Shown: one piece after another, positions 1 through 64,000 of the stretch
How positions within the stretch are numbered: the first letter of the stretch is position 1
Layout: each line of letters begins with the position of its first letter
Virus record (IMG/VR): IMGVR_UViG_2718218168_000001
Span: 1 to 64,000 of that record
Length of the DNA: 64,000 nt
Source of the DNA: a virus
Taxonomy: Duplodnaviria > Heunggongvirae > Uroviricota > Caudoviricetes
Reading direction: 5' to 3' (one strand)
Notes under the pieces: generated by a model
Told to the model about the DNA's origin: nothing
Database searches by the model: none
The model's input: the letters and a program-made list of their open reading frames with translations, nothing else
Translations under genes and position numbers: made by a program

Positions 1-117
1 CACTATCGTTATTTATAGCAAGCTGCGGATTTTAATTAACAAAAACCAGTATGTGTGGAAATCACAAAGTACATACCGTTCCCCAATGATGATTAACTAA
101 AAATTTGATAGGTTTTT

Positions 118-399
118 ATGCTTGACTTAACAATTTTATTTTTATCTATCTTTGGTGGAGTGCATTCGTTTCTGAATGGGGTTCGTGAAAAACGTTACGA
201 AGCGTCATGCAGACAATTGCTGGACGAGTGTATTTCCGCCGTACTTGCAGGCTTTATAGGCATGTATTTCGCGGAATATAAGGGTATGGATGAAAATCTT
301 CAGAATTGCGTGACTATTATTTGCAGCATCAATAACAGACTCATTCTTGAAAGGTTACAAAGGATTATCGATTCGTACCTCAATAGAATAGCCTCTTAA
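118..399 (+). CDS. small holin-like membrane protein (lysis cluster)
   Basis: 93 aa ORF with hydrophobic helices; begins MLD like the next ORF (paralog); sits upstream of the dar operon where P1 carries lyd lysis genes. Confidence 0.45.
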   Translation: MLDLTILFLSIFGGVHSFLNGVREKRYEASCRQLLDECISAVLAGFIGMYFAEYKGMDENLQNCVTIICSINNRLILERLQRIIDSYLNRIAS

Positions 400-466
400 G
401 CAACAAATGACCGGTTGAGAAGTTACTTTGCATACCATTACCTCCTGACAACGTAGGAGGGAACTT

Positions 467-796
467 GTGCTTGACACACAGGAATTAGCTCCAGTTGCTA
501 TTGCGCTCCTGCTTTCAGTAATTGGTGGGATAGGCACGTTCCTGATGGATGTCCGAGACGGTCGCCAGTCTGGCAATTTGTTGGGATTGGTTACGGAGAT
601 CTTTGTTGCAGTGACAGCTGGCGCGGTGGCGTACCTATTGGGGCAACACGAGGGCTGGGAGTTATCAATTACGTACTTAATGGTAACGATAGCCAGCAAT
701 AACGGTCATGAGGTGATTTCAGGGATGAAACGAGTGAATATCGATAGCATTCTGAATGTTCTTACAAGTTTGGTGAAAAAGGGAGGTGGGAAATGA
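467..796 (+). CDS. lydA: holin, LydA-like
   Basis: 109 aa with two or three predicted transmembrane helices and a charged C-terminal tail; position and size fit P1 LydA (symbol from memory). Confidence 0.5.
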   Translation: MLDTQELAPVAIALLLSVIGGIGTFLMDVRDGRQSGNLLGLVTEIFVAVTAGAVAYLLGQHEGWELSITYLMVTIASNNGHEVISGMKRVNIDSILNVLTSLVKKGGGK

Positions 797-1236
797 TTGG
801 CTGGGGTGTATGCGCTCTTGCGTTAGCCTTAGCCGATCGCTATTTGCTAAAACGCAAGGACATCACGCATTTAGAACTTGGTGATGTGGAAATTAAACCG
901 GGTTTCATCCGGGTGCCGTTCAAATACCGGTCTAAATTCCCGTTTTTGCGCGGCGCAACGGTCAGATATTGGATCCGCGATGTTCAGAAGCCGACGACAG
1001 TTATTGAAGGCGAACAACGTTGTCTGACGTCGGCTGAACAGGGCGAAAACAGTGAATGGTTGTACATACCCACTGAATATATGGGTAAAGGAGAGCGACT
1101 GTGGCATTTCAACGTCATGGTTACGCATGGCGACTCGTTCATTAACCCGTTGTATCGGATTTTCCCTGTTACTCAGCAAATCCGCAGAAGTTACGTAATA
1201 AATCTCGCACAGGATGTGTCAGATGACGAAAAATAA
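793..1236 (+). CDS. lydB: antiholin / holin inhibitor, LydB-like
   Basis: 147 aa ORF overlapping the holin stop by 4 nt (translational coupling); soluble protein; fits P1 LydB size. Confidence 0.5.
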   Translation: MIGWGVCALALALADRYLLKRKDITHLELGDVEIKPGFIRVPFKYRSKFPFLRGATVRYWIRDVQKPTTVIEGEQRCLTSAEQGENSEWLYIPTEYMGKGERLWHFNVMVTHGDSFINPLYRIFPVTQQIRRSYVINLAQDVSDDEK

Positions 1237-1825
1237 GTATGCAACGGTCGATTTTGACCAAGTTAATGAAAAGGGGCTGAAATCCCTTATCGCGGCGATC
1301 AATAAAACCGGGGTTACGGTAATTGAGGTTGACTCCAGCAACCGCGCAACAACGAAAGATGGCGTTAAAGTTAAAACCGCAAAGCTGGTTCTTAACGACG
1401 GACAAATTCTTGCCATACAGGTAAACGATACTGGCGATATATCGTCTGTGAAACTGAATGGAAAATCTATTCCTAACGCTCAGTCGCCGGATATCAAGAC
1501 GCTTGGTACCGTCATGGGACAGGCGGCCCGCAAAAACTCCGCAAAATTCCAGAAATCACTGATCGCCAAAGCGAAGCGTGTTGCCAATCCGGTAGACAAG
1601 AAACCGGCAGTTAAATCCAACTTTCAGCGCCTGCAAGAAGCAAAACAGCGGAATGCTCAGGTGGTTGCCGCTTATAAGTCCGCGCAGAATTCGGTGTCTT
1701 TCAATCAACAGCAGATCACTGATTTGCGGGCGAAGCTGGATAAGGAGACGGGCCGACTCAATAACGAAAAGGCACGGAATGGCGAACTCAAACGTCGTCT
1801 TAAGCAACTGAAAGCAGGAAATTAA
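1214..1825 (+). CDS. hdf: Hdf, DarA-homologous virion protein
   Basis: 203 aa; shares the KNSAKFQ motif and a coiled-coil tail with the following DarA ORF; first gene of the hdf-darA-ddrA-ddrB arrangement. Confidence 0.7.
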   Translation: MCQMTKNKYATVDFDQVNEKGLKSLIAAINKTGVTVIEVDSSNRATTKDGVKVKTAKLVLNDGQILAIQVNDTGDISSVKLNGKSIPNAQSPDIKTLGTVMGQAARKNSAKFQKSLIAKAKRVANPVDKKPAVKSNFQRLQEAKQRNAQVVAAYKSAQNSVSFNQQQITDLRAKLDKETGRLNNEKARNGELKRRLKQLKAGN

Positions 1826-1826
1826 C

Positions 1827-3746
1827 ATGGAACAGTTCAATATCAATAAAGGGGTGACGATCAAGCCTGGGCTAGACGTGCTTCCCCCGCCAGTGACTGA
1901 TGATGAATATCGCGCATTAATGGCCGGTGAGGACCGCTATCTGATGACGGAATCCAACACCCTGGAGGAAATCGAGGCTACGTTCTTCTATGACACGCCG
2001 ATCCACTGGTGTGCTACGGATTTACTGGAGGCGATTAGTTCTACTCGTTTGCAGTTACACCGGACCATGCAGGCATTTGTCCGGGCATTGAACCAGAAGC
2101 TGAATGGTACCGGAATCTCTGCGGGGAGTGATAAAACGGGGGATGTGGCCCAGAGCGGCGCGCGCGCGATCGGCGGCGCTGAAATTGGTCGGGCACGTAA
2201 CGTTAACGGACTGCCGGTCCTGCCAGCCATTATTCCGCTCAGTGATGGTCAGACTATCAGCATTCTGTTTCATAGCCCGACAGCGGAAAACCGGATCACC
2301 AATAGCGATACGCTGGTTGCTTTCCAGTTCTTACTGAATAAAAAAGACGTTACTCACACCGTTGCTCCGATGAGTGGACGTGATATGACGCTGGCGCAGG
2401 TCACTATGAAACTTGCCAACCTTGCAGAGAAAAACTCGGCAAAATTCCAGCGTGCGCAGAAGAAGAAAAAAGCCCTGGTTGATGAAATAACCCAACTACA
2501 GGCTGACAGTGACCAGAAAGAGGATGCCATGAGCGACCTCGCGGATCAGGTGGCAGCGGTAGAAGGGCAGAAGGCAGATCTGGAGCAGAAAATTAACGCT
2601 GTTGCATCGGAAGCGGATTCTCTTTATGAAGAGAATGAGCGTTTGCAGACGGAGATTGATCAGCTCAATCGCACTGGTGGGCGCGATACCATTGCTCCAG
2701 CGGGGATGACTGGTGGGCACTCTCGCGCGCTGACGGATCGCCTTGCCAGTATCAAAAATCGTATGCATATGAACGGGGAAGTGACGCTCAGTAATGGAGC
2801 ATCAATGAAGCAATTCATTGAGGACGGCGAAGGGTATATCCAGTTAACCGATTCGGATGGCAGCGTGTACATGATCAAGGCTAAATCCATACAGGGTGTG
2901 GACATGGCAGATGCGATCGGCAAGCTGTTTAAAGCCTATAAAGCGGGTAATGTATCGGAATATCTGGTCCAACCAGAAGAACATAAACCGGAAAACGTCG
3001 AACCTGAACCAGCGGAGGATACCGGTAGCTCTTCGCCTGAACCAGAAGTCTCTGTAGGTGCATATCGATATGCCTTGCAAATGCGTCCGGCGGCCCCTGG
3101 CGCAATACCTGAAGGTAACAAAGCAATTCTGCCGCGCCCTGATGAAGGTGACCCGTATTATGAATATGCACGCTACGGCATTGCTACTTACGATACCCCG
3201 CTTTCTGATCAGCAAATGAGTGAGTACGACCTGAAGTTATTGCCTCGCGAGGATTCTTTCGACTTCCTGGCGAAGACACTTACTAATGGTCCGTTTGGCA
3301 AATATGCACAAAAAGCTCTGGATCTGGCCACCAGCTCACCAGACGAGTTCCGCGTAATGCTGAAAACTCAGTTTCAAAAAACTTTCCCCAATATTGCGTT
3401 TCCGGGGGGCGCAGGCACCGAGAAAATGGTGCAGAGCATGATCAATGCATTGCAGGCCGAAGTCGGTGAGATTACTCAGCCAGAACCTGCCCCGGCACAG
3501 CCTGATGAAACGGTTAGCGAAGCAGATGCAGAGGCTAATAAAGCCATTGAATATCTCAATAACGTGATGGATATGCAAAGCACTGACATGGCGGAGATCC
3601 GTAACGCCCGGGGTAATGTCCGGGAAGCGATTGCAGCCCTTCAGGCTGCCGGGCGTTTTGAGGAAAACGAAGAGCTGGTTAATGGCGCTGCTCGCCACCT
3701 GGCTGATCTGCTGGTAGCAATCCAGAAAGCGGGGGTAGCGGCATGA
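1827..3746 (+). CDS. darA: DarA antirestriction capsid protein
   Basis: 639 aa, matching the size I recall for P1 DarA; coiled-coil centre; operon context with hdf/ddrA/ddrB and darB nearby. Confidence 0.85.
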   Translation: MEQFNINKGVTIKPGLDVLPPPVTDDEYRALMAGEDRYLMTESNTLEEIEATFFYDTPIHWCATDLLEAISSTRLQLHRTMQAFVRALNQKLNGTGISAGSDKTGDVAQSGARAIGGAEIGRARNVNGLPVLPAIIPLSDGQTISILFHSPTAENRITNSDTLVAFQFLLNKKDVTHTVAPMSGRDMTLAQVTMKLANLAEKNSAKFQRAQKKKKALVDEITQLQADSDQKEDAMSDLADQVAAVEGQKADLEQKINAVASEADSLYEENERLQTEIDQLNRTGGRDTIAPAGMTGGHSRALTDRLASIKNRMHMNGEVTLSNGASMKQFIEDGEGYIQLTDSDGSVYMIKAKSIQGVDMADAIGKLFKAYKAGNVSEYLVQPEEHKPENVEPEPAEDTGSSSPEPEVSVGAYRYALQMRPAAPGAIPEGNKAILPRPDEGDPYYEYARYGIATYDTPLSDQQMSEYDLKLLPREDSFDFLAKTLTNGPFGKYAQKALDLATSSPDEFRVMLKTQFQKTFPNIAFPGGAGTEKMVQSMINALQAEVGEITQPEPAPAQPDETVSEADAEANKAIEYLNNVMDMQSTDMAEIRNARGNVREAIAALQAAGRFEENEELVNGAARHLADLLVAIQKAGVAA

Positions 3747-4108
3747 CACTATCAGCTATTGAGTTAATGGATCTCAGCGATAAGTTGGATGCTCTGATGT
3801 CCAAAGCGGCTACCGCGAGTGGCATGGAGTTGCTGGATATCAGCGATGAAATTGACCAGATCATGCAACAGATGGGGTACGGTGTGTCCGGCGGCAGTAG
3901 TGGCGAGGAAAAACAACCTGCGGTACATGATGGTGTGCCAAAACTAGTTGCTGATTTCCTGGCTGATAAATTCGTCGATCAGAGCACCGATGCATTTATC
4001 GGTACCTTGCAGGATTTGAGTCAATATGTTGGCACATACATCGACCTGGACCAGGTTAAACAGCACACGGCGGCATGGATAGCCGCCAACATTAAAGAGG
4101 CAGCATAA
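3743..4108 (+). CDS. ddrA: DdrA-like dar operon protein
   Basis: 121 aa acidic ORF overlapping the darA stop (ATGA); position as in the P1 dar operon. Confidence 0.6.
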   Translation: MTLSAIELMDLSDKLDALMSKAATASGMELLDISDEIDQIMQQMGYGVSGGSSGEEKQPAVHDGVPKLVADFLADKFVDQSTDAFIGTLQDLSQYVGTYIDLDQVKQHTAAWIAANIKEAA

Positions 4109-4120
4109 GGCGTAACAGGG

Positions 4121-7108
4121 ATGAGCTTAAGCGATCAGGTGGTAATGGCCACCAGCATAGAAACGCTGATCGAGCTGCTAAAGAACCTGCCCGATTATGG
4201 GCGGGTTTCGTATGTGGTGACAGCGAAGGGAGACGAGGTAAAAACAGCGTTTGATATCGTCGATGCCTCAGTTCTTTTGGTATCCAATACTCTGGATGGG
4301 AAAATTAATCCAGACTATCCCCAGGAACTTCAGCCGCGCGACCGGACCCGCGCATCCAGCCTTCTTCAGGTCAACCAGATATCCAAGGATTTGCGTCCTG
4401 CCCAGCTTACCGATTCCGGTTTATCCAGCCATGGCGCGCCAATAATTGGTGAGGACAATGCCGTTGAGTCAGGTAATGGGCGGACCATGGGGATCATTAA
4501 AGCCTATCAGGACGGTAATGCGGATCGGTATCGGGAGTACCTGATTGAACATGCGACCGAATTCGGCATACGGCCTGAAAAGGTTGAATCAATGACGGCT
4601 CCGGTACTGGTGCGCCGCCGGTTAACTAAGGTTGACCGCGTTCAGTTTGCCAAGGACTCAAATATTTCTGATCTTCAGGAAATGGCAGCCAGTGAAAAGG
4701 CTTTTGTTGATGCCGACAGCATAACACCGGCGATGATGGCGCTTTTTAACCCGTCAGAAAGCGGAGATCTGCTTAGCCGCAGTAATGACGCGTTTATTCG
4801 CGGATTTATGACGCAAGTTGGTGCCACACAGGCGGCTGGCCTTGTAACTGAAGATGGGCGACCAACACGGCAACTTGTAGACCGTATACAAAACGCGATC
4901 TTTGCCAAGGCATATAAGAATGCGCGCCTGGTAAGGATGGTTGCAGAAGAACCTGATCCGGACATGCGTAATGTTCTGACGGCGCTTAATGCGGCAGCCA
5001 ATGATTTTGTCCAGATGCAGGCTTTATCAGGAGAAGCGCACAAGCAGGCTGTGACAACTATTGTTGATGGCATTGAGACAGCGGATAGCCTCGATAAAAA
5101 GGCGCTGGCGGCATTGAAAGATGCGGTAGACCTGGTAAGGCAATCGAAGGAGTCAGGCCAGCATATTACCGATGTTATTGCTCAGGGGGATATGTTCAGC
5201 GAAACGGCCCCGGAAGTGAAAGCACTCGCGTTGTTCATCGTCGCGAATAACCGTAGCGCGAAGCGTATGGCCTCCGCCTTTAAGTTGATGGCTCAACGTA
5301 TCAATGATGAGTTACAGCACCAGGGCCAGGCGCTGGGGGATATGTTTGGCGGTGGTGATGTGTCGTTACAGGATATCCTTCGCCAGGTGTCTCAGGAACT
5401 GGAAAACGAAGGCATGCAAGGGATATCCGGCGGTCTTTTCGAGTCCGTTTCCGGCGGTAGTTACAATGGTGTTGCTCCATATACCAGTTTGCTATTACAT
5501 CGGGCATCCGGCATCAAAGACATTATTCATCTGATCAGGCTGCTTTCCCGTACAGATCCCCAGGATGAACAGCTTGTACAAGTGCTTGCGCATTTTGTTC
5601 GAATGCCTGTTGCCGACGTGAAAAAATGGTGCCGATTATTCGGTATCAGCAATTCGTTACTTCGCGGCTTGTTAAATCACGCATCCTCCCTTGGGCGCGA
5701 TGGCTTTGACGAGATAGCGCAGGCGATAAAAAACGGAGATATGCCACCAGCTATTGACTGGTTTTCCATTCGCCCAACCAGGGTGAAAGCATTCCTTAGC
5801 GCGGCGCATTCGGCATCACCATTGGCAGAAATGGTTCAGAAGTTGTCGCTCATATTCACAGACCATACCGCGTTGGGTGATTTGACTCTGGACGAGATGA
5901 AAGAAGCCTCCATTCAGTGGGCCGATCAACAAAATGAGGTTAACTCTGACTTCTTGCCAGCATTCAGGAAGGCCGTTAGTAAAGCTGATGATGCCCGTGG
6001 AATTCTGAGGGCATTTAAGGCATTGCAAAGTCAGGTTAATAAACATGTCGGTGATATCGATGGGGTAACGGCGGAAGGCAGGGATATCCTTAAAGAGCAC
6101 GGCATAACGCCAGAGTTTATTGATGAGATCAGGACTGATATGCAGCGTGAGGTCGTATCGTCCCTGCAAATCGTAGCCAGAGCGTTGGCGGATGCTAATC
6201 CGAAGAGTGCGGCCATTGTTAACCGTGTTATTGGTGATATTGAAGCATCGGAGGGCATGGGGGCGCTGAAACTCTTCCTTTCGCGAGCGTTTAATCCTAA
6301 CGGCAATATTCTCCCCGGCATTATTGGTGAGGCTAAAAAGTATGTCAGCGAAGAAGAACTTGAGCATCTTGACCAACTACTTAAGCGATTCTCATATAAC
6401 CCGCAGACACGCTGGCAAATGAATCAGCAAAGTATGGGTTCGGTCCACGAGAAAGTGTTATCTGCCATGAACAGTGCGATCGCAAACTCATCCGTATCTG
6501 AAGAAAAAGCTCTTGAGTGGGCCGACTCTTTTATCACGGAAGAAGTGGAAGAAGCCCGCGCTGGACAGAATGGTGGGATAGACCTGCGCAAGGAACTTGC
6601 TGATATTTATCGCCTGACCGGCGGTAAAATTTCGACCTTATCAAAGGTGGTTCACCACCAGGGAAGGGCATATGCAAATCTTAATGGTGTTGTTGCTGTC
6701 AATTTGAACGATGAAAATGCAAGTGCACTGTGGCACGAGCTGGGTCATCATCTTGAGTACAGTAACCCTGGTTTGTTAGAGAAAGCCCGGTCATTCCTGA
6801 AGGCCAATGTTGAAGGGGATAAGCCATCTTTCGTTAATATCGGTGGGCGTGGCAAGCCTGAATGGTGCTTCAGATCTCGATTGAGTAATATTTATATGGC
6901 GAAGGTATACCCGCCAGCCTCAGTAAGTAACACCGGGAAAATTCGGCAGAAATCACCGACTATTTCCAAAACGTCAGCAACGGAAGTATTCTCTATGGCT
7001 CTTCAGTTGTATCATGACAAAGAGGCCGCTGCCGCATCACTGATGAATGGTGACGGATTGCTGGAACTGTTATTAGGTGTGGCAAAGGAGCTAAATAATG
7101 CAGATTAA
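4121..7108 (+). CDS. ddrB: DdrB-like large dar operon protein
   Basis: 995 aa ORF directly after ddrA; contains an HExxH-like motif (HELGHH) near the C-terminus; position as in the P1 dar operon. Confidence 0.65.
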   Translation: MSLSDQVVMATSIETLIELLKNLPDYGRVSYVVTAKGDEVKTAFDIVDASVLLVSNTLDGKINPDYPQELQPRDRTRASSLLQVNQISKDLRPAQLTDSGLSSHGAPIIGEDNAVESGNGRTMGIIKAYQDGNADRYREYLIEHATEFGIRPEKVESMTAPVLVRRRLTKVDRVQFAKDSNISDLQEMAASEKAFVDADSITPAMMALFNPSESGDLLSRSNDAFIRGFMTQVGATQAAGLVTEDGRPTRQLVDRIQNAIFAKAYKNARLVRMVAEEPDPDMRNVLTALNAAANDFVQMQALSGEAHKQAVTTIVDGIETADSLDKKALAALKDAVDLVRQSKESGQHITDVIAQGDMFSETAPEVKALALFIVANNRSAKRMASAFKLMAQRINDELQHQGQALGDMFGGGDVSLQDILRQVSQELENEGMQGISGGLFESVSGGSYNGVAPYTSLLLHRASGIKDIIHLIRLLSRTDPQDEQLVQVLAHFVRMPVADVKKWCRLFGISNSLLRGLLNHASSLGRDGFDEIAQAIKNGDMPPAIDWFSIRPTRVKAFLSAAHSASPLAEMVQKLSLIFTDHTALGDLTLDEMKEASIQWADQQNEVNSDFLPAFRKAVSKADDARGILRAFKALQSQVNKHVGDIDGVTAEGRDILKEHGITPEFIDEIRTDMQREVVSSLQIVARALADANPKSAAIVNRVIGDIEASEGMGALKLFLSRAFNPNGNILPGIIGEAKKYVSEEELEHLDQLLKRFSYNPQTRWQMNQQSMGSVHEKVLSAMNSAIANSSVSEEKALEWADSFITEEVEEARAGQNGGIDLRKELADIYRLTGGKISTLSKVVHHQGRAYANLNGVVAVNLNDENASALWHELGHHLEYSNPGLLEKARSFLKANVEGDKPSFVNIGGRGKPEWCFRSRLSNIYMAKVYPPASVSNTGKIRQKSPTISKTSATEVFSMALQLYHDKEAAAASLMNGDGLLELLLGVAKELNNAD

Positions 7109-7409
7109 AATCGCAGCGCCATTAGGCGGAGATGCCATTATCGAATTTGATGATAATGAAGAAGTTTCCGGGCGTTTAAGCATTATCTCCGGTGACATTA
7201 CCGAGGACATGATCGCTGAAGCCATAGCTGGGGCAAATCCCAATAGCTATATGGGATTCGTTAACACCCTTGATGCTCCCGCAAGTGATGTTCTCCGAAC
7301 GCTGCATCTTTACGCTGGCTGGTTTGTTGATTGGCCAGCAGTAGATGGTGGCGATGAGGACGACGACGACGATGATTTTGGTGATCATGTAGACCAGATC
7401 GTATATTGA
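7098..7409 (+). CDS. small acidic protein at the end of the dar operon
   Basis: 103 aa ORF overlapping the ddrB stop; C-terminal poly-Asp/Glu run; followed by an intrinsic terminator. Confidence 0.5.
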   Translation: MQIKIAAPLGGDAIIEFDDNEEVSGRLSIISGDITEDMIAEAIAGANPNSYMGFVNTLDAPASDVLRTLHLYAGWFVDWPAVDGGDEDDDDDDFGDHVDQIVY

Positions 7410-7411
7410 AG

Positions 7412-7440
7412 AAATCCCGCCGATTGGCGGGATTTTTTTA
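7412..7440. terminator. bidirectional rho-independent terminator
   Basis: perfect hairpin aaatcccgccgattggcgggattt followed by a T-run, between convergent ORFs. Confidence 0.8.
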
Positions 7441-8226
7441 ATCGCTTTCCACTTCTTCCGTGGTGTTTTCTTGCAGTTCTGTTAATGCAGCACGACATAG
7501 GTTCCGGGCATTGGCTATAGCCACACTTTTGACTTCATCCGTCATCGTGCAGGTAATGTACTGATCGAGTTCTTCAGCGCGGATGATGCTTTTGCCAATC
7601 AGAAACTGTATTTGCCAGAGCAGATCGGCATCCATAATCAGAATTTCTGCCGGGCCTTCAGGGCCAGCCGGGAAGGAAACATAAGACTGTTTGCCCAGGC
7701 CGATAACTCGACAACTTGCTTCAAGAATTGCGCGCTTGAGGTCTGACTTTGTAACGGAAACAGGTTGGTTTTCACCAGTGATTATGCCGTTGACATGGAA
7801 ATGGAAGGGCATGTAGCTTGAAATACGCTCTACTTTCCACACGCCAGCAAGCGATCCTTCATGCAGCACAATGGGGGTAACCGCGAGTTTCATCTCACCA
7901 TATAACTGCTGGCAGATAGCTGGATTGCTGAATACATCCAAAGGTTCACACTCAAACAGCGGCGCAATCTGCATGAGGTCCATCATGGTCATACCAGGGG
8001 TACGAGCAGTAATGAATCTGCGCATGCCAGTATCCATTGTGCGCCAGATAGCTACACCATGCTTTTTGCTCACTTCTTCAGTAAAGCCAAGGTGGCACAT
8101 GATGGTTTTTTCGATAGCCAGATCAGAGATCGAAACCTTTTCGCCAGGCACACCATCATTATTGATGGTCACTTCGACACTCTGACCATTACGCAGGCGG
8201 TATTGAATTGCTTTAGTATTTTCCAC
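7438..8226 (-). CDS. hypothetical protein (isaB-position ORF)
   Basis: 262 aa ORF with no recognised motif; contiguous with the isaA-like ORF. Confidence 0.5.
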   Translation of the reverse strand: MENTKAIQYRLRNGQSVEVTINNDGVPGEKVSISDLAIEKTIMCHLGFTEEVSKKHGVAIWRTMDTGMRRFITARTPGMTMMDLMQIAPLFECEPLDVFSNPAICQQLYGEMKLAVTPIVLHEGSLAGVWKVERISSYMPFHFHVNGIITGENQPVSVTKSDLKRAILEASCRVIGLGKQSYVSFPAGPEGPAEILIMDADLLWQIQFLIGKSIIRAEELDQYITCTMTDEVKSVAIANARNLCRAALTELQENTTEEVESD

Positions 8227-8232
8227 GTTAAA

Positions 8233-8910
8233 TCACTCCACTACAAACCAGTCACATGCCAGTAAGTCGCCTACAGAAGGAACCCACGGAACAACTACAC
8301 CTTGTGCATTTTTTAAGGCGAAATAAGCACCATACGGAACGAGGTCGCCGGGGAAATATCCCTTAATGGCTTCCATTCGTGCCGGGTACTGTCCTTCAGG
8401 AACCAGCCAGCAGAATTGGTTTTCGCCGTTCCACCCGCGTCGAGCAACTTTCTTGCCATCCTTCAGCCACATCAGCGCGTCAGAAAAGTCGGCTGCTTCA
8501 AGGTCGATTTCTTCTTGTAGAGTAGCGATACCGCCAGCAGAAATAGTTACGTCCCTGGCTGTAATGAATGTCACCCCATTGTGACCTTCAATGCTGAGCG
8601 ATACCCCATTTTCGAAGAAGTCGTTAGTCCGACTAAAGCCTTCTTCAAATGTTTTTTCTGGTGAATAGGACAGAGAACCGTCCTCATAAGCGACCAGATA
8701 TCCGCCAATTTCTGGTCGGTGTTTTTGCAAAAACATTTTATCAACATGGACTTTTACCCCTTCTGGCTCAACGACTTCGATGTTGCAAAGAAGGACCACA
8801 TCCATTAGGGCGATAATTTCGATATCTTTGATTTTTGAGGCGCGAACTGTTTTATGGCTTTTGTATTTTGGAAGTGCCGTAAAAAGCTCTTTCGTTGTCA
8901 TGTTATTCAT
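8233..8910 (-). CDS. IsaA-like protein with C-terminal DUF2829 (Tad2-like) domain
   Basis: start placed at the internal Met (MNNMTTKELF); the six-frame ORF extends to 9078. C-terminal 80 aa (LMWLKDGKKVARRGWNGENQFCWLVPEG...WVPSVGDLLACDWFVVE) resembles the DUF2829 fold as I recall it. Confidence 0.5.
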   Translation of the reverse strand: MNNMTTKELFTALPKYKSHKTVRASKIKDIEIIALMDVVLLCNIEVVEPEGVKVHVDKMFLQKHRPEIGGYLVAYEDGSLSYSPEKTFEEGFSRTNDFFENGVSLSIEGHNGVTFITARDVTISAGGIATLQEEIDLEAADFSDALMWLKDGKKVARRGWNGENQFCWLVPEGQYPARMEAIKGYFPGDLVPYGAYFALKNAQGVVVPWVPSVGDLLACDWFVVE

Positions 8911-9107
8911 AGTCTTTCCTCTGCTTAAAACCTGATGTATTGCGCCTTCAGGTGGGTCAGGAATGTTTTCCCACCAGCGAAAGCAATATCTCGGGGTGTT
9001 CTTTTCGTGAAAAGCGCGTGCCATTGCCAACTTTGGCGTTTGTTTGCGAGTTCGTGCTTTTGTCGGCGTCTGGACCACCGCTTTTCTTTCAGTCGTTTTT
9101 TACACAT

Positions 9108-9596
9108 TCAAAACGGAATATCGTCGTCAAAGTCCATTGGAGGTTCGTTATTGGCGTTGCTCTGAGGTTTACCGCCACCACTGTATTGCTGGTGGTTTTG
9201 AGGTTGGTTTGATTGCCCCCAGCCATTTGAGGACTGTGAATCGTCACGGCGAGCGCCGATCATTTGCATGGTGCCGCCCTGGCTGACGATAATTTCCGTC
9301 GTGTAACGTTCTACACCGGCGTCATCTGTCCACTTACGGGTTTTAAGTTTCCCTTCGATGTAGACCTGAGAACCTTTTCGTAAATACTCACTCGCAATTT
9401 CAGCAAGTTTCCCGAACAAAACGACTTTATGCCATTCTGTTTGCTCTTTCTGTTGGCCCGTTTGCTTGTCGCGCCATGATTCATTCGTTGCGATGCTTAG
9501 TCTTCCGACCGAGCCGCCATTTGGTATATACCTGATCTCCGGGTCTTGCCCCAGGGTACCAATCAGGATGACTTTGTTTACACCGCGTTGTGCCAC
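9108..9596 (-). CDS. ssb: single-stranded DNA-binding protein
   Basis: 162 aa; OB-fold N-terminus, Gly/Gln-rich linker and the acidic tail DFDDDIPF typical of SSB. Confidence 0.92.
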
Positions 9597-9615
9597 TTAT
9601 CTTACCTAATAAAAT

Positions 9616-9632
9616 AAATTAATTAGAGCAAT
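9616..9632 (-). promoter_or_regulatory. C1 operator (ssb/lyz intergenic)
   Basis: aaattaattagagcaat, 16/17 match to the reverse complement of ATTGCTCTAATAAATTT; 20 bp upstream of the ssb start. Confidence 0.7.
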
Positions 9633-9765
9633 AATGTATATCTTTGAAACGTAGCTAACAAGTGATTTTCATTATCCTGTGCCTTCTAAAGGGATCGATT
9701 CAGTCGGTATTGGCTGTGAATGGGTGTTTGTCCTGGAGCGTAAAAAATTCGCTTATGAGGTCTTT

Positions 9766-10323
9766 ATGAAGGGAAAAACAGCCGCAGGAGGCGGTGCAAT
9801 TTGCGCTATCGCGGTGATGATTACCATCGTGATGGGTAATGGCAATGTGCGAACCAACCAGGCGGGGCTTGAGCTTATCGGAAACGCTGAAGGTTGCCGA
9901 CGTGATCCATACAAGTGCCCGGCGGGTGTATGGACTGACGGGATTGGTAATACACACGGGGTAACGCCTGGCGTGCGAAAAACCGACCAGCAAATCGCCG
10001 CTGATTGGGAAAAGAATATCCTGATCGCTGAACGCTGTATTAACCAGCACTTCCGGGGCAAAGACATGCCCGATAATGCCTTCAGCGCAATGACAAGCGC
10101 GGCATTCAATATGGGATGCAATAGTTTACGGACCTACTACAGCAAAGCGCGAGGCATGCGAGTCGAAACGTCCATCCACAAGTGGGCGCAGAAAGGGGAA
10201 TGGGTGAATATGTGTAACCATCTCCCTGATTTTGTGAACAGTAACGGCGTCCCCCTGCCCGGGTTAAAGATTCGCCGCGAAGAAGAACGCCAGCTTTGCC
10301 TGACGGGGCTTGTCAATGAATAA
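9766..10323 (+). CDS. lyz: SAR endolysin (lysozyme)
   Basis: 185 aa from MKGKTAAGGGAICAIAVMITIV (Gly/Ala-rich signal-anchor-release helix) followed by a T4-lysozyme-like domain; start at the internal ATG of the longer six-frame ORF. Confidence 0.9.
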   Translation: MKGKTAAGGGAICAIAVMITIVMGNGNVRTNQAGLELIGNAEGCRRDPYKCPAGVWTDGIGNTHGVTPGVRKTDQQIAADWEKNILIAERCINQHFRGKDMPDNAFSAMTSAAFNMGCNSLRTYYSKARGMRVETSIHKWAQKGEWVNMCNHLPDFVNSNGVPLPGLKIRREEERQLCLTGLVNE

Positions 10324-10570
10324 ACTCCGGCAGCTCCGCCGACTTTCGACAATGAAGTTATCGCTGGCGGCGATAGTTTTTGACTCGATTTTCATGGCGG
10401 TATATGTGCTCAATGAGACGTGGCCACTGGAACCGCTATTATATGCCGGGCTTCGGCTGTGCCTGACATTTTTGAGCATGGCTGCAAGATTGATGCAGCA
10501 GAAAGAAACCGCTTCAGATTGCCCACGTCGCGCGGTGCGCAAATATATGGCACGCAGACGAAGGCGATAA
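10316..10570 (+). CDS. small membrane protein overlapping the lyz 3' end
   Basis: 84 aa from the internal ATG; hydrophobic core and Arg-rich C-terminus; overlaps the lyz stop; no homolog recalled. Confidence 0.3.
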   Translation: MNKLRQLRRLSTMKLSLAAIVFDSIFMAVYVLNETWPLEPLLYAGLRLCLTFLSMAARLMQQKETASDCPRRAVRKYMARRRRR

Positions 10571-10614
10571 TAGTTAACGATAACCCCGGCAGCCGCCGGG
10601 GTTATTTTTGGTGG

Positions 10615-13321
<2,707 letters not shown>

Positions 13322-13411
13322 TTATTGTCTGCCAAGATTGCACCTTAATTAGAATAATTCGCATCGTGTTTGAACGGAAGTTTAACACTAGTCACTTGTT
13401 AAGGATTACCA

Positions 13412-16400
13412 ATGAACAAGCTATCTATGGGGGTGTTTCGCTGTTCAAGTGTCAGCGAAATATTGAAATACATTAGGGCAATAACATCTCACCGAGCGCC
13501 GATTAAATACGGCGTGGAAAAGGTGGAAGGCAAAAGCTATGACCGACTGCGCCGTGAGGCGAATCAGAAGGCGATAGATTTGCTTAATTCGCTGGTGGAC
13601 GGCGCGACACTGACAGATGAACAGCGCCAGATCCTGGCTGGGTACACCGGTGAAGGCGGCATTGGCGGGTCCGTCTCCGAATATTACACACCAAAGCCGA
13701 TAGCTGAAGGTGTCTGGGAGATCATGAAGCTCTACGGCGCGGACGTAGGTAACACTCTGGAACCATCGGCGGGCACCGGCGTTTTTAATGAGACAAAACC
13801 GGTTGGCACGGTGATGACCGCGACTGAGATCAGCAGTGTTTCCGGTCGTATAAACCAGCTGTTACATCCGGAAGACAGCGTACAGATTTCCCCGTTCGAA
13901 CAACTGGCTGTAAGCACGCCTAACGATTCATTCGACCATGTGGTGGGTAACGTTCCGTTCGGTGGTCGTGATAACACACGCAACATCGATAAACCTTACG
14001 CAGAAGAAACGGACATGGGGTCTTACTTCATGCTCCGCATGTTGGACAAGATAAAGCCTGGCGGATTCATGTGCGTGATTGTGCCGCCGTCCATTGTTTC
14101 AGGTTCAAACATGAAGCGGTTACGCCTGCGTCTATCCCGTAAAGCTGAATTTCTTGGCGCTCACCGCTTGCCTACCGGTACTTTTGACGCAAACGGGACC
14201 AGTACGGTCGTTGATGTGGTGCTGATGCGTAAACATCCGGCAGAGATGGCTGAGAAAATCCCCCTGGTGGATGAAGGCACTCTTGAATCGGCAAATGTGC
14301 TTTGGCCAACGTTTATTTCTGGCAAGTGGTTTGAAAAGGACGGCCGCCGGTTTGTTCATGGTACTCAGGAGAAGGGATTCCAGGGGCGTATTGAGGTTCG
14401 TGCCGACGGGCAGATTGATAACCTGGCTCTTAAAGCGAAGCTGATTCATCGTTTCGAAAGTCGTATCGACTGGTCTTTGCTCGATATGGCTGAACCGTCA
14501 CCGACCGCAGATGTTGTTGATGAAGGGGAAATGCGCCTGATTAATGGCGTATGGCAAAAATATGCTGGTGGTCGCTGGATTGAAGCTGATGCCGGGAAGG
14601 AGCTGAAGATTGATGTTGCCAGTTATGGCGCGGATAGCTGGGAGGCTCTTCAGCGTAACCTGACTACCACAGAAGGTCGTCTCGGCATGACATTTACCCA
14701 GATGGCAAATGTCCGCGATAAGTACACCACATCAATCAGCGACGATATGGTGCAACTGGTGGACTGGATTAACAGCCAGCCTGAAAAATACCGTGAACGC
14801 TTGTATCGCGGGGCGATGATTGGCCGGATGTTAATTGAATATCAGGATATGAAGGCCGCCGGGCATAGTGCTGAACAAATCGAACAGCAGCGCCTTTCTC
14901 TGGTATCCCGTTTGCAGGCAGAGATTGACCGCTTTGGTAATCCTGGTCGCGGTCCTATAGCGAAATTGTCGGGGAGCGGTGCGCGCGCCTGGTTTGCTTT
15001 CCGTGGTGCGATTAAGCTGGATGGCACTATTTCAGACGAGCTGACAGGAAAGCTGGTTACGCATGACTCCAGCGCCAGTTATGACTCCACCAGCTATCAG
15101 GACACCCTGCGTTATCTCTATAGCGATCTTACCCGCGATCCAATCCAGCTCGATGATTTCCGCCTTGCGTTTACCGGCGAACTGCCAGCCAGTGATGACG
15201 AGTTGCTTAATTTATTGGCCAGCACCCCTGGTATTGCGGTTTCACCGTATGGCGGGATTGTTCCGTTTGCCCGCGCCACCAGCGGCGACATTAACGAGAT
15301 AGTGGCTCCAAAACAGGAATTCCTCGCCACGCTCCCCGACGGTCCAGTAAAGAACAACGTCCTTAATCAGCTGGCAGCGATCGAAGAGAAGCGCATCAAG
15401 ACGCCAGCAGAGAATATCCGGTTTAAGCTCAATAGCCGTTGGTTCGACCGTTCCGTCATTCTGGAATTTTTGCAGGAAAACGGCTATCCGGATCTGCGCT
15501 ATGTGCAGTCAGTGCAGCTGGAAGGCGACGAAATGGTTTCTGACACCTATCACGGTGGTGATGGCCTGTTCGTAGGGCACCGATACGGTGTCGTCCAGCG
15601 CAAGGATAAAGAAACAGGCGAGATCCGCTACGAGTGGGACCGTAAATCAGGTGAAAACGCGACCGGGTTCCCGGCACAGCTGGAAAAGTATCTCAATGGT
15701 GCGCGTATCGGTGGCAAAGATAGCGCGACGGCGAACGGCTACCGCGAGCAGATGGCACTGCTTGAGGACCAGTTCAATAAGTGGATCAAGACGCACGATC
15801 GCTACGATGAGTTGGTTGCCAAATACAACGATGTGTTCAATAGCAATATCCCGTATGAACACTCTGGCGATCCGCTTGGGTTGAAGGGATTAAGCGGTAA
15901 GCGCCAGCCATTTGATTACCAGAATAGCGAGGTGCGCCGACTGTCCGAAGATGGGCGCGGCATCCTGGGCTTCGGCACCGGGCTGGGTAAAACGACGACC
16001 GCGCTGGCGCTTGAGGCGTTCAACTATGAGAACGGTCGCTCCACCCGTACTGCTTATGTAGTGCCTAAAGCAGTGCTGGAAAACTGGTATTACGAAGCAA
16101 AAGAGTTCCTGAGTGAAGAGGCATTCAGTAACTACCTGTTCGTCGGTCTTGATGTGCTGATGGATGGCGATCAGATTCGCCAGGTGCCGGTGCTCGATGA
16201 GAACGGTAAACCTGTTCTTGGTACTGATGGCACTCCAGTTATGCGCGATGCTCTTAAGCTGGCAGATGAAGCCACTATCACGGCGCGGATGAACGCGATC
16301 CCGCACTCAAATTACCGTGCAGTCGTGTTTACCAAAGAACAATACGCCCGCATTCCGCTACGTGATGACACCGTAGATGAGCATGCACAGGATATGCTTT

Positions 16401-19400
16401 ATGACTTCGTTGCCGCTGGGCGCGTAGCCAGCGCAATGGATTCCGATTCCCATCGCAAAGAGGCGGCGCGTCGCCGGGTATTGTCGGAGTATTCAGATAC
16501 CGGTACCGAAAAAGCAGAGAAGTATCCGTACTTTGAGGATATGGGCTTCGACAGCGTGATCGCCGACGAAGGCCACAACTACCGCAATAGCTATAAAAAT
16601 GGTCGCGAAGCGTCACAGCTGGCCTATCTGCCCACCAGCGCGGTAGCGCAATCGGCGCGAGATATGGCAATCAAAAACGCGTACCTGATGAAAAAGAATG
16701 GCGGGCGCGGACCGGTTCTCCTGACTGCAACGCCAGTCGTTAACACCCCGATCGATGCATACAACATGCTTTCTCATGTTCTGCCGAAGGAATACTGGCA
16801 GAAGATGGGGATCTACGGTCCTGATGACTTCGTTAAATTCTTCGGCAAGACCAGGCTGGAAACGGTACAGAAAATCAGCGGTGAAGTTGAAGAAAAAATG
16901 GCGCTGGTGGGCTTTGAAAACCTTGATGCGCTGCGCGGTATATTCCATCGCTGGGTAACGCTTAAAACGGCGGAAGACGTTAAGGATACCGTGGAGATCC
17001 CGGAACTGGACGAACACCAGCAGGATGCACCACTTACTGAAGAACAACTGGCGGCGTATGAAGAATTGCGTCAGCAGGCGGAAGCGGCGGCCAAAGCCAA
17101 CAATGGCGTAACGACCTCGGTCAATGAAGACGGCGTGATTGAGCACGAGAAGGCCCGTCCGATCTTCTCAATAATCAGGGATATGGACCGCGTATGTACT
17201 GACATGGACCTGTACTATCGCCGGATCACCTATCGTTTCCTGCCGGAGTACGCCGATGCGGTGCAGCAGCTGGCGGACAGTTTGCCTAAACAAGCCACCA
17301 GCGAAGACGACGACAGTGATGATTCAATCACGCAGCAATCGCAATACTCCCTGATAGATAAGGGCGAGTTTATTCAGTTACAGGTTCCGGAAGCGTTCGA
17401 GCAGGAAGTGAATAAGCGCCTGGCCAGGTTTGGCATTGACGAACAGACCGTAACTCACCCCGTTACGCCCAAATACGCGAAGCTGATTGCCACGCTGAAG
17501 GAGTTTTTCCCGGAAGGTAAGCAAATCATCTTCACCGATGAAAAAACGCAGCACCAGAAGCTCAAGCGCATTATCTGCAATGCTCTTAACCTTGAACCTT
17601 CAAAGGTGGGGATACTGAATGCTCAGACGGTTGCCGAGGCAGGTAAAACCGGTAAGAAACTGAAAGCGGTTAAACCGCCGAAAGAGTTACCGGATGAACC
17701 AACAGATGCACAGATAGCGAAATACAACGAGCAAATGGCTCTGTATGACGCCTATATCGCGCAGCAAAATGAAATGTCGTTGGGCGGTCTGGAAAAGATT
17801 GCAGCCGACTTCCAGGAGGGCCGGACTCCGATCATCATCTGCAACAAAAAGGCAGAGGTGGGTATCAACCTGCATCGAGGAACGACTGACATCCATCATC
17901 TGACGTTGCCATGGACTCCAGCCAGTATTGCGCAACGAAACGGTCGCGGTGCCCGAGTTGGCTCCAACCGTGCAAGCGTTCGCGTTCACTACTACTGCGG
18001 CAAGGGTTCTTTCGATGAATACCGACTGAAGACGCTGAAGCGTAAAGCAGGCTGGATCTCCGATATCCTCCGTTCAGATAAGTCAGAAATGGAGAACGCC
18101 GACGCCAACGATATGATCGAAATGCAGATGTATACCGCTAAGGATGATGGCGAACGTCTGGCAATGATGCAGGTTCAAATGGATAAGGCGAAAGCTGCGA
18201 AACGCGCTCGCCAGAAAGAACAGGCTACTATCGACCTTCAGAACTACATCAAGGCGCAGCACGCAGCTGGTGAGGATGTGGAGGTACTTACCGCTGAATT
18301 GGAGCGAAGCAAAGCGGAACTTGAAAAGACCACCGCCGACGTCGCCAAATTCAAACAGGCGGTAATGGCCAAAGCAGCTGATAACGCAGACTGGAAAGCC
18401 CGCTGGGGTAGCGTCCATCACACAGACCGTATGTTGTTAGCACAGTATCGCGCGTCGTTGAAAAGCGCCATTCAGCGCAAGGCTAATATCTCTCAGGCCA
18501 TCTCCCGCTATGAGAAATTATTGAACCGTACTCAGAAGGCCGCGACGGATATCAAACGCCTGCGCCCGCAGGTGGAGGATGCAATAAATAAAGGCATTCT
18601 GGATGTTGATCCTGATCTGGTTAACCATGCGAATGAGTTCCTTGTTATCGGCGATCGCTCATGGCGTGTAGGCCAATACTACGATTGTGCCGGTGATATC
18701 GTTCGCATTAAGTCGCTGGACTTCGACAGCCAGCGCGCAGACGTGGAGATCATCTTTACCTTCAAAGGCACCAAATCGGGTAACTGGGATGTGAAGACGC
18801 TGGATAAACAGGTTGATGTAACTCCCGATGAAGATGCTGTTATGCAGAAAATCAGTGGTGGCGTCTCCATCGCCGGGATTAACGACATCATTTCCTGTGA
18901 CGATTTCTACCGTTTCCAGCAGCGCGGCATGATCAAAATAACTGACTCGTACGGCGTTCAGACTACAGAGTCAGGCTATAGCATTGATTTTGTTGGTACC
19001 TATACGGACCCACTGAAGCATGCGGTTTACCCGGATCGCCGTGACGGCGCGCTGAAGTCGTCAATTGCAAAATGGGTGCTTGGTATGATGTCGGAAGGGA
19101 ATAACCGCCAGGTCCGTTTGGCAGAAGTATTCCTGACTGAACTGTTTGGCTCCAATTATGGCGAGGTAATCGCGTCATACGGAGATACTCTATCCCCTGA
19201 AGCACTTCAGGAGAAAATAGCGGATTCGATCGCCAAAATGCCGGAGAAAACAAGCCAGGGGGCTACTCGTAACGGGGATTCTGAACTTGAGGTCACCAAT
19301 GCTATTTTCGGTACCCATGAGTTCCGGGCGTCAGATTATGAGATCACCACAGCACAGTTTGGCACCATTGGCATTTACAGCAATAAAGACGAGATCAAGC

Positions 19401-20179
19401 AGGCAATGGACGCAGCAAGTGCGCGCATTGCAGCAGAACGGAAAGCCAATCTGAATCATGCAGTCGCCGCGCTGACTCAATCGTGGGTAACAGCAATCAG
19501 GGAGGCCGCCACCACAGGAAAAATCACACCGGCAATTGCGGATGTCGTAAACGACGGCTCTAAATTTATGGATGCCTATAAAATGGATGCGGTGCAGTTG
19601 CCATCAGCCTATGGCCAACTCAGCTATCGCATAACCTACAACCTGGTATCAATGTTTACTGACCTTGCCATCCTTGGGCTGGTGGACCTTAACGAGGTTA
19701 CGCCGGAATTACTCAGCATGCGCAAGAATCATGTTGAGATATTGCAGAGAATTAACACGGTTCTTGCCGGGCGCACCGATGAAGAGAAACAGGCCGACGC
19801 TGATCGGATAAACCTGGCCCTAGGCAACATCACGGAGGAAGAAATTGCCGCCAGAAACGAGAAACAAGAAGAGTTATCATCAATACAGGGTGATGCCACC
19901 AGCATAGCTCAGTCTCTTGGTCTGAATTATCGCGTATCCACCGCCGACCTGAAGATGATGTACGCACCAAAATTCGCCGCTGGCGAGGTATTTGGGCTTC
20001 AGGAAGCCTCAGGCATGAAAGGCGTTCTTTTCCGTGCGAAAGACGCAATCAAGGCGAAATTCGGCGCTCGCTGGCTGCCAGCGAAGGCGAAGAACAGCGA
20101 TTTCCCGGGTAACTGGTGGATTATCGAGACAAAACACAACGTGGCGGACGTTCTGGCCGTCATCCAACAATACGCATAA
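13412..20179 (+). CDS. darB: DarB antirestriction protein (methyltransferase-helicase fusion)
   Basis: 2255 aa, the size I recall for P1 DarB; N-terminal N6-MTase-like region, central helicase motifs (GTGLGKTT Walker A, DEGH box). Confidence 0.9.
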   Translation: MNKLSMGVFRCSSVSEILKYIRAITSHRAPIKYGVEKVEGKSYDRLRREANQKAIDLLNSLVDGATLTDEQRQILAGYTGEGGIGGSVSEYYTPKPIAEGVWEIMKLYGADVGNTLEPSAGTGVFNETKPVGTVMTATEISSVSGRINQLLHPEDSVQISPFEQLAVSTPNDSFDHVVGNVPFGGRDNTRNIDKPYAEETDMGSYFMLRMLDKIKPGGFMCVIVPPSIVSGSNMKRLRLRLSRKAEFLGAHRLPTGTFDANGTSTVVDVVLMRKHPAEMAEKIPLVDEGTLESANVLWPTFISGKWFEKDGRRFVHGTQEKGFQGRIEVRADGQIDNLALKAKLIHRFESRIDWSLLDMAEPSPTADVVDEGEMRLINGVWQKYAGGRWIEADAGKELKIDVASYGADSWEALQRNLTTTEGRLGMTFTQMANVRDKYTTSISDDMVQLVDWINSQPEKYRERLYRGAMIGRMLIEYQDMKAAGHSAEQIEQQRLSLVSRLQAEIDRFGNPGRGPIAKLSGSGARAWFAFRGAIKLDGTISDELTGKLVTHDSSASYDSTSYQDTLRYLYSDLTRDPIQLDDFRLAFTGELPASDDELLNLLASTPGIAVSPYGGIVPFARATSGDINEIVAPKQEFLATLPDGPVKNNVLNQLAAIEEKRIKTPAENIRFKLNSRWFDRSVILEFLQENGYPDLRYVQSVQLEGDEMVSDTYHGGDGLFVGHRYGVVQRKDKETGEIRYEWDRKSGENATGFPAQLEKYLNGARIGGKDSATANGYREQMALLEDQFNKWIKTHDRYDELVAKYNDVFNSNIPYEHSGDPLGLKGLSGKRQPFDYQNSEVRRLSEDGRGILGFGTGLGKTTTALALEAFNYENGRSTRTAYVVPKAVLENWYYEAKEFLSEEAFSNYLFVGLDVLMDGDQIRQVPVLDENGKPVLGTDGTPVMRDALKLADEATITARMNAIPHSNYRAVVFTKEQYARIPLRDDTVDEHAQDMLYDFVAAGRVASAMDSDSHRKEAARRRVLSEYSDTGTEKAEKYPYFEDMGFDSVIADEGHNYRNSYKNGREASQLAYLPTSAVAQSARDMAIKNAYLMKKNGGRGPVLLTATPVVNTPIDAYNMLSHVLPKEYWQKMGIYGPDDFVKFFGKTRLETVQKISGEVEEKMALVGFENLDALRGIFHRWVTLKTAEDVKDTVEIPELDEHQQDAPLTEEQLAAYEELRQQAEAAAKANNGVTTSVNEDGVIEHEKARPIFSIIRDMDRVCTDMDLYYRRITYRFLPEYADAVQQLADSLPKQATSEDDDSDDSITQQSQYSLIDKGEFIQLQVPEAFEQEVNKRLARFGIDEQTVTHPVTPKYAKLIATLKEFFPEGKQIIFTDEKTQHQKLKRIICNALNLEPSKVGILNAQTVAEAGKTGKKLKAVKPPKELPDEPTDAQIAKYNEQMALYDAYIAQQNEMSLGGLEKIAADFQEGRTPIIICNKKAEVGINLHRGTTDIHHLTLPWTPASIAQRNGRGARVGSNRASVRVHYYCGKGSFDEYRLKTLKRKAGWISDILRSDKSEMENADANDMIEMQMYTAKDDGERLAMMQVQMDKAKAAKRARQKEQATIDLQNYIKAQHAAGEDVEVLTAELERSKAELEKTTADVAKFKQAVMAKAADNADWKARWGSVHHTDRMLLAQYRASLKSAIQRKANISQAISRYEKLLNRTQKAATDIKRLRPQVEDAINKGILDVDPDLVNHANEFLVIGDRSWRVGQYYDCAGDIVRIKSLDFDSQRADVEIIFTFKGTKSGNWDVKTLDKQVDVTPDEDAVMQKISGGVSIAGINDIISCDDFYRFQQRGMIKITDSYGVQTTESGYSIDFVGTYTDPLKHAVYPDRRDGALKSSIAKWVLGMMSEGNNRQVRLAEVFLTELFGSNYGEVIASYGDTLSPEALQEKIADSIAKMPEKTSQGATRNGDSELEVTNAIFGTHEFRASDYEITTAQFGTIGIYSNKDEIKQAMDAASARIAAERKANLNHAVAALTQSWVTAIREAATTGKITPAIADVVNDGSKFMDAYKMDAVQLPSAYGQLSYRITYNLVSMFTDLAILGLVDLNEVTPELLSMRKNHVEILQRINTVLAGRTDEEKQADADRINLALGNITEEEIAARNEKQEELSSIQGDATSIAQSLGLNYRVSTADLKMMYAPKFAAGEVFGLQEASGMKGVLFRAKDAIKAKFGARWLPAKAKNSDFPGNWWIIETKHNVADVLAVIQQYA

Positions 20180-20212
20180 CAGGAGCGCCCGGTTCGCCGG
20201 GCGTCGCATAAT

Positions 20213-20653
20213 ATGGCCACACTATCTGATACAATAAAACCGAATAAAACATATCTTGAGGCGGTACTCCGTACAGCGTTGTTAGGAAAGACAGAAGACG
20301 AATACGTTGATTTCTTCCTGTCAGGGCTACGCGGGCGATTACTGAAAAATCCCCGCCTGTACCGCAGCTATGGTCCATACTGGCCGGAAATTAAAAAATT
20401 ATTACTGGAGCGCGGTTATGGTAATTTCGGTCGTCTCGTTGACCGTGACGTTCGCAAAATTTACCGTTATGACCGCCCGGCGCTAACACTCATAGCCGCG
20501 ACGCTCTACAGCCAGGAGCGTTTTGATAATGGTCAGATATACTCAGCCTGGCATTTACTGCCAGTGCCTGAAGAAGTTGACGACCAGGACTATGAGTTTG
20601 AGTCTTACGATTTGGAAGTTGAAGCCTTGGCACAGGCTGGAGAGAAAACTTGA
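20213..20653 (+). CDS. ulx: Ulx-like protein (darB operon)
   Basis: 146 aa ORF immediately downstream of darB. Confidence 0.55.
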   Translation: MATLSDTIKPNKTYLEAVLRTALLGKTEDEYVDFFLSGLRGRLLKNPRLYRSYGPYWPEIKKLLLERGYGNFGRLVDRDVRKIYRYDRPALTLIAATLYSQERFDNGQIYSAWHLLPVPEEVDDQDYEFESYDLEVEALAQAGEKT

Positions 20654-20898
20654 AAAAGCGATACTACACAGTAAAGCATGGGACGCTACGAGCATTACAA
20701 GAGTTTGCTGACAAGCATAACGTTGAGGTGCGCAGGGAAGGGGGAAGTAAAGCTCTGCGCATGTACCGTCCGGACGGGAAATGGCGTACGGTCGTCGATT
20801 TCAAAACTAACAGCGTTCCCCAGGGCGTCCGTGACCGGGCATTCGAAGAATGGGAGCAGATCATCATAGATAATGCATTGCTTCTCAATGCGGATTAA
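20650..20898 (+). CDS. lxc: Lxc-like modulator of C1 repression
   Basis: 82 aa basic ORF overlapping the ulx stop; position between darB/ulx and mod as in the P1 immT region. Confidence 0.5.
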   Translation: MKKRYYTVKHGTLRALQEFADKHNVEVRREGGSKALRMYRPDGKWRTVVDFKTNSVPQGVRDRAFEEWEQIIIDNALLLNAD

Positions 20899-21049
20899 AC
20901 TTCCCCAAATTATGGCTGTTTGCTCACCGAGCATCGCTCAAAGAAGCACGATTCTTCAAACATATAGATAGTGATAGTGCCACAACTTCTGGCTCTAACG
21001 GGCTGGGGAGGCGGCGCTTTGTTGCTAAATGATCTGGTTTAAAATGGAT

Positions 21050-22990
21050 ATGAAAAAAGAAACGATTTTTTCCGAAGTAGAAACGGCTAACAGCAAGCAA
21101 CTGGCTGTGTTGAAAGCTAATTTCCCACAGTGTTTTGATAAAAACGGAGCCTTCATTCAAGAAAAATTGCTTGAGATTATTAGAGCATCGGAGGTTGAAC
21201 TCTCTAAAGAATCATACAGTTTAAACTGGCTGGGTAAATCTTATGCCCGTTTGTTGGCCAATCTACCACCGAAAACGTTGTTGGCAGAAGATAAAACACA
21301 TAACCAACAAGAAGAGAACAAGAACAGTCAAAACCTGTTAATCAAAGGGGATAACCTCGAAGTATTGAAGCATATGGTTAATGCTTATGCTGAAAAGGTG
21401 AATATGATTTACATTGACCCACCATACAATACGGGTAAAGATGGATTCGTCTATAACGATGATCGCAAGTTTACACCAGAACAGCTTTCTGAACTGGCAG
21501 GTATCGAGCTTGATGAGGCTAACCGCATACTTGAATTTACCACCAAGGGTTCAAGCAGTCATAGTGCATGGCTGACATTCATTTATCCTCGTCTTTATAT
21601 TGCACGTGAACTTTTAAAAGAGGATGGAGTAATATTCATCTCCATAGACGATAACGAAGATAAACAGTTGGGATTATTATGCGACGAAGTATTTGGGCAA
21701 GGTAATTTTGTTGCAAAACTCCCTACAATCATGAATCTCAAAGGCAATCATGATAACTTTGGCTTTTCAGATACGCATGAATATATATATGTATACGCTA
21801 AAAACAAAGATGTTTGTAGTTTGGGGCAATTCGATATTGATGAAAGTGAAGTTGAAAAAGAGTGGGATGAAGATGAATATGGGCTATTTAAAAGAGCTGA
21901 TACATTAAAGCGTACTGGCCAAGATGCTTCTAGAAAATCAAGACCAAAAGGTTGGTTTCCGGTATTCATCAATTCAGAAAATAAGGTTTATGTAACAGAT
22001 GATGATAAACCTCTTAACGAAGATGACTATGTACTTTACCCAGTAAGCCCTACGGGTGAAGAGCTTTCATGGTCGTGGGGAAAGAAAAAAATAAATGATG
22101 AGTTTTATAATCTAATAGTAATAGATATAAAAGATGGTAAAAATATCTATAAAAAACAGCGGCCTGCTCTTGGAGAGCTACCAACTAAAAAGCCAAAATC
22201 AATTTGGTATAAACCTGAATATAGTACAAGCACGGCGACAACTGAGCTTAAAAATCTTTTAGGTGCAAAATTATTTGAAGGACCAAAACCTGTTCCTCTT
22301 ATAACCGATCTTGTAAAAATAGGAACAAAAAAGGATTCATTAGTTCTTGACTTTTTTGCTGGCTCTGGTACGACAGCAGAAGCTGTTGCATATTTAAATG
22401 AAAAAGATTCAGGCTGTAGGAATTTTATATGCATACAAAAAGATGAAGTTATAAATAAAACAAAGAATGCCTATTCTCTTGGCTATAGATCTATTTTTGA
22501 AATAACAAAAAAAAGGATACAGGAGGTATTTAAAAAAAGCACAACCACAAGTGATAATGCGGCTAAAATAGGTTTCAAAGTGATTCATACTATTGATGAC
22601 TTTAGAGCAAAAGTTGAGTCTGAACTTACGCTCACTAATCATACATTCTTTGATGATGCGGTATTAACGCCTGAACAGTATGATGCCCTATTGACTACAT
22701 GGTGTGTATATGATGGTAGCTTGTTAACAACACCTATTGAAGATGTTGATCTTAGTGGCTATACAGCACACTTTTGCAATGGCCGTCTGTATTTGATTGC
22801 ACCTAATTTTACTAGCGAAGCATTGAAAGCGTTGCTCCAAAAGCTGGATTCAGATGAAGATTTTGCCCCAAACAAAGTCGTGTTTTATGGTTGTAACTTT
22901 GAAAGTGCAAAACAAAGGGAGCTTAATGAGGCGCTAAAAAGTTATGCTAACAAAAAATCTATTGAGTTAGATTTAGTGGTAAGGAACTAA
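21050..22990 (+). CDS. mod: type III R-M methyltransferase subunit (EcoP1I Mod-like)
   Basis: DPPYNT motif IV and FAGSGTT AdoMet motif of N6-adenine MTases; 646 aa from the MKKETIF start (ORF opens at 21029); followed 3 nt later by res. Confidence 0.9.
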   Translation: MKKETIFSEVETANSKQLAVLKANFPQCFDKNGAFIQEKLLEIIRASEVELSKESYSLNWLGKSYARLLANLPPKTLLAEDKTHNQQEENKNSQNLLIKGDNLEVLKHMVNAYAEKVNMIYIDPPYNTGKDGFVYNDDRKFTPEQLSELAGIELDEANRILEFTTKGSSSHSAWLTFIYPRLYIARELLKEDGVIFISIDDNEDKQLGLLCDEVFGQGNFVAKLPTIMNLKGNHDNFGFSDTHEYIYVYAKNKDVCSLGQFDIDESEVEKEWDEDEYGLFKRADTLKRTGQDASRKSRPKGWFPVFINSENKVYVTDDDKPLNEDDYVLYPVSPTGEELSWSWGKKKINDEFYNLIVIDIKDGKNIYKKQRPALGELPTKKPKSIWYKPEYSTSTATTELKNLLGAKLFEGPKPVPLITDLVKIGTKKDSLVLDFFAGSGTTAEAVAYLNEKDSGCRNFICIQKDEVINKTKNAYSLGYRSIFEITKKRIQEVFKKSTTTSDNAAKIGFKVIHTIDDFRAKVESELTLTNHTFFDDAVLTPEQYDALLTTWCVYDGSLLTTPIEDVDLSGYTAHFCNGRLYLIAPNFTSEALKALLQKLDSDEDFAPNKVVFYGCNFESAKQRELNEALKSYANKKSIELDLVVRN

Positions 22991-22992
22991 TC

Positions 22993-25905
22993 ATGTCAAA
23001 AGGGTTCACATTCGAAAAGAACTTACCGCATCAGAAAGCAGGTGTCGATGCGGTGATGAACGTTTTTGTTTCCGCGACATCTCATCAGGAGGATAATGTT
23101 TCTATTCGCCTGTTAGTTAATCCAGAATTACGGCTTACTGAACAGCAATACTATAAAAATATAAAAAAAGTTCAGGAACTCAATGGTATTGAACATGTAA
23201 AAAATAATTACGATGCTGGAAGCAACGTAATCGATGTTTCTATGGAGACAGGTACAGGTAAAACGTATACCTACACTAAAACAATTTTTGATCTGAACAA
23301 ATCATTTGGCATTAATAAGTTTATCATTATTGTTCCTACTCTATCGATCAAAGCTGGAACAGTGAACTTTTTGAAAAGCGATGCGTTAAAAGAACACTTT
23401 AGAGATGATTATGAGCGTGAAATAAAGACTTACGTTGTTGAAAGTCAGAAAAATGCCGGTAAAAGCACAAAATCGTATATGCCTCAAGCTATACATGATT
23501 TTGTTGAAGCTAGTAATTTCAATAAGAAATATATACACGTTCTTGTTATTAACACGGGAATGATTCACTCTAAGAATTTAAATTCCACTTATGATGTTGG
23601 CTTGCTTGACAATCATTTTGATTCTCCCTTTTCAGCTCTTGGTGCGGTAAAACCATTCATTATCATTGATGAACCACATAAATTTCCTACTGGTAAAAAG
23701 ACATGGGAAAATATAGAGAAGTTTAATGCTCAATATATTATCCGCTACGGTGCGACCTTTAGTGAAGGCTATAAGAATTTAGTTTATCGACTTACAGCTG
23801 TGGATGCATTTAATGAAGACCTTGTTAAAGGTATTGATGCGTACATTGAGGATATTGTTGGTGATGGTGACGCCAACCTAAAGTTCATTAAATCTGATGG
23901 GGAAGAAGTTACATTTGAGCTAAATGAAAATAACAAGAAAACTTTATTTAAGTTAACAAAAGGTGAATCTCTATCTAAGACACATAGTGCTATTCACGAT
24001 TTAACTCTTGATGCCTTAGGCAAGAATACAGTAGTGTTGAGTAATGGTATTGAGCTAAAAATTGGTTGCTCAATAAACCCCTATTCTTACGATCAGACAC
24101 TTGCTGACAGCATGATGAGGAAAGCTATCAAAGAACACTTTAAGTTAGAAAAAGAGTTTCTGACACAAAGGCCACGCATAAAGCCTCTTACTCTTTTCTT
24201 TATTGATGATATTGAAGGTTATCGTGACGGTAATAATATTGCCGGAAGTTTGAAAGCTAAGTTCGAAGAATATGTTTTGGCAGAAGCTAATGAACTGTTA
24301 AAAATAGAAAAAGATGAGTTTTATAGTAACTATCTTGAAAAAACAGTTAAAGATATATCTTCCGTTCATGGCGGTTATTTTTCAAAAGATAACAGTGATA
24401 AGGATGATAAAATCGAGAAGGAAATCAACGAAATCCTTCATGACAAAGAGCTTTTGCTGTCTTTAGATAATCCACGTCGTTTCATTTTCTCCAAATGGAC
24501 GTTGCGTGAGGGATGGGATAATCCTAATGTCTTTCAGATCTGTAAGCTCCGTTCGAGCGGTAGTACCACATCCAAGCTTCAAGAGGTAGGGCGCGGTTTG
24601 CGTCTTCCTGTGAATGAATACATGTGTCGAGTGAAAGACCGCAATTTTACCCTTAAATATTATGTCGATTTTACAGAAAAGGATTTTGTTGACTCACTTG
24701 TTAAAGAGGTCAATGAGAGTTCTTTCAAAGAAAGGGTTCCAAGTAAGTTTACTCAAGAGCTTAAGGAACAAATCAGGGCTCAGTATCCTGAGCTTTCATC
24801 CAGAGCACTAATGAATGAACTTTTCAATGATGAAATCATTGATGAAAATGATAATTTCAAAGATTCAGATGCCTACAGCCGCTTAAAATCCAAATATCCA
24901 GCAGCATTCCCTATAGGAGTGAAACCAGGTAAAATCAAAAAAGCTACTGATGGAAAAAGACGCACTAAAATGCGTGTTGGTAAGTTCAGTGAGCTGAAAG
25001 AACTATGGGAATTAATCAATCAAAAAGCGGTGATTGAGTACAAAATAAACAGTGAAAATGAGTTTTTATCCATTTTCAAGTCATTCATGCTCGAAGAAAC
25101 AGAACGATTTACCAAATCAGGCGTTCATACTCGCATTGATAAAATTTACATCCACAATGATATGGCAATGTCGAAAAGCATTGTTAGTGATGACGATGAC
25201 TTTGCTAAGCTAAACACAATGAGTTATCGAGAGTTTCTCGATAACTTATCACAGACTATTTTTGTTAAACACGATACTTTACATAAAGTTTTTTGTGATA
25301 TAAAAGACACTATTAATATCACTGAATACCTGAATATTCAAACAATCAGAAAAATTAAATCTGGTTTTAGTAAGTATTTGTTGAACAATTCGTTTAACAA
25401 ATTCAGCCTCGGATATAATTTGATTTCGGGTTCAATTCATCCCACAAAGTTCACAAATGCTGATGGTAAGCCTCTAGACGAGGTATTATCAAGTGATCTT
25501 GGTGTATTACAGGATAATTCAAAAGCACCATTAGATACTTATCTTTTTGAAGAGGTTTTTTATGATTCAGAGCTTGAAAGGCGTAATATAACAGATAGAG
25601 ATATCCAGTCTGTTGTTGTTTTTTCAAAGATACCGAAGAATTCTATTAAGATCCCGGTAGCTGGTGGATACACTTACTCACCCGATTTTGCTTATGTTGT
25701 AAAAACAGCAGAAGGTGATTATCTTAACTTTATCATTGAAACAAAAAACGTAGATAGTAAGGATAGTTTACGGCTTGAAGAAAAAAAGAAAATTGAACAT
25801 GCCCAGGCGCTTTTCAATCAAATAAGTCAGTCTGTTAAAGTTGAATTCAAAACGCAGTTTGCTAATGATGATATTTATCAGTTAATCAAGAGCGCATTAC
25901 CATAA
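22993..25905 (+). CDS. res: type III R-M restriction subunit (EcoP1I Res-like)
   Basis: 970 aa; Walker A (TGTGKT) and DEPH helicase motifs; AT-rich codon usage distinct from the flanks. Confidence 0.9.
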   Translation: MSKGFTFEKNLPHQKAGVDAVMNVFVSATSHQEDNVSIRLLVNPELRLTEQQYYKNIKKVQELNGIEHVKNNYDAGSNVIDVSMETGTGKTYTYTKTIFDLNKSFGINKFIIIVPTLSIKAGTVNFLKSDALKEHFRDDYEREIKTYVVESQKNAGKSTKSYMPQAIHDFVEASNFNKKYIHVLVINTGMIHSKNLNSTYDVGLLDNHFDSPFSALGAVKPFIIIDEPHKFPTGKKTWENIEKFNAQYIIRYGATFSEGYKNLVYRLTAVDAFNEDLVKGIDAYIEDIVGDGDANLKFIKSDGEEVTFELNENNKKTLFKLTKGESLSKTHSAIHDLTLDALGKNTVVLSNGIELKIGCSINPYSYDQTLADSMMRKAIKEHFKLEKEFLTQRPRIKPLTLFFIDDIEGYRDGNNIAGSLKAKFEEYVLAEANELLKIEKDEFYSNYLEKTVKDISSVHGGYFSKDNSDKDDKIEKEINEILHDKELLLSLDNPRRFIFSKWTLREGWDNPNVFQICKLRSSGSTTSKLQEVGRGLRLPVNEYMCRVKDRNFTLKYYVDFTEKDFVDSLVKEVNESSFKERVPSKFTQELKEQIRAQYPELSSRALMNELFNDEIIDENDNFKDSDAYSRLKSKYPAAFPIGVKPGKIKKATDGKRRTKMRVGKFSELKELWELINQKAVIEYKINSENEFLSIFKSFMLEETERFTKSGVHTRIDKIYIHNDMAMSKSIVSDDDDFAKLNTMSYREFLDNLSQTIFVKHDTLHKVFCDIKDTINITEYLNIQTIRKIKSGFSKYLLNNSFNKFSLGYNLISGSIHPTKFTNADGKPLDEVLSSDLGVLQDNSKAPLDTYLFEEVFYDSELERRNITDRDIQSVVVFSKIPKNSIKIPVAGGYTYSPDFAYVVKTAEGDYLNFIIETKNVDSKDSLRLEEKKKIEHAQALFNQISQSVKVEFKTQFANDDIYQLIKSALP

Positions 25906-25914
25906 TTCCAGTTT

Positions 25915-25940
25915 AAAAGGAGGTGAAAACCTCCTTTTTA
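25915..25940 (+). terminator. rho-independent terminator after res
   Basis: hairpin aaggaggtgaaaacctcctt followed by ttttt, between convergent res and mat. Confidence 0.7.
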
Positions 25941-25980
25941 TGACATCCAACACGACCTGAAAGAAGTGGCGCTCAGGTCG

Positions 25981-26622
25981 TTAAAAATAGTTTCCCTTTC
26001 CAGTTAAGATTCCATGTGGAACGCTTTTTTCCGCAAGTCTCTGTGTGCCGCGAATTATGTTAATCAGTGGGCTTAGTAACGATGGTTCCTGGCGTGGCTC
26101 AACTTCTCCAGCCATTGCCCTGATGTAGTCGGAGTTTGCAACGTTGTTGTATTCCGTTGCGAAGCAGCATAACAACGTCAGAACGTGCTCTGTCGTTATT
26201 TCGCTCCAGTTGATGTTGAAAAATTCATCGCCTTTTTTGTCATGTTCGGAATCGAAGATGCTTTGGTGGAGGATGTATTTCCCGGATTCCTTGCGCGGTA
26301 ACTTGATCGCTTTCTGGCGTTCCAATTCCTTGTAAATCTGCATTGCTTCAATCAGTACCGGTCTACCGTTCATGAAGGGATCACGCAACCTTACACGCTG
26401 GCCAACTCGACCGGTAATAAAGCTGTTTTCCTCTTCCACCAGCACGATAAAACCCTTTTCCTCTTTTTCTCGCAATTCGCGCAGCAGCTGGAGTTCCATA
26501 TCGCGGCGGCGTTCAGGGTAGCTGGTCCGCTCAGCCATTATCAGCTCATTGTTGATCCATGCAGCAGTCATTGACGCCGGTTTGCCGACGCTCATTGAAA
26601 CAACGCATATTTTCTTATCCAT
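25981..26622 (-). CDS. mat: Mat-like particle maturation protein
   Basis: 213 aa from the internal ATG (MDKKICVV); the tool ORF opens at an upstream GTG (26649); position between res and ref as in P1. Confidence 0.5.
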   Translation of the reverse strand: MDKKICVVSMSVGKPASMTAAWINNELIMAERTSYPERRRDMELQLLRELREKEEKGFIVLVEEENSFITGRVGQRVRLRDPFMNGRPVLIEAMQIYKELERQKAIKLPRKESGKYILHQSIFDSEHDKKGDEFFNINWSEITTEHVLTLLCCFATEYNNVANSDYIRAMAGEVEPRQEPSLLSPLINIIRGTQRLAEKSVPHGILTGKGNYF

Positions 26623-26803
26623 AGCGCCCCTACAAAAAAGAAAAGCCACCAGCGGCGGCTTAGCAATACAACAGAAGGTAGCGCCCGGTACTCAGACTGT
26701 GCCGTCCATGGAATATTTGAAAAGGGATCCATCCGTACCGGGCGTGTGATGATTCTGACTCAAGTCACTTGTCAGTTGTCAATCATTTAAGATTAAAAAT
26801 AAT

Positions 26804-26820
26804 ATATTTATTAGTGCATG
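26804..26820 (-). promoter_or_regulatory. weak C1 operator-like site
   Basis: atatttattagtgcatg, 13/17 to the reverse-complement consensus; overlaps the ref stop, upstream of mat. Confidence 0.3.
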
Positions 26821-27371
26821 ATGTTTGCCATTTCATAGGCGTCAGCCAGCAACTCCATCTCTGACTTGTTCAGCAAGGTGAATTCTTTCTTGCCTCCAAC
26901 CACACCATCGGCATGAACAGGGACCAGCCAGGGGTATTTTTCTCTTACTTCAGCCGGTGCTGCATGCTGGTGGTGCCATCTACAAAGTGGCAATTGCTTT
27001 TTGTGACAACCAGGCGCGGTACGACCGGAGATATGGTGCAGAGACACCTCTTCAGATATTACTCCATGCATATAGCAGGCAATGCAGGGGAGAGCGCCAA
27101 GAGCATTGGCTATGCGCCGTTCCTCCGCCGTCGGTGTTCGTCCCTTCAAGTCACGAGATTTTATTTTTACCGCGCTTTTCCGCGTTTTGCTGGCTGGTGG
27201 GCGCTCTTTCTGTTTAGCGATACGGCGATCGATAGTATTCCGCATTTTCTGATATTGAGATTCTCGCCAGGCCGGATCAGCCAACTTCTCCCGTTGCCGA
27301 GCGATCGCTCGTTCTCTGGCTGCCTTCTGCCACTTGCGGCACTGTTCAATTTTTTGTTCGATTGTTTTCAT
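26811..27371 (-). CDS. ref: Ref recombination enhancement HNH endonuclease
   Basis: 186 aa; N-terminal Lys/Arg-rich region and C-terminal HNH-type motif (CYMHG...HHISG...CHKKQ); C1 operators upstream. Confidence 0.85.
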   Translation of the reverse strand: MKTIEQKIEQCRKWQKAARERAIARQREKLADPAWRESQYQKMRNTIDRRIAKQKERPPASKTRKSAVKIKSRDLKGRTPTAEERRIANALGALPCIACYMHGVISEEVSLHHISGRTAPGCHKKQLPLCRWHHQHAAPAEVREKYPWLVPVHADGVVGGKKEFTLLNKSEMELLADAYEMANIMH

Positions 27372-27376
27372 ATGGC

Positions 27377-27400
27377 AAAAAAAAGCGGCCTAATGGCCGC
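27377..27400 (-). terminator. terminator-like hairpin in the ref leader
   Basis: on the minus strand GCGGCC-AUUA-GGCCGC followed by U8, ending 6 nt before the ref ATG. Confidence 0.5.
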
Positions 27401-27455
27401 CAATGATGTCAAGGAGTGAAGTAATGGCAACGTCTTCGTAGTTGACAAAAACTGC

Positions 27456-27485
27456 GGCTCAATTATAGCAATCAATTAGAGCAAT
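27456..27485 (-). promoter_or_regulatory. tandem C1 operators with overlapping -10 (ref promoter)
   Basis: caatcaattagagcaat (14/17) plus an overlapping half-site; a perfect minus-strand TATAAT sits at 27462-27467. Confidence 0.6.
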
Positions 27486-27617
27486 GATAGATATTTTGTT
27501 AATCGCGAATCACATTTTTTCACTTCAGTACCTGTGTGCTATACTCCTTCTTGATTGATTGGATGCGGAATACAAACCCGCTCTTTTGTGCAGCCTGGCT
27601 CCTTGCCAGGCTTTTTT

Positions 27618-27929
27618 TTATTTCAGCATGGAAGCTGTTAACGCTTTGGACCTTGCTGAACTGATTGAGAGGGCTTTGTCAACGTGCCCCAAAAATTCGC
27701 CAAACTCAGACATCACTTTGGCAAAACCGCGCCGTGCTTCTTCCTCGGTGGCATTCATCACGAAATGTTCAGCACTACGAATACTTTTGACAGGGAACGC
27801 AACAGATATTGAGTCAATATCAGCCATTCTATCGCTTAACTTTACAGTGACAATGACGGCTGGCGACTGAATATTAGTGCTTACAGACAGCACTACATAT
27901 TTTCCGCCGATGTCGAAATCCTTTCTCAT
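27618..27929 (-). CDS. cra: Cra-like small protein downstream of cre
   Basis: 103 aa ORF between cre and ref as in P1 (symbol from memory). Confidence 0.45.
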   Translation of the reverse strand: MRKDFDIGGKYVVLSVSTNIQSPAVIVTVKLSDRMADIDSISVAFPVKSIRSAEHFVMNATEEEARRGFAKVMSEFGEFLGHVDKALSISSARSKALTASMLK

Positions 27930-27945
27930 ATGTCACCATAAATAT

Positions 27946-27962
27946 CAAATAATTATAGCAAT
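27946..27962 (-). promoter_or_regulatory. C1 operator-like site upstream of cra
   Basis: caaataattatagcaat, 13/17 to the reverse-complement consensus. Confidence 0.4.
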
Positions 27963-27979
27963 TTCTTATATATTGACGG

Positions 27980-29011
27980 CTAATCACCATCTTCCAGCAG
28001 GCGCACCATTGCCCCCGTTTCACTATCCAGATTACGGATATAGTTCATGACAATATTTACGTTGGTCCAGCCACCAGCTTGCATGATCTCCGGTATTGAA
28101 ACTCCGGCGCGGGCCATATCTCGCGCGGCTCCGACACGGGCACTGTGTCCAGACCAGGCAAGGTACCTCTGGCCAGAGTCATCCTTAGCCCCGTAAATCA
28201 ATCGGTGAGTTGCTTCAAAAATCCCTTCCAGGGCGCGAGTTGATAGCTGGCTGGTGGCAGATGGCGCGGCAACACCATTTTTTCTGACACGGCAAAACAA
28301 GTAGTTATTCGGATCATCAGCCACACCAGAGACAGTAATCCATCGCTCAACCAGTTTAGTTACCCCCAGACTAAGTGCCTTCTCTACACCAGCGGTGCTA
28401 ACCAGCGTTTTCGTTCTGCCAATATGGATTAACATTCTCCCACCGTCAGTACGTGAGATATCTTTAACTCTGATCCTAGAAATTTCGGCTATACGTAACA
28501 GGGTGTTATAAGCAATCCCCAGAAATGCCAGATTACGTATATCCTGGCAGCGATCGCTATTTTCCATGAGTGAACGAACCAGGTCGAAATCAGTGCGTTC
28601 GAACGCCAGCGCCTGTTTTGCACGCTCACCGGCATCAACGTTTTCTTTTCGGATCCGTCGCATGACCAGTGAAACAGCATTGCTGTCACTTGGTCGTGGC
28701 AGCCCGGACCGACGATGAAGCATGTTTAGCTGGCCCAAATGTTGCTGGATAGTTTTTACTGCCAGACCGCGCGCCTGAAGATATAGAAGATAATCGCGAA
28801 CATCTTCAGGTTTTGCGGGAAACCATTTCCGGTTATTCAACTTGCACCATGCCGCCCACGACCGGCAAACGGACAGAAGCATTTTCCAGGTATGCTCAGA
28901 AAACGCATGGCGATCCCTGAACATATCCATCAGGTTCTTGCGAACCTCATCACTCGTTGCATCGACCGGTAATGCAGGCAAATTTTGGTGTACGGTCAGT
29001 AAATTGGACAT
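27980..29011 (-). CDS. cre: Cre tyrosine recombinase
   Basis: 343 aa; translation MSNLLTVHQNLPALPVDATSDEVRKNLMDMFRD... recognised as P1 Cre; loxP lies about 420 bp upstream. Confidence 0.98.
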   Translation of the reverse strand: MSNLLTVHQNLPALPVDATSDEVRKNLMDMFRDRHAFSEHTWKMLLSVCRSWAAWCKLNNRKWFPAKPEDVRDYLLYLQARGLAVKTIQQHLGQLNMLHRRSGLPRPSDSNAVSLVMRRIRKENVDAGERAKQALAFERTDFDLVRSLMENSDRCQDIRNLAFLGIAYNTLLRIAEISRIRVKDISRTDGGRMLIHIGRTKTLVSTAGVEKALSLGVTKLVERWITVSGVADDPNNYLFCRVRKNGVAAPSATSQLSTRALEGIFEATHRLIYGAKDDSGQRYLAWSGHSARVGAARDMARAGVSIPEIMQAGGWTNVNIVMNYIRNLDSETGAMVRLLEDGD

Positions 29012-29018
29012 TTAACAC

Positions 29019-29240
29019 TCAGATAATGGTTTTAAGTAAAGTGTACAGGATCGGCTCTGCCTTTACCTGTTTATGGTTCTCGTCATAGAAACGCCAGCGA
29101 CCGCGCGTGCGTTCTATTTTCTCTTCACCGCGCGATAATGACAGTTGACAACTATCACGATCAAACCCTTTTGCCCGCCAGTAGCCACGGTTTTTCTCAA
29201 GCTCAATATGAGTGGACACTTTAGCAGCTGAATATCCCAT
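29019..29240 (-). CDS. small ORF between loxP and cre
   Basis: 73 aa ORF with a GAGGTG Shine-Dalgarno 5 nt before the ATG, ending 8 nt before the cre start; could be non-coding promoter sequence. Confidence 0.3.
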   Translation of the reverse strand: MGYSAAKVSTHIELEKNRGYWRAKGFDRDSCQLSLSRGEEKIERTRGRWRFYDENHKQVKAEPILYTLLKTII

Positions 29241-29429
29241 TTTTCACCTCTGATTGATTGGTGGTGCTAAGTGCGCTACGCGAAATCTGGAGCACTAACA
29301 CTGCCAACATTTCGCAGATTTTACGTAGCGCAACCTTGATCAAATGATCAAGTGATCACTATTTGACCTGATAAGGTATTGAACTGTATGGATTTACAGG
29401 TAAATTGATCATGTTCAATAACCCTTAAG

Positions 29430-29463
29430 ATAACTTCGTATAATGTATGCTATACGAAGTTAT
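29430..29463 (+). other. loxP recombination site
   Basis: exact ATAACTTCGTATA-ATGTATGC-TATACGAAGTTAT (13-bp inverted arms around the 8-bp spacer). Confidence 0.98.
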
Positions 29464-29506
29464 TAGGTCTGAAGAGGAGTTTACGTCCAGCTGCGCATAA
29501 AAATCA

Positions 29507-29523
29507 AGAATTATTAGAGCAAT
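29507..29523 (-). promoter_or_regulatory. C1 operator (immC, loxP side)
   Basis: agaattattagagcaat, 15/17 to the reverse-complement consensus. Confidence 0.7.
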
Positions 29524-29589
29524 AAATTTTGAGAGAAAAATCCCACTCCACCAGCTAAAAACTGGATTGTTTTTCATAGTTGTTTGACA

Positions 29590-29606
29590 ATTGCTCTAAT
29601 AAATTA
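29590..29606 (+). promoter_or_regulatory. C1 operator (immC, coi side)
   Basis: attgctctaataaatta, 16/17; inverted relative to the 29507 site, 66 bp away. Confidence 0.75.
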
Positions 29607-29844
29607 TAGTTTTGCCGACGTTGCGTAATACGACTTTGGATTCACTATTTAATGTGTCTTCAGCGTTGTAGAGCGGCTCAGAAGGAAATGAGCAAACAGG
29701 GAAACCTTATACAACGGCATTACAGCTATGCATTGCTCATCTTACACACAGCGCAATGTTGTTAGATTACCCCAGCATGGATCATGGGTGAAACAGTAGG
29801 TCAGAGCTTCAGGCTCTGTGTTGTCAATACAGTGAGGCATAATT

Positions 29845-30054
29845 ATGGCTTTCATTCAACCAACCATCGACGACGTTAGACATTGCTCTAACGCTTTATC
29901 TGTAGACCCTGCCGAAACCGACGCTGCCCGCGCCATTGCTGAACACTACTCAAAGATATCCAATCAGGAGTACCGCATCACCCAAGACGACCTGGATGAC
30001 CTCACTGACACAATCGAATATCTCATGGCAACTAACCAGTTAGACTCACAATAA
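29845..30054 (+). CDS. coi: Coi, C1 inactivator
   Basis: 69 aa acidic ORF immediately upstream of c1, the size and position of P1 coi. Confidence 0.8.
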   Translation: MAFIQPTIDDVRHCSNALSVDPAETDAARAIAEHYSKISNQEYRITQDDLDDLTDTIEYLMATNQLDSQ

Positions 30055-30070
30055 ATGCACTAATAAATCT
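30054..30070 (+). promoter_or_regulatory. C1 operator-like site upstream of c1
   Basis: aatgcactaataaatct, 14/17; between coi and c1 (autoregulatory position). Confidence 0.5.
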
Positions 30071-30164
30071 ATTATTTTTGTTTGATCCCTCTATAATATA
30101 GGTCAGTAATGACCGGTTTTCTCAGCCGGGCGTTATTGACCATGTCAATTCTGGAGGAGGATCA

Positions 30165-31016
30165 ATGATAAATTATGTCTACGGCGAACAACTGTACCAG
30201 GAGTTCGTCAGCTTCAGGGATCTCTTTCTAAAAAAAGCTGTTGCACGCGCCCAACACGTTGATACAGCCAGCGACGGTCGTCCTGTACGCCCGGTTGTCG
30301 TTCTACCGTTCAAAGAAACTGACAGCATTCAGGCTGAAATTGATAAATGGACTTTAATGGCGCGGGAACTGGAACAGTACCCAGACCTCAATATCCCAAA
30401 GACTATTTTATATCCAGTGCCTAACATCCTTCGCGGTGTGCGCAAGGTTACAACTTATCAGACAGAAGCTGTGAACAGCGTCAACATGACCGCTGGCCGC
30501 ATTATTCATCTGATTGATAAGGACATTCGCATCCAAAAAAGCGCGGGGATCAATGAGCACAGTGCGAAATACATAGAGAACCTGGAAGCAACAAAAGAGC
30601 TAATGAGGCAGTACCCGGAGGATGAAAAATTCCGTATGCGCGTACACGGCTTTAGCGAAACAATGCTGCGCGTCCACTACATTTCCAGTAGCCCTAACTA
30701 CAATGATGGTAAATCAGTTAGTTACCATGTGCCACTGTGTGGCGTGTTTATCTGCGATGAAACTCTCCGTGATGGAATTATCATCAACGGTGAATTCGAA
30801 AAAGCAAAATTTAGCCTTTATGACTCCATAGAACCGATCATCTGCGACCGCTGGCCGCAAGCAAAAATATATCGCCTGGCAGATATTGAAAATGTAAAAA
30901 AACAAATTGCCATCACTCGCGAAGAGAAAAAGGTTAAGTCAGCCGCATCAGTTACGCGCAGCCGTAAAACCAAGAAGGGGCAGCCAGTAAACGACAACCC
31001 CGAAAGCGCGCAATAA
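30165..31016 (+). CDS. c1: C1 repressor of lytic functions
   Basis: 283 aa, the size of P1 C1; immediately downstream of coi; cognate 17-bp operators throughout the window. Confidence 0.88.
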   Translation: MINYVYGEQLYQEFVSFRDLFLKKAVARAQHVDTASDGRPVRPVVVLPFKETDSIQAEIDKWTLMARELEQYPDLNIPKTILYPVPNILRGVRKVTTYQTEAVNSVNMTAGRIIHLIDKDIRIQKSAGINEHSAKYIENLEATKELMRQYPEDEKFRMRVHGFSETMLRVHYISSSPNYNDGKSVSYHVPLCGVFICDETLRDGIIINGEFEKAKFSLYDSIEPIICDRWPQAKIYRLADIENVKKQIAITREEKKVKSAASVTRSRKTKKGQPVNDNPESAQ

Positions 31017-31021
31017 ATTAT

Positions 31022-31039
31022 GCCCGGCATCAACCGGGC
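31022..31039. terminator. terminator hairpin between convergent c1 and ant-like gene
   Basis: gcccgg-catcaa-ccgggc hairpin followed by a U-rich tract on the plus strand. Confidence 0.55.
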
Positions 31040-31048
31040 ATTCTTCCA

Positions 31049-32161
31049 TTATTCAGCTGCCACCGGTTTTAACAAGCCAGCATCGAGCAGTTTACGCGTC
31101 AACCACTGCTGGCCTTTACCCGTTAATTGAGGCGTCAACCGTATCTGGTAGCCATCTTCATCATCCAGCACCACTTCTTTCACCGTGAAATACCCCGCGT
31201 TGATGTACTGCTGGAACGGCACATTTTTACGTCCACCGGACGCTATCAGGATGCCGTTCTCCCGTAACCAGGCAAACAGCGCGTTTTGCTTAAGTCCAAC
31301 AACCTTTGCAAAATTCCCAATCAGGATCCCTTTAGCTACTGATACCCGGTCGGCAAAATCGACCTTAGGAGCGGCGGCCACCAGCTGCTGATTTAGCTGG
31401 TGGGCTTTCTGTTCCAGAAGCTGCTTTTGTTCAGCCAGTTCGGCAGCCAGGCGTAGGGCTTCTGGTAATGTTTGGGGGATTGCAACCGGTTGCTGTTCTT
31501 TTTGCCGGAAGTAGCTGTCTTCCAGTTTTTCAAAGAATGCCCATGCTTCATTTGTGTCCACGATCTTAGACATGCGTGCAGCGCCGCGCTCTGTCCAGAG
31601 TGTAAGGCTTCTGGCGTTCTTACCAACAGAGTAACTTCCGGTTACTCTGTTCTTAAATTCTCTTAATTTTAAACCAGTTAGAAGAAAGTAATGCTTACCT
31701 TCTTCAAAGCGGTCAAGGTTGCGAGACAAATTGTTGCGAATATTGGCTTCATCGACCCCATACCCTCTAGCAAGAGTTTCGGTTGTCACGACACGTACTC
31801 CCTGCCATTCCAGAACGGGAATTTCATCCGGCTGATTCTGAACAACCACCAGTTCCGATTCCTGAACTGAAGGTGCATAAATTTTTTCTGATTTAACGTT
31901 AGTTGCTTTCATTCTGTGTGCCTCCTTGCGTGCTTCGGCTGCGACGGTTGCGTAATTCAGATGACCCTGTTCGAGCAGGTATTCACGGATATCGGTTAGC
32001 AGAATGCGGTGAACTGCGTGTTTGTCCTTTCTCCGGTAAAGTTGTTTGGTGATCATGAAGTAGTTGGCAATAACGCCCGGTATATCCCTGGTACTGATAC
32101 AGGCAGTGTGCTGTTCAATTGCCTCGATCATCTCTTCACGGGTGACTAATGACGTTCTCAT
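31049..32161 (-). CDS. antirepressor-like protein (Bro-N/AntA-like N-terminal region, KilA-C-like C-terminal domain)
   Basis: 370 aa; central region (VLEWQGVRVVTTETLARGYGVDEANIRNNL...) and C-terminus (VPFQQYINAGYFTVKEV) resemble phage antirepressor domains as I recall them. Confidence 0.7.
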   Translation of the reverse strand: MRTSLVTREEMIEAIEQHTACISTRDIPGVIANYFMITKQLYRRKDKHAVHRILLTDIREYLLEQGHLNYATVAAEARKEAHRMKATNVKSEKIYAPSVQESELVVVQNQPDEIPVLEWQGVRVVTTETLARGYGVDEANIRNNLSRNLDRFEEGKHYFLLTGLKLREFKNRVTGSYSVGKNARSLTLWTERGAARMSKIVDTNEAWAFFEKLEDSYFRQKEQQPVAIPQTLPEALRLAAELAEQKQLLEQKAHQLNQQLVAAAPKVDFADRVSVAKGILIGNFAKVVGLKQNALFAWLRENGILIASGGRKNVPFQQYINAGYFTVKEVVLDDEDGYQIRLTPQLTGKGQQWLTRKLLDAGLLKPVAAE

Positions 32162-32379
32162 AGTCCCTCCTGAGCAGAAGCGTTAACAGGGAGGCACCAG
32201 TAACTGAGAGAATTGCGCGAATCGGTAGAAAAGCGGGCAGAGAAAATACAGGGAGCATCCGGAAGCTGAGAACGTGCCTCATCTTCTGTCGGTGCAATAA
32301 CGAAGTGATAGTGACGTTTTTGGCAGGAGTAAAAGCGCCAGATAAATTCAGAATGAGCAGGGGTAGGGATAGTAGCCAC
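32158..32379 (-). CDS. Icd-like small protein translationally coupled to the antirepressor
   Basis: 73 codons starting at GTG with an AAGGAGG Shine-Dalgarno 8 nt upstream; its stop overlaps the ant-like start codon (ATGA); P1 icd is recalled as 73 codons. Confidence 0.5.
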   Translation of the reverse strand: MATIPTPAHSEFIWRFYSCQKRHYHFVIAPTEDEARSQLPDAPCIFSARFSTDSRNSLSYWCLPVNASAQEGL

Positions 32380-32563
32380 AATGGCAGCCTCCTTTTGCTA
32401 ATTTAAGGAGCTACCGCGTGAGGTCTCAATCTCAATGGCGGTAGCACTGACTGGGTTGAGACTACCGGCGCAAAAGGGAACCGGCCTGCCTTTCGGCAGC
32501 CCAGCCAGCACTACCATTGATCTCTGAGCTAAACGCTACGTATGGCTGTGCGATGGCATGACA

Positions 32564-32697
32564 CAAAAAAAGACGCTTTTGGCGTCTGTGTCGCCTTTTG
32601 CATTATCCGGGGTCTCAATCCCGGCACCCGTTTTAATGAGGTGCCTGATAAGCATAAACCGAAAATGCCACAAGGCGCAAGAGGTCAGGTTCAATGT
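32564..32697 (-). ncRNA. candidate c4-like antisense regulatory RNA
   Basis: promoter-like sequence overlapping the C1 operator; about 130 nt to a minus-strand terminator (AGACGC-CAAAA-GCGUCU + U7 at 32564-32587); hairpin loop AUUGAGAC complementary to a GUCUCAA loop in the icd-like leader. Confidence 0.4.
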
Positions 32698-32718
32698 AAC
32701 ATCGGTAGCTAAAAAACA

Positions 32719-32735
32719 CAATTTATTAGAGCAAA
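32719..32735 (-). promoter_or_regulatory. C1 operator upstream of the immI-like module
   Basis: caatttattagagcaaa, 15/17 to the reverse-complement consensus; just downstream of the pacB stop. Confidence 0.65.
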
Positions 32736-32738
32736 TAT

Positions 32739-34223
32739 TCATTCATTAAGCCATGCCAGAGCTTCATCAACCTGCGCTTCGTCTTCGACGCTAAGCACTT
32801 CATCCTGGGGAACATAATCCGCCAGCATAGCGAAACAATATGTATCCCAATGGTCTGGTGAGTGCAGGTTGAGTTTTTTCTTCATATCCTCCTTACTCAT
32901 CACCTTCCATTGACCTGCGGAGTTAATCCCTACAGGGATTTTCGACGCTTCCTCAATAGTTTCATTACCCTTATCCAGTCTCATACGACCAGATTTTACG
33001 GCCTCTGCGGCTTGAACATTGGCATAAGCACGTTTATCAAAGTACAGGCTCTTATCTTCACGGCTATGCATCTTTTTACCCCAGCGTATACGCTGTACGG
33101 TAATACCATAATACTCGTACATCAGATCCGCCGTTGCTTTACCCAGGCCATCGCCGTCTATCGCTATGGTGATATTGGGGAATCGCTCAGGATTACATTC
33201 TGCGAAAATTTTGGCGGCAAGCTGCGTTTCTGTAACGTCTGTGTATTCCAGCATTCGATAGTTGATTACACGGCGTTTATTTCGCTGGCCGGACACCATC
33301 ATGATATTGATAACGGACTTATCCCGTCCCGTACCACCAGCAACGTCCACACATGCAAGCCAGCCCCATCCTTTGGCAATCTTGACTTTCCGCCGCGTTG
33401 CACGTTCAACCTCATCACGTCCAAGAAGGAAGCCATCCTGTGATTTAGGGAATAGGCCGCGTACCTTAATCATGTACATAGGGTTATCACGCCCGCCGTA
33501 CTCCGCCAGCTTCATTTTGATAAATGCTGGCGTTACCAACGGTGATTCCTCACTGTTAAGCGTGATCGCCGTATAAACGCCATCAGGGTTACCAGGACGC
33601 TTGGCCAGTTTATGGTGTGTATCGTAGAAATAGCCGCTTGGGCGTGTAGGCTGTGACAGCAATAAGATGCGGTTATCCTGTCCGGTAAGAGCACCGGTGA
33701 TGATACCGAAAGCTCTATCACTGACACCGGAGGCTTCATCGATAATATACAGAAGATGATCTGCGTGTTCACCGGCGAGAGCTTCTTCACTTCCCAGACG
33801 AAAGCCCTTCGGTACTACAGTCCATACACCTTTACCAGTAATCTCATAGAAAGCGGTTTCTGTCAGAACAAAATAATCAGCAAGCCATGGGAAACGGCTG
33901 GTGGCAGTAGCCCAGTTTATCTTGATGTACTTGAATATACCGGTCATTACCTGCTGAATTTTGTTCGCAACGATAATGGCACGGGCACCTGGATACATGA
34001 TTATGAACAACATGATCATGATAGAAGTCATGTCTGATTTCCCGGTACCGTGACCAGACGAAACAGATGTCTTGCTACCCTGTTCCTGCACAGACTCAAT
34101 AATCAGATCCTGCTGCCAGGTAGGTGTTTTGCCGAACAAAACATCAGCGGCAGCAATCCAGTCATAACGATATAGCGCCACCAGCTCGCGCCAACGTGGA
34201 TCCGTTACGCAACTTCTGGCCAT
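32739..34223 (-). CDS. pacB: terminase large subunit PacB
   Basis: 494 aa; Walker A-like GHGTGKS and terminase nuclease-type C-terminal half; overlaps the pacA stop. Confidence 0.88.
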
Positions 34224-35416
34224 TAATCATCATCCCCGTATAGCTTGCGGGTAACTTCTTCGTCTTCCTCCTCGTCTTCGTCCAGGTCTTGTTCCAGCCA
34301 TGGGTCGTTTGATACACCTTCAGTATCAACATCTCCATAACCGCCTGTATCAACGATATCGGCGATTTCTTCCCTACGCTGCTCAATCCACAATGCGGCA
34401 TCGGCGCGGCGGTTGGCGGCCCGTTCTCGCGCAACTTTGTCCAGATCTTCAAGAGAAGGACCACCGACGGCAGTTTGCCTTTCCTCATCATCGGTATTGG
34501 TCTTAGGAGCACGCAGATCGGCTTTGATTTGCTCCAGCATCAGGGGCGGCACTTTCCCGCCATGCGCCTCGATAAATTCAGCTGCTTCCAGCACTGACCA
34601 GTTATTTTCACGCTTTCGTTCGTATGCCAGCTTAACAATGCCAGCTTGCCCCATAGACAAAGCGTGCTTTTCCGCCTCCCGGCTTTCTTTTCGATAGTTA
34701 TTCCGGATGCTGTAAATGGTGTTGATCAGACTGCTTATCTGCGCGGAACAGCTGTTTAGCATGCTCGCGATACGGTATTCAGGCGGAGTACCTTCATCAT
34801 CGGCTTTTTGCTGATCGCGCATTTCCTGCACCAGGCGAATACACGTATCCCTGGCGTTCTCCAGCATAAGGAGATGAGAAAGAGACTTTTCCAGAAGAGT
34901 GGTTTCCAGAACATCGGCCCCGGACCGACGCAACATAGCGCGCGCGGCCTTCCGCGCTTCAACGTTATCTATCAGGTAATCGCCAGCTTCGAATTCAAAG
35001 CGTTCACCATCATCATCCAGGGTGTCGCGTTCCAGGCGATCACGCAAGGTCCGGTGGGCACGGGTGATCACGTCATGATCATCAGAACGATCATTTATGC
35101 GCTTATTTTGGCGCTTCGCATTCTCGACTGCGACACTGACAATGGCATTAACCCTTTGTTTTTCTGCTATTTCAGCCGCAATGTGATCACCGGAATGTTG
35201 ATCATTAGAGTGATCAATGATCATGCTTTTTAGTGGCTTCCTGACTGGCTTATTTGGCTTGCGGCTGTCCGTAGTCCTGGTGTCTTCTTTGAAGGCACGG
35301 AGATAACGACGTGCGGTATTAGGGTTAAGATTAAACTCGGCGGCATACTGTGCGATGGTGTAACCACCATCTCGCGCCAGGCGAGCAAAATTCTTCTTGT
35401 GATCGTCCCAGGTCAC
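34223..35416 (-). CDS. pacA: terminase small subunit PacA (contains pac)
   Basis: 397 aa, the size of P1 PacA; N-terminal helix-turn-helix-like region; the pac hexamer cluster lies within its 5' portion. Confidence 0.88.
35065..35223. promoter_or_regulatory. pac packaging site (GATC-containing hexamer repeats)
   Basis: seven TGATCA/TGATCG hexamers, three at 35065-35093 and four at 35184-35223, flanking a roughly 90-bp cleavage region; the P1 pac architecture. Confidence 0.85.
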
Positions 35417-35501
35417 TTATGCTTCCTTTCGTAAAAACTCTTTTTGACGCGAGGGTAACGAAAGTCACATGTCAAAAGGCCCGGAACGGGCAAGCAATCA
35501 A

Positions 35502-35954
35502 TCAGATACGTGCGGATGTGGCATTACCGTAATGACGGTGCTGACGGGCCACCTTATTGAAAAGTTGACGCGCCATTACCCAAGGCTGGTGCTCCCGGCG
35601 TTCCTTTTCGTCCTGCGTCATATAGAGTTCGTTCTGGAGTTTTTCATCAAACCGGCGCGGAGCGCGGCTACGGCGAAAGAATTCAGGATTCAGAGAGTGG
35701 ATCTGAAATCTACGTGGGCGTGTACTGTCATCTATCAAAACAGACGAATACTTAGACACAGCGATAGCCTTTAAGCGCAGATAAACATCGCGCTTATCGA
35801 CATCCAGATGCGGGTATTCCTTTTCAAGAATTGCTGCGAGTTCTTTCGCTGATAGAAGAGATTTAGTGCGGATCATGTAATCCGCAATCTCGTACGATGT
35901 TATTCGTGAGTGATTTATTTCCATGAAGTGGCGTCCCTGCCAGTTAAGTAACAT
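35502..35954 (-). CDS. lpa: Lpa late promoter activator
   Basis: 150 aa basic protein directly upstream of pacA; C1 operator upstream. Confidence 0.7.
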   Translation of the reverse strand: MLLNWQGRHFMEINHSRITSYEIADYMIRTKSLLSAKELAAILEKEYPHLDVDKRDVYLRLKAIAVSKYSSVLIDDSTRPRRFQIHSLNPEFFRRSRAPRRFDEKLQNELYMTQDEKERREHQPWVMARQLFNKVARQHRHYGNATSARI

Positions 35955-36024
35955 CCTGTCACCTACTGATTAGCCCATGTCAACTAATCAACGTGGAATA
36001 TAATACCCTCGATTAAAGAAATAG

Positions 36025-36041
36025 CAATATATTAGAGCAAT
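36025..36041 (-). promoter_or_regulatory. C1 operator upstream of lpa
   Basis: caatatattagagcaat, 15/17 to the reverse-complement consensus. Confidence 0.65.
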
Positions 36042-36042
36042 T

Positions 36043-37086
36043 TTATCTAACACTCGACGAATGACTTGTGATAACGCCCACTCCAAGCGCGTAATCAAAG
36101 AACAATCGTTGATGCATCGCCAACCTACCGTGCGTCTTCTCCCAATTATCGCGGTCACGCTCAATATCACGCTGGCATGACTGGCACAGAGGAATTGCGT
36201 AAATGTCATGCGCGCATAATCGACTATGACGAACGATATAAGGCGTAATGTGAGCGCCAGCTCCCGCAGCTCCACACCCACAGCATGGACGGGAAGCAAC
36301 AAAGTCCATGTACTCAGGTAATTTTAGCGATTGCAGTTTTGGTATTTTGAAATGCGCCATGCCAGGGTCGGAGTCAACATCCACAGGGCATACTTTTGCA
36401 CGCATCGGCGCGGCGCGTTCTTCCATCATCTGAACATATGCTGTAGCGCGATCGTCATACGGGCGAATATCCGCCTCTTTCAGAGGTCCGCTATCCTGCG
36501 GAGTAGCCTTCATCTTATTTATTGATATGCGGCAGACTTCTTCCGGCATCAGGTGCATCATGTTGCGCATGAAAGCCCACCAGCACAGCTCCTGAATACT
36601 TAAATCATGGCTATTTGAAAGGCCCATTTCCTGACGGGCGACATCCAGTATCCAGTTAACGCGATTATTGTGCAGCGTTTCTTTCAGCTCATTAAAACCA
36701 CGCATCCGATAATGGTTATCGTGATGCCAGCACAACAACACCGCGCTATTGTCTCGTTCAGCGTGGACAATATGATTGTCACACCAACTACGATCTGCGG
36801 CCTGGCATTGACCCTCTTTCCTACGCAACCACGCCACCAGCGCGTCAATTCCACCAATACGGCGAAACAGTTCATCGCTGTTAAAAAACGGCTGCAACGC
36901 CTCATTTGTTGCCATGGTTTGCTCGGTAACAACGAGGCCGTCTTCCATGTGCTCGATTAACTCACGCGGCACCGGCTCCATAATAAATTTACGGCCAGCC
37001 TCCACCAGCTTTCTGACCTCCTGATCCACTTTGAACGTGGCGAGGCCAAGCTCTTTCTGTACAAAGGGAGTAATTACGGCTTTCAC
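36043..37086 (-). CDS. pdcB: PdcB-like protein
   Basis: 347 aa ORF downstream of doc with Cys clusters ([12 protein letters not shown]...CQSCQRD); position as in P1. Confidence 0.5.
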
Positions 37087-37113
37087 ATCACACCTTTAAT
37101 CACTGATTGGGCT

Positions 37114-37314
37114 TTATCTGCTGCCCGGCATTCTCTGTTTAAGCACAACCATTTCCTGACGGCATAACACAGCAATAGCGGTCCTGACTCCAATTTGCTT
37201 ACCAACCAGGTATTGCTTTACCTTGCGGCGACTCACGCCATCAAGAAGCATCTTTAACGCTTCACGGGACAATTTGTTGTATTTGCGTGCCATTAATCTA
37301 CTCCGCAGAACCAT
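37114..37314 (-). CDS. pdcA: PdcA-like small basic protein
   Basis: 66 aa ORF overlapping the doc 3' end. Confidence 0.4.
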
Positions 37315-37678
37315 ACAATCTACGTAACGTGGCGGCGACAGAAGATACAGATATCTCGCCAGTCGCAGCCCCTACGGTAAGGTCTGCCAGTTCAGGTGAA
37401 TCAAATACCTGCACCCCGTTACGGCGTAGAAATAACAGCGCACTGTTTAGCGCGGTACGCTTATTGGCATCATTGAATATATGCCCTCTCGCCGTAGCCA
37501 CCAGGTAGGTGGCGGAGACTTCGAAAAGGTCGGTGATCTCTTCGTAGGCAACTCTGGCCTGAACTCTCCCGATAATGGCCTCTGCCCTACCCGGATCTGA
37601 CATTCCCGGCAGGCCGCCGTAGCGGTTTATATTCGCATCATGAAGCGCAATAAGTTCTTCCGGTGATATATGCCTCAT
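37298..37678 (-). CDS. doc: Doc toxin (Fic-family kinase)
   Basis: 126 aa; Fic motif [11 protein letters not shown]; overlaps the phd stop. Confidence 0.95.
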
Positions 37679-37899
37679 TATCGGTTAACCAGTTCCTTGT
37701 TGGTGGAGTCCAGGGTGTCAAACAGGGATGCAAATTCAGCATCCAGCGCCGCTTTTTTGTAGGTTTCAAAAGTAGCCTTGCTGACAATTACTGCTGGCTC
37801 ACGGCCTCTGCGGGTGATTTCAACCTCTTCCCCTGCTTCAACATTATTGAGCACTTCGCTAAGGTTGCCGCGCGCGGTACGGAAGTTAATGGATTGCAT
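37678..37899 (-). CDS. phd: Phd antitoxin
   Basis: 73 aa from [16 protein letters not shown]; classic phd-doc operon arrangement. Confidence 0.95.
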
Positions 37900-38043
37900 A
37901 AACACCTCGTGTACTCGTTATGTGTACACAATTATAAACTTCACAAGCATAAAGCACCAGCACTTTGCAGCTTAAATCACCGGACAATCGTCAAACTCCC
38001 CACTTCGGGCATCATTGATGAAATGATGTGGTCACACCAAACT

Positions 38044-38508
38044 TTAATCTTCAAGGTCTGCTTCTGATACCACTGTATAACCCAGAAATATTTTAATCTC
38101 ATCCCACAATCCCATGATCTTGCCTTCATACTCTGATGGTTCTCTTACAATTACTGAATCTGGGGGAGAGTGAGCCTCTAATTCAGTTATGATCTCATGG
38201 CAAAGATTATGTTTGTAATATTGTTTTAGTTTCTCTCGAATAGGTTTTGGCGCACTTTCAATAGTTTCTTTTGCGGCATTTAGTGAAAGAATTATATTAC
38301 TTGCGTCATTAACATCCCAGTCTGATCCAGCTTTTCCTGTTGCTATTTTATTTGCCCTATCAGCAAAGTTTATCAATGCTTCACTATAAAATTTTTCCTT
38401 ATCGAATAATCCAAGATTTTTACTTGTGCGCAAACTAATAAAAGCAGCTATTGCTGACCCAAATGCCGCAATAGCTGATGCCCAATCGGGATTGATATGA
38501 AGAAACAT
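38044..38508 (-). CDS. membrane-anchored protein (cargo)
   Basis: 154 aa; N-terminal transmembrane helix (WASAIAAFGSAIAAFISL); AT-rich codon usage; no P1 counterpart recalled. Confidence 0.5.
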   Translation of the reverse strand: MFLHINPDWASAIAAFGSAIAAFISLRTSKNLGLFDKEKFYSEALINFADRANKIATGKAGSDWDVNDASNIILSLNAAKETIESAPKPIREKLKQYYKHNLCHEIITELEAHSPPDSVIVREPSEYEGKIMGLWDEIKIFLGYTVVSEADLED

Positions 38509-38592
38509 GCTATCTCTACCTAATGCCAGATCTTTAACCTAGAAATATTGTATCAGTAGTTATGGCTTTGCCACCAGTAATGCGATTTTTTC

Positions 38593-39252
38593 CTAGTTGT
38601 CATTGCCCCCTACCAGCGGCAATAAAGCCCTGGCCATCTTATGAACCAATAGTGCATCAATAATGCCAAGCGTATGCCCCGGGTTAATGTTTAATGCCGC
38701 CTCAAGGTGACACCTTTCCAGGCCACTTTTCTCGGCTTGTTTATGATGGTCTGGCTTAATAACGTCGCCCAAAACACGGCTAATTCTTTCTCGTAATTGC
38801 TGGGTGCCAGCACACTTGATCGCTGTATCGTGGAGACGGTTAACCAGTTCGCGATAAACATGCGGCTTAATGCGGATACGTTCACCGGTGACGCCCTTTC
38901 CTGGCCCTGGCACCGAACTATCCGGAATATCCGGATAGTTGCCAGCCTCGTAAGCTACCCGCAGCCAGTGCATGAATGTTTCAGTAGACACACAACCACA
39001 GTCCACATCGATTTTTCCGCGTTGCTGTTCCAGCCACTGCTCAAAGTTCAATCTACACGTATTACTTTCATGTTGCTCTTTTTGTCTTAAGGCCAGCACC
39101 TGTTGGGCCAGTTCCAGAACGATACCGGGTGACGCTAACCTCTCAAATTCCAATAAATAGTTTGCGTCAGGATGACAAGTAGCCTCGCCTGCAAAAAATA
39201 CCAATTGCTGTAAGTATGCTGTCGTTAGAGTAGTCATTTCTTTTTGCGCCAT
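38593..39252 (-). CDS. hypothetical protein (cargo)
   Basis: 219 aa ORF, no motif recognised. Confidence 0.5.
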   Translation of the reverse strand: MAQKEMTTLTTAYLQQLVFFAGEATCHPDANYLLEFERLASPGIVLELAQQVLALRQKEQHESNTCRLNFEQWLEQQRGKIDVDCGCVSTETFMHWLRVAYEAGNYPDIPDSSVPGPGKGVTGERIRIKPHVYRELVNRLHDTAIKCAGTQQLRERISRVLGDVIKPDHHKQAEKSGLERCHLEAALNINPGHTLGIIDALLVHKMARALLPLVGGNDN

Positions 39253-39608
39253 TTCTTTTCACATTCCTTAGTCCATTTTTCAATGTTCATTTTGGCAATA
39301 TCAGTCATTCCATCACCTAAGAAATACTTTTTCCGGTACGTCTTGCACTTAAACCACACTACAACAGCCACCAGCCAGAAAATAAAAGGCCATACAGCAA
39401 TACCAACTCCAGCCGCGATAAAGCCCAATAGCCATAAATGAAGCTCTCCAACTTCTGTTTGCGGCAATATTCTTAAAGAATTAAACAGCAGACTGAAGGA
39501 ATGGTCGTATGCATTGGCGGTATAAGACATGCAATCCATATAATTAAAGTCATAGCCTGCGGCTGCCGCCCATAATGGGCGGTCAAGAAAATGTTTTAGT
39601 GTCATCAT
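39234..39608 (-). CDS. membrane protein (cargo)
   Basis: 124 aa with a central double transmembrane segment and Lys-rich C-terminus. Confidence 0.45.
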   Translation of the reverse strand: MMTLKHFLDRPLWAAAAGYDFNYMDCMSYTANAYDHSFSLLFNSLRILPQTEVGELHLWLLGFIAAGVGIAVWPFIFWLVAVVVWFKCKTYRKKYFLGDGMTDIAKMNIEKWTKECEKKWRKKK

Positions 39609-39614
39609 ATAAAT

Positions 39615-39908
39615 TTAAGGTTCAGACCAGTTATCTTCAATAGCAATGCTTAATCTTTGTAGCCATTCTGCTAATTTCAGCATTGCTTCTCTTTCGCTTA
39701 AACCACGAGGAAAATCATCAAGCGAAATTGTTGGCTTGAAGCCCCCGTAATTATCCATTTCAACAGTCAGATTTTGCTCCAGCACGGTATTCCTTACGCG
39801 GCTATTGTGCCGAAGCAAATATACTGAACGTGATTTATTGGTTTTATGGTCAAACTGATATTCGGTAAGTATCATCTGGCTTTTGCCATGACTATTACCT
39901 CTCCACAT
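39615..39908 (-). CDS. hypothetical protein (cargo)
   Basis: 97 aa from the internal ATG with a GAGG Shine-Dalgarno; the longer tool ORF (to 39995) overlaps the upstream small ORF. Confidence 0.4.
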   Translation of the reverse strand: MWRGNSHGKSQMILTEYQFDHKTNKSRSVYLLRHNSRVRNTVLEQNLTVEMDNYGGFKPTISLDDFPRGLSEREAMLKLAEWLQRLSIAIEDNWSEP

Positions 39909-39915
39909 ACTTACC

Positions 39916-40038
39916 TCACTTAATAAAACAACTCCATACGTAGTTGATGATTTTTCCCCACGTAATATAAATATGCACTCCAGCAGAAAAACCAAAACCT
40001 ACAATTACTGAAAAAATCAAAACATTTACTTTTGACAT
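39916..40038 (-). CDS. tiny transmembrane peptide
   Basis: 40 codons (MSKVNVLIFSVIVGFGFSAGVHIYITWG...), below the ORF-track cutoff; ends 8 nt before the next start. Confidence 0.3.
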   Translation of the reverse strand: MSKVNVLIFSVIVGFGFSAGVHIYITWGKIINYVWSCFIK

Positions 40039-40086
40039 TATAAAATTTCTCTCGTTGCCGTAGGTGATAGCACCATAATTTCTAAT

Positions 40087-40338
40087 TTAGTGAGTTAGCA
40101 GTTCCATTTTTTCGATGATTTCCGCATGAGCATCATCGTTGTCAACACTTAACTCGTTTAATGCCTCTCGCACTACATCAACTTCTTCTGGTTGGAAGAA
40201 GTCATCTCGGTAGTCACCAAATAGAACCGAAACAAGCCTGCCACCAGCAACATCAAGATTGGCGCTAACAGGTGGCTCTTTACCATCCTCAAATTCGACT
40301 ACAAAAGTTAATTTCCCCATCGTTACCACCAGCGACAA
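40087..40338 (-). CDS. small acidic protein
   Basis: 83 aa ORF; does not resemble the DNA polymerase theta-subunit homolog expected at this position in P1. Confidence 0.45.
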   Translation of the reverse strand: MSLVVTMGKLTFVVEFEDGKEPPVSANLDVAGGRLVSVLFGDYRDDFFQPEEVDVVREALNELSVDNDDAHAEIIEKMELLTH

Positions 40339-40402
40339 ATTGAATACAAACCCAGTGCTGCCGCCATCACAATTCCTACCGTTGCGAATGCTTCAGGCCA
40401 GC

Positions 40403-41245
40403 TCATTGACCTGCCTCCTGGGGAGGTTCTGGTAGCAGCATCCAGAACAAGGCGTTCCCTAACCACGATAAAGTGCCGTCGCTCAACTCCACGTATTCCC
40501 CTTGCACCTGTCCTGCCATATACTCACCGTGCTTTGAATAAATTAAAATCCAATCATCTTGAGCGGGCATTCGCTCACTACAGCTTATCCAACCATCCGG
40601 AGTTACCGGATAGTTGCCATTCACAAGGTCAGCTCGAACATATAGCGTGTCATCATGGTGCTGATTGTGGCTGCACCACGTTAATTCGCTTAACTCGCCA
40701 TCTTCTGGCCATACTCCAGCTGTTTGCAGCCAGATATGGGCTGGCGCATCCTGGCAAGGTGTATTAACTGGAAACTTGTAAGTTTGGCTTACAGGTTGGC
40801 TACCCTGAAGCATGGCAGCGTGGCAGGCATACTCAACGCCCTTAACTGCATCTGCGCAGTAGTTATAGCGATTGCATTCCACTAATTTCCGTTTGAGTTT
40901 TTCAATTGCCTGCGCGACATCAGCCTGTATTACAGGAACTGGCGGAGTGGTATATAGTTTTCGGCATTTGTTTATCCAACCGGCATGGTCAGGCGTGTCT
41001 GTAAAGCGCAAATCGTTTTCGTAGCCCTCACGACTACGTTCTTTCCATTCCGTCCACGGAACACCGCTATTCCAAGTGGGGCGAGTGCAGGACTGATACA
41101 GAACAGGTTCAGCTTCCAGCGCTGCCAGAGCAATCCGTGCCAGTTCTTCCGCTTCTTCTGCTGGCAGTACAACGTTGCTACCAGGTCCGTATGTTTCGCG
41201 CCACTGCTTGATTGTCAGCAGTCGCTCTTTGGTAATAGTGGTCAT
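40403..41245 (-). CDS. DUF551-domain protein
   Basis: 280 aa; C-terminal W..SERMP...W motif typical of DUF551, common in lambdoid accessory regions. Confidence 0.55.
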   Translation of the reverse strand: MTTITKERLLTIKQWRETYGPGSNVVLPAEEAEELARIALAALEAEPVLYQSCTRPTWNSGVPWTEWKERSREGYENDLRFTDTPDHAGWINKCRKLYTTPPVPVIQADVAQAIEKLKRKLVECNRYNYCADAVKGVEYACHAAMLQGSQPVSQTYKFPVNTPCQDAPAHIWLQTAGVWPEDGELSELTWCSHNQHHDDTLYVRADLVNGNYPVTPDGWISCSERMPAQDDWILIYSKHGEYMAGQVQGEYVELSDGTLSWLGNALFWMLLPEPPQEAGQ

Positions 41246-41451
41246 TTGTTAATCCTCAAAACTTTATGCCCGGGCGCAAAAGCACGCGTTTTGTCTTTGC
41301 TTATTCGCCAGCCATCCTTGCGCGCCTCTTTTGCACAACCAGACCATGACGTACCGATATACTCACCGAAGTCTGGCACTGGATATACACCTTCCGTACA
41401 CTGGCGGCAGTCACAATAGAGATGCATGGTGTAACTTGCGGCAATAGCCAT
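41242..41451 (-). CDS. small Cys-rich protein
   Basis: about 70 aa from the internal Met (MAIAASYTMHLYCDCRQC), Cys cluster suggests a zinc ribbon; the tool ORF extends to 41532. Confidence 0.35.
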   Translation of the reverse strand: MAIAASYTMHLYCDCRQCTEGVYPVPDFGEYIGTSWSGCAKEARKDGWRISKDKTRAFAPGHKVLRINK

Positions 41452-41452
41452 A

Positions 41453-42214
41453 TCACTCTCCTTTGATGCGAATGCCAGCGGCGCGTGGCACATTAACTTC
41501 CACGATGCGCACAGTTGGTTTGTACATCTCAATCGCTGTCAGCCAGTCAGCGCCGGTCATATGCTTTTCTGCATCGCCATTAGTCCATTGAACCGGCACA
41601 CCAATAGCTTTCATCGCAATTTCTATTTCCCCGGCAATGGCGCTTTTCCCGCAACCAGTAAAACCAGAGACAACGACAAGAACTTCGCCTTTGGCTGGTT
41701 TTATTTCCCGTGCTTCCAGTTCTGCAATGCGCTTCTCTGCGGCTTCCAGCTTCTCGCGCATATCGTCAACGTACTCGACCAGAGATCCGCCAGCAGGAAT
41801 TTCGCACTCCTCGACCAGTTGGAAGTAGATATCAGCTGCGGCCCGTGTGTTGCTATGCCTGGCGTCGCCTATCTCACCTTCGCGAAGAGCATCGCGTTCG
41901 GCGGTAAGATTGGCTATTTTGCTGTCTTTGCCTTCCAGCTCAACGCGCAGCCTCCCAACCGTAAGCGCAATATCCTCGTTCTCCTGGTCGCGGCGTTTGA
42001 TGTATTGCTGGTTTCTTTCCCGTTCATCCAACAATGCCAGCGCGATATCTGGCGAAAAGTGCTTCATAAAATCGTTAAGCGCATTAATTCGCTGATCGAA
42101 AGGCATTACAGGTGCTTCACCGGCAATTTTTGTTTTTTCAGCGATTTCACGAAGCTTTTGATAATCAATCTGGCTCACTGGTTGCCTCCTTTGCGGAGTT
42201 GCGCTTCGATGCAT
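41453..42214 (-). CDS. Ead/Ea22-like coiled-coil protein
   Basis: 253 aa; central heptad coiled coil and a C-terminal domain resembling lambdoid Ea22-type proteins (from memory). Confidence 0.5.
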   Translation of the reverse strand: MHRSATPQRRQPVSQIDYQKLREIAEKTKIAGEAPVMPFDQRINALNDFMKHFSPDIALALLDERERNQQYIKRRDQENEDIALTVGRLRVELEGKDSKIANLTAERDALREGEIGDARHSNTRAAADIYFQLVEECEIPAGGSLVEYVDDMREKLEAAEKRIAELEAREIKPAKGEVLVVVSGFTGCGKSAIAGEIEIAMKAIGVPVQWTNGDAEKHMTGADWLTAIEMYKPTVRIVEVNVPRAAGIRIKGE

Positions 42215-42414
42215 GAAAAAAAAGACTCCCGAGTGTGACAGTTAAGAGCTGGTGCGAACGCCGCGTTAAGAACGGCGGCATCACAGCCGTCATCAATATA
42301 GAGCGCAATTTTTTTCTCCAGGCGCGCTTTGGCTTCCTGCAACTGCATACCCCGGCACGCACGCGGGATATAATCAGCAATTTGAGCGATAGCTTTTTCG
42401 TTCTGTTTAAACAT
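42175..42414 (-). CDS. hypothetical small protein
   Basis: 79 aa ORF. Confidence 0.4.
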   Translation of the reverse strand: MFKQNEKAIAQIADYIPRACRGMQLQEAKARLEKKIALYIDDGCDAAVLNAAFAPALNCHTRESFFSCIEAQLRKGGNQ

Positions 42415-42610
42415 GCTTCACCTCGATAGGCTTGATGGTGTCTAACAGCAGTCGGCGGCGCGTATTTTCTGCAAAATGGCGGCGTCCGGTATCTTTGTGG
42501 TAAAACTCATTTTTGCCGACGACCCACATCCGCTCTGTTTGGTGCAGTTTTTTTACCTGCGGACCGTCTTTGGTGATCACGGTGCCGGTATGGGTTTTTA
42601 CGATTGTCAT
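42407..42610 (-). CDS. hypothetical small protein
   Basis: 67 aa ORF. Confidence 0.4.
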   Translation of the reverse strand: MTIVKTHTGTVITKDGPQVKKLHQTERMWVVGKNEFYHKDTGRRHFAENTRRRLLLDTIKPIEVKHV

Positions 42611-42693
42611 GCCACTACCTCTTCGAACAGATGAACGAGACAGGCCGATGCTCGTCCACCTGAAAAACTGACGATTTGATGCATACTCACGGT

Positions 42694-43272
42694 TTATTCC
42701 TGAATGCGCTTAAACTCGATTACCCATACCCACGGGTTAGATAGCCAGTTATCCTGCCCGTAAATACTGCGCCAGATATCACCAAAACCAACGCGATAAA
42801 CAGCTTCCGGCGGCGTAATTTTGTACATCGCCGGAGATGCGCCTTCTGCTTTAGCATCTGCCTCGCTCATATCACGCAGCCGTTCCACACGCACGTCGGT
42901 AATTTCCAGAAGAATGCGCGATGCCCAGCGCGGCATGTGAATTGATGGCGTCCACTTTTCTGATACTGGTTTATTACAAACCTCGACCGGAACCCGGTGC
43001 GTTTGTTCTGTCCAGGAGTTACGCACGCTTGCGCGATAAACCAGCGTTGCGACGTCCGTCGCTTTGCCATGTACCCGGTAGGTTTCGCGAACCCAAATAC
43101 GATCGCCCGGTTGACCATATGGACAATGCTTAGCAAGCAACTCTGCGGCCACTGCCCGTCCATAGAATTTTTCTTCAACAATCCTGCGAGTCTGTGTTTT
43201 ATTCCCGCCAAGAATTGCCCGGACCATCTCATCGTTGAAAATCATGCCGCGCTCTTTCACTTCGCCTTTCAT
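42694..43272 (-). CDS. ASCH-like domain protein
   Basis: 192 aa; N-terminal GGNKTQTRR resembles the ASCH GxKxxExR motif. Confidence 0.45.
   Translation of the reverse strand: MKGEVKERGMIFNDEMVRAILGGNKTQTRRIVEEKFYGRAVAAELLAKHCPYGQPGDRIWVRETYRVHGKATDVATLVYRASVRNSWTEQTHRVPVEVCNKPVSEKWTPSIHMPRWASRILLEITDVRVERLRDMSEADAKAEGASPAMYKITPPEAVYRVGFGDIWRSIYGQDNWLSNPWVWVIEFKRIQE

Positions 43273-64000: not shown

What the first reader, a model, noticed from the sequence alone, without database searches (positions are those of the whole stretch)
8233..8910. IsaA-position protein ends in a DUF2829 (Tad2-like) domain
The C-terminal 80 residues (LMWLKDGKKVARRGWNGENQFCWLVPEG...WVPSVGDLLACDWFVVE) match my recollection of the DUF2829 fold, which in other phages forms Tad2 sponge proteins that sequester immune signalling nucleotides. 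Here it is fused to a roughly 140-aa N-terminal region and is the first gene of the C1-controlled ssb operon (so expressed early), which would suit an anti-defence role.
Basis: partly seen in the sequence, partly recalled or inferred. Interest (0 to 1): 0.5.

Follow-up and report, generated by a model that had tools for sequence, protein, structure and literature searches.

The report
Tad2 immune-signal sponge in P1-like phage
A P1-like phage carries, just after its ssb gene, a 225-residue protein whose C-terminal third is a genuine Tad2-type domain (a kind of protein that mops up bacterial alarm nucleotides) joined to a small barrel domain related to a capsid decoration protein; the Tad2 part is an ordinary, already catalogued kind, and the attached domain is the less explored part.

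Summary
The minus-strand gene 8910->8233 (225 aa) ends in a Tad2/DUF2829 domain: Pfam PF11195 E=1.7e-22, and the closest solved relative is ModTad2, the His-ADPR sponge (E=6e-20, 46% identical in the Foldseek structural alignment to 9eib). The predicted fold matches solved Tad2 structures, and five of the SPO1 Tad2 ligand-contact residues are kept (W160, N161, W209, S212, D215).

Two details are wrong. The gene lies downstream of ssb, so it is not the first gene of the C1-controlled operon. P1's real IsaA corresponds to the next gene (262 aa), and P1 itself lacks this gene.

Tad2 in P1/D6 phage-plasmids is already catalogued. A 2025 preprint reports it in 56% of P1-like and 93% of D6-like elements. 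I find the gene in 212 of 5,426 complete E. coli genomes. No experiment on it was found.

The N-terminal ~125 residues are a homologue of the phage L Dec decoration protein (OB-fold). They belong to a large family with no Pfam model (about 4,900 clusters). That family recurs fused or adjacent to Tad2, Sequestin, Acb4, Acb2/Tad1 and RyR Tad sponges. In RyR Tad the homologous domain is a dimerising accessory with no anti-Thoeris activity alone.

Most likely this is an early-expressed nucleotide-signal sponge with an oligomerising accessory domain. The ligand is unproven.

The parts
8233..8910 (-). CDS, 225 aa plus TGA stop: Dec-like OB domain, connector and Tad2 domain
   Evidence: ORF list and sequence. 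GAGGA lies 7 nt before ATG 8910. Homologues start at the same place.
8620..8883 (-). N-terminal OB-fold domain, residues ~10-97 (motifs PKYKSHKTVRASKI and GGYLVAYEDGSLSYSPEKTFEEGF)
8503..8619 (-). Connector, residues 98-136 (NGVSLSIEGHNGVTFITARDVTISAGG...), beta-rich and low-confidence in the monomer model
   Evidence: pLDDT below 50 at 98-106 and 111-136. hhalign of residues 4-125 against Dec 1-118 runs into the start of the Dec spike.
8236..8502 (-). Tad2/DUF2829 domain, residues 137-225
   Evidence: PF11195 E=1.7e-22. ModTad2 9eib/8v3e at E about 6e-20 to 7e-21. Foldseek to 9eib E=1.4e-8; target TM-score 0.75-0.76 for 9eib and 0.87-0.88 for apo 8v3e. W160, N161, W209, S212, D215 align with SPO1 W25, N26, W73, S76, D79.
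8317..8400 (-). Hypervariable middle segment of the Tad2 domain, residues 171-198
   Evidence: Mean pairwise identity among 19 P1-like alleles is 43%, against 90% for residues 135-170 and 82% for 199-225.
8911..9107 (-). Leader between ssb and the gene. It holds a 60-aa very basic ORF (9107->8925, ATG immediately following the ssb TGA) and, in another frame, the 56-codon extension annotated in SJ46 and P1.
   Evidence: Nearly identical in P1 and SJ46. Similarity to P1 ends right after ATG 8910.
9108..9596 (-). ssb, first gene of the operon
   Evidence: PF00436 E=1.1e-39. P1 and SJ46 annotation.
9616..9632 (-). C1 repressor operator (P1 Op21/Ossb) upstream of ssb
   Evidence: ATTGCTCTAATTAATTT, one mismatch to the consensus; 15 sites in the window against 0.42 expected. 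Identical to P1 at the operator, with two substitutions in the surrounding upstream region.
7438..8226 (-). Downstream 262-aa gene, the true homologue of P1 IsaA. Its GTG start lies 6 nt after the stop of the Tad2 gene.
   Evidence: No Pfam, NCBIfam or PDB match. phrog_2326, unknown function.

Best explanation
The gene encodes a two-module anti-defence protein of a P1-like phage-plasmid.

Shown here:
- The C-terminal 89 residues are a Tad2-family domain of the ModTad2 clade.
- The N-terminal ~125 residues are a Dec-like OB-fold domain. It belongs to the same family as the N-terminal domain of RyR Tad.
- The gene sits behind ssb, downstream of the conserved C1 operator.

Inferred:
- When C1 repression is lifted (infection or induction), the gene is co-transcribed with ssb.
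- The Tad2 domains assemble into the usual tetramer and sequester a nucleotide alarm signal made by host TIR or cyclase sensors.
- The most likely signal is an ADP-ribose-type one such as His-ADPR of type II Thoeris, held in the conserved W160/N161/W209/S212/D215 pocket.
- A second ligand may bind in a pocket formed by the hypervariable 171-198 segment.
- Sequestration keeps the effector from being activated.
- The OB domain acts as an accessory oligomerisation module, not as the sponge itself.
For: Family membership:
- PF11195 E=1.7e-22.
- phmmer to ModTad2 (9eib/8v3e) E about 6e-20, and to HgmTad2/AcrIIA7, SPO1 Tad2 and SptTad2 at E=4e-10 to 5e-8.
- Foldseek of the AF2 model puts 24 Tad2 chains on top. 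The best is ModTad2 with hisADPR, E=1.4e-8, 46% identity.

Pocket:
- SPO1 Tad2 binds gcADPR through W25, N26, W73 and D79, with S76 coordinating water (10.1101/2023.05.01.538930).
- These align with W160, N161, W209, D215 and S212.
- W160, W209 and D215 are invariant in 39 homologues.

Clade:
- The alignment to ModTad2 has a single one-residue gap, including the beta2-alpha2 insertion region.
- ModTad2 and an enterobacterial homologue (Tatumella) inhibit type II Thoeris by binding His-ADPR (10.1101/2024.01.03.573942).
- ModTad2 also binds cUMP/cCMP in a second pocket (PMC12393519).

Fusions work:
- Acb4-Tad2 and Tad2-Sequestin fusions are functional sponges (PMC12265669).

Expression:
- The C1 operator is present at 9616-9632. 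It and the ssb promoter region annotated in P1 are nearly identical to P1.
- No terminator-like site lies on the minus strand between ssb and the gene.

N-terminal domain:
- hhalign to Dec: 92.6% probability, E=4.4e-7.
- hhalign to RyR Tad gp68: 91.7% probability, E=7.8e-7.
- The N-domain of gp68 alone has no anti-Thoeris activity and forms a domain-swapped dimer (10.64898/2026.06.04.730250).

Selection and spread:
- 228 PLSDB plasmids and 212 of 5,426 E. coli genomes carry the gene.
- Variation is concentrated in the middle segment, as expected for an arms-race locus.
Against: - No binding or infection experiment on this protein or a close homologue was found.
- 19 of 84 tested sponge homologues inhibited none of seven systems (PMC12393519).
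- Residues aligned with the SPO1 adenine and water contacts differ from both SPO1 and ModTad2 (N201, Q203, V207, G214), so ligand identity is a guess.
- Helix alpha1 is part of the tetramer interface, and here it carries a 136-residue N-terminal appendage. Assembly could not be modelled.
- P1 itself lacks the gene, so it is dispensable.
- Whether the hosts of these elements carry type II Thoeris was not examined.
- Early transcription is inferred from the P1 annotation, not measured.
Confidence: 0.68

Rival explanations
1. It is a Tad2-type sponge, but the relevant ligand is not His-ADPR. It could be type I or IV Thoeris cADPR isomers, CBASS cyclic dinucleotides, Pycsar cUMP/cCMP, or a signal from a system not yet described.
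For: The Tad2 family as a whole inhibits CBASS, Pycsar and three Thoeris types, and many members hit more than one (PMC12393519). Residues at the SPO1 adenine-contact positions differ from ModTad2 (T->N201, D->Q203, A->V207, S->G214). The 171-198 segment has at least four allele classes among P1-like elements.
Against: The highest similarity by far is to the ModTad2 clade (46% identical in the Foldseek alignment against 29-38% for SPO1, Hgm and Spt Tad2 chains). All three tested members of that clade inhibit type II Thoeris.
Confidence: 0.3
2. The N-terminal OB domain has its own specific anti-defence activity. Either it binds another immune signal, or it binds capsid protein (a common trigger of signalling systems). 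The protein would then be a two-function inhibitor.
For: Among 69 family members longer than 150 aa, the only Pfam partners are sponge domains: Sequestin 13, Tad2 12, Acb4 4, Acb2/Tad1 hairpin 1. OB-RyR and OB-Acb2/Tad1 fusions also occur in viral contigs. In 15 of 46 non-redundant viral loci a sponge domain is fused or within 3 kb. Polar residues are conserved in at least 90% of the 69 sequences (H, K, D, S, S, E, Y). The same fusion logic led to the discovery of Sequestin (PMC12265669). Dec binds capsids (PMC11398494).
Against: The homologous gp68 N-domain showed no activity against type I Thoeris and acts in dimerisation. Many stand-alone members sit beside portal, capsid or terminase genes. 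No pocket analysis was possible.
Confidence: 0.2
3. The protein is a virion component: a Dec-like decoration protein of the P1-type capsid carrying a Tad2-like distal knob.
For: The N-terminal ~125 residues align with Dec 1-118, including the start of the spike. The layout (OB ~1-97 plus a ~38-residue tail) mirrors Dec (OB 1-98, spike 99-134). Some family members lie next to capsid or portal genes.
Against: The gene is in the C1-controlled early ssb operon, not in a late head operon. About half of P1-like elements, and P1 itself, lack it. A cytoplasmic sponge domain has no obvious use on the outside of a capsid. The spike region is not confidently modelled.
Confidence: 0.06
4. It is an anti-CRISPR of the AcrIIA7 type.
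For: Sequence similarity to AcrIIA7/HgmTad2 (8kbi E=4e-10, 9kzr E=1e-9).
Against: AcrIIA7 homologues have since been shown to be Tad2 sponges, and Cas9 binding was never demonstrated. From general knowledge, E. coli and Salmonella lack type II-A CRISPR-Cas.
Confidence: 0.02

Closest known systems
ModTad2 (Myroides odoratus prophage Tad2; PDB 8V3E apo, 9EIB with His-ADPR)
   Same: Closest solved relative: E=6e-20, 46% identical in the Foldseek alignment, one 1-residue gap in the phmmer alignment, same length of the beta2-alpha2 region. The W/N/W/S/D pocket core is kept.
   Different: ModTad2 is an 89-aa stand-alone protein. Here the domain follows a 136-residue N-terminal module. Four positions aligned with SPO1 adenine or water contacts differ. 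Binding is untested.
SPO1 Tad2 (gp34.65; PDB 8SME/8SMF/8SMG) and HgmTad2/AcrIIA7 (8KBI-8KBM), SptTad2 (8WJD)
   Same: Same Pfam family and fold (Foldseek E=2.9e-7 to 4.1e-5). The gcADPR-contact residues W25, N26, W73, D79 are conserved.
   Different: Only 29-38% identity in the Foldseek alignments. Hgm and Spt Tad2 carry longer insertions. These proteins bind gcADPR (and cyclic dinucleotides in Hgm/Spt), whereas the nearest clade here binds His-ADPR.
RyR Tad (gp68 of Pectobacterium phage vB_PatP_CB1; bioRxiv 10.64898/2026.06.04.730250)
   Same: Same architecture logic: a homologous N-terminal small beta domain (hhalign 91.7%, E=7.8e-7) followed by a sponge domain, encoded in an early replication-gene region that also holds SSB.
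   Different: The sponge domain is RyR-like, not Tad2. The gp68 N-domain is shorter and lacks the central hairpin. gp68 is a dimer, whereas Tad2 proteins are tetramers.
Phage L Dec capsid decoration protein (PDB 6E3C)
   Different: Dec is a late structural protein that trimerises on capsids. This gene is in an early operon and carries a sponge domain. The conserved CHK and YEDGYxSxSP motifs of the sponge-associated family are not kept in Dec.
Multi-domain sponge fusions (Acb4-Tad2, Tad2-Sequestin, Acb4-Sequestin; PMC12265669 and 10.64898/2026.06.04.730250)
   Same: Tad2 joined to another small module in a single polypeptide. Relatives of this protein add a C-terminal Sequestin domain: OB-Tad2-Sequestin in 5 of the 120 closest homologues.
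   Different: Here the partner is not a recognised sponge and has no Pfam model.

Membership tests
Tad2 / DUF2829 (Pfam PF11195) | Sequence match to the family profile above the curated cut-off | tested here: met
   80.2 bits against a cut-off of 25, E=1.7e-22, profile positions 2-73 of 73.
Tad2 / DUF2829 (Pfam PF11195) | Fold: N-terminal helix followed by an antiparallel sheet with short helices, as in solved Tad2 structures | tested here: met
   AF2 model has H142-150 followed by strands, with pLDDT 84-92 over most of the domain and dips to 72 and 60 at residues ~171-190. The top 24 Foldseek PDB hits are all Tad2 chains; target TM-score 0.63-0.88.
Tad2 / DUF2829 (Pfam PF11195) | Conserved ligand-pocket residues (SPO1 W25, N26, W73, S76, D79) | tested here: met
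   W160, N161, W209, S212, D215. W160, W209 and D215 are invariant in 39 homologues.
Tad2 / DUF2829 (Pfam PF11195) | Homotetramer with pockets at protomer interfaces | not testable with these tools
   Only monomer prediction was available. The N-terminal fusion joins at helix alpha1, which lies in the tetramer interface.
Tad2 / DUF2829 (Pfam PF11195) | Binds and sequesters an immune signalling nucleotide; relieves Thoeris, CBASS or Pycsar defence | not testable with these tools
   No experiment on this protein was found in the literature searches.
ModTad2 clade (His-ADPR / type II Thoeris inhibitors) | Closest sequence relationship and shared insertion architecture after beta2 | tested here: met
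   Best PDB hit, with a single 1-residue gap. 46% identical in the Foldseek alignment, against 29-38% for the other solved Tad2 proteins.
ModTad2 clade (His-ADPR / type II Thoeris inhibitors) | His-ADPR contact residues conserved | not tested
   The residue list of the 9EIB complex was not available in the papers held.
Phage L Dec-type decoration protein | Homologous OB-fold domain | tested here: met
Phage L Dec-type decoration protein | C-terminal intertwined trimeric spike | tested here: inconclusive
   Residues 98-125 align with Dec 92-118 at low confidence. The monomer model has pLDDT below 50 there, as might be expected for an intertwined spike but equally for a flexible linker.
Phage L Dec-type decoration protein | Late structural gene; binds mature capsids | tested here: not met
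   The gene lies in the C1-controlled early ssb operon. Capsid binding itself is not testable here.
N-terminal domain of RyR Tad (unnamed family, no Pfam model) | Sequence homology to gp68 residues 1-86 | tested here: met
   hhalign 91.7%, E=7.8e-7, profile 13-99 against gp68 2-71. An OB-RyR relative aligns with gp68 over 97% of its length.
N-terminal domain of RyR Tad (unnamed family, no Pfam model) | Domain-swapped dimerisation | not testable with these tools
   Known only from the gp68 crystal structure.

The most novel reading that the evidence does not exclude
The Dec-like OB domain would be a mobile component of the phage 'sponge toolkit' with a function of its own, not a passive linker. 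It is a family of about 4,900 clusters with no Pfam model. It recurs N-terminal to, or next to, at least five unrelated sponge families (Tad2, Sequestin, Acb4, Acb2/Tad1, RyR Tad). It would either capture a signal not yet assayed, or tether sponges to capsid protein, the trigger of many signalling defences.
Probability: 0.2. Interest if true: 0.75.

Novelty: new variant of a known kind. Interest (0 to 1): 0.42.

Why it matters
P1-like phage-plasmids are common in clinical E. coli, Shigella and Salmonella and are workhorses of genetics. Knowing that about half carry an early-expressed signalling-nucleotide sponge, which classical P1 lacks, helps explain differences in host range and plasmid stability. 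It also gives an E. coli-native Tad2 allele series with a hypervariable pocket-forming segment for studying specificity.

The wider point concerns the N-terminal domain. A June 2026 preprint calls it 'a fold of unknown function'. Here it turns out to be a Dec-type OB fold that accompanies five different sponge families. That makes its role (oligomerisation, extra ligand, or capsid tethering) directly testable with simple truncations.

Tried and rejected
- **281-aa ORF from GTG 9078 (as annotated in SJ46).** Rejected as the likely product. Homologues and PGAP start at ATG 8910, there is a good RBS, and the few substitutions in the leader fit the other frame slightly better. Not fully settled.
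- **P1 IsaA as orthologue.** Rejected. Only the 56-codon leader matches; the rest of P1 IsaA matches the next window gene.
- **Lockin, TadIV-1 or another recently described sponge as the identity of the N-domain.** No sequence or fold match in PDB searches. The descriptions also differ: hexameric curved beta protein, T4 dimer.
- **Structured RNA or terminator in the ssb-gene leader.** None found.
- **NCBIfam and PADLOC-type naming.** NCBIfam gave no hit.
- **N-domain-only word-indexed homologue search.** It returned only fragments. The exhaustive profile search was needed.
- **The search for related loci with the broad alignment.** It failed for lack of a conserved stretch and was redone with a tighter alignment.
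- **His-ADPR contact residues.** The published paper and supplements were not held.
- **dUTPase-Tad2 (P0056) and tail-fibre-OB-Tad2 (P0023) fusions as evidence that 'all partners are trimers'.** Dropped as over-interpretation. P0023 looks like a recombination chimera, and D6 encodes dUTPase and DUF2829 as separate adjacent genes.

Full report
**Setting.** The window is a P1-like phage-plasmid. Region 7000-9700 is 98.6% identical to Salmonella phage SJ46 over its full length. Only about 73-75% of it aligns with P1. The finding lies on the minus strand. Read in the direction of transcription, the order is:
- a C1 operator (ATTGCTCTAATTAATTT, 9616-9632);
- ssb (9596->9108, PF00436 E=1.1e-39);
- a 168-nt leader;
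- the gene in question (ATG 8910 -> TGA 8233, 225 aa);
- six bases later, a 262-aa gene (8226->7438).

The operator is identical to P1, and the surrounding promoter region and ssb are nearly so. In P1 these are annotated as P1ssb/P2ssb and the C1-controlled operator Ossb/Op21. No terminator-like site lies on the minus strand between ssb and the gene, and no Rfam family matches there.

**The observation.** The quoted C-terminal sequence is there. It matches Pfam PF11195, now named 'Tad2-like', at E=1.7e-22 (80 bits, cut-off 25) over residues 141-224 and the whole profile. Against PDB sequences:
- ModTad2 (9EIB, 8V3E) is the best match at E about 6e-20, with a single one-residue gap;
- HgmTad2/AcrIIA7, SPO1 Tad2 and SptTad2 follow at E=4e-10 to 5e-8.

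An AlphaFold2 model built on 39 homologues is confident for residues 1-97 and 140-225. It is not confident for 98-136. Foldseek against the PDB returns 24 Tad2 chains first. The top hit is ModTad2 bound to His-ADPR (E=1.4e-8, 46% identity; target TM-score 0.75-0.76 for 9eib and 0.87-0.88 for apo 8v3e).

**Pocket.** SPO1 Tad2 holds gcADPR mainly through W25, N26, W73 and D79, with S76 among the water-coordinating residues (10.1101/2023.05.01.538930). In the HMMER alignment these correspond to W160, N161, W209, D215 and S212. W160, W209 and D215 are invariant in all 39 aligned homologues, S212 in 38, and N161 is N in 32 and K in 7. The positions aligned with the SPO1 adenine and water contacts (I63, T65, D67, H71, T78) are L199, N201, Q203, V207 and G214. 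Four of these five positions (all but L199) differ from ModTad2, so the ligand cannot be read from sequence.

[quoted passage not shown] ModTad2 also binds cUMP/cCMP in a second pocket at the V-dimer interface, the site where HgmTad2 binds cyclic dinucleotides (PMC12393519). The Tad2 family as a whole covers CBASS, Pycsar and three Thoeris types, yet 19 of 84 tested sponge homologues hit nothing. I therefore rate 'nucleotide-signal sponge' as likely and 'His-ADPR' only as the leading guess.

Among 19 P1-like alleles, mean pairwise identity by segment is:
- residues 135-170: 90%;
- residues 199-225: 82%;
- residues 171-198: 43%, with at least four allele classes.

The variable segment corresponds to the post-beta2 insertion that shapes the second pocket in ModTad2. 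This pattern fits diversifying specificity, but that is an inference.

First, ssb heads the operon, not this gene. Second, P1 IsaA, annotated as 320 aa, shares only its first 56 codons (the leader) with the long form of this ORF. The rest of P1 IsaA matches the next window gene. SJ46 indeed labels that next gene isaA. Similarity between P1 and the window ends immediately after the shared ATG. So the Tad2 gene is a cassette inserted between the leader and isaA in some P1-like elements, and it is absent from P1.

The leader is open in two frames. One is the annotated 56-codon extension. The other is a 60-aa ORF with 18 K/R residues whose ATG immediately follows the ssb TGA. The four substitutions among the window, P1 and SJ46 are too few to decide. 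Homologue starts, PGAP calls and the GAGGA site favour ATG 8910.

**How well known it is.**
- Near-identical proteins are annotated 'DUF2829 domain-containing protein', and one UniRef name reads 'Thoeris anti-defense Tad2 family protein'.
- A 2025 preprint using DefenseFinder reports Tad2 in 56% of P1-like and 93% of D6-like phage-plasmids (10.1101/2025.09.12.675607).
- I find the gene in 228 PLSDB plasmids (192 with at least 80% coverage), almost all ~90-100 kb non-mobilisable replicons of E. coli, Salmonella and Shigella.
- I find it in 212 of 5,426 complete E. coli genomes, with 212 of 219 places on plasmids.
- In D6 a 146-aa DUF2829 protein sits between a dUTPase gene and an isaA-like gene near cre.
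- I found no experiment on any of these proteins.

**The N-terminal half.** It has no Pfam or NCBIfam match and only PHROGs of unknown function. The evidence that it is related to the phage L decoration protein Dec (6E3C) is:
- a profile of 22 N-terminal domains finds Dec in the PDB at E=3.1e-4;
- hhalign of residues 1-138 from 11 P1-like proteins against Dec gives 92.6% probability, E=4.4e-7, with query 4-125 aligned to Dec 1-118.

Dec consists of an OB domain (1-98) and a spike (99-134) that folds only in the trimer (PMC11398494). The layout here is similar: OB ~1-97 followed by a beta-rich 98-136 segment with low monomer confidence. The spike-like part remains inconclusive.

**A large, sponge-associated family.** The exhaustive profile search finds 4,937 representative clusters at E<=1e-3 and 2,518 at E<=1e-10. 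Most are 85-120 aa stand-alone proteins.

Among the 69 listed hits longer than 150 aa, the only Pfam domains found are:
- crAss001_48 (PF21825): 13;
- Tad2-like: 12;
- Phage_gp49_66 (PF13876): 4;
- Acb2/Tad1 hairpin: 1.

PF21825 is the Sequestin sponge and PF13876 is Acb4 (PMC12265669). Architectures seen include OB-Tad2, OB-Tad2-Sequestin, OB-Sequestin, OB-Acb4, OB-Sequestin-Acb4 and tandem OB-OB.

In 46 non-redundant IMG/VR loci:
- six OB genes are fused to Tad2, Sequestin or Acb4;
- three are within 300 nt of such a gene;
- three are within 3 kb;
- Pfam adds two OB-RyR fusions and one OB-Acb2/Tad1 fusion.

That makes 15 of 46.

The neighbours (two genes either side) of the remaining loci include seven portal, two capsid, four terminase-domain and one scaffold match. 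In Pantoea phage PdC23 and Ralstonia phage GP4 the stand-alone gene lies in the head module. The family therefore seems to have both head-module members (like Dec) and sponge-associated members.

**Experimental anchor for the N-domain.** A June 2026 preprint describes RyR Tad, gp68 of Pectobacterium phage vB_PatP_CB1 (10.64898/2026.06.04.730250). It reports:
- that the N fragment (1-86) has no anti-type I Thoeris activity;
- that the C fragment suffices for inhibition;
- that in the crystal the N-domain forms a domain-swapped dimer.

My OB profile matches gp68 residues 2-71 at 91.7% probability, E=7.8e-7, sharing the YxSHK and GYLVVY...SWSP...F motifs. An OB-RyR relative aligns with gp68 over 97% of its length. 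So the best-supported role for the N-terminal module is an accessory oligomerisation domain. Only one defence system was tested for it, which leaves room for the more novel reading.

The same preprint places anti-signalling genes of N4-like phages in a hotspot interspersed with the SSB gene. The ssb -> sponge arrangement here parallels that. No held paper combines 'OB-fold', 'Thoeris' and 'sponge'.

**Verdict.** The Tad2 domain is real, and the protein is most likely an early-expressed sponge of the ModTad2 clade. That part is an expected, already catalogued kind. What is new is the architecture:
- a Dec-type OB module in front of Tad2;
- the recognition that this module is the same one seen in RyR Tad and in fusions with four other sponge families.

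Function, ligand, oligomeric state and transcription timing are all inferred, not shown.

Noticed in passing
window 8925-9107 (-): A 60-aa, very basic ORF (18 K/R, 3 D/E). Its ATG immediately follows the ssb TGA, and it ends 14 nt before the Tad2 gene's ATG. It is unannotated in P1 and SJ46, which instead extend the downstream gene by 56 codons in another frame. Both frames are open in the window, P1 and SJ46.
   Followed up: partly
window 7438-8226 (-); L002 3620-4582; L003 2265-3041: The 262-aa IsaA homologue always follows the Tad2 gene, also in D6, where the order is dUTPase - DUF2829 - isaA-like. It has no Pfam, NCBIfam or PDB match. P1's 320-aa IsaA annotation probably starts 56 codons too early. 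It could be another anti-defence gene of an ssb-linked island, by analogy with N4-like phages.
   Followed up: partly
window 8317-8400 (-), residues 171-198: At least four allele classes of the Tad2 middle segment circulate among P1-like elements, while the flanks stay 82-90% identical. This looks like cassette-type diversification.
   Followed up: partly
P0056, P0023 (homologues); L003 3048-3997: A dUTPase-Tad2 single-ORF fusion (241 aa, 15 member sequences), and a chimera with a tail-fibre N-terminus replacing the start of the OB domain (306 aa). D6 has dUTPase and DUF2829 as adjacent separate genes.
   Followed up: partly
P0130-P0132, P0148, P0220: Giant proteins (1,781-4,559 aa) with 11-28 repeats matching only the GGYxVxY...S..F part of the OB profile. 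Their nature is unknown.
   Followed up: no
phrog_37613; BFVD A0A384WK77: The OB-like domain also occurs inside MazG-like pyrophosphatase proteins of Vibrio phages, which is another nucleotide-related partner.
   Followed up: no
window 32434-32521 (-), 32566-32644 (-), 56756-58622 (-): Rfam finds the C4 antisense RNA, an isrK-like sRNA next to it, and three tRNA genes, as expected for a P1-type genome.
   Followed up: no
whole window: Fifteen C1-operator-like sites (up to 3 mismatches) against 0.42 expected by chance. They include a perfect site at 59288-59304 overlapping a second site on the other strand.
   Followed up: no
L062, L056-L058, L063, L065, L067/L069 (viral contigs): Small anti-signalling clusters in uncultivated phages: an Acb4 gene directly followed by an OB or OB-Tad2 gene, or an OB gene followed 18 nt later by a 58-aa Sequestin gene.
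   Followed up: partly

Follow-up and report, generated by a model that had tools for sequence, protein, structure and literature searches.

Work on plasmid prophages takes P1 as its model, and ESBL genes are now being spread by P1-like elements. In P1 and P7, the immI region lies between sim and kilA-repL and consists, in order, of Op51, the promoters P51a and P51b, a1b1, c4, a2b2, icd and ant1/ant2; repression by the C4 antisense RNA is its established mode of control in P1. In Salmonella Gifsy-1, the short IsrK RNA, which is complementary to the stable downstream RNA STnc1160, activates the downstream antirepressor in trans (PMC4825925). A related logic is found in P4 immunity, where a processed small RNA, CI, pairs both up- and downstream on one transcript (seqA/seqC). 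Hershko-Shalev et al. describe P4 seqA as a structural homologue of IsrK and report that CI causes premature transcription termination of the replication genes (PMC4825925). For the locus studied here, the insert, the protein annotations and the Rfam families that match both RNAs are already known. Venturini et al. (2019) mention 'two short hypothetical orfs and ant inserted between pacB and c1' (PMC6906374), and PGAP annotates both proteins as Ant and Icd-like. In the literature searched, this one sentence was the only mention of the insert, and neither the RNA logic of the module nor a second specificity was found described. The window analyzed is a 64,000-nucleotide stretch of a Caudoviricetes virus (positions 1 to 64,000 of IMG/VR record IMGVR_UViG_2718218168_000001). 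We read the module in it as a second P1-family immunity operon of the immI type, complete and with an RNA specificity of its own that is shared with phage D6, and place the probability of this reading at roughly three in four.

Position and gene content of the c4-icd-ant module

The module occupies the minus strand between c1 and pacB, convergent with c1, and its part order is the same as that of P1/P7 immI (Table 1). A preliminary description made from the letters of the window had proposed an immI-type c4-icd-ant module under a C1 operator, and all of these parts were recovered at their positions. The place differs from that of P1/P7 immI: neither kilA nor repL lies downstream, and the module is not at the canonical map position between sim and kilA-repL. 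In the P1 reference, the pacB-c1 spacing is only 24 bp and the insert is absent; P7 likewise lacks it. A C1 operator was sought in the 24-bp P1 spacer and none was found, so the operator comes in with the insert. The genome of JL22 is 100% identical to the window over 30900-32900 and also has c4-icd-ant1-kilA-repL at the canonical immI place. Of the two origins suggested earlier, relocated or additional, the second therefore stands and a relocated immI is ruled out, since JL22 holds the canonical copy together with the pacB-c1 copy. The rarity implied earlier does not hold: the insert is present in RCS47 and at least 285 PLSDB plasmids, versus 314 with the P1-type empty junction. About half of the sequenced P1-like plasmids thus carry the pacB-c1 module. 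In RCS47, pTZ20_1P and other P1-like plasmids, the insert is found at the same site with the same gene order; that of RCS47, annotated 'ant', shares 96% DNA identity with the module. At the other end of the insert, 32 bp separate the c1 stop (31016) from the convergent ant stop (31049). The hairpin located within these 32 bp is probably a terminator for both ant and c1, acting, we infer, in both directions.

Table 1 Features of the pacB-c1 module, ordered along the minus strand from the operator to the c1 end
Feature	Position	Strand	Basis or detail
C1 operator TTTGCTCTAATAAATTG	32719..32735	-	15/17 matches to consensus ATTGCTCTAATAAATTT
Upstream promoter-like site: -35 TTGTGT, 17 nt, -10 TACATT	32693..32721	-	positional homology
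Downstream promoter-like site: -35 TTGCGC, 18 nt, -10 TATGCT	32651..32680	-	positional homology
IsrK-type leader RNA	32564..32644	-	RF01394 isrK full-length, 59 bits vs gathering 50
a1 UUGAGAC	32612-32618	-	loop of hairpin 2, IsrK-type element
b1 GCAAAAG	32595-32601	-	single-stranded, IsrK-type element
Intrinsic terminator stem, then U-tract	32571-32587	-	terminator scan
C4 antisense RNA gene	32434..32521	-	RF01695 full-length, 75 bits vs gathering 45, E = 8e-13
b' CUUUUGC	32470-32476	-	loop of C4 hairpin 2
a' GUCUCAA	32456-32462	-	single-stranded bridge of C4
icd leader with C4 target sites	32388..32436	-	exact 7-nt complements of a', b'
a2 UUGAGAC	32423-32429	-	complement of a'; partial copy AUUGAGA just before
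b2 GCAAAAG	32392-32398	-	complement of b'; overlaps icd Shine-Dalgarno
icd Shine-Dalgarno AAGGAGG	32388-32394	-	overlapped by b2
icd-like gene, 73 codons, GTG start	32158..32379	-	NF033153 phage_ICD_like 2.4e-13
ant1-like antirepressor gene, 370 aa	31049..32161	-	KilAC PF03374 1.5e-31
Hairpin ATGCCCGG-TTGA-TGCCGGGCAT	31020..31041		terminator-like site found on minus strand

The C1 operator begins 4 bases past the last base of the pacB stop codon and aligns with P1 Oc4/Op51. In the window as a whole, 15 C1 operator-like sites are observed versus 0.42 expected by chance. Of 41 related pacB-c1 loci, 32 keep the exact 15-nt operator core, and the five exceptions listed have single-base variants. 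The operator overlaps the -35 element of the upstream promoter-like site, which would match the operator-over-promoter arrangement of P1/P7 immI. The promoter-like sequence noted in the preliminary description corresponds to two consensus matches, but each is weak, with agreement at 7 of 12 positions, and neither was called by the promoter scan. What supports both is positional homology with the mapped P51a and P51b of P1: the upstream site (P2c4/P51a in the alignment) is a putative promoter and the likely counterpart of the C1-controlled P51a, and the downstream site would be that of P51b. The downstream -10 element ends 7 nt ahead of the 5' end of the isrK Rfam match (32644), and D6 shows TTGCGC and TATATT at the corresponding place.

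The two protein-coding genes agree with their earlier reading as icd-like and Ant-like. Across 63 aligned residues, the Icd homologue shares 81% identity with P1 Icd; where it starts with GTG, relatives use ATG. As in P1/P7 immI, the ant ATG overlaps the icd TGA (ATGA), a KilAC domain forms the C-terminus of Ant, and a start is nested within ant. This internal start, M84 (ATG 31910-31912), follows an AAGGAGG and is aligned with the P1 Ant2 start; the Ant2-type start is conserved, and its product is a putative Ant2-like protein. Ant matches PHROG 63 'anti-repressor Ant' (1e-135) and is overall 57% identical to P1 Ant1, with ~60% identity in the N-terminal ~85 residues (the Ant1-specific part) and ~93% in the C-terminal ~140. 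The middle is an ORF6N domain (PF10543), whereas Pfam detects none in P1 Ant, and among relatives this segment has 72 to 100% DNA identity to the window. Judged from its sequence, the antirepressor is a mosaic of Ant1/Ant2 type. Near-identical icd-ant genes are also found under P1-type C4 scaffolds in relatives.

The C4 RNA, its target sites and the upstream element

The hairpin GGUAG...CUACC, previously described as a leader target, is the C4 antisense RNA itself. Folding of this stretch reveals a structured RNA (MFE of -46.4 kcal/mol, z-score of -5.6; 0 of 200 shuffles fold as well) with the same architecture and fold as P1 C4. Its bridge motif GUCUCAA had been placed next to the icd Shine-Dalgarno and instead lies ~60 nt upstream; the sites that are near the Shine-Dalgarno, a2 and b2, had gone unnoticed. 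Complementarity is 7/7 for a' with both a1 and a2, and for b' with both b1 and b2. The module thereby shares with P1/P7 immI the two-site recognition, the C4 fold and the position of b2 over the icd Shine-Dalgarno, which in the predicted fold is also held in a local hairpin. The 'ash family protein' call over the C4 stretch very probably reflects the C4 RNA gene, and a 39-codon ORF on C4 ends ahead of the icd Shine-Dalgarno. A 68-aa ORF (32536-32742, JL22 gp120) gave no family match; it overlaps the promoter and the RNAs, and an 81-aa TTG ORF (32136-32381, JL22 gp121) is another frame of the icd stretch, so both are treated as spurious.

Upstream of C4, the IsrK-type element consists of hairpin 1, hairpin 2 with a1 in its loop, a single-stranded b1 and an intrinsic terminator. 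A terminated RNA of ~130 nt had been proposed here: the terminator was confirmed, but the RNA is this shorter element of 79 nt (32566-32644) and not a 130-nt antisense regulator. The same scan found no intrinsic terminator upstream of P1 c4, which sets the a1b1 element of the module apart from that of P1. The Rfam family c4-a1b1 (RF03163), which has the same two-hairpin layout, was also considered for the element; its match stays sub-threshold (22.3 bits vs gathering 46.7), whereas RF01394 isrK is above threshold, and sites a1 and b1 are present and co-vary. Folding of the unprocessed transcript predicts that a1 and b1 pair in cis with a' and b'.

The predicted b' pairing favors the cognate leader. 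The b'-leader duplex has an energy of -12.4 kcal/mol on the cognate leader vs -6.1 to -7.2 on the other four leaders, and the diagonal of the full b' matrix ranges from -11.7 to -13.9 kcal/mol vs -2.5 to -10.0 for non-cognate pairs. For a', the duplex energies from duplexfold separated cognate and non-cognate leaders poorly, because the program finds alternative G-U-rich registers; the a sites were judged on direct complementarity instead, alongside the b' matrix. Covariation was assessed with per-scaffold wildcard patterns that did not require complementarity, and 82 of 85 sources were parsed. These 82 related loci resolve into 13 specificity types, built from 5 a alleles and 8 b alleles. In all 13, a1, a' and a2 change as a set, as do b1, b' and b2; cognate pairs are all 7/7 contiguous, and non-cognate pairs reach at most 5. 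This joint change of the a sites and of the b sites is a strong argument for function. The pacB-c1 site alone has five types, among them each of the four combinations that two a and two b alleles allow.

The target codes of the module, UUGAGAC/GCAAAAG, differ from those of P1 (UUGACAG/GUUAGUG) and from the P7-type GAUUGUG. On the C4 side, the code (GUCUCAA/CUUUUGC) is that of phage D6, whose immI-like region (orf83 icd, orf82 anti-repressor; MF356679) has identical a and b codes. The IsrK element, C4, leader and icd start of D6 are ~95% identical to the module in DNA. In contrast, neither a P1-type C1 operator nor an upstream promoter is present at the D6 locus, its antirepressor belongs to the unrelated Rha type, and its genomic neighbors differ. 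Elsewhere, the RCS47 insert has a different b allele (GUCAAAG/CUUUGAC), and in vB_EcoM-673R5 the C4 scaffold itself is different, as are both a and b. The canonical immI of JL22 has a P7-type b' (CACAAUC), unlike the b' of its pacB-c1 module. Since the module code mismatches this P7-type C4, the two circuits should work independently.

Proposed regulation and competing explanations

Given the identity, layout and complementarity of its parts and their co-variation across relatives, the module is real and probably functional. In the scheme proposed here, promoter use, RNA processing, the termination step, the binding of C1 by Ant and the decoy role are modeled on P1 and Gifsy-1. The minus strand would be transcribed from two tandem promoters, with the C1 operator overlapping the upstream one. 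The transcript would start with the IsrK-type element (a1, b1) and end at the intrinsic terminator, whereas read-through transcripts would carry C4, which by analogy with P1 could be excised by RNase P. The b' loop and a' bridge of C4 would then pair with b2 and a2 of the icd leader. With the icd Shine-Dalgarno covered by b2, translation of icd would be prevented and, as in P1, ant, which is translationally coupled to icd, would be neither translated nor fully transcribed. If C4 is absent or outnumbered, Icd and Ant1/Ant2 would be made, and Ant would inactivate the repressor C1. Such a state could be triggered by entry into a cell in which the resident element produces another C4, or by C1 loss that fires the upstream promoter, and the short a1b1 RNA might in addition serve as a C4 decoy. 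As in P4, a processed small RNA would pair up- and downstream on one transcript, although P4 immunity has neither icd nor ant. The likeness to Salmonella Gifsy-1 isrK-orf45-anrP extends further: at the operon 5' end, both have an IsrK-family RNA with its own terminator, and read-through leads to a complementary RNA (the stable STnc1160 there, C4 here) and then to a small ORF translationally coupled to the antirepressor. This ORF is icd in the module and orf45 in Gifsy-1, so the arrangement is analogous and orthology is not implied; the C1 operator of the module is a further difference.

The preliminary description had assigned the roles the other way around, with the upstream terminated RNA as a trans-acting antisense repressor and the GGUAG...CUACC hairpin as a passive leader target by the icd ribosome-binding site. 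The loop AUUGAGAC and GUCUCAA are indeed both present and truly complementary, and a terminator of its own makes a discrete small RNA plausible. The Rfam matches and the comparison with P1 nevertheless reverse this assignment and leave it very improbable. The supposed target is a full-length C4 match (75 bits) with the fold of P1 C4, whose repressor role is established, and its GUCUCAA lies ~60 nt upstream of the Shine-Dalgarno. In addition, the Shine-Dalgarno-overlapping GCAAAAGG complements the C4 loop, and the upstream RNA carries the same GCAAAAGG and not its complement; the Gifsy-1 IsrK homologue, moreover, activates and does not repress. That activation, shown experimentally in trans (PMC4825925), raises another possibility, namely that a positive switch of the Gifsy-1 type dominates, with the IsrK-like RNA as main regulator, building up in response to some signal, C4 as secondary, and icd-ant translation turned on through C4 titration and/or refolding of the read-through mRNA. 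The above-threshold isrK match, the intrinsic terminator not found by the scan upstream of P1 c4, and a predicted cis pairing of a1/b1 with a'/b' that resembles the inactive structure A of PMC4825925 all fit such a switch. Conversely, icd and the Shine-Dalgarno-overlapping b2 are arranged exactly as in P1, where C4 repression is the established mode, and both models account equally well for the three-way covariation. A dominant positive switch is thus a possibility to be taken seriously, if the less probable one, and it would only shift the emphasis of the C4-based explanation.

Two further explanations concern the product and the fate of the module. Regulation may be as proposed while the antirepressor acts on a repressor other than P1-type C1, for example one from a co-resident prophage, or serves a different DNA-binding function. 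Because the middle third of Ant is unlike that of P1 Ant, with a central ORF6N undetected there by Pfam and a segment variable among relatives, its target could differ from C1; the label 'Roi' in the JL22 record suggests another DNA-binding role, and Salmonella antirepressors acting across prophages are known (PMC3121763). This explanation is considered unlikely, given the identity of both Ant termini to P1 Ant, the C1 operator of an operon that adjoins c1, and the near-identical icd-ant genes under P1-type C4 scaffolds in relatives. Least credible of all is a decaying, non-functional immI duplicate left by recombination. The GTG start of icd, where relatives have ATG, and the weak promoters are in keeping with decay, but both ORFs are intact and the module is kept in hundreds of plasmids. 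Furthermore, complementarity at four site pairs is perfect in each of the 13 types, a state that decay would not preserve.

Implications for P1-like phage-plasmids

The P1 reference map is without a second antirepressor circuit that about half of its sequenced relatives carry. Independent circuits would widen both the immunity range of a prophage and the set of resident prophages that it can override. More tentatively, P1-like phage-plasmids might carry as many as three interchangeable c4-icd-ant cassettes (one each at the canonical immI site, at pacB-c1 and near cre) with freely recombining two-part RNA codes, which would amount to an RNA-barcoded compatibility system under diversifying selection. 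If so, the cassette set would decide which P1-like elements are tolerated, excluded or induced. The terminated IsrK-like RNA of the pacB-c1 module would then be a C4 decoy whose supply is raised on C1 loss, and the switch could be sharpened further by read-through that crosses the shared hairpin and enters the convergent c1. The natural co-varying C4/target codes also offer a ready supply of antisense-RNA switches that are independent of one another. Resistance genes are carried by these same elements: JL22 carries CTX-M-55, and RCS47 is reported to carry SHV-2. If the circuit works, it should shape the coexistence of P1-like plasmids, their mutual induction and the stability of these resistance carriers.

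An additional immI-like module between pacB and c1

The region belongs to a P1-like phage-plasmid in reversed orientation relative to the P1 map, and positions 30900-32900 share 100% identity with Escherichia phage JL22 (ON018986.2) and several E. coli plasmids. In the P1 reference, as the preliminary description had it, pacB abuts c1: the two stop codons are 24 bp apart and the identical segment is absent. In the window, ~1.7 kb stands in place of this spacer, bounded by the pacB stop codon at one end and by a hairpin at the other, and P7 and phiW39 align with the query solely via the c1 and pacB flanks. All of the sequence elements listed in that description were found in the window. Of its two suggestions, a relocated or an additional module, the latter holds, as JL22 also carries a canonical immI at 43.4-46.7 kb (c4-a1b1 (RF03163), C4, icd, ant1, kilA and repL), a position that would be outside the 64-kb window.

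Features of the pacB-c1 module and its flanks
Feature	Position	Strand	Evidence or location
cre	27980-29011	-	
c1	30165-31016	+	
Hairpin	31020-31041		between convergent ant and c1 stops
Ant-family gene, 370 aa	31049-32161	-	KilAC PF03374, 1.5e-31; PHROG 63, 1e-135
icd homologue, 73 codons, GTG start		-	NF033153, 2.4e-13
icd Shine-Dalgarno AAGGAGG	32388-32394	-	
b2	32392-32398	-	icd leader; exact complement of b'; overlaps Shine-Dalgarno
a2	32423-32429	-	icd leader; exact complement of a'
C4 antisense RNA	32434-32521	-	RF01695, full-length, 75 bits (gathering score 45)
a' GUCUCAA	32456-32462	-	single-stranded bridge of C4
b' CUUUUGC	32470-32476	-	loop of C4 hairpin 2
IsrK-family RNA	32566-32644	-	RF01394, 59 bits (gathering score 50)
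Intrinsic terminator	32571-32587, then U-tract	-	between a1b1 and C4
b1 GCAAAAG	32595-32601	-	IsrK-type element
a1 UUGAGAC	32612-32618	-	hairpin loop of IsrK-type element
Downstream promoter-like site (-35 TTGCGC, -10 TATGCT)	ends 7 nt before IsrK 5' end	-	positional homology
Upstream promoter-like site (-35 TTGTGT, -10 TACATT)	-35 overlaps operator	-	positional homology
C1 operator TTTGCTCTAATAAATTG	32719-32735	-	15/17 consensus positions
pacB	32739-34223	-	
pacA	34223-35416	-	

C1-operator-like sites, that of the module among them, number 15 in the window (9616-63849), versus 0.42 expected by chance. One, at 59288-59304, fits the consensus perfectly and overlaps another on the opposite strand (59277-59293). 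From the operator through the upstream promoter, the module aligns with P1 Op51/P51a. Both tandem promoter-like sites are weak and are assigned solely by positional homology with P1 and D6; a promoter scan called neither. A further promoter-like site inside the icd leader (32400-32429, minus strand; TTGAGA, 18 nt, TAAATT; 9/12) overlaps a2 and may be due to chance, with three such sites in the region versus 1.7 expected. Elsewhere in the window, Rfam identifies three tRNA genes (56756-56828, 58472-58544 and 58550-58622 (-)), the adjacent two of which have scores equal to those of the annotated tRNA-Asn and tRNA-Thr of JL22.

The Icd homologue is 81% identical to P1 Icd across 63 aligned residues, and relatives have ATG at the position of its GTG start. 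The ant start and the icd stop overlap as ATGA. Ant is mosaic, with ~60% identity to P1 Ant1 over its N-terminal ~85 residues, a central ORF6N domain, which Pfam does not find in P1 Ant, and ~93% identity to P1 Ant over its C-terminal ~140 residues. Met84, which follows an AAGGAGG, corresponds in the alignment to the start of P1 Ant2. In the JL22 record, Ant is named "roi / DNA binding protein", a wrong frame is called over icd (gp121, an 81-aa TTG ORF, 32136-32381, minus strand), and a 68-aa ORF with no family match, gp120, spans the promoter and IsrK region (32536-32742).

Regulator and target RNAs

The C4 RNA has a predicted fold resembling that of P1 C4, in which a long stem closes around two internal hairpins (−46.4 kcal/mol; z-score −5.6). 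The a' and b' elements were assigned on the model of the sites annotated in P1, and each has two exact complements, one upstream in the IsrK-type element and one in the icd leader downstream. Before processing, the transcript is predicted to fold with a1/b1 paired in cis to a'/b'. The preliminary description had taken the terminated RNA as the antisense regulator and a GGUAG...CUACC leader hairpin as its target. This hairpin is C4 itself, with the exact span of the Rfam match, and the terminated RNA is the IsrK-family match; the a1:a' complementarity does exist, but its direction had been reversed and a2 and b2 missed. In identical plasmids, a 39-aa "ash family protein" called by PGAP lies wholly on the C4 gene (32398-32517, minus strand), ending just before the icd Shine-Dalgarno. 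This ORF has no NCBIfam match at E ≤ 0.01, and its PHROG match is to 6928 ("transcriptional repressor") at 3e-9. Probably an RNA gene has been misread as protein here, although translation is reported for orf45 of Gifsy-1, which overlaps the equivalent RNA.

Work on P1 by Citron, Biere, Riedel, Heinrich, Hartmann and Schuster (1990-1995) reportedly found that RNase P releases C4 from the operon transcript and that C4 pairs with a2/b2, blocking icd translation; ant expression is said to depend on icd translation, and Ant1/Ant2 to inactivate C1. By analogy, in the pacB-c1 module an RNase P-cut C4 would pair with a2/b2 and keep icd-ant off. The upstream promoter-like site would be under C1 control, the downstream site would supply C4 constitutively, and, by comparison with Gifsy-1, the short terminated IsrK-like RNA may titrate C4. 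In Gifsy-1, a short terminated IsrK trans-activates the downstream antirepressor and is complementary to a stable downstream RNA, STnc1160 (PMC4825925). In the D6 immI-like region, the IsrK element, C4, leader and icd start are ~95% identical to the window and carry the same code. Unlike the window, D6 lacks a C1 operator here, and its Rha-type antirepressor is unrelated to Ant. The clear intrinsic terminator between a1b1 and C4 sets the module apart from P1, in which an identical scan detects none. The parts and proposed logic of the module agree with the known P1, D6 and Gifsy-1 systems.

Covariation and specificity types

Using the Icd protein as query, 79 IMG/VR loci were gathered, to which the window, P1, the JL22 canonical copy, D6, RCS47 and 673R5 were added (85 sources). 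With wildcard patterns in which complementarity was not required, 82 of these could be parsed; they fall into 13 specificity types, drawn from five a and eight b alleles. In all 13 types, a1:a', a2:a', b1:b' and b2:b' each form 7/7 contiguous pairs, versus five at most for non-cognate combinations. The pacB-c1 site has five types: UUGAGAC or UUGGAAC occurs with GCAAAAG or GUCAAAG in 4/4 combinations, and the fifth uses another C4 scaffold (673R5 type) with UUGGCCU and GUCUAAG. Such joint, repeated change at three separate places in the transcript is as expected of a working antisense circuit selected for new specificities; decay would not keep these changes perfectly complementary. The module is real and, to judge from this covariation, probably functional.

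The canonical C4 of JL22 combines a P1-type a' (CUGUCAA) with a b' of the P7 type (CACAAUC), and its targets match. Cognate b' duplexes are calculated at −11.7 to −13.9 kcal/mol and non-cognate ones at −2.5 to −10.0 kcal/mol; between the two JL22 modules, the value is about −5.5 to −6.1 kcal/mol. By this calculation, no cross-talk is expected between the two C4 circuits of one genome.

In relatives (sequences L071-L087; for example, L080 positions 2083-3758), a further c4-icd-ant cassette with a P1-type C4 scaffold and other b alleles lies near cre, where the window has ~560 bp (26819-27378) instead. On three IMG/VR contigs, ~6 kb separate it from the pacB-c1 cassette; one contig has three icd matches (L011, L077 and L081). 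In two relatives (L031 and L037), an IsrK/D6-type scaffold (UUGGAAC/GCAAAAG) lies directly upstream of kilA-repL (99% identity to P1), the canonical immI position; RNA scaffolds have thus been swapped between sites. In another (L067), a natural deletion of the pacB 3' end, operator, IsrK and C4 joins internal pacB coding sequence to b2/Shine-Dalgarno of icd, presumably leaving a defective prophage with unregulated icd-ant.

Prevalence and prior knowledge

A window-like insert is present in at least 285 PLSDB plasmids and the RNA region is covered to at least 80% in 301, whereas 314 of the 702 PLSDB plasmids matching the P1 junction have an empty P1-type junction. RCS47 carries the insert, annotated "ant", and PGAP annotates Ant and an "Icd-like protein" at the module. 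Venturini et al. already mention an insertion of ant with two short hypothetical ORFs at pacB-c1, citing RCS47 (PMC6906374). Among the papers searched, none names C4/IsrK RNAs at pacB-c1, treats the module as a second, heteroimmune immI or reports how the alleles combine. The module already lies in hundreds of public records, with its proteins annotated and its RNAs matching existing Rfam families. Perhaps worth pursuing is the picture across the population, in which several RNA codes, independent of one another and recombining, occupy as many as three cassette sites in a single element.

Follow-up and report, generated by a model that had tools for sequence, protein, structure and literature searches.

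The question raised by this locus is whether a short, AT-rich block of small genes next to an addiction module works as one functional unit, or whether it is assembled from unrelated parts. The window, meaning the whole 64-kb stretch of DNA that was analysed, is an E. coli P1-like phage-plasmid, and E. coli P1-like plasmids match it at 100%. The block itself (38044-40040) lies on the minus strand, directly upstream of phd/doc. A preliminary description had read it as a single subcluster of small membrane proteins in compositionally foreign cargo, and had suggested abortive infection, superinfection exclusion or a toxin/immunity pair as its function.

The flanks are as in P1, with phd/doc, pdcA/B, lpa and pap around the region. 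The interval is the phd-proximal end of the published hypervariable "variable region 8" (pmgT to humD) of P1-like phage-plasmids. In P1, every tested gene from pmgT to humD is non-essential (PMC10695390). The interval is largely ordinary, consisting of four small early-operon genes that are common among relatives and one rare, foreign single-gene insert. The explanation favoured here, which taken as a whole is likely to be correct, is that these are two evolutionarily and regulatorily separate parts that do not make up a single functional subcluster.

Base composition gives a first indication. The distal 2 kb is AT-richer than the backbone, as first described: its GC content is 41.1%, against ∼48.9% for the backbone and 47.7% for the window, and 0.36% of 2-kb windows are equally low (21-26 kb island left out). 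Published work ties the variable regions to low G+C. By gene, GC content is 36% for w154, 48% for w219, 40.5% for w124, 40% for w97 and 30% for w40. The AT-richness is patchy, because w219, with 660 of the 1,997 bases, has the GC content of the backbone. The features discussed below are as follows.

37975-38043, minus strand: 3′ remnant of humD, lying between the stop codon of w154 and the promoter of phd, placed by alignment with humD of P1 and p1303_95.
38044-38508, minus strand: w154, 154 aa, the sole gene of the AT-rich cassette; phrog_1779 (E = 1.5e-62).
38044-38615, minus strand: inserted cassette of ∼570 bp (w154 and its upstream gap), delimited by a three-way alignment with p1303_95 and P1.
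38547-38574, minus strand: sigma-70-like promoter match, GTGGCA-16 nt-TACAAT with an upstream TG (extended -10), from a consensus scan, in the 84-nt gap ahead of w154.
38593-39252, minus strand: w219, a mosaic PmgU-family protein; phrog_21459 (E = 1.5e-76).
39234-39608, minus strand: w124, a membrane protein; phrog_2638 (E = 3e-63).
39615-39908, minus strand: w97, a soluble protein of 97 aa; phrog_1258 (E = 1e-49).
39916-40038, minus strand: w40, a 40-aa single-pass hydrophobic peptide; phrog_5525 (E = 8e-21).
43282-43480, minus strand: operon control region, with the C1 operator (43451-43467, the counterpart of P1 OpmgT/Op88), the PpmgT promoters and the leader; outside the interval, governing w40 to w219.

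The four ORFs initially listed (154, 124, 97 and 40 aa) are real minus-strand genes, each with a PHROG family match (E = 8e-21 to 3e-63). That list was incomplete, since the 219-aa ORF, a third of the interval, had been overlooked. Tight or overlapping junctions are present in one part of the block: w40 and w97 are 7 nt apart, w97 and w124 are 6 nt apart, and 19 nt are shared by w124 and w219 (an ATGA only, if Met6 is the true start of w219). They do not extend to w154, which has gaps of 84 nt and 138 nt on its two sides.

The genes from w40 to w219 are the tail of a long co-directional PpmgT operon with short gaps or overlaps throughout. The C1 operator at its head has 2 mismatches to the consensus, and a search of the 64-kb window for such operators returned 15 matches against 0.42 expected. 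The leader, including the operator, is 99% identical to the pap-pmgT intergenic region of P1, where the operator and promoters are annotated (NC_005856). A terminator scan from 43.3 to 38.6 kb returned one weak minus-strand site, with a 5-bp stem inside w219. Op88 and the promoters immediately downstream of pap, the co-directional genes and the lack of a convincing terminator point, at the sequence level, to a PpmgT early operon. Just upstream, the same operon also codes for one protein with an Ead/Ea22 domain and for a DUF551 protein. With gaps of 6-7 nt and an overlap, the genes from w40 to w219 are probably coupled in translation.

With this organization, C1 should hold w40 to w219 off in the plasmid-prophage state, and upon induction or infection these genes would be transcribed early as one message from PpmgT. 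Since genes under C1 would be silent in the lysogen and expressed early in the lytic cycle, a prophage-expressed abortive-infection or exclusion function, as suggested earlier, does not fit w40, w97 and w124, for which no PADLOC match was found either.

The relatives of these four genes place them in a familiar setting. Residues 114-219 of w219 share 88% identity with P1 PmgU over 106 residues, and residues 59-219 share 89% identity (161 residues) with the C-terminal part of a 310-aa SJ46 protein; an identification as PmgT was rejected. The w97 family comprises well-conserved enterobacterial prophage early genes, with 128 homologue clusters in Klebsiella, Salmonella, Citrobacter and Erwinia, located in lambdoid PL-type and nin-type early regions. 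The 97-aa start is supported because the family alignment begins MWRG. As had been proposed, w97 appears to be soluble: its AlphaFold2 model (pLDDT 85) has four antiparallel strands, forming a sheet, and one C-terminal helix. For w40, copies at 85-88% identity are annotated in SJ46 and vB_EcoM-813R1, and 40-aa homologues at 44-47% identity adjoin ea22 in lambdoid phages. A relationship to UpfM was rejected (27% identity in a forced alignment).

The membrane protein w124 has an acidic N-terminal region of ∼55 residues, an apolar stretch of ∼31 residues and a strongly basic C-terminal tail. The stretch is continuous with a central conserved WP (WPFIFW), and three Cys residues are invariant in the family alignment. 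Both w124 and w40 have clearly apolar segments. The earlier double-helix assignment for w124 is uncertain, ∼31 residues being too short for two full membrane helices. Only 16 homologue clusters were found, mostly from P1-like elements. Homologues at 51-57% identity lie in phage early operons, between an RNase_T exonuclease gene plus a 79-aa gene and Dam; the gene order of these operons can be read as resembling that of N15-type linear phage-plasmids. PmgV, which like w124 is ∼120 aa long, was rejected as a homologue, since the two do not align.

All three genes w40, w97 and w124 are present in RCS47, SJ46 and p1303_95. The segment from w40 to w124 was found in 265-308 of 5,426 complete E. coli genomes (∼5%), and 313 of the 317 places are on plasmids. 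All three belong to the ordinary, widely conserved gene stock of P1-like phage-plasmids, an outcome that the preliminary description had itself named as contrary to its functional suggestion, and for them the label of compositionally foreign cargo does not hold. They and w219 appear to have been drawn from the lambdoid ea/exo-xis and nin pool of small early genes. By analogy with that pool, all four most likely act as dispensable early host modifiers, two of them predicted to sit at the inner membrane.

The remaining gene, w154, has a different history. Alignment with p1303_95 and P1 shows that its cassette stands in for a ∼1.45-kb segment of common P1-like plasmids, which carries a 94-aa gene, an opposite-strand 116-aa gene, hot and most of humD; hot, the lxr-side gene and most of humD are thereby displaced. 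With its clear breakpoints and AT-rich content, the cassette is the one part of the block to which the description as foreign cargo applies. The GC3 of w154, 0.24, is the lowest among the 39 ORFs of at least 150 aa, with the backbone ∼4 SD higher at 0.49 ± 0.06. The cassette occurs in 9 of the 5,426 complete E. coli genomes, with identical junctions and always on plasmids, and an E. marmotae plasmid has the same junctions at 99% identity. It was probably acquired once and then passed on by recombination to a few P1-like plasmids. When the w154 copies of E. coli and E. marmotae are compared, 4 of 5 coding differences change an amino acid, too few for a dN/dS-type test.

The control of w154 may also be separate from that of the operon. 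The promoter-like sequence in the 84-nt gap is identical in the E. marmotae copy, and w154 probably has its own promoter, in which case its product may be made in the lysogen. The promoter match counts as weak evidence, because promoter-like sites in the region are not above shuffled expectation. The terminator scan found none after w219 or after w154, so transcription of w154 may simply continue from the C1-controlled operon, in which case it would not differ in behaviour from the genes there. A LexA-box search, bearing on possible inheritance of the SOS control of humD, returned no box near w154, and matches in the window were at chance level.

In the w154 protein, an apolar N-terminal segment rich in Ala, Gly and Ser (residues 9-26) precedes an all-helical domain of ∼125 residues, and the C-terminal motif, EADLED, is acidic. 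The AlphaFold2 model is all helical with a pLDDT of 74 (∼42 over residues 1-30). As for the proposed N-terminal anchor, the segment is conserved across the family and its hydrophobicity is marginal, with a Kyte-Doolittle maximum of 1.49 and an insertion-energy sum of +1.3 (family range -0.9 to +3.0). The product may be a helical protein tethered to the inner membrane and facing the cytoplasm. A word-index protein search retrieved one w154 cluster only; an exhaustive HMMER search recovered the family, which, clustered at 50% identity, comprises 21 representatives in a set of 1.84 billion proteins. Each of these relatives stands alone, next to differing genes of prophage early or nin regions. 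One carries a fused extra multi-helix membrane domain. The homologue of phage PhiR26_1 is located in the ren-to-nin gap, at a distance of three annotated genes from PD-lambda-1; other contexts contain methyltransferases, DUF551 and NinE, which are not defence genes.

Database comparisons gave no clue to biochemical activity. For w154, w219, w124, w97 and w40, no family, fold or motif pointing to an activity was found, and Pfam, NCBIfam and PADLOC scans of the ORFs in the interval gave nothing above noise. PADLOC-DB v2 had no match at E ≤ 1 for the seven proteins from w154 through w280. Profile searches of the PDB sequence set with the w154, w97 and w124 families gave nothing significant. None of the interval's proteins has a match in PDB or BFVD, and w154 has no structural likeness to solved or viral proteins.

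The w154 protein is the sole plausible candidate in the interval for a lysogen-expressed, membrane-tethered moron, and a membrane-acting exclusion role for it is possible. In its strongest form, this proposal makes w154 a superinfection-exclusion or abortive-infection protein that the prophage expresses from the gene's own promoter and that acts at the inner membrane to block DNA entry or to abort other phages. The foreign, AT-rich single-gene cassette with its promoter-like site is consistent with such a role, as are the conserved apolar N-terminal segment, the homologue fused to a multi-helix membrane domain, the rare and patchy occurrence of the family, the accessory prophage positions of its relatives and the PhiR26_1 copy near PD-lambda-1. 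The 4 of 5 amino-acid-changing differences from E. marmotae would point the same way, in a sample too small for a test. Against it, neither solved nor viral structures resemble the protein, the anchor is marginally hydrophobic, and the neighbourhood evidence is thin, given the methyltransferase, DUF551 and NinE contexts. Among 22 family members, PADLOC-DB v2 gave six scattered single matches (E = 0.002-0.008), each to a different model, with none for w154 itself and nothing consistent among its 21 relatives. The proposal is judged unlikely for w154.

A broader version is more doubtful still. It holds that the w154 family as a whole is a new, rare, single-gene, inner-membrane-tethered anti-phage protein of the exclusion type, residing in accessory slots of enterobacterial temperate phages, acquired by a P1-like lineage at the cost of hot (replication) and humD (SOS), and expressed in the lysogen from its own promoter. 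If true, w154 would add a single-gene exclusion or defence system, and it would be a case of phage-plasmids swapping DNA-repair accessories for immunity.

A toxin/immunity pair, with w40 and/or w124 as membrane toxins and w97 (or w219) as immunity protein or antitoxin in an addiction or abortive-infection module beside phd/doc, is very improbable. Small hydrophobic proteins do closely abut a small soluble protein here, and truncated or internally frame-shifted w124 variants, present on long P1-like contigs, could reflect counter-selection. However, outside P1-like elements w40, w97 and w124 do not travel together, each homologue lying beside unrelated genes, and this leaves the pair unsupported. 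Around w97 homologues in prophages of Klebsiella and Salmonella, the genes are unrelated ones; the w124 homologues are flanked by Dam and by the 79-aa protein, which does not significantly resemble w97; and after the lambdoid w40 homologue comes a 100-aa protein that has no relationship to w97. Homologues of the three genes thus lack the co-conservation of adjacent genes in unrelated contexts that characterizes type II pairs. As for type I systems, w40 is hydrophobic and 40 aa long but sits in mid-operon, 7 nt ahead of w97. Position within an operon under a repressor-controlled early promoter is also unlike the autonomous, autoregulated layout of toxin-antitoxin loci. PADLOC, Pfam and NCBIfam gave no toxin or antitoxin match, and an Rfam search of 36-44 kb at E ≤ 1 found no family, antisense or sRNA, in the region, a sub-threshold GcvB match lying elsewhere.

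The charged C-terminal tail and apolar core of w124, and the single-pass character of w40, would also suit small, membrane-spanning holin-like or lysis-timing proteins. This has scarcely any likelihood: no endolysin or spanin gene adjoins them (the neighbours are Ea22-like, DUF551, PmgU-like and phd), the operon is early and C1-controlled rather than late and Lpa-dependent, the homologues have replication, recombination and methylase genes around them rather than lysis genes, and Pfam and NCBIfam hold no matching holin family. That the small ORFs, w40 above all, are chance open frames in AT-rich DNA is the least credible reading, for although w40 is unannotated in RefSeq records of identical plasmids, is overlapped by a spurious TTG-started extension of w97 and differs among P1-like copies at few positions, most of them amino-acid-changing (too few for dN/dS-type counting), its exact length and hydrophobic pattern are kept at 43% identity in a lambdoid phage, where it is annotated, its PHROG match is strong (E = 8e-21), its end is 7 nt from w97 and closely followed by the GAGG ribosome-binding site of that gene, and the remaining ORFs have strong family support.

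The favoured account, a C1-repressed operon tail joined to an unrelated w154 cassette, leaves no place for the single subcluster originally proposed. Its main yield is a view of how a known hypervariable region of P1-like phage-plasmids is assembled in the present element: an early operon apparently stocked with small accessory genes from the lambdoid pool, and a clean single-gene replacement that took out hot and humD. In practical terms the gain is modest, namely exact breakpoints and five uncharacterised conserved proteins, two or three of which are predicted to be membrane-associated.

Small membrane proteins that exclude superinfecting phages include T4 Imm and Sp, P22 SieA and SieB, lactococcal Sie2009 and HK97 gp15. 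The w154 protein is of the same size class and, like them, has a soluble domain after an apolar N-terminal segment. It differs in having no detectable sequence or fold similarity to them and in its only marginally hydrophobic anchor, and w40 and w124 differ in being under a lytic-phase promoter. Morons of temperate phages are autonomous promoter-gene-terminator units between conserved genes, with deviant base composition. Insertion and deviant composition are both found in the w154 cassette (breakpoints against P1 and p1303_95; GC3 of 0.24), which, like a moron, is a single inserted gene with a promoter-like site. In contrast to morons, it has no detected terminator, and resident genes have been replaced rather than merely added to.

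The interval also has a parallel in the lambdoid exo-xis, ea and nin accessory genes (Ea22, DUF551, orf60a/61/63/73). Published work describes exo-xis genes as expressed very early and as tuning the lysis-lysogeny decision. Here as there, the genes are small, mosaic, non-essential and part of a repressor-controlled early operon; Ead/Ea22-domain and DUF551 proteins share the present operon, and homologues of w40, w97 and w154 occur in such lambdoid prophage regions. The difference is the P1 backbone under C1, instead of CI/N control. Because w40, w97, w124 and w154 have no homology to characterised exo-xis proteins, no function is transferable from them.

Compared with variable region 8 of P1 itself, the locus occupies the same position, between pap (with the C1 operator Op88) and phd/doc, and its content is likewise swapped between relatives, with a PmgU-family gene kept. 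It differs in missing pmgT, pmgV, upfM/N/O, hot, lxr and humD. In place of these P1 genes it carries small lambdoid-type genes and the w154 cassette, a variant that is rare among E. coli genomes (9 of 5,426).

The interval 38044-40040 lies on the minus strand just upstream of phd/doc. Together with its flanks it matches several E. coli plasmids of 93-99 kb at 100% identity, among them AP026456.1 and NZ_CP142921.1, and phages P1, RCS47 and SJ46 are closely related. The minus-strand gene order (pap, small-gene block, phd, doc, pdcA, pdcB, lpa) is that of P1, except that the pap-to-phd segment has been exchanged for other content. Variable regions of P1-like elements are tied to low G+C (PMC9603915), and the P1 genes tested in the corresponding segment were all dispensable (PMC10695390). 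The locus is an already published variable region. Its five genes, named here by product length in amino acids (w40, w97, w124, w219 and w154), already have public entries, both in PHROGs and as hypothetical proteins, and nothing points to a new kind of system. What the analysis adds is the exact boundaries of the w154 cassette, the loss of hot and humD, the rarity of the w154 family and a negative co-occurrence test.

The preliminary description of the interval as AT-rich holds: its GC content is 41.1%, the window as a whole has 47.7%, and outside the 21-26 kb island a value this low is reached by only 0.36% of 2-kb windows. Because GC varies by gene, this AT-richness is patchy. All four ORFs listed at that stage were found on the minus strand, each matching a PHROG family of unknown function (E = 8e-21 to 3e-63), but w219, which has backbone-like composition and occupies one third of the interval, had been overlooked. 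The tight or overlapping junctions are present along w40-w97-w124-w219 (gaps of 7 and 6 nt, followed by an overlap of 19 nt, or of ATGA if w219 starts at Met6) but not around w154, which is set apart by gaps of 84 and 138 nt.

Features of the interval and its downstream edge
39916-40038, minus strand: w40, GC 30%
39615-39908, minus strand: w97, GC 40%
39234-39608, minus strand: w124, GC 40.5%
38593-39252, minus strand: w219, GC 48%, GC3 0.48
38044-38508, minus strand: w154, GC 36%
37975-38043, minus strand: humD 3' remnant, non-functional, ~70 bases situated between the phd promoter and w154, with one inserted nt compared with P1

The lowest-GC island of the window is located elsewhere (21029-25905, plus strand, GC 0.33-0.38). 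It is the res/mod variable region of P1, and its two large ORFs (653 and 970 aa) encode type III restriction-modification domains: Mod (N6_N4_Mtase, EcoP15I C-terminal domain) and Res (ResIII, endonuclease).

Alignment with p1303_95 and P1 defined the boundaries of the w154 cassette (38044-38615). Homology breaks near 38620, within about six codons of the w219 end, and restarts, in the final 70 bases of humD, directly past the stop codon of w154. About 570 bp with w154 as sole gene thus stand in place of ~1.45 kb; common relatives have there a 94-aa gene, a 116-aa gene on the opposite strand, hot and humD. With hot replaced and humD reduced to its 3' remnant, the element lacks both HumD and Hot. 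The GC3 of w154 (0.24) is lower than that of any other of the window's 39 ORFs with 150 aa or more (backbone 0.49 +/- 0.06). Among 5,426 complete E. coli genomes, 9 have the cassette, each time on a P1-like plasmid; plasmids of E. albertii and E. marmotae carry it too. In E. marmotae the junctions are the same and identity is 99%, so the sequences point to a single acquisition followed by spread through recombination.

An exhaustive HMMER search of 1.84 billion proteins returned 21 representatives of the w154 family. They share an uncharged N-terminal segment rich in Ala/Gly/Ser, a helical domain, an invariant Trp and, at the C-terminus, an acidic D-L-x-D motif, and are encoded by stand-alone genes with varied neighbours (Rha/YbcN, Dam-type methylases, DUF551/NinE) in prophage early or nin regions. 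As to the N-terminal anchor proposed for w154, the apolar segment is kept across the family, but its predicted membrane insertion is marginal (Kyte-Doolittle 1.49; insertion-energy sum +1.3, family range -0.9 to +3.0). Positive residues following the segment suggest that the helical domain faces the cytoplasm.

The abortive-infection or superinfection-exclusion role first suggested for these genes would require expression in the lysogen. w154 alone fits such a role, given its separate origin and a possible promoter. The gap upstream contains a promoter-like site with an extended -10 element, which is weak evidence since such matches are not enriched in the region. The positive evidence consists of the protein's architecture and a single neighbourhood lying three annotated genes from PD-lambda-1. 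None of the five proteins matched Pfam, NCBIfam or PADLOC, the 22 w154-family members scanned gave only scattered single hits (in PADLOC six, at E = 0.002-0.008, each to a different model), and profile searches of PDB sequences with the w154, w97 and w124 families gave no match. The one lead, that w154 may be an undescribed exclusion-type protein, is judged improbable.

For w40, w97, w124 and w219 the opposite expression is predicted. They form the tail of the PpmgT operon, an early operon that starts after pap and is predicted to be C1-repressed. Over the 220 bases that follow pap, identity to P1 is 99%; this stretch holds the C1 operator (43451-43467) and the annotated PpmgT promoters. As a control region it predicts no lysogen expression and argues against the role for w40, w97 and w124. 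All genes from the leader to w219, among them those for an Ead/Ea22-domain and a DUF551 protein, are co-directional and either overlap or are separated by short gaps, and the only minus-strand terminator-like site is a weak 5-bp stem within w219.

The PpmgT leader also contains a 28-codon hydrophobic ORF (MNTAFKIIMAAIYFWLFSITFGGIVAHG; 43282-43368, minus strand). Situated between the first long gene and the C1 operator, it has an AGGAG ribosome-binding site. P1 has the identical ORF, with no CDS annotated, and a small 'membrane protein' is annotated at the counterpart position in SJ46. A perfect 10-bp GC-rich hairpin (ACATGCCGCG...CGCGGCATGT type; 43396-43418) is conserved with P1; as a T-run follows the stem on the plus strand only, it looks like a terminator for opposite-direction transcription, or else a regulatory leader structure. 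The DUF551 ORF (280 aa; 40403-41245, minus strand) is annotated in RefSeq as only 136 aa in the window's twin plasmid. Its N-terminal ~50 residues (MTTITKERLLTIKQWRETYGPGSNVVLPAEEAEELARIALAA...) also begin an otherwise unrelated 206-aa Klebsiella prophage protein (L012 5291-5911), directly after a w97 homologue, indicating domain-level shuffling among early genes.

The view of w40, w97 and w124 as foreign cargo is not sustained. Of 5,426 complete E. coli genomes, 265-308 carry the segment from w40 to w124 (plasmids account for 313 of its 317 places), and RCS47, SJ46 and p1303_95 have it in the same order. Together with w219, these are therefore ordinary members of the P1-like gene pool. w40 is a single apolar helix, with copies annotated in SJ46 and vB_EcoM-813R1 (85-88% identical) and 40-aa lambdoid homologues (44-47%) adjoining ea22. 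The w97 family is well conserved (128 clusters across Klebsiella, Salmonella, Citrobacter and Erwinia), in early regions of lambdoid-type prophages; its model (pLDDT 85) has four antiparallel strands and a C-terminal helix, and fold comparison gave no informative match. The w124 family is narrow (16 clusters). Its most distant homologues (51-57% identity) lie between exonuclease and Dam in early operons of phages whose gene order (1,323-aa replication protein, repressor, Q) we read as N15-type. The protein combines an acidic N-terminal domain, one ~31-residue apolar stretch with a conserved WPFIFW, which may form a single membrane crossing or a hairpin, and a very basic tail. w124 is evidently often damaged: several P1-like contigs of 27-98 kb encode truncated forms of 78-99 aa (P0007, P0013-P0016), and in P0007 an internal segment spanning the membrane stretch can be read as the product of two compensating frameshifts.

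w219 is a mosaic member of the PmgU family: residues 114-219 are 88% identical to P1 PmgU, and residues 59-219 share 89% identity with the C-terminal portion of an SJ46 protein of 310 aa. The annotated 111-aa P1 PmgU (L002 5223-5558) matches only the C-terminal part of the longer proteins of its relatives (219 aa, window 38593-39252; 310 aa, SJ46, L017 4787-5719). The PmgU-type proteins compared share the start MAQKEMT and differ in their middles; in P1, pmgU is annotated as overlapping pmgT in another frame, and what is annotated may be one modular gene in truncated or frame-shifted form.

A toxin/immunity or toxin-antitoxin pair would be expected to travel together, and this reading fails because outside P1-like elements the w97, w124 and w40 homologues have unrelated neighbours: w97 homologues precede unrelated proteins, w124 homologues follow a 79-aa protein without significant similarity to w97, and the protein after the lambdoid w40 homologue is unrelated to w97. 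An Rfam search of the region found no antisense-partner RNA family.

Most likely, PpmgT would drive a long early transcript upon loss of C1 repression. Its last four cistrons, probably translationally coupled, would yield membrane products of 40 aa (a peptide) and 124 aa, a small soluble protein and a member of the PmgU family, two of the four being predicted to act at the inner membrane. w154 would supply the lysogen with a membrane-tethered cytoplasmic helical protein, provided that its promoter is real. The w40-w219 block is drawn from the lambdoid exo-xis/ea gene pool and, by analogy with those genes, may consist of early genes that are dispensable and modify host physiology or the lysis-lysogeny balance. 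w154 instead resembles a moron, as a separate, independently acquired gene with a putative promoter of its own.
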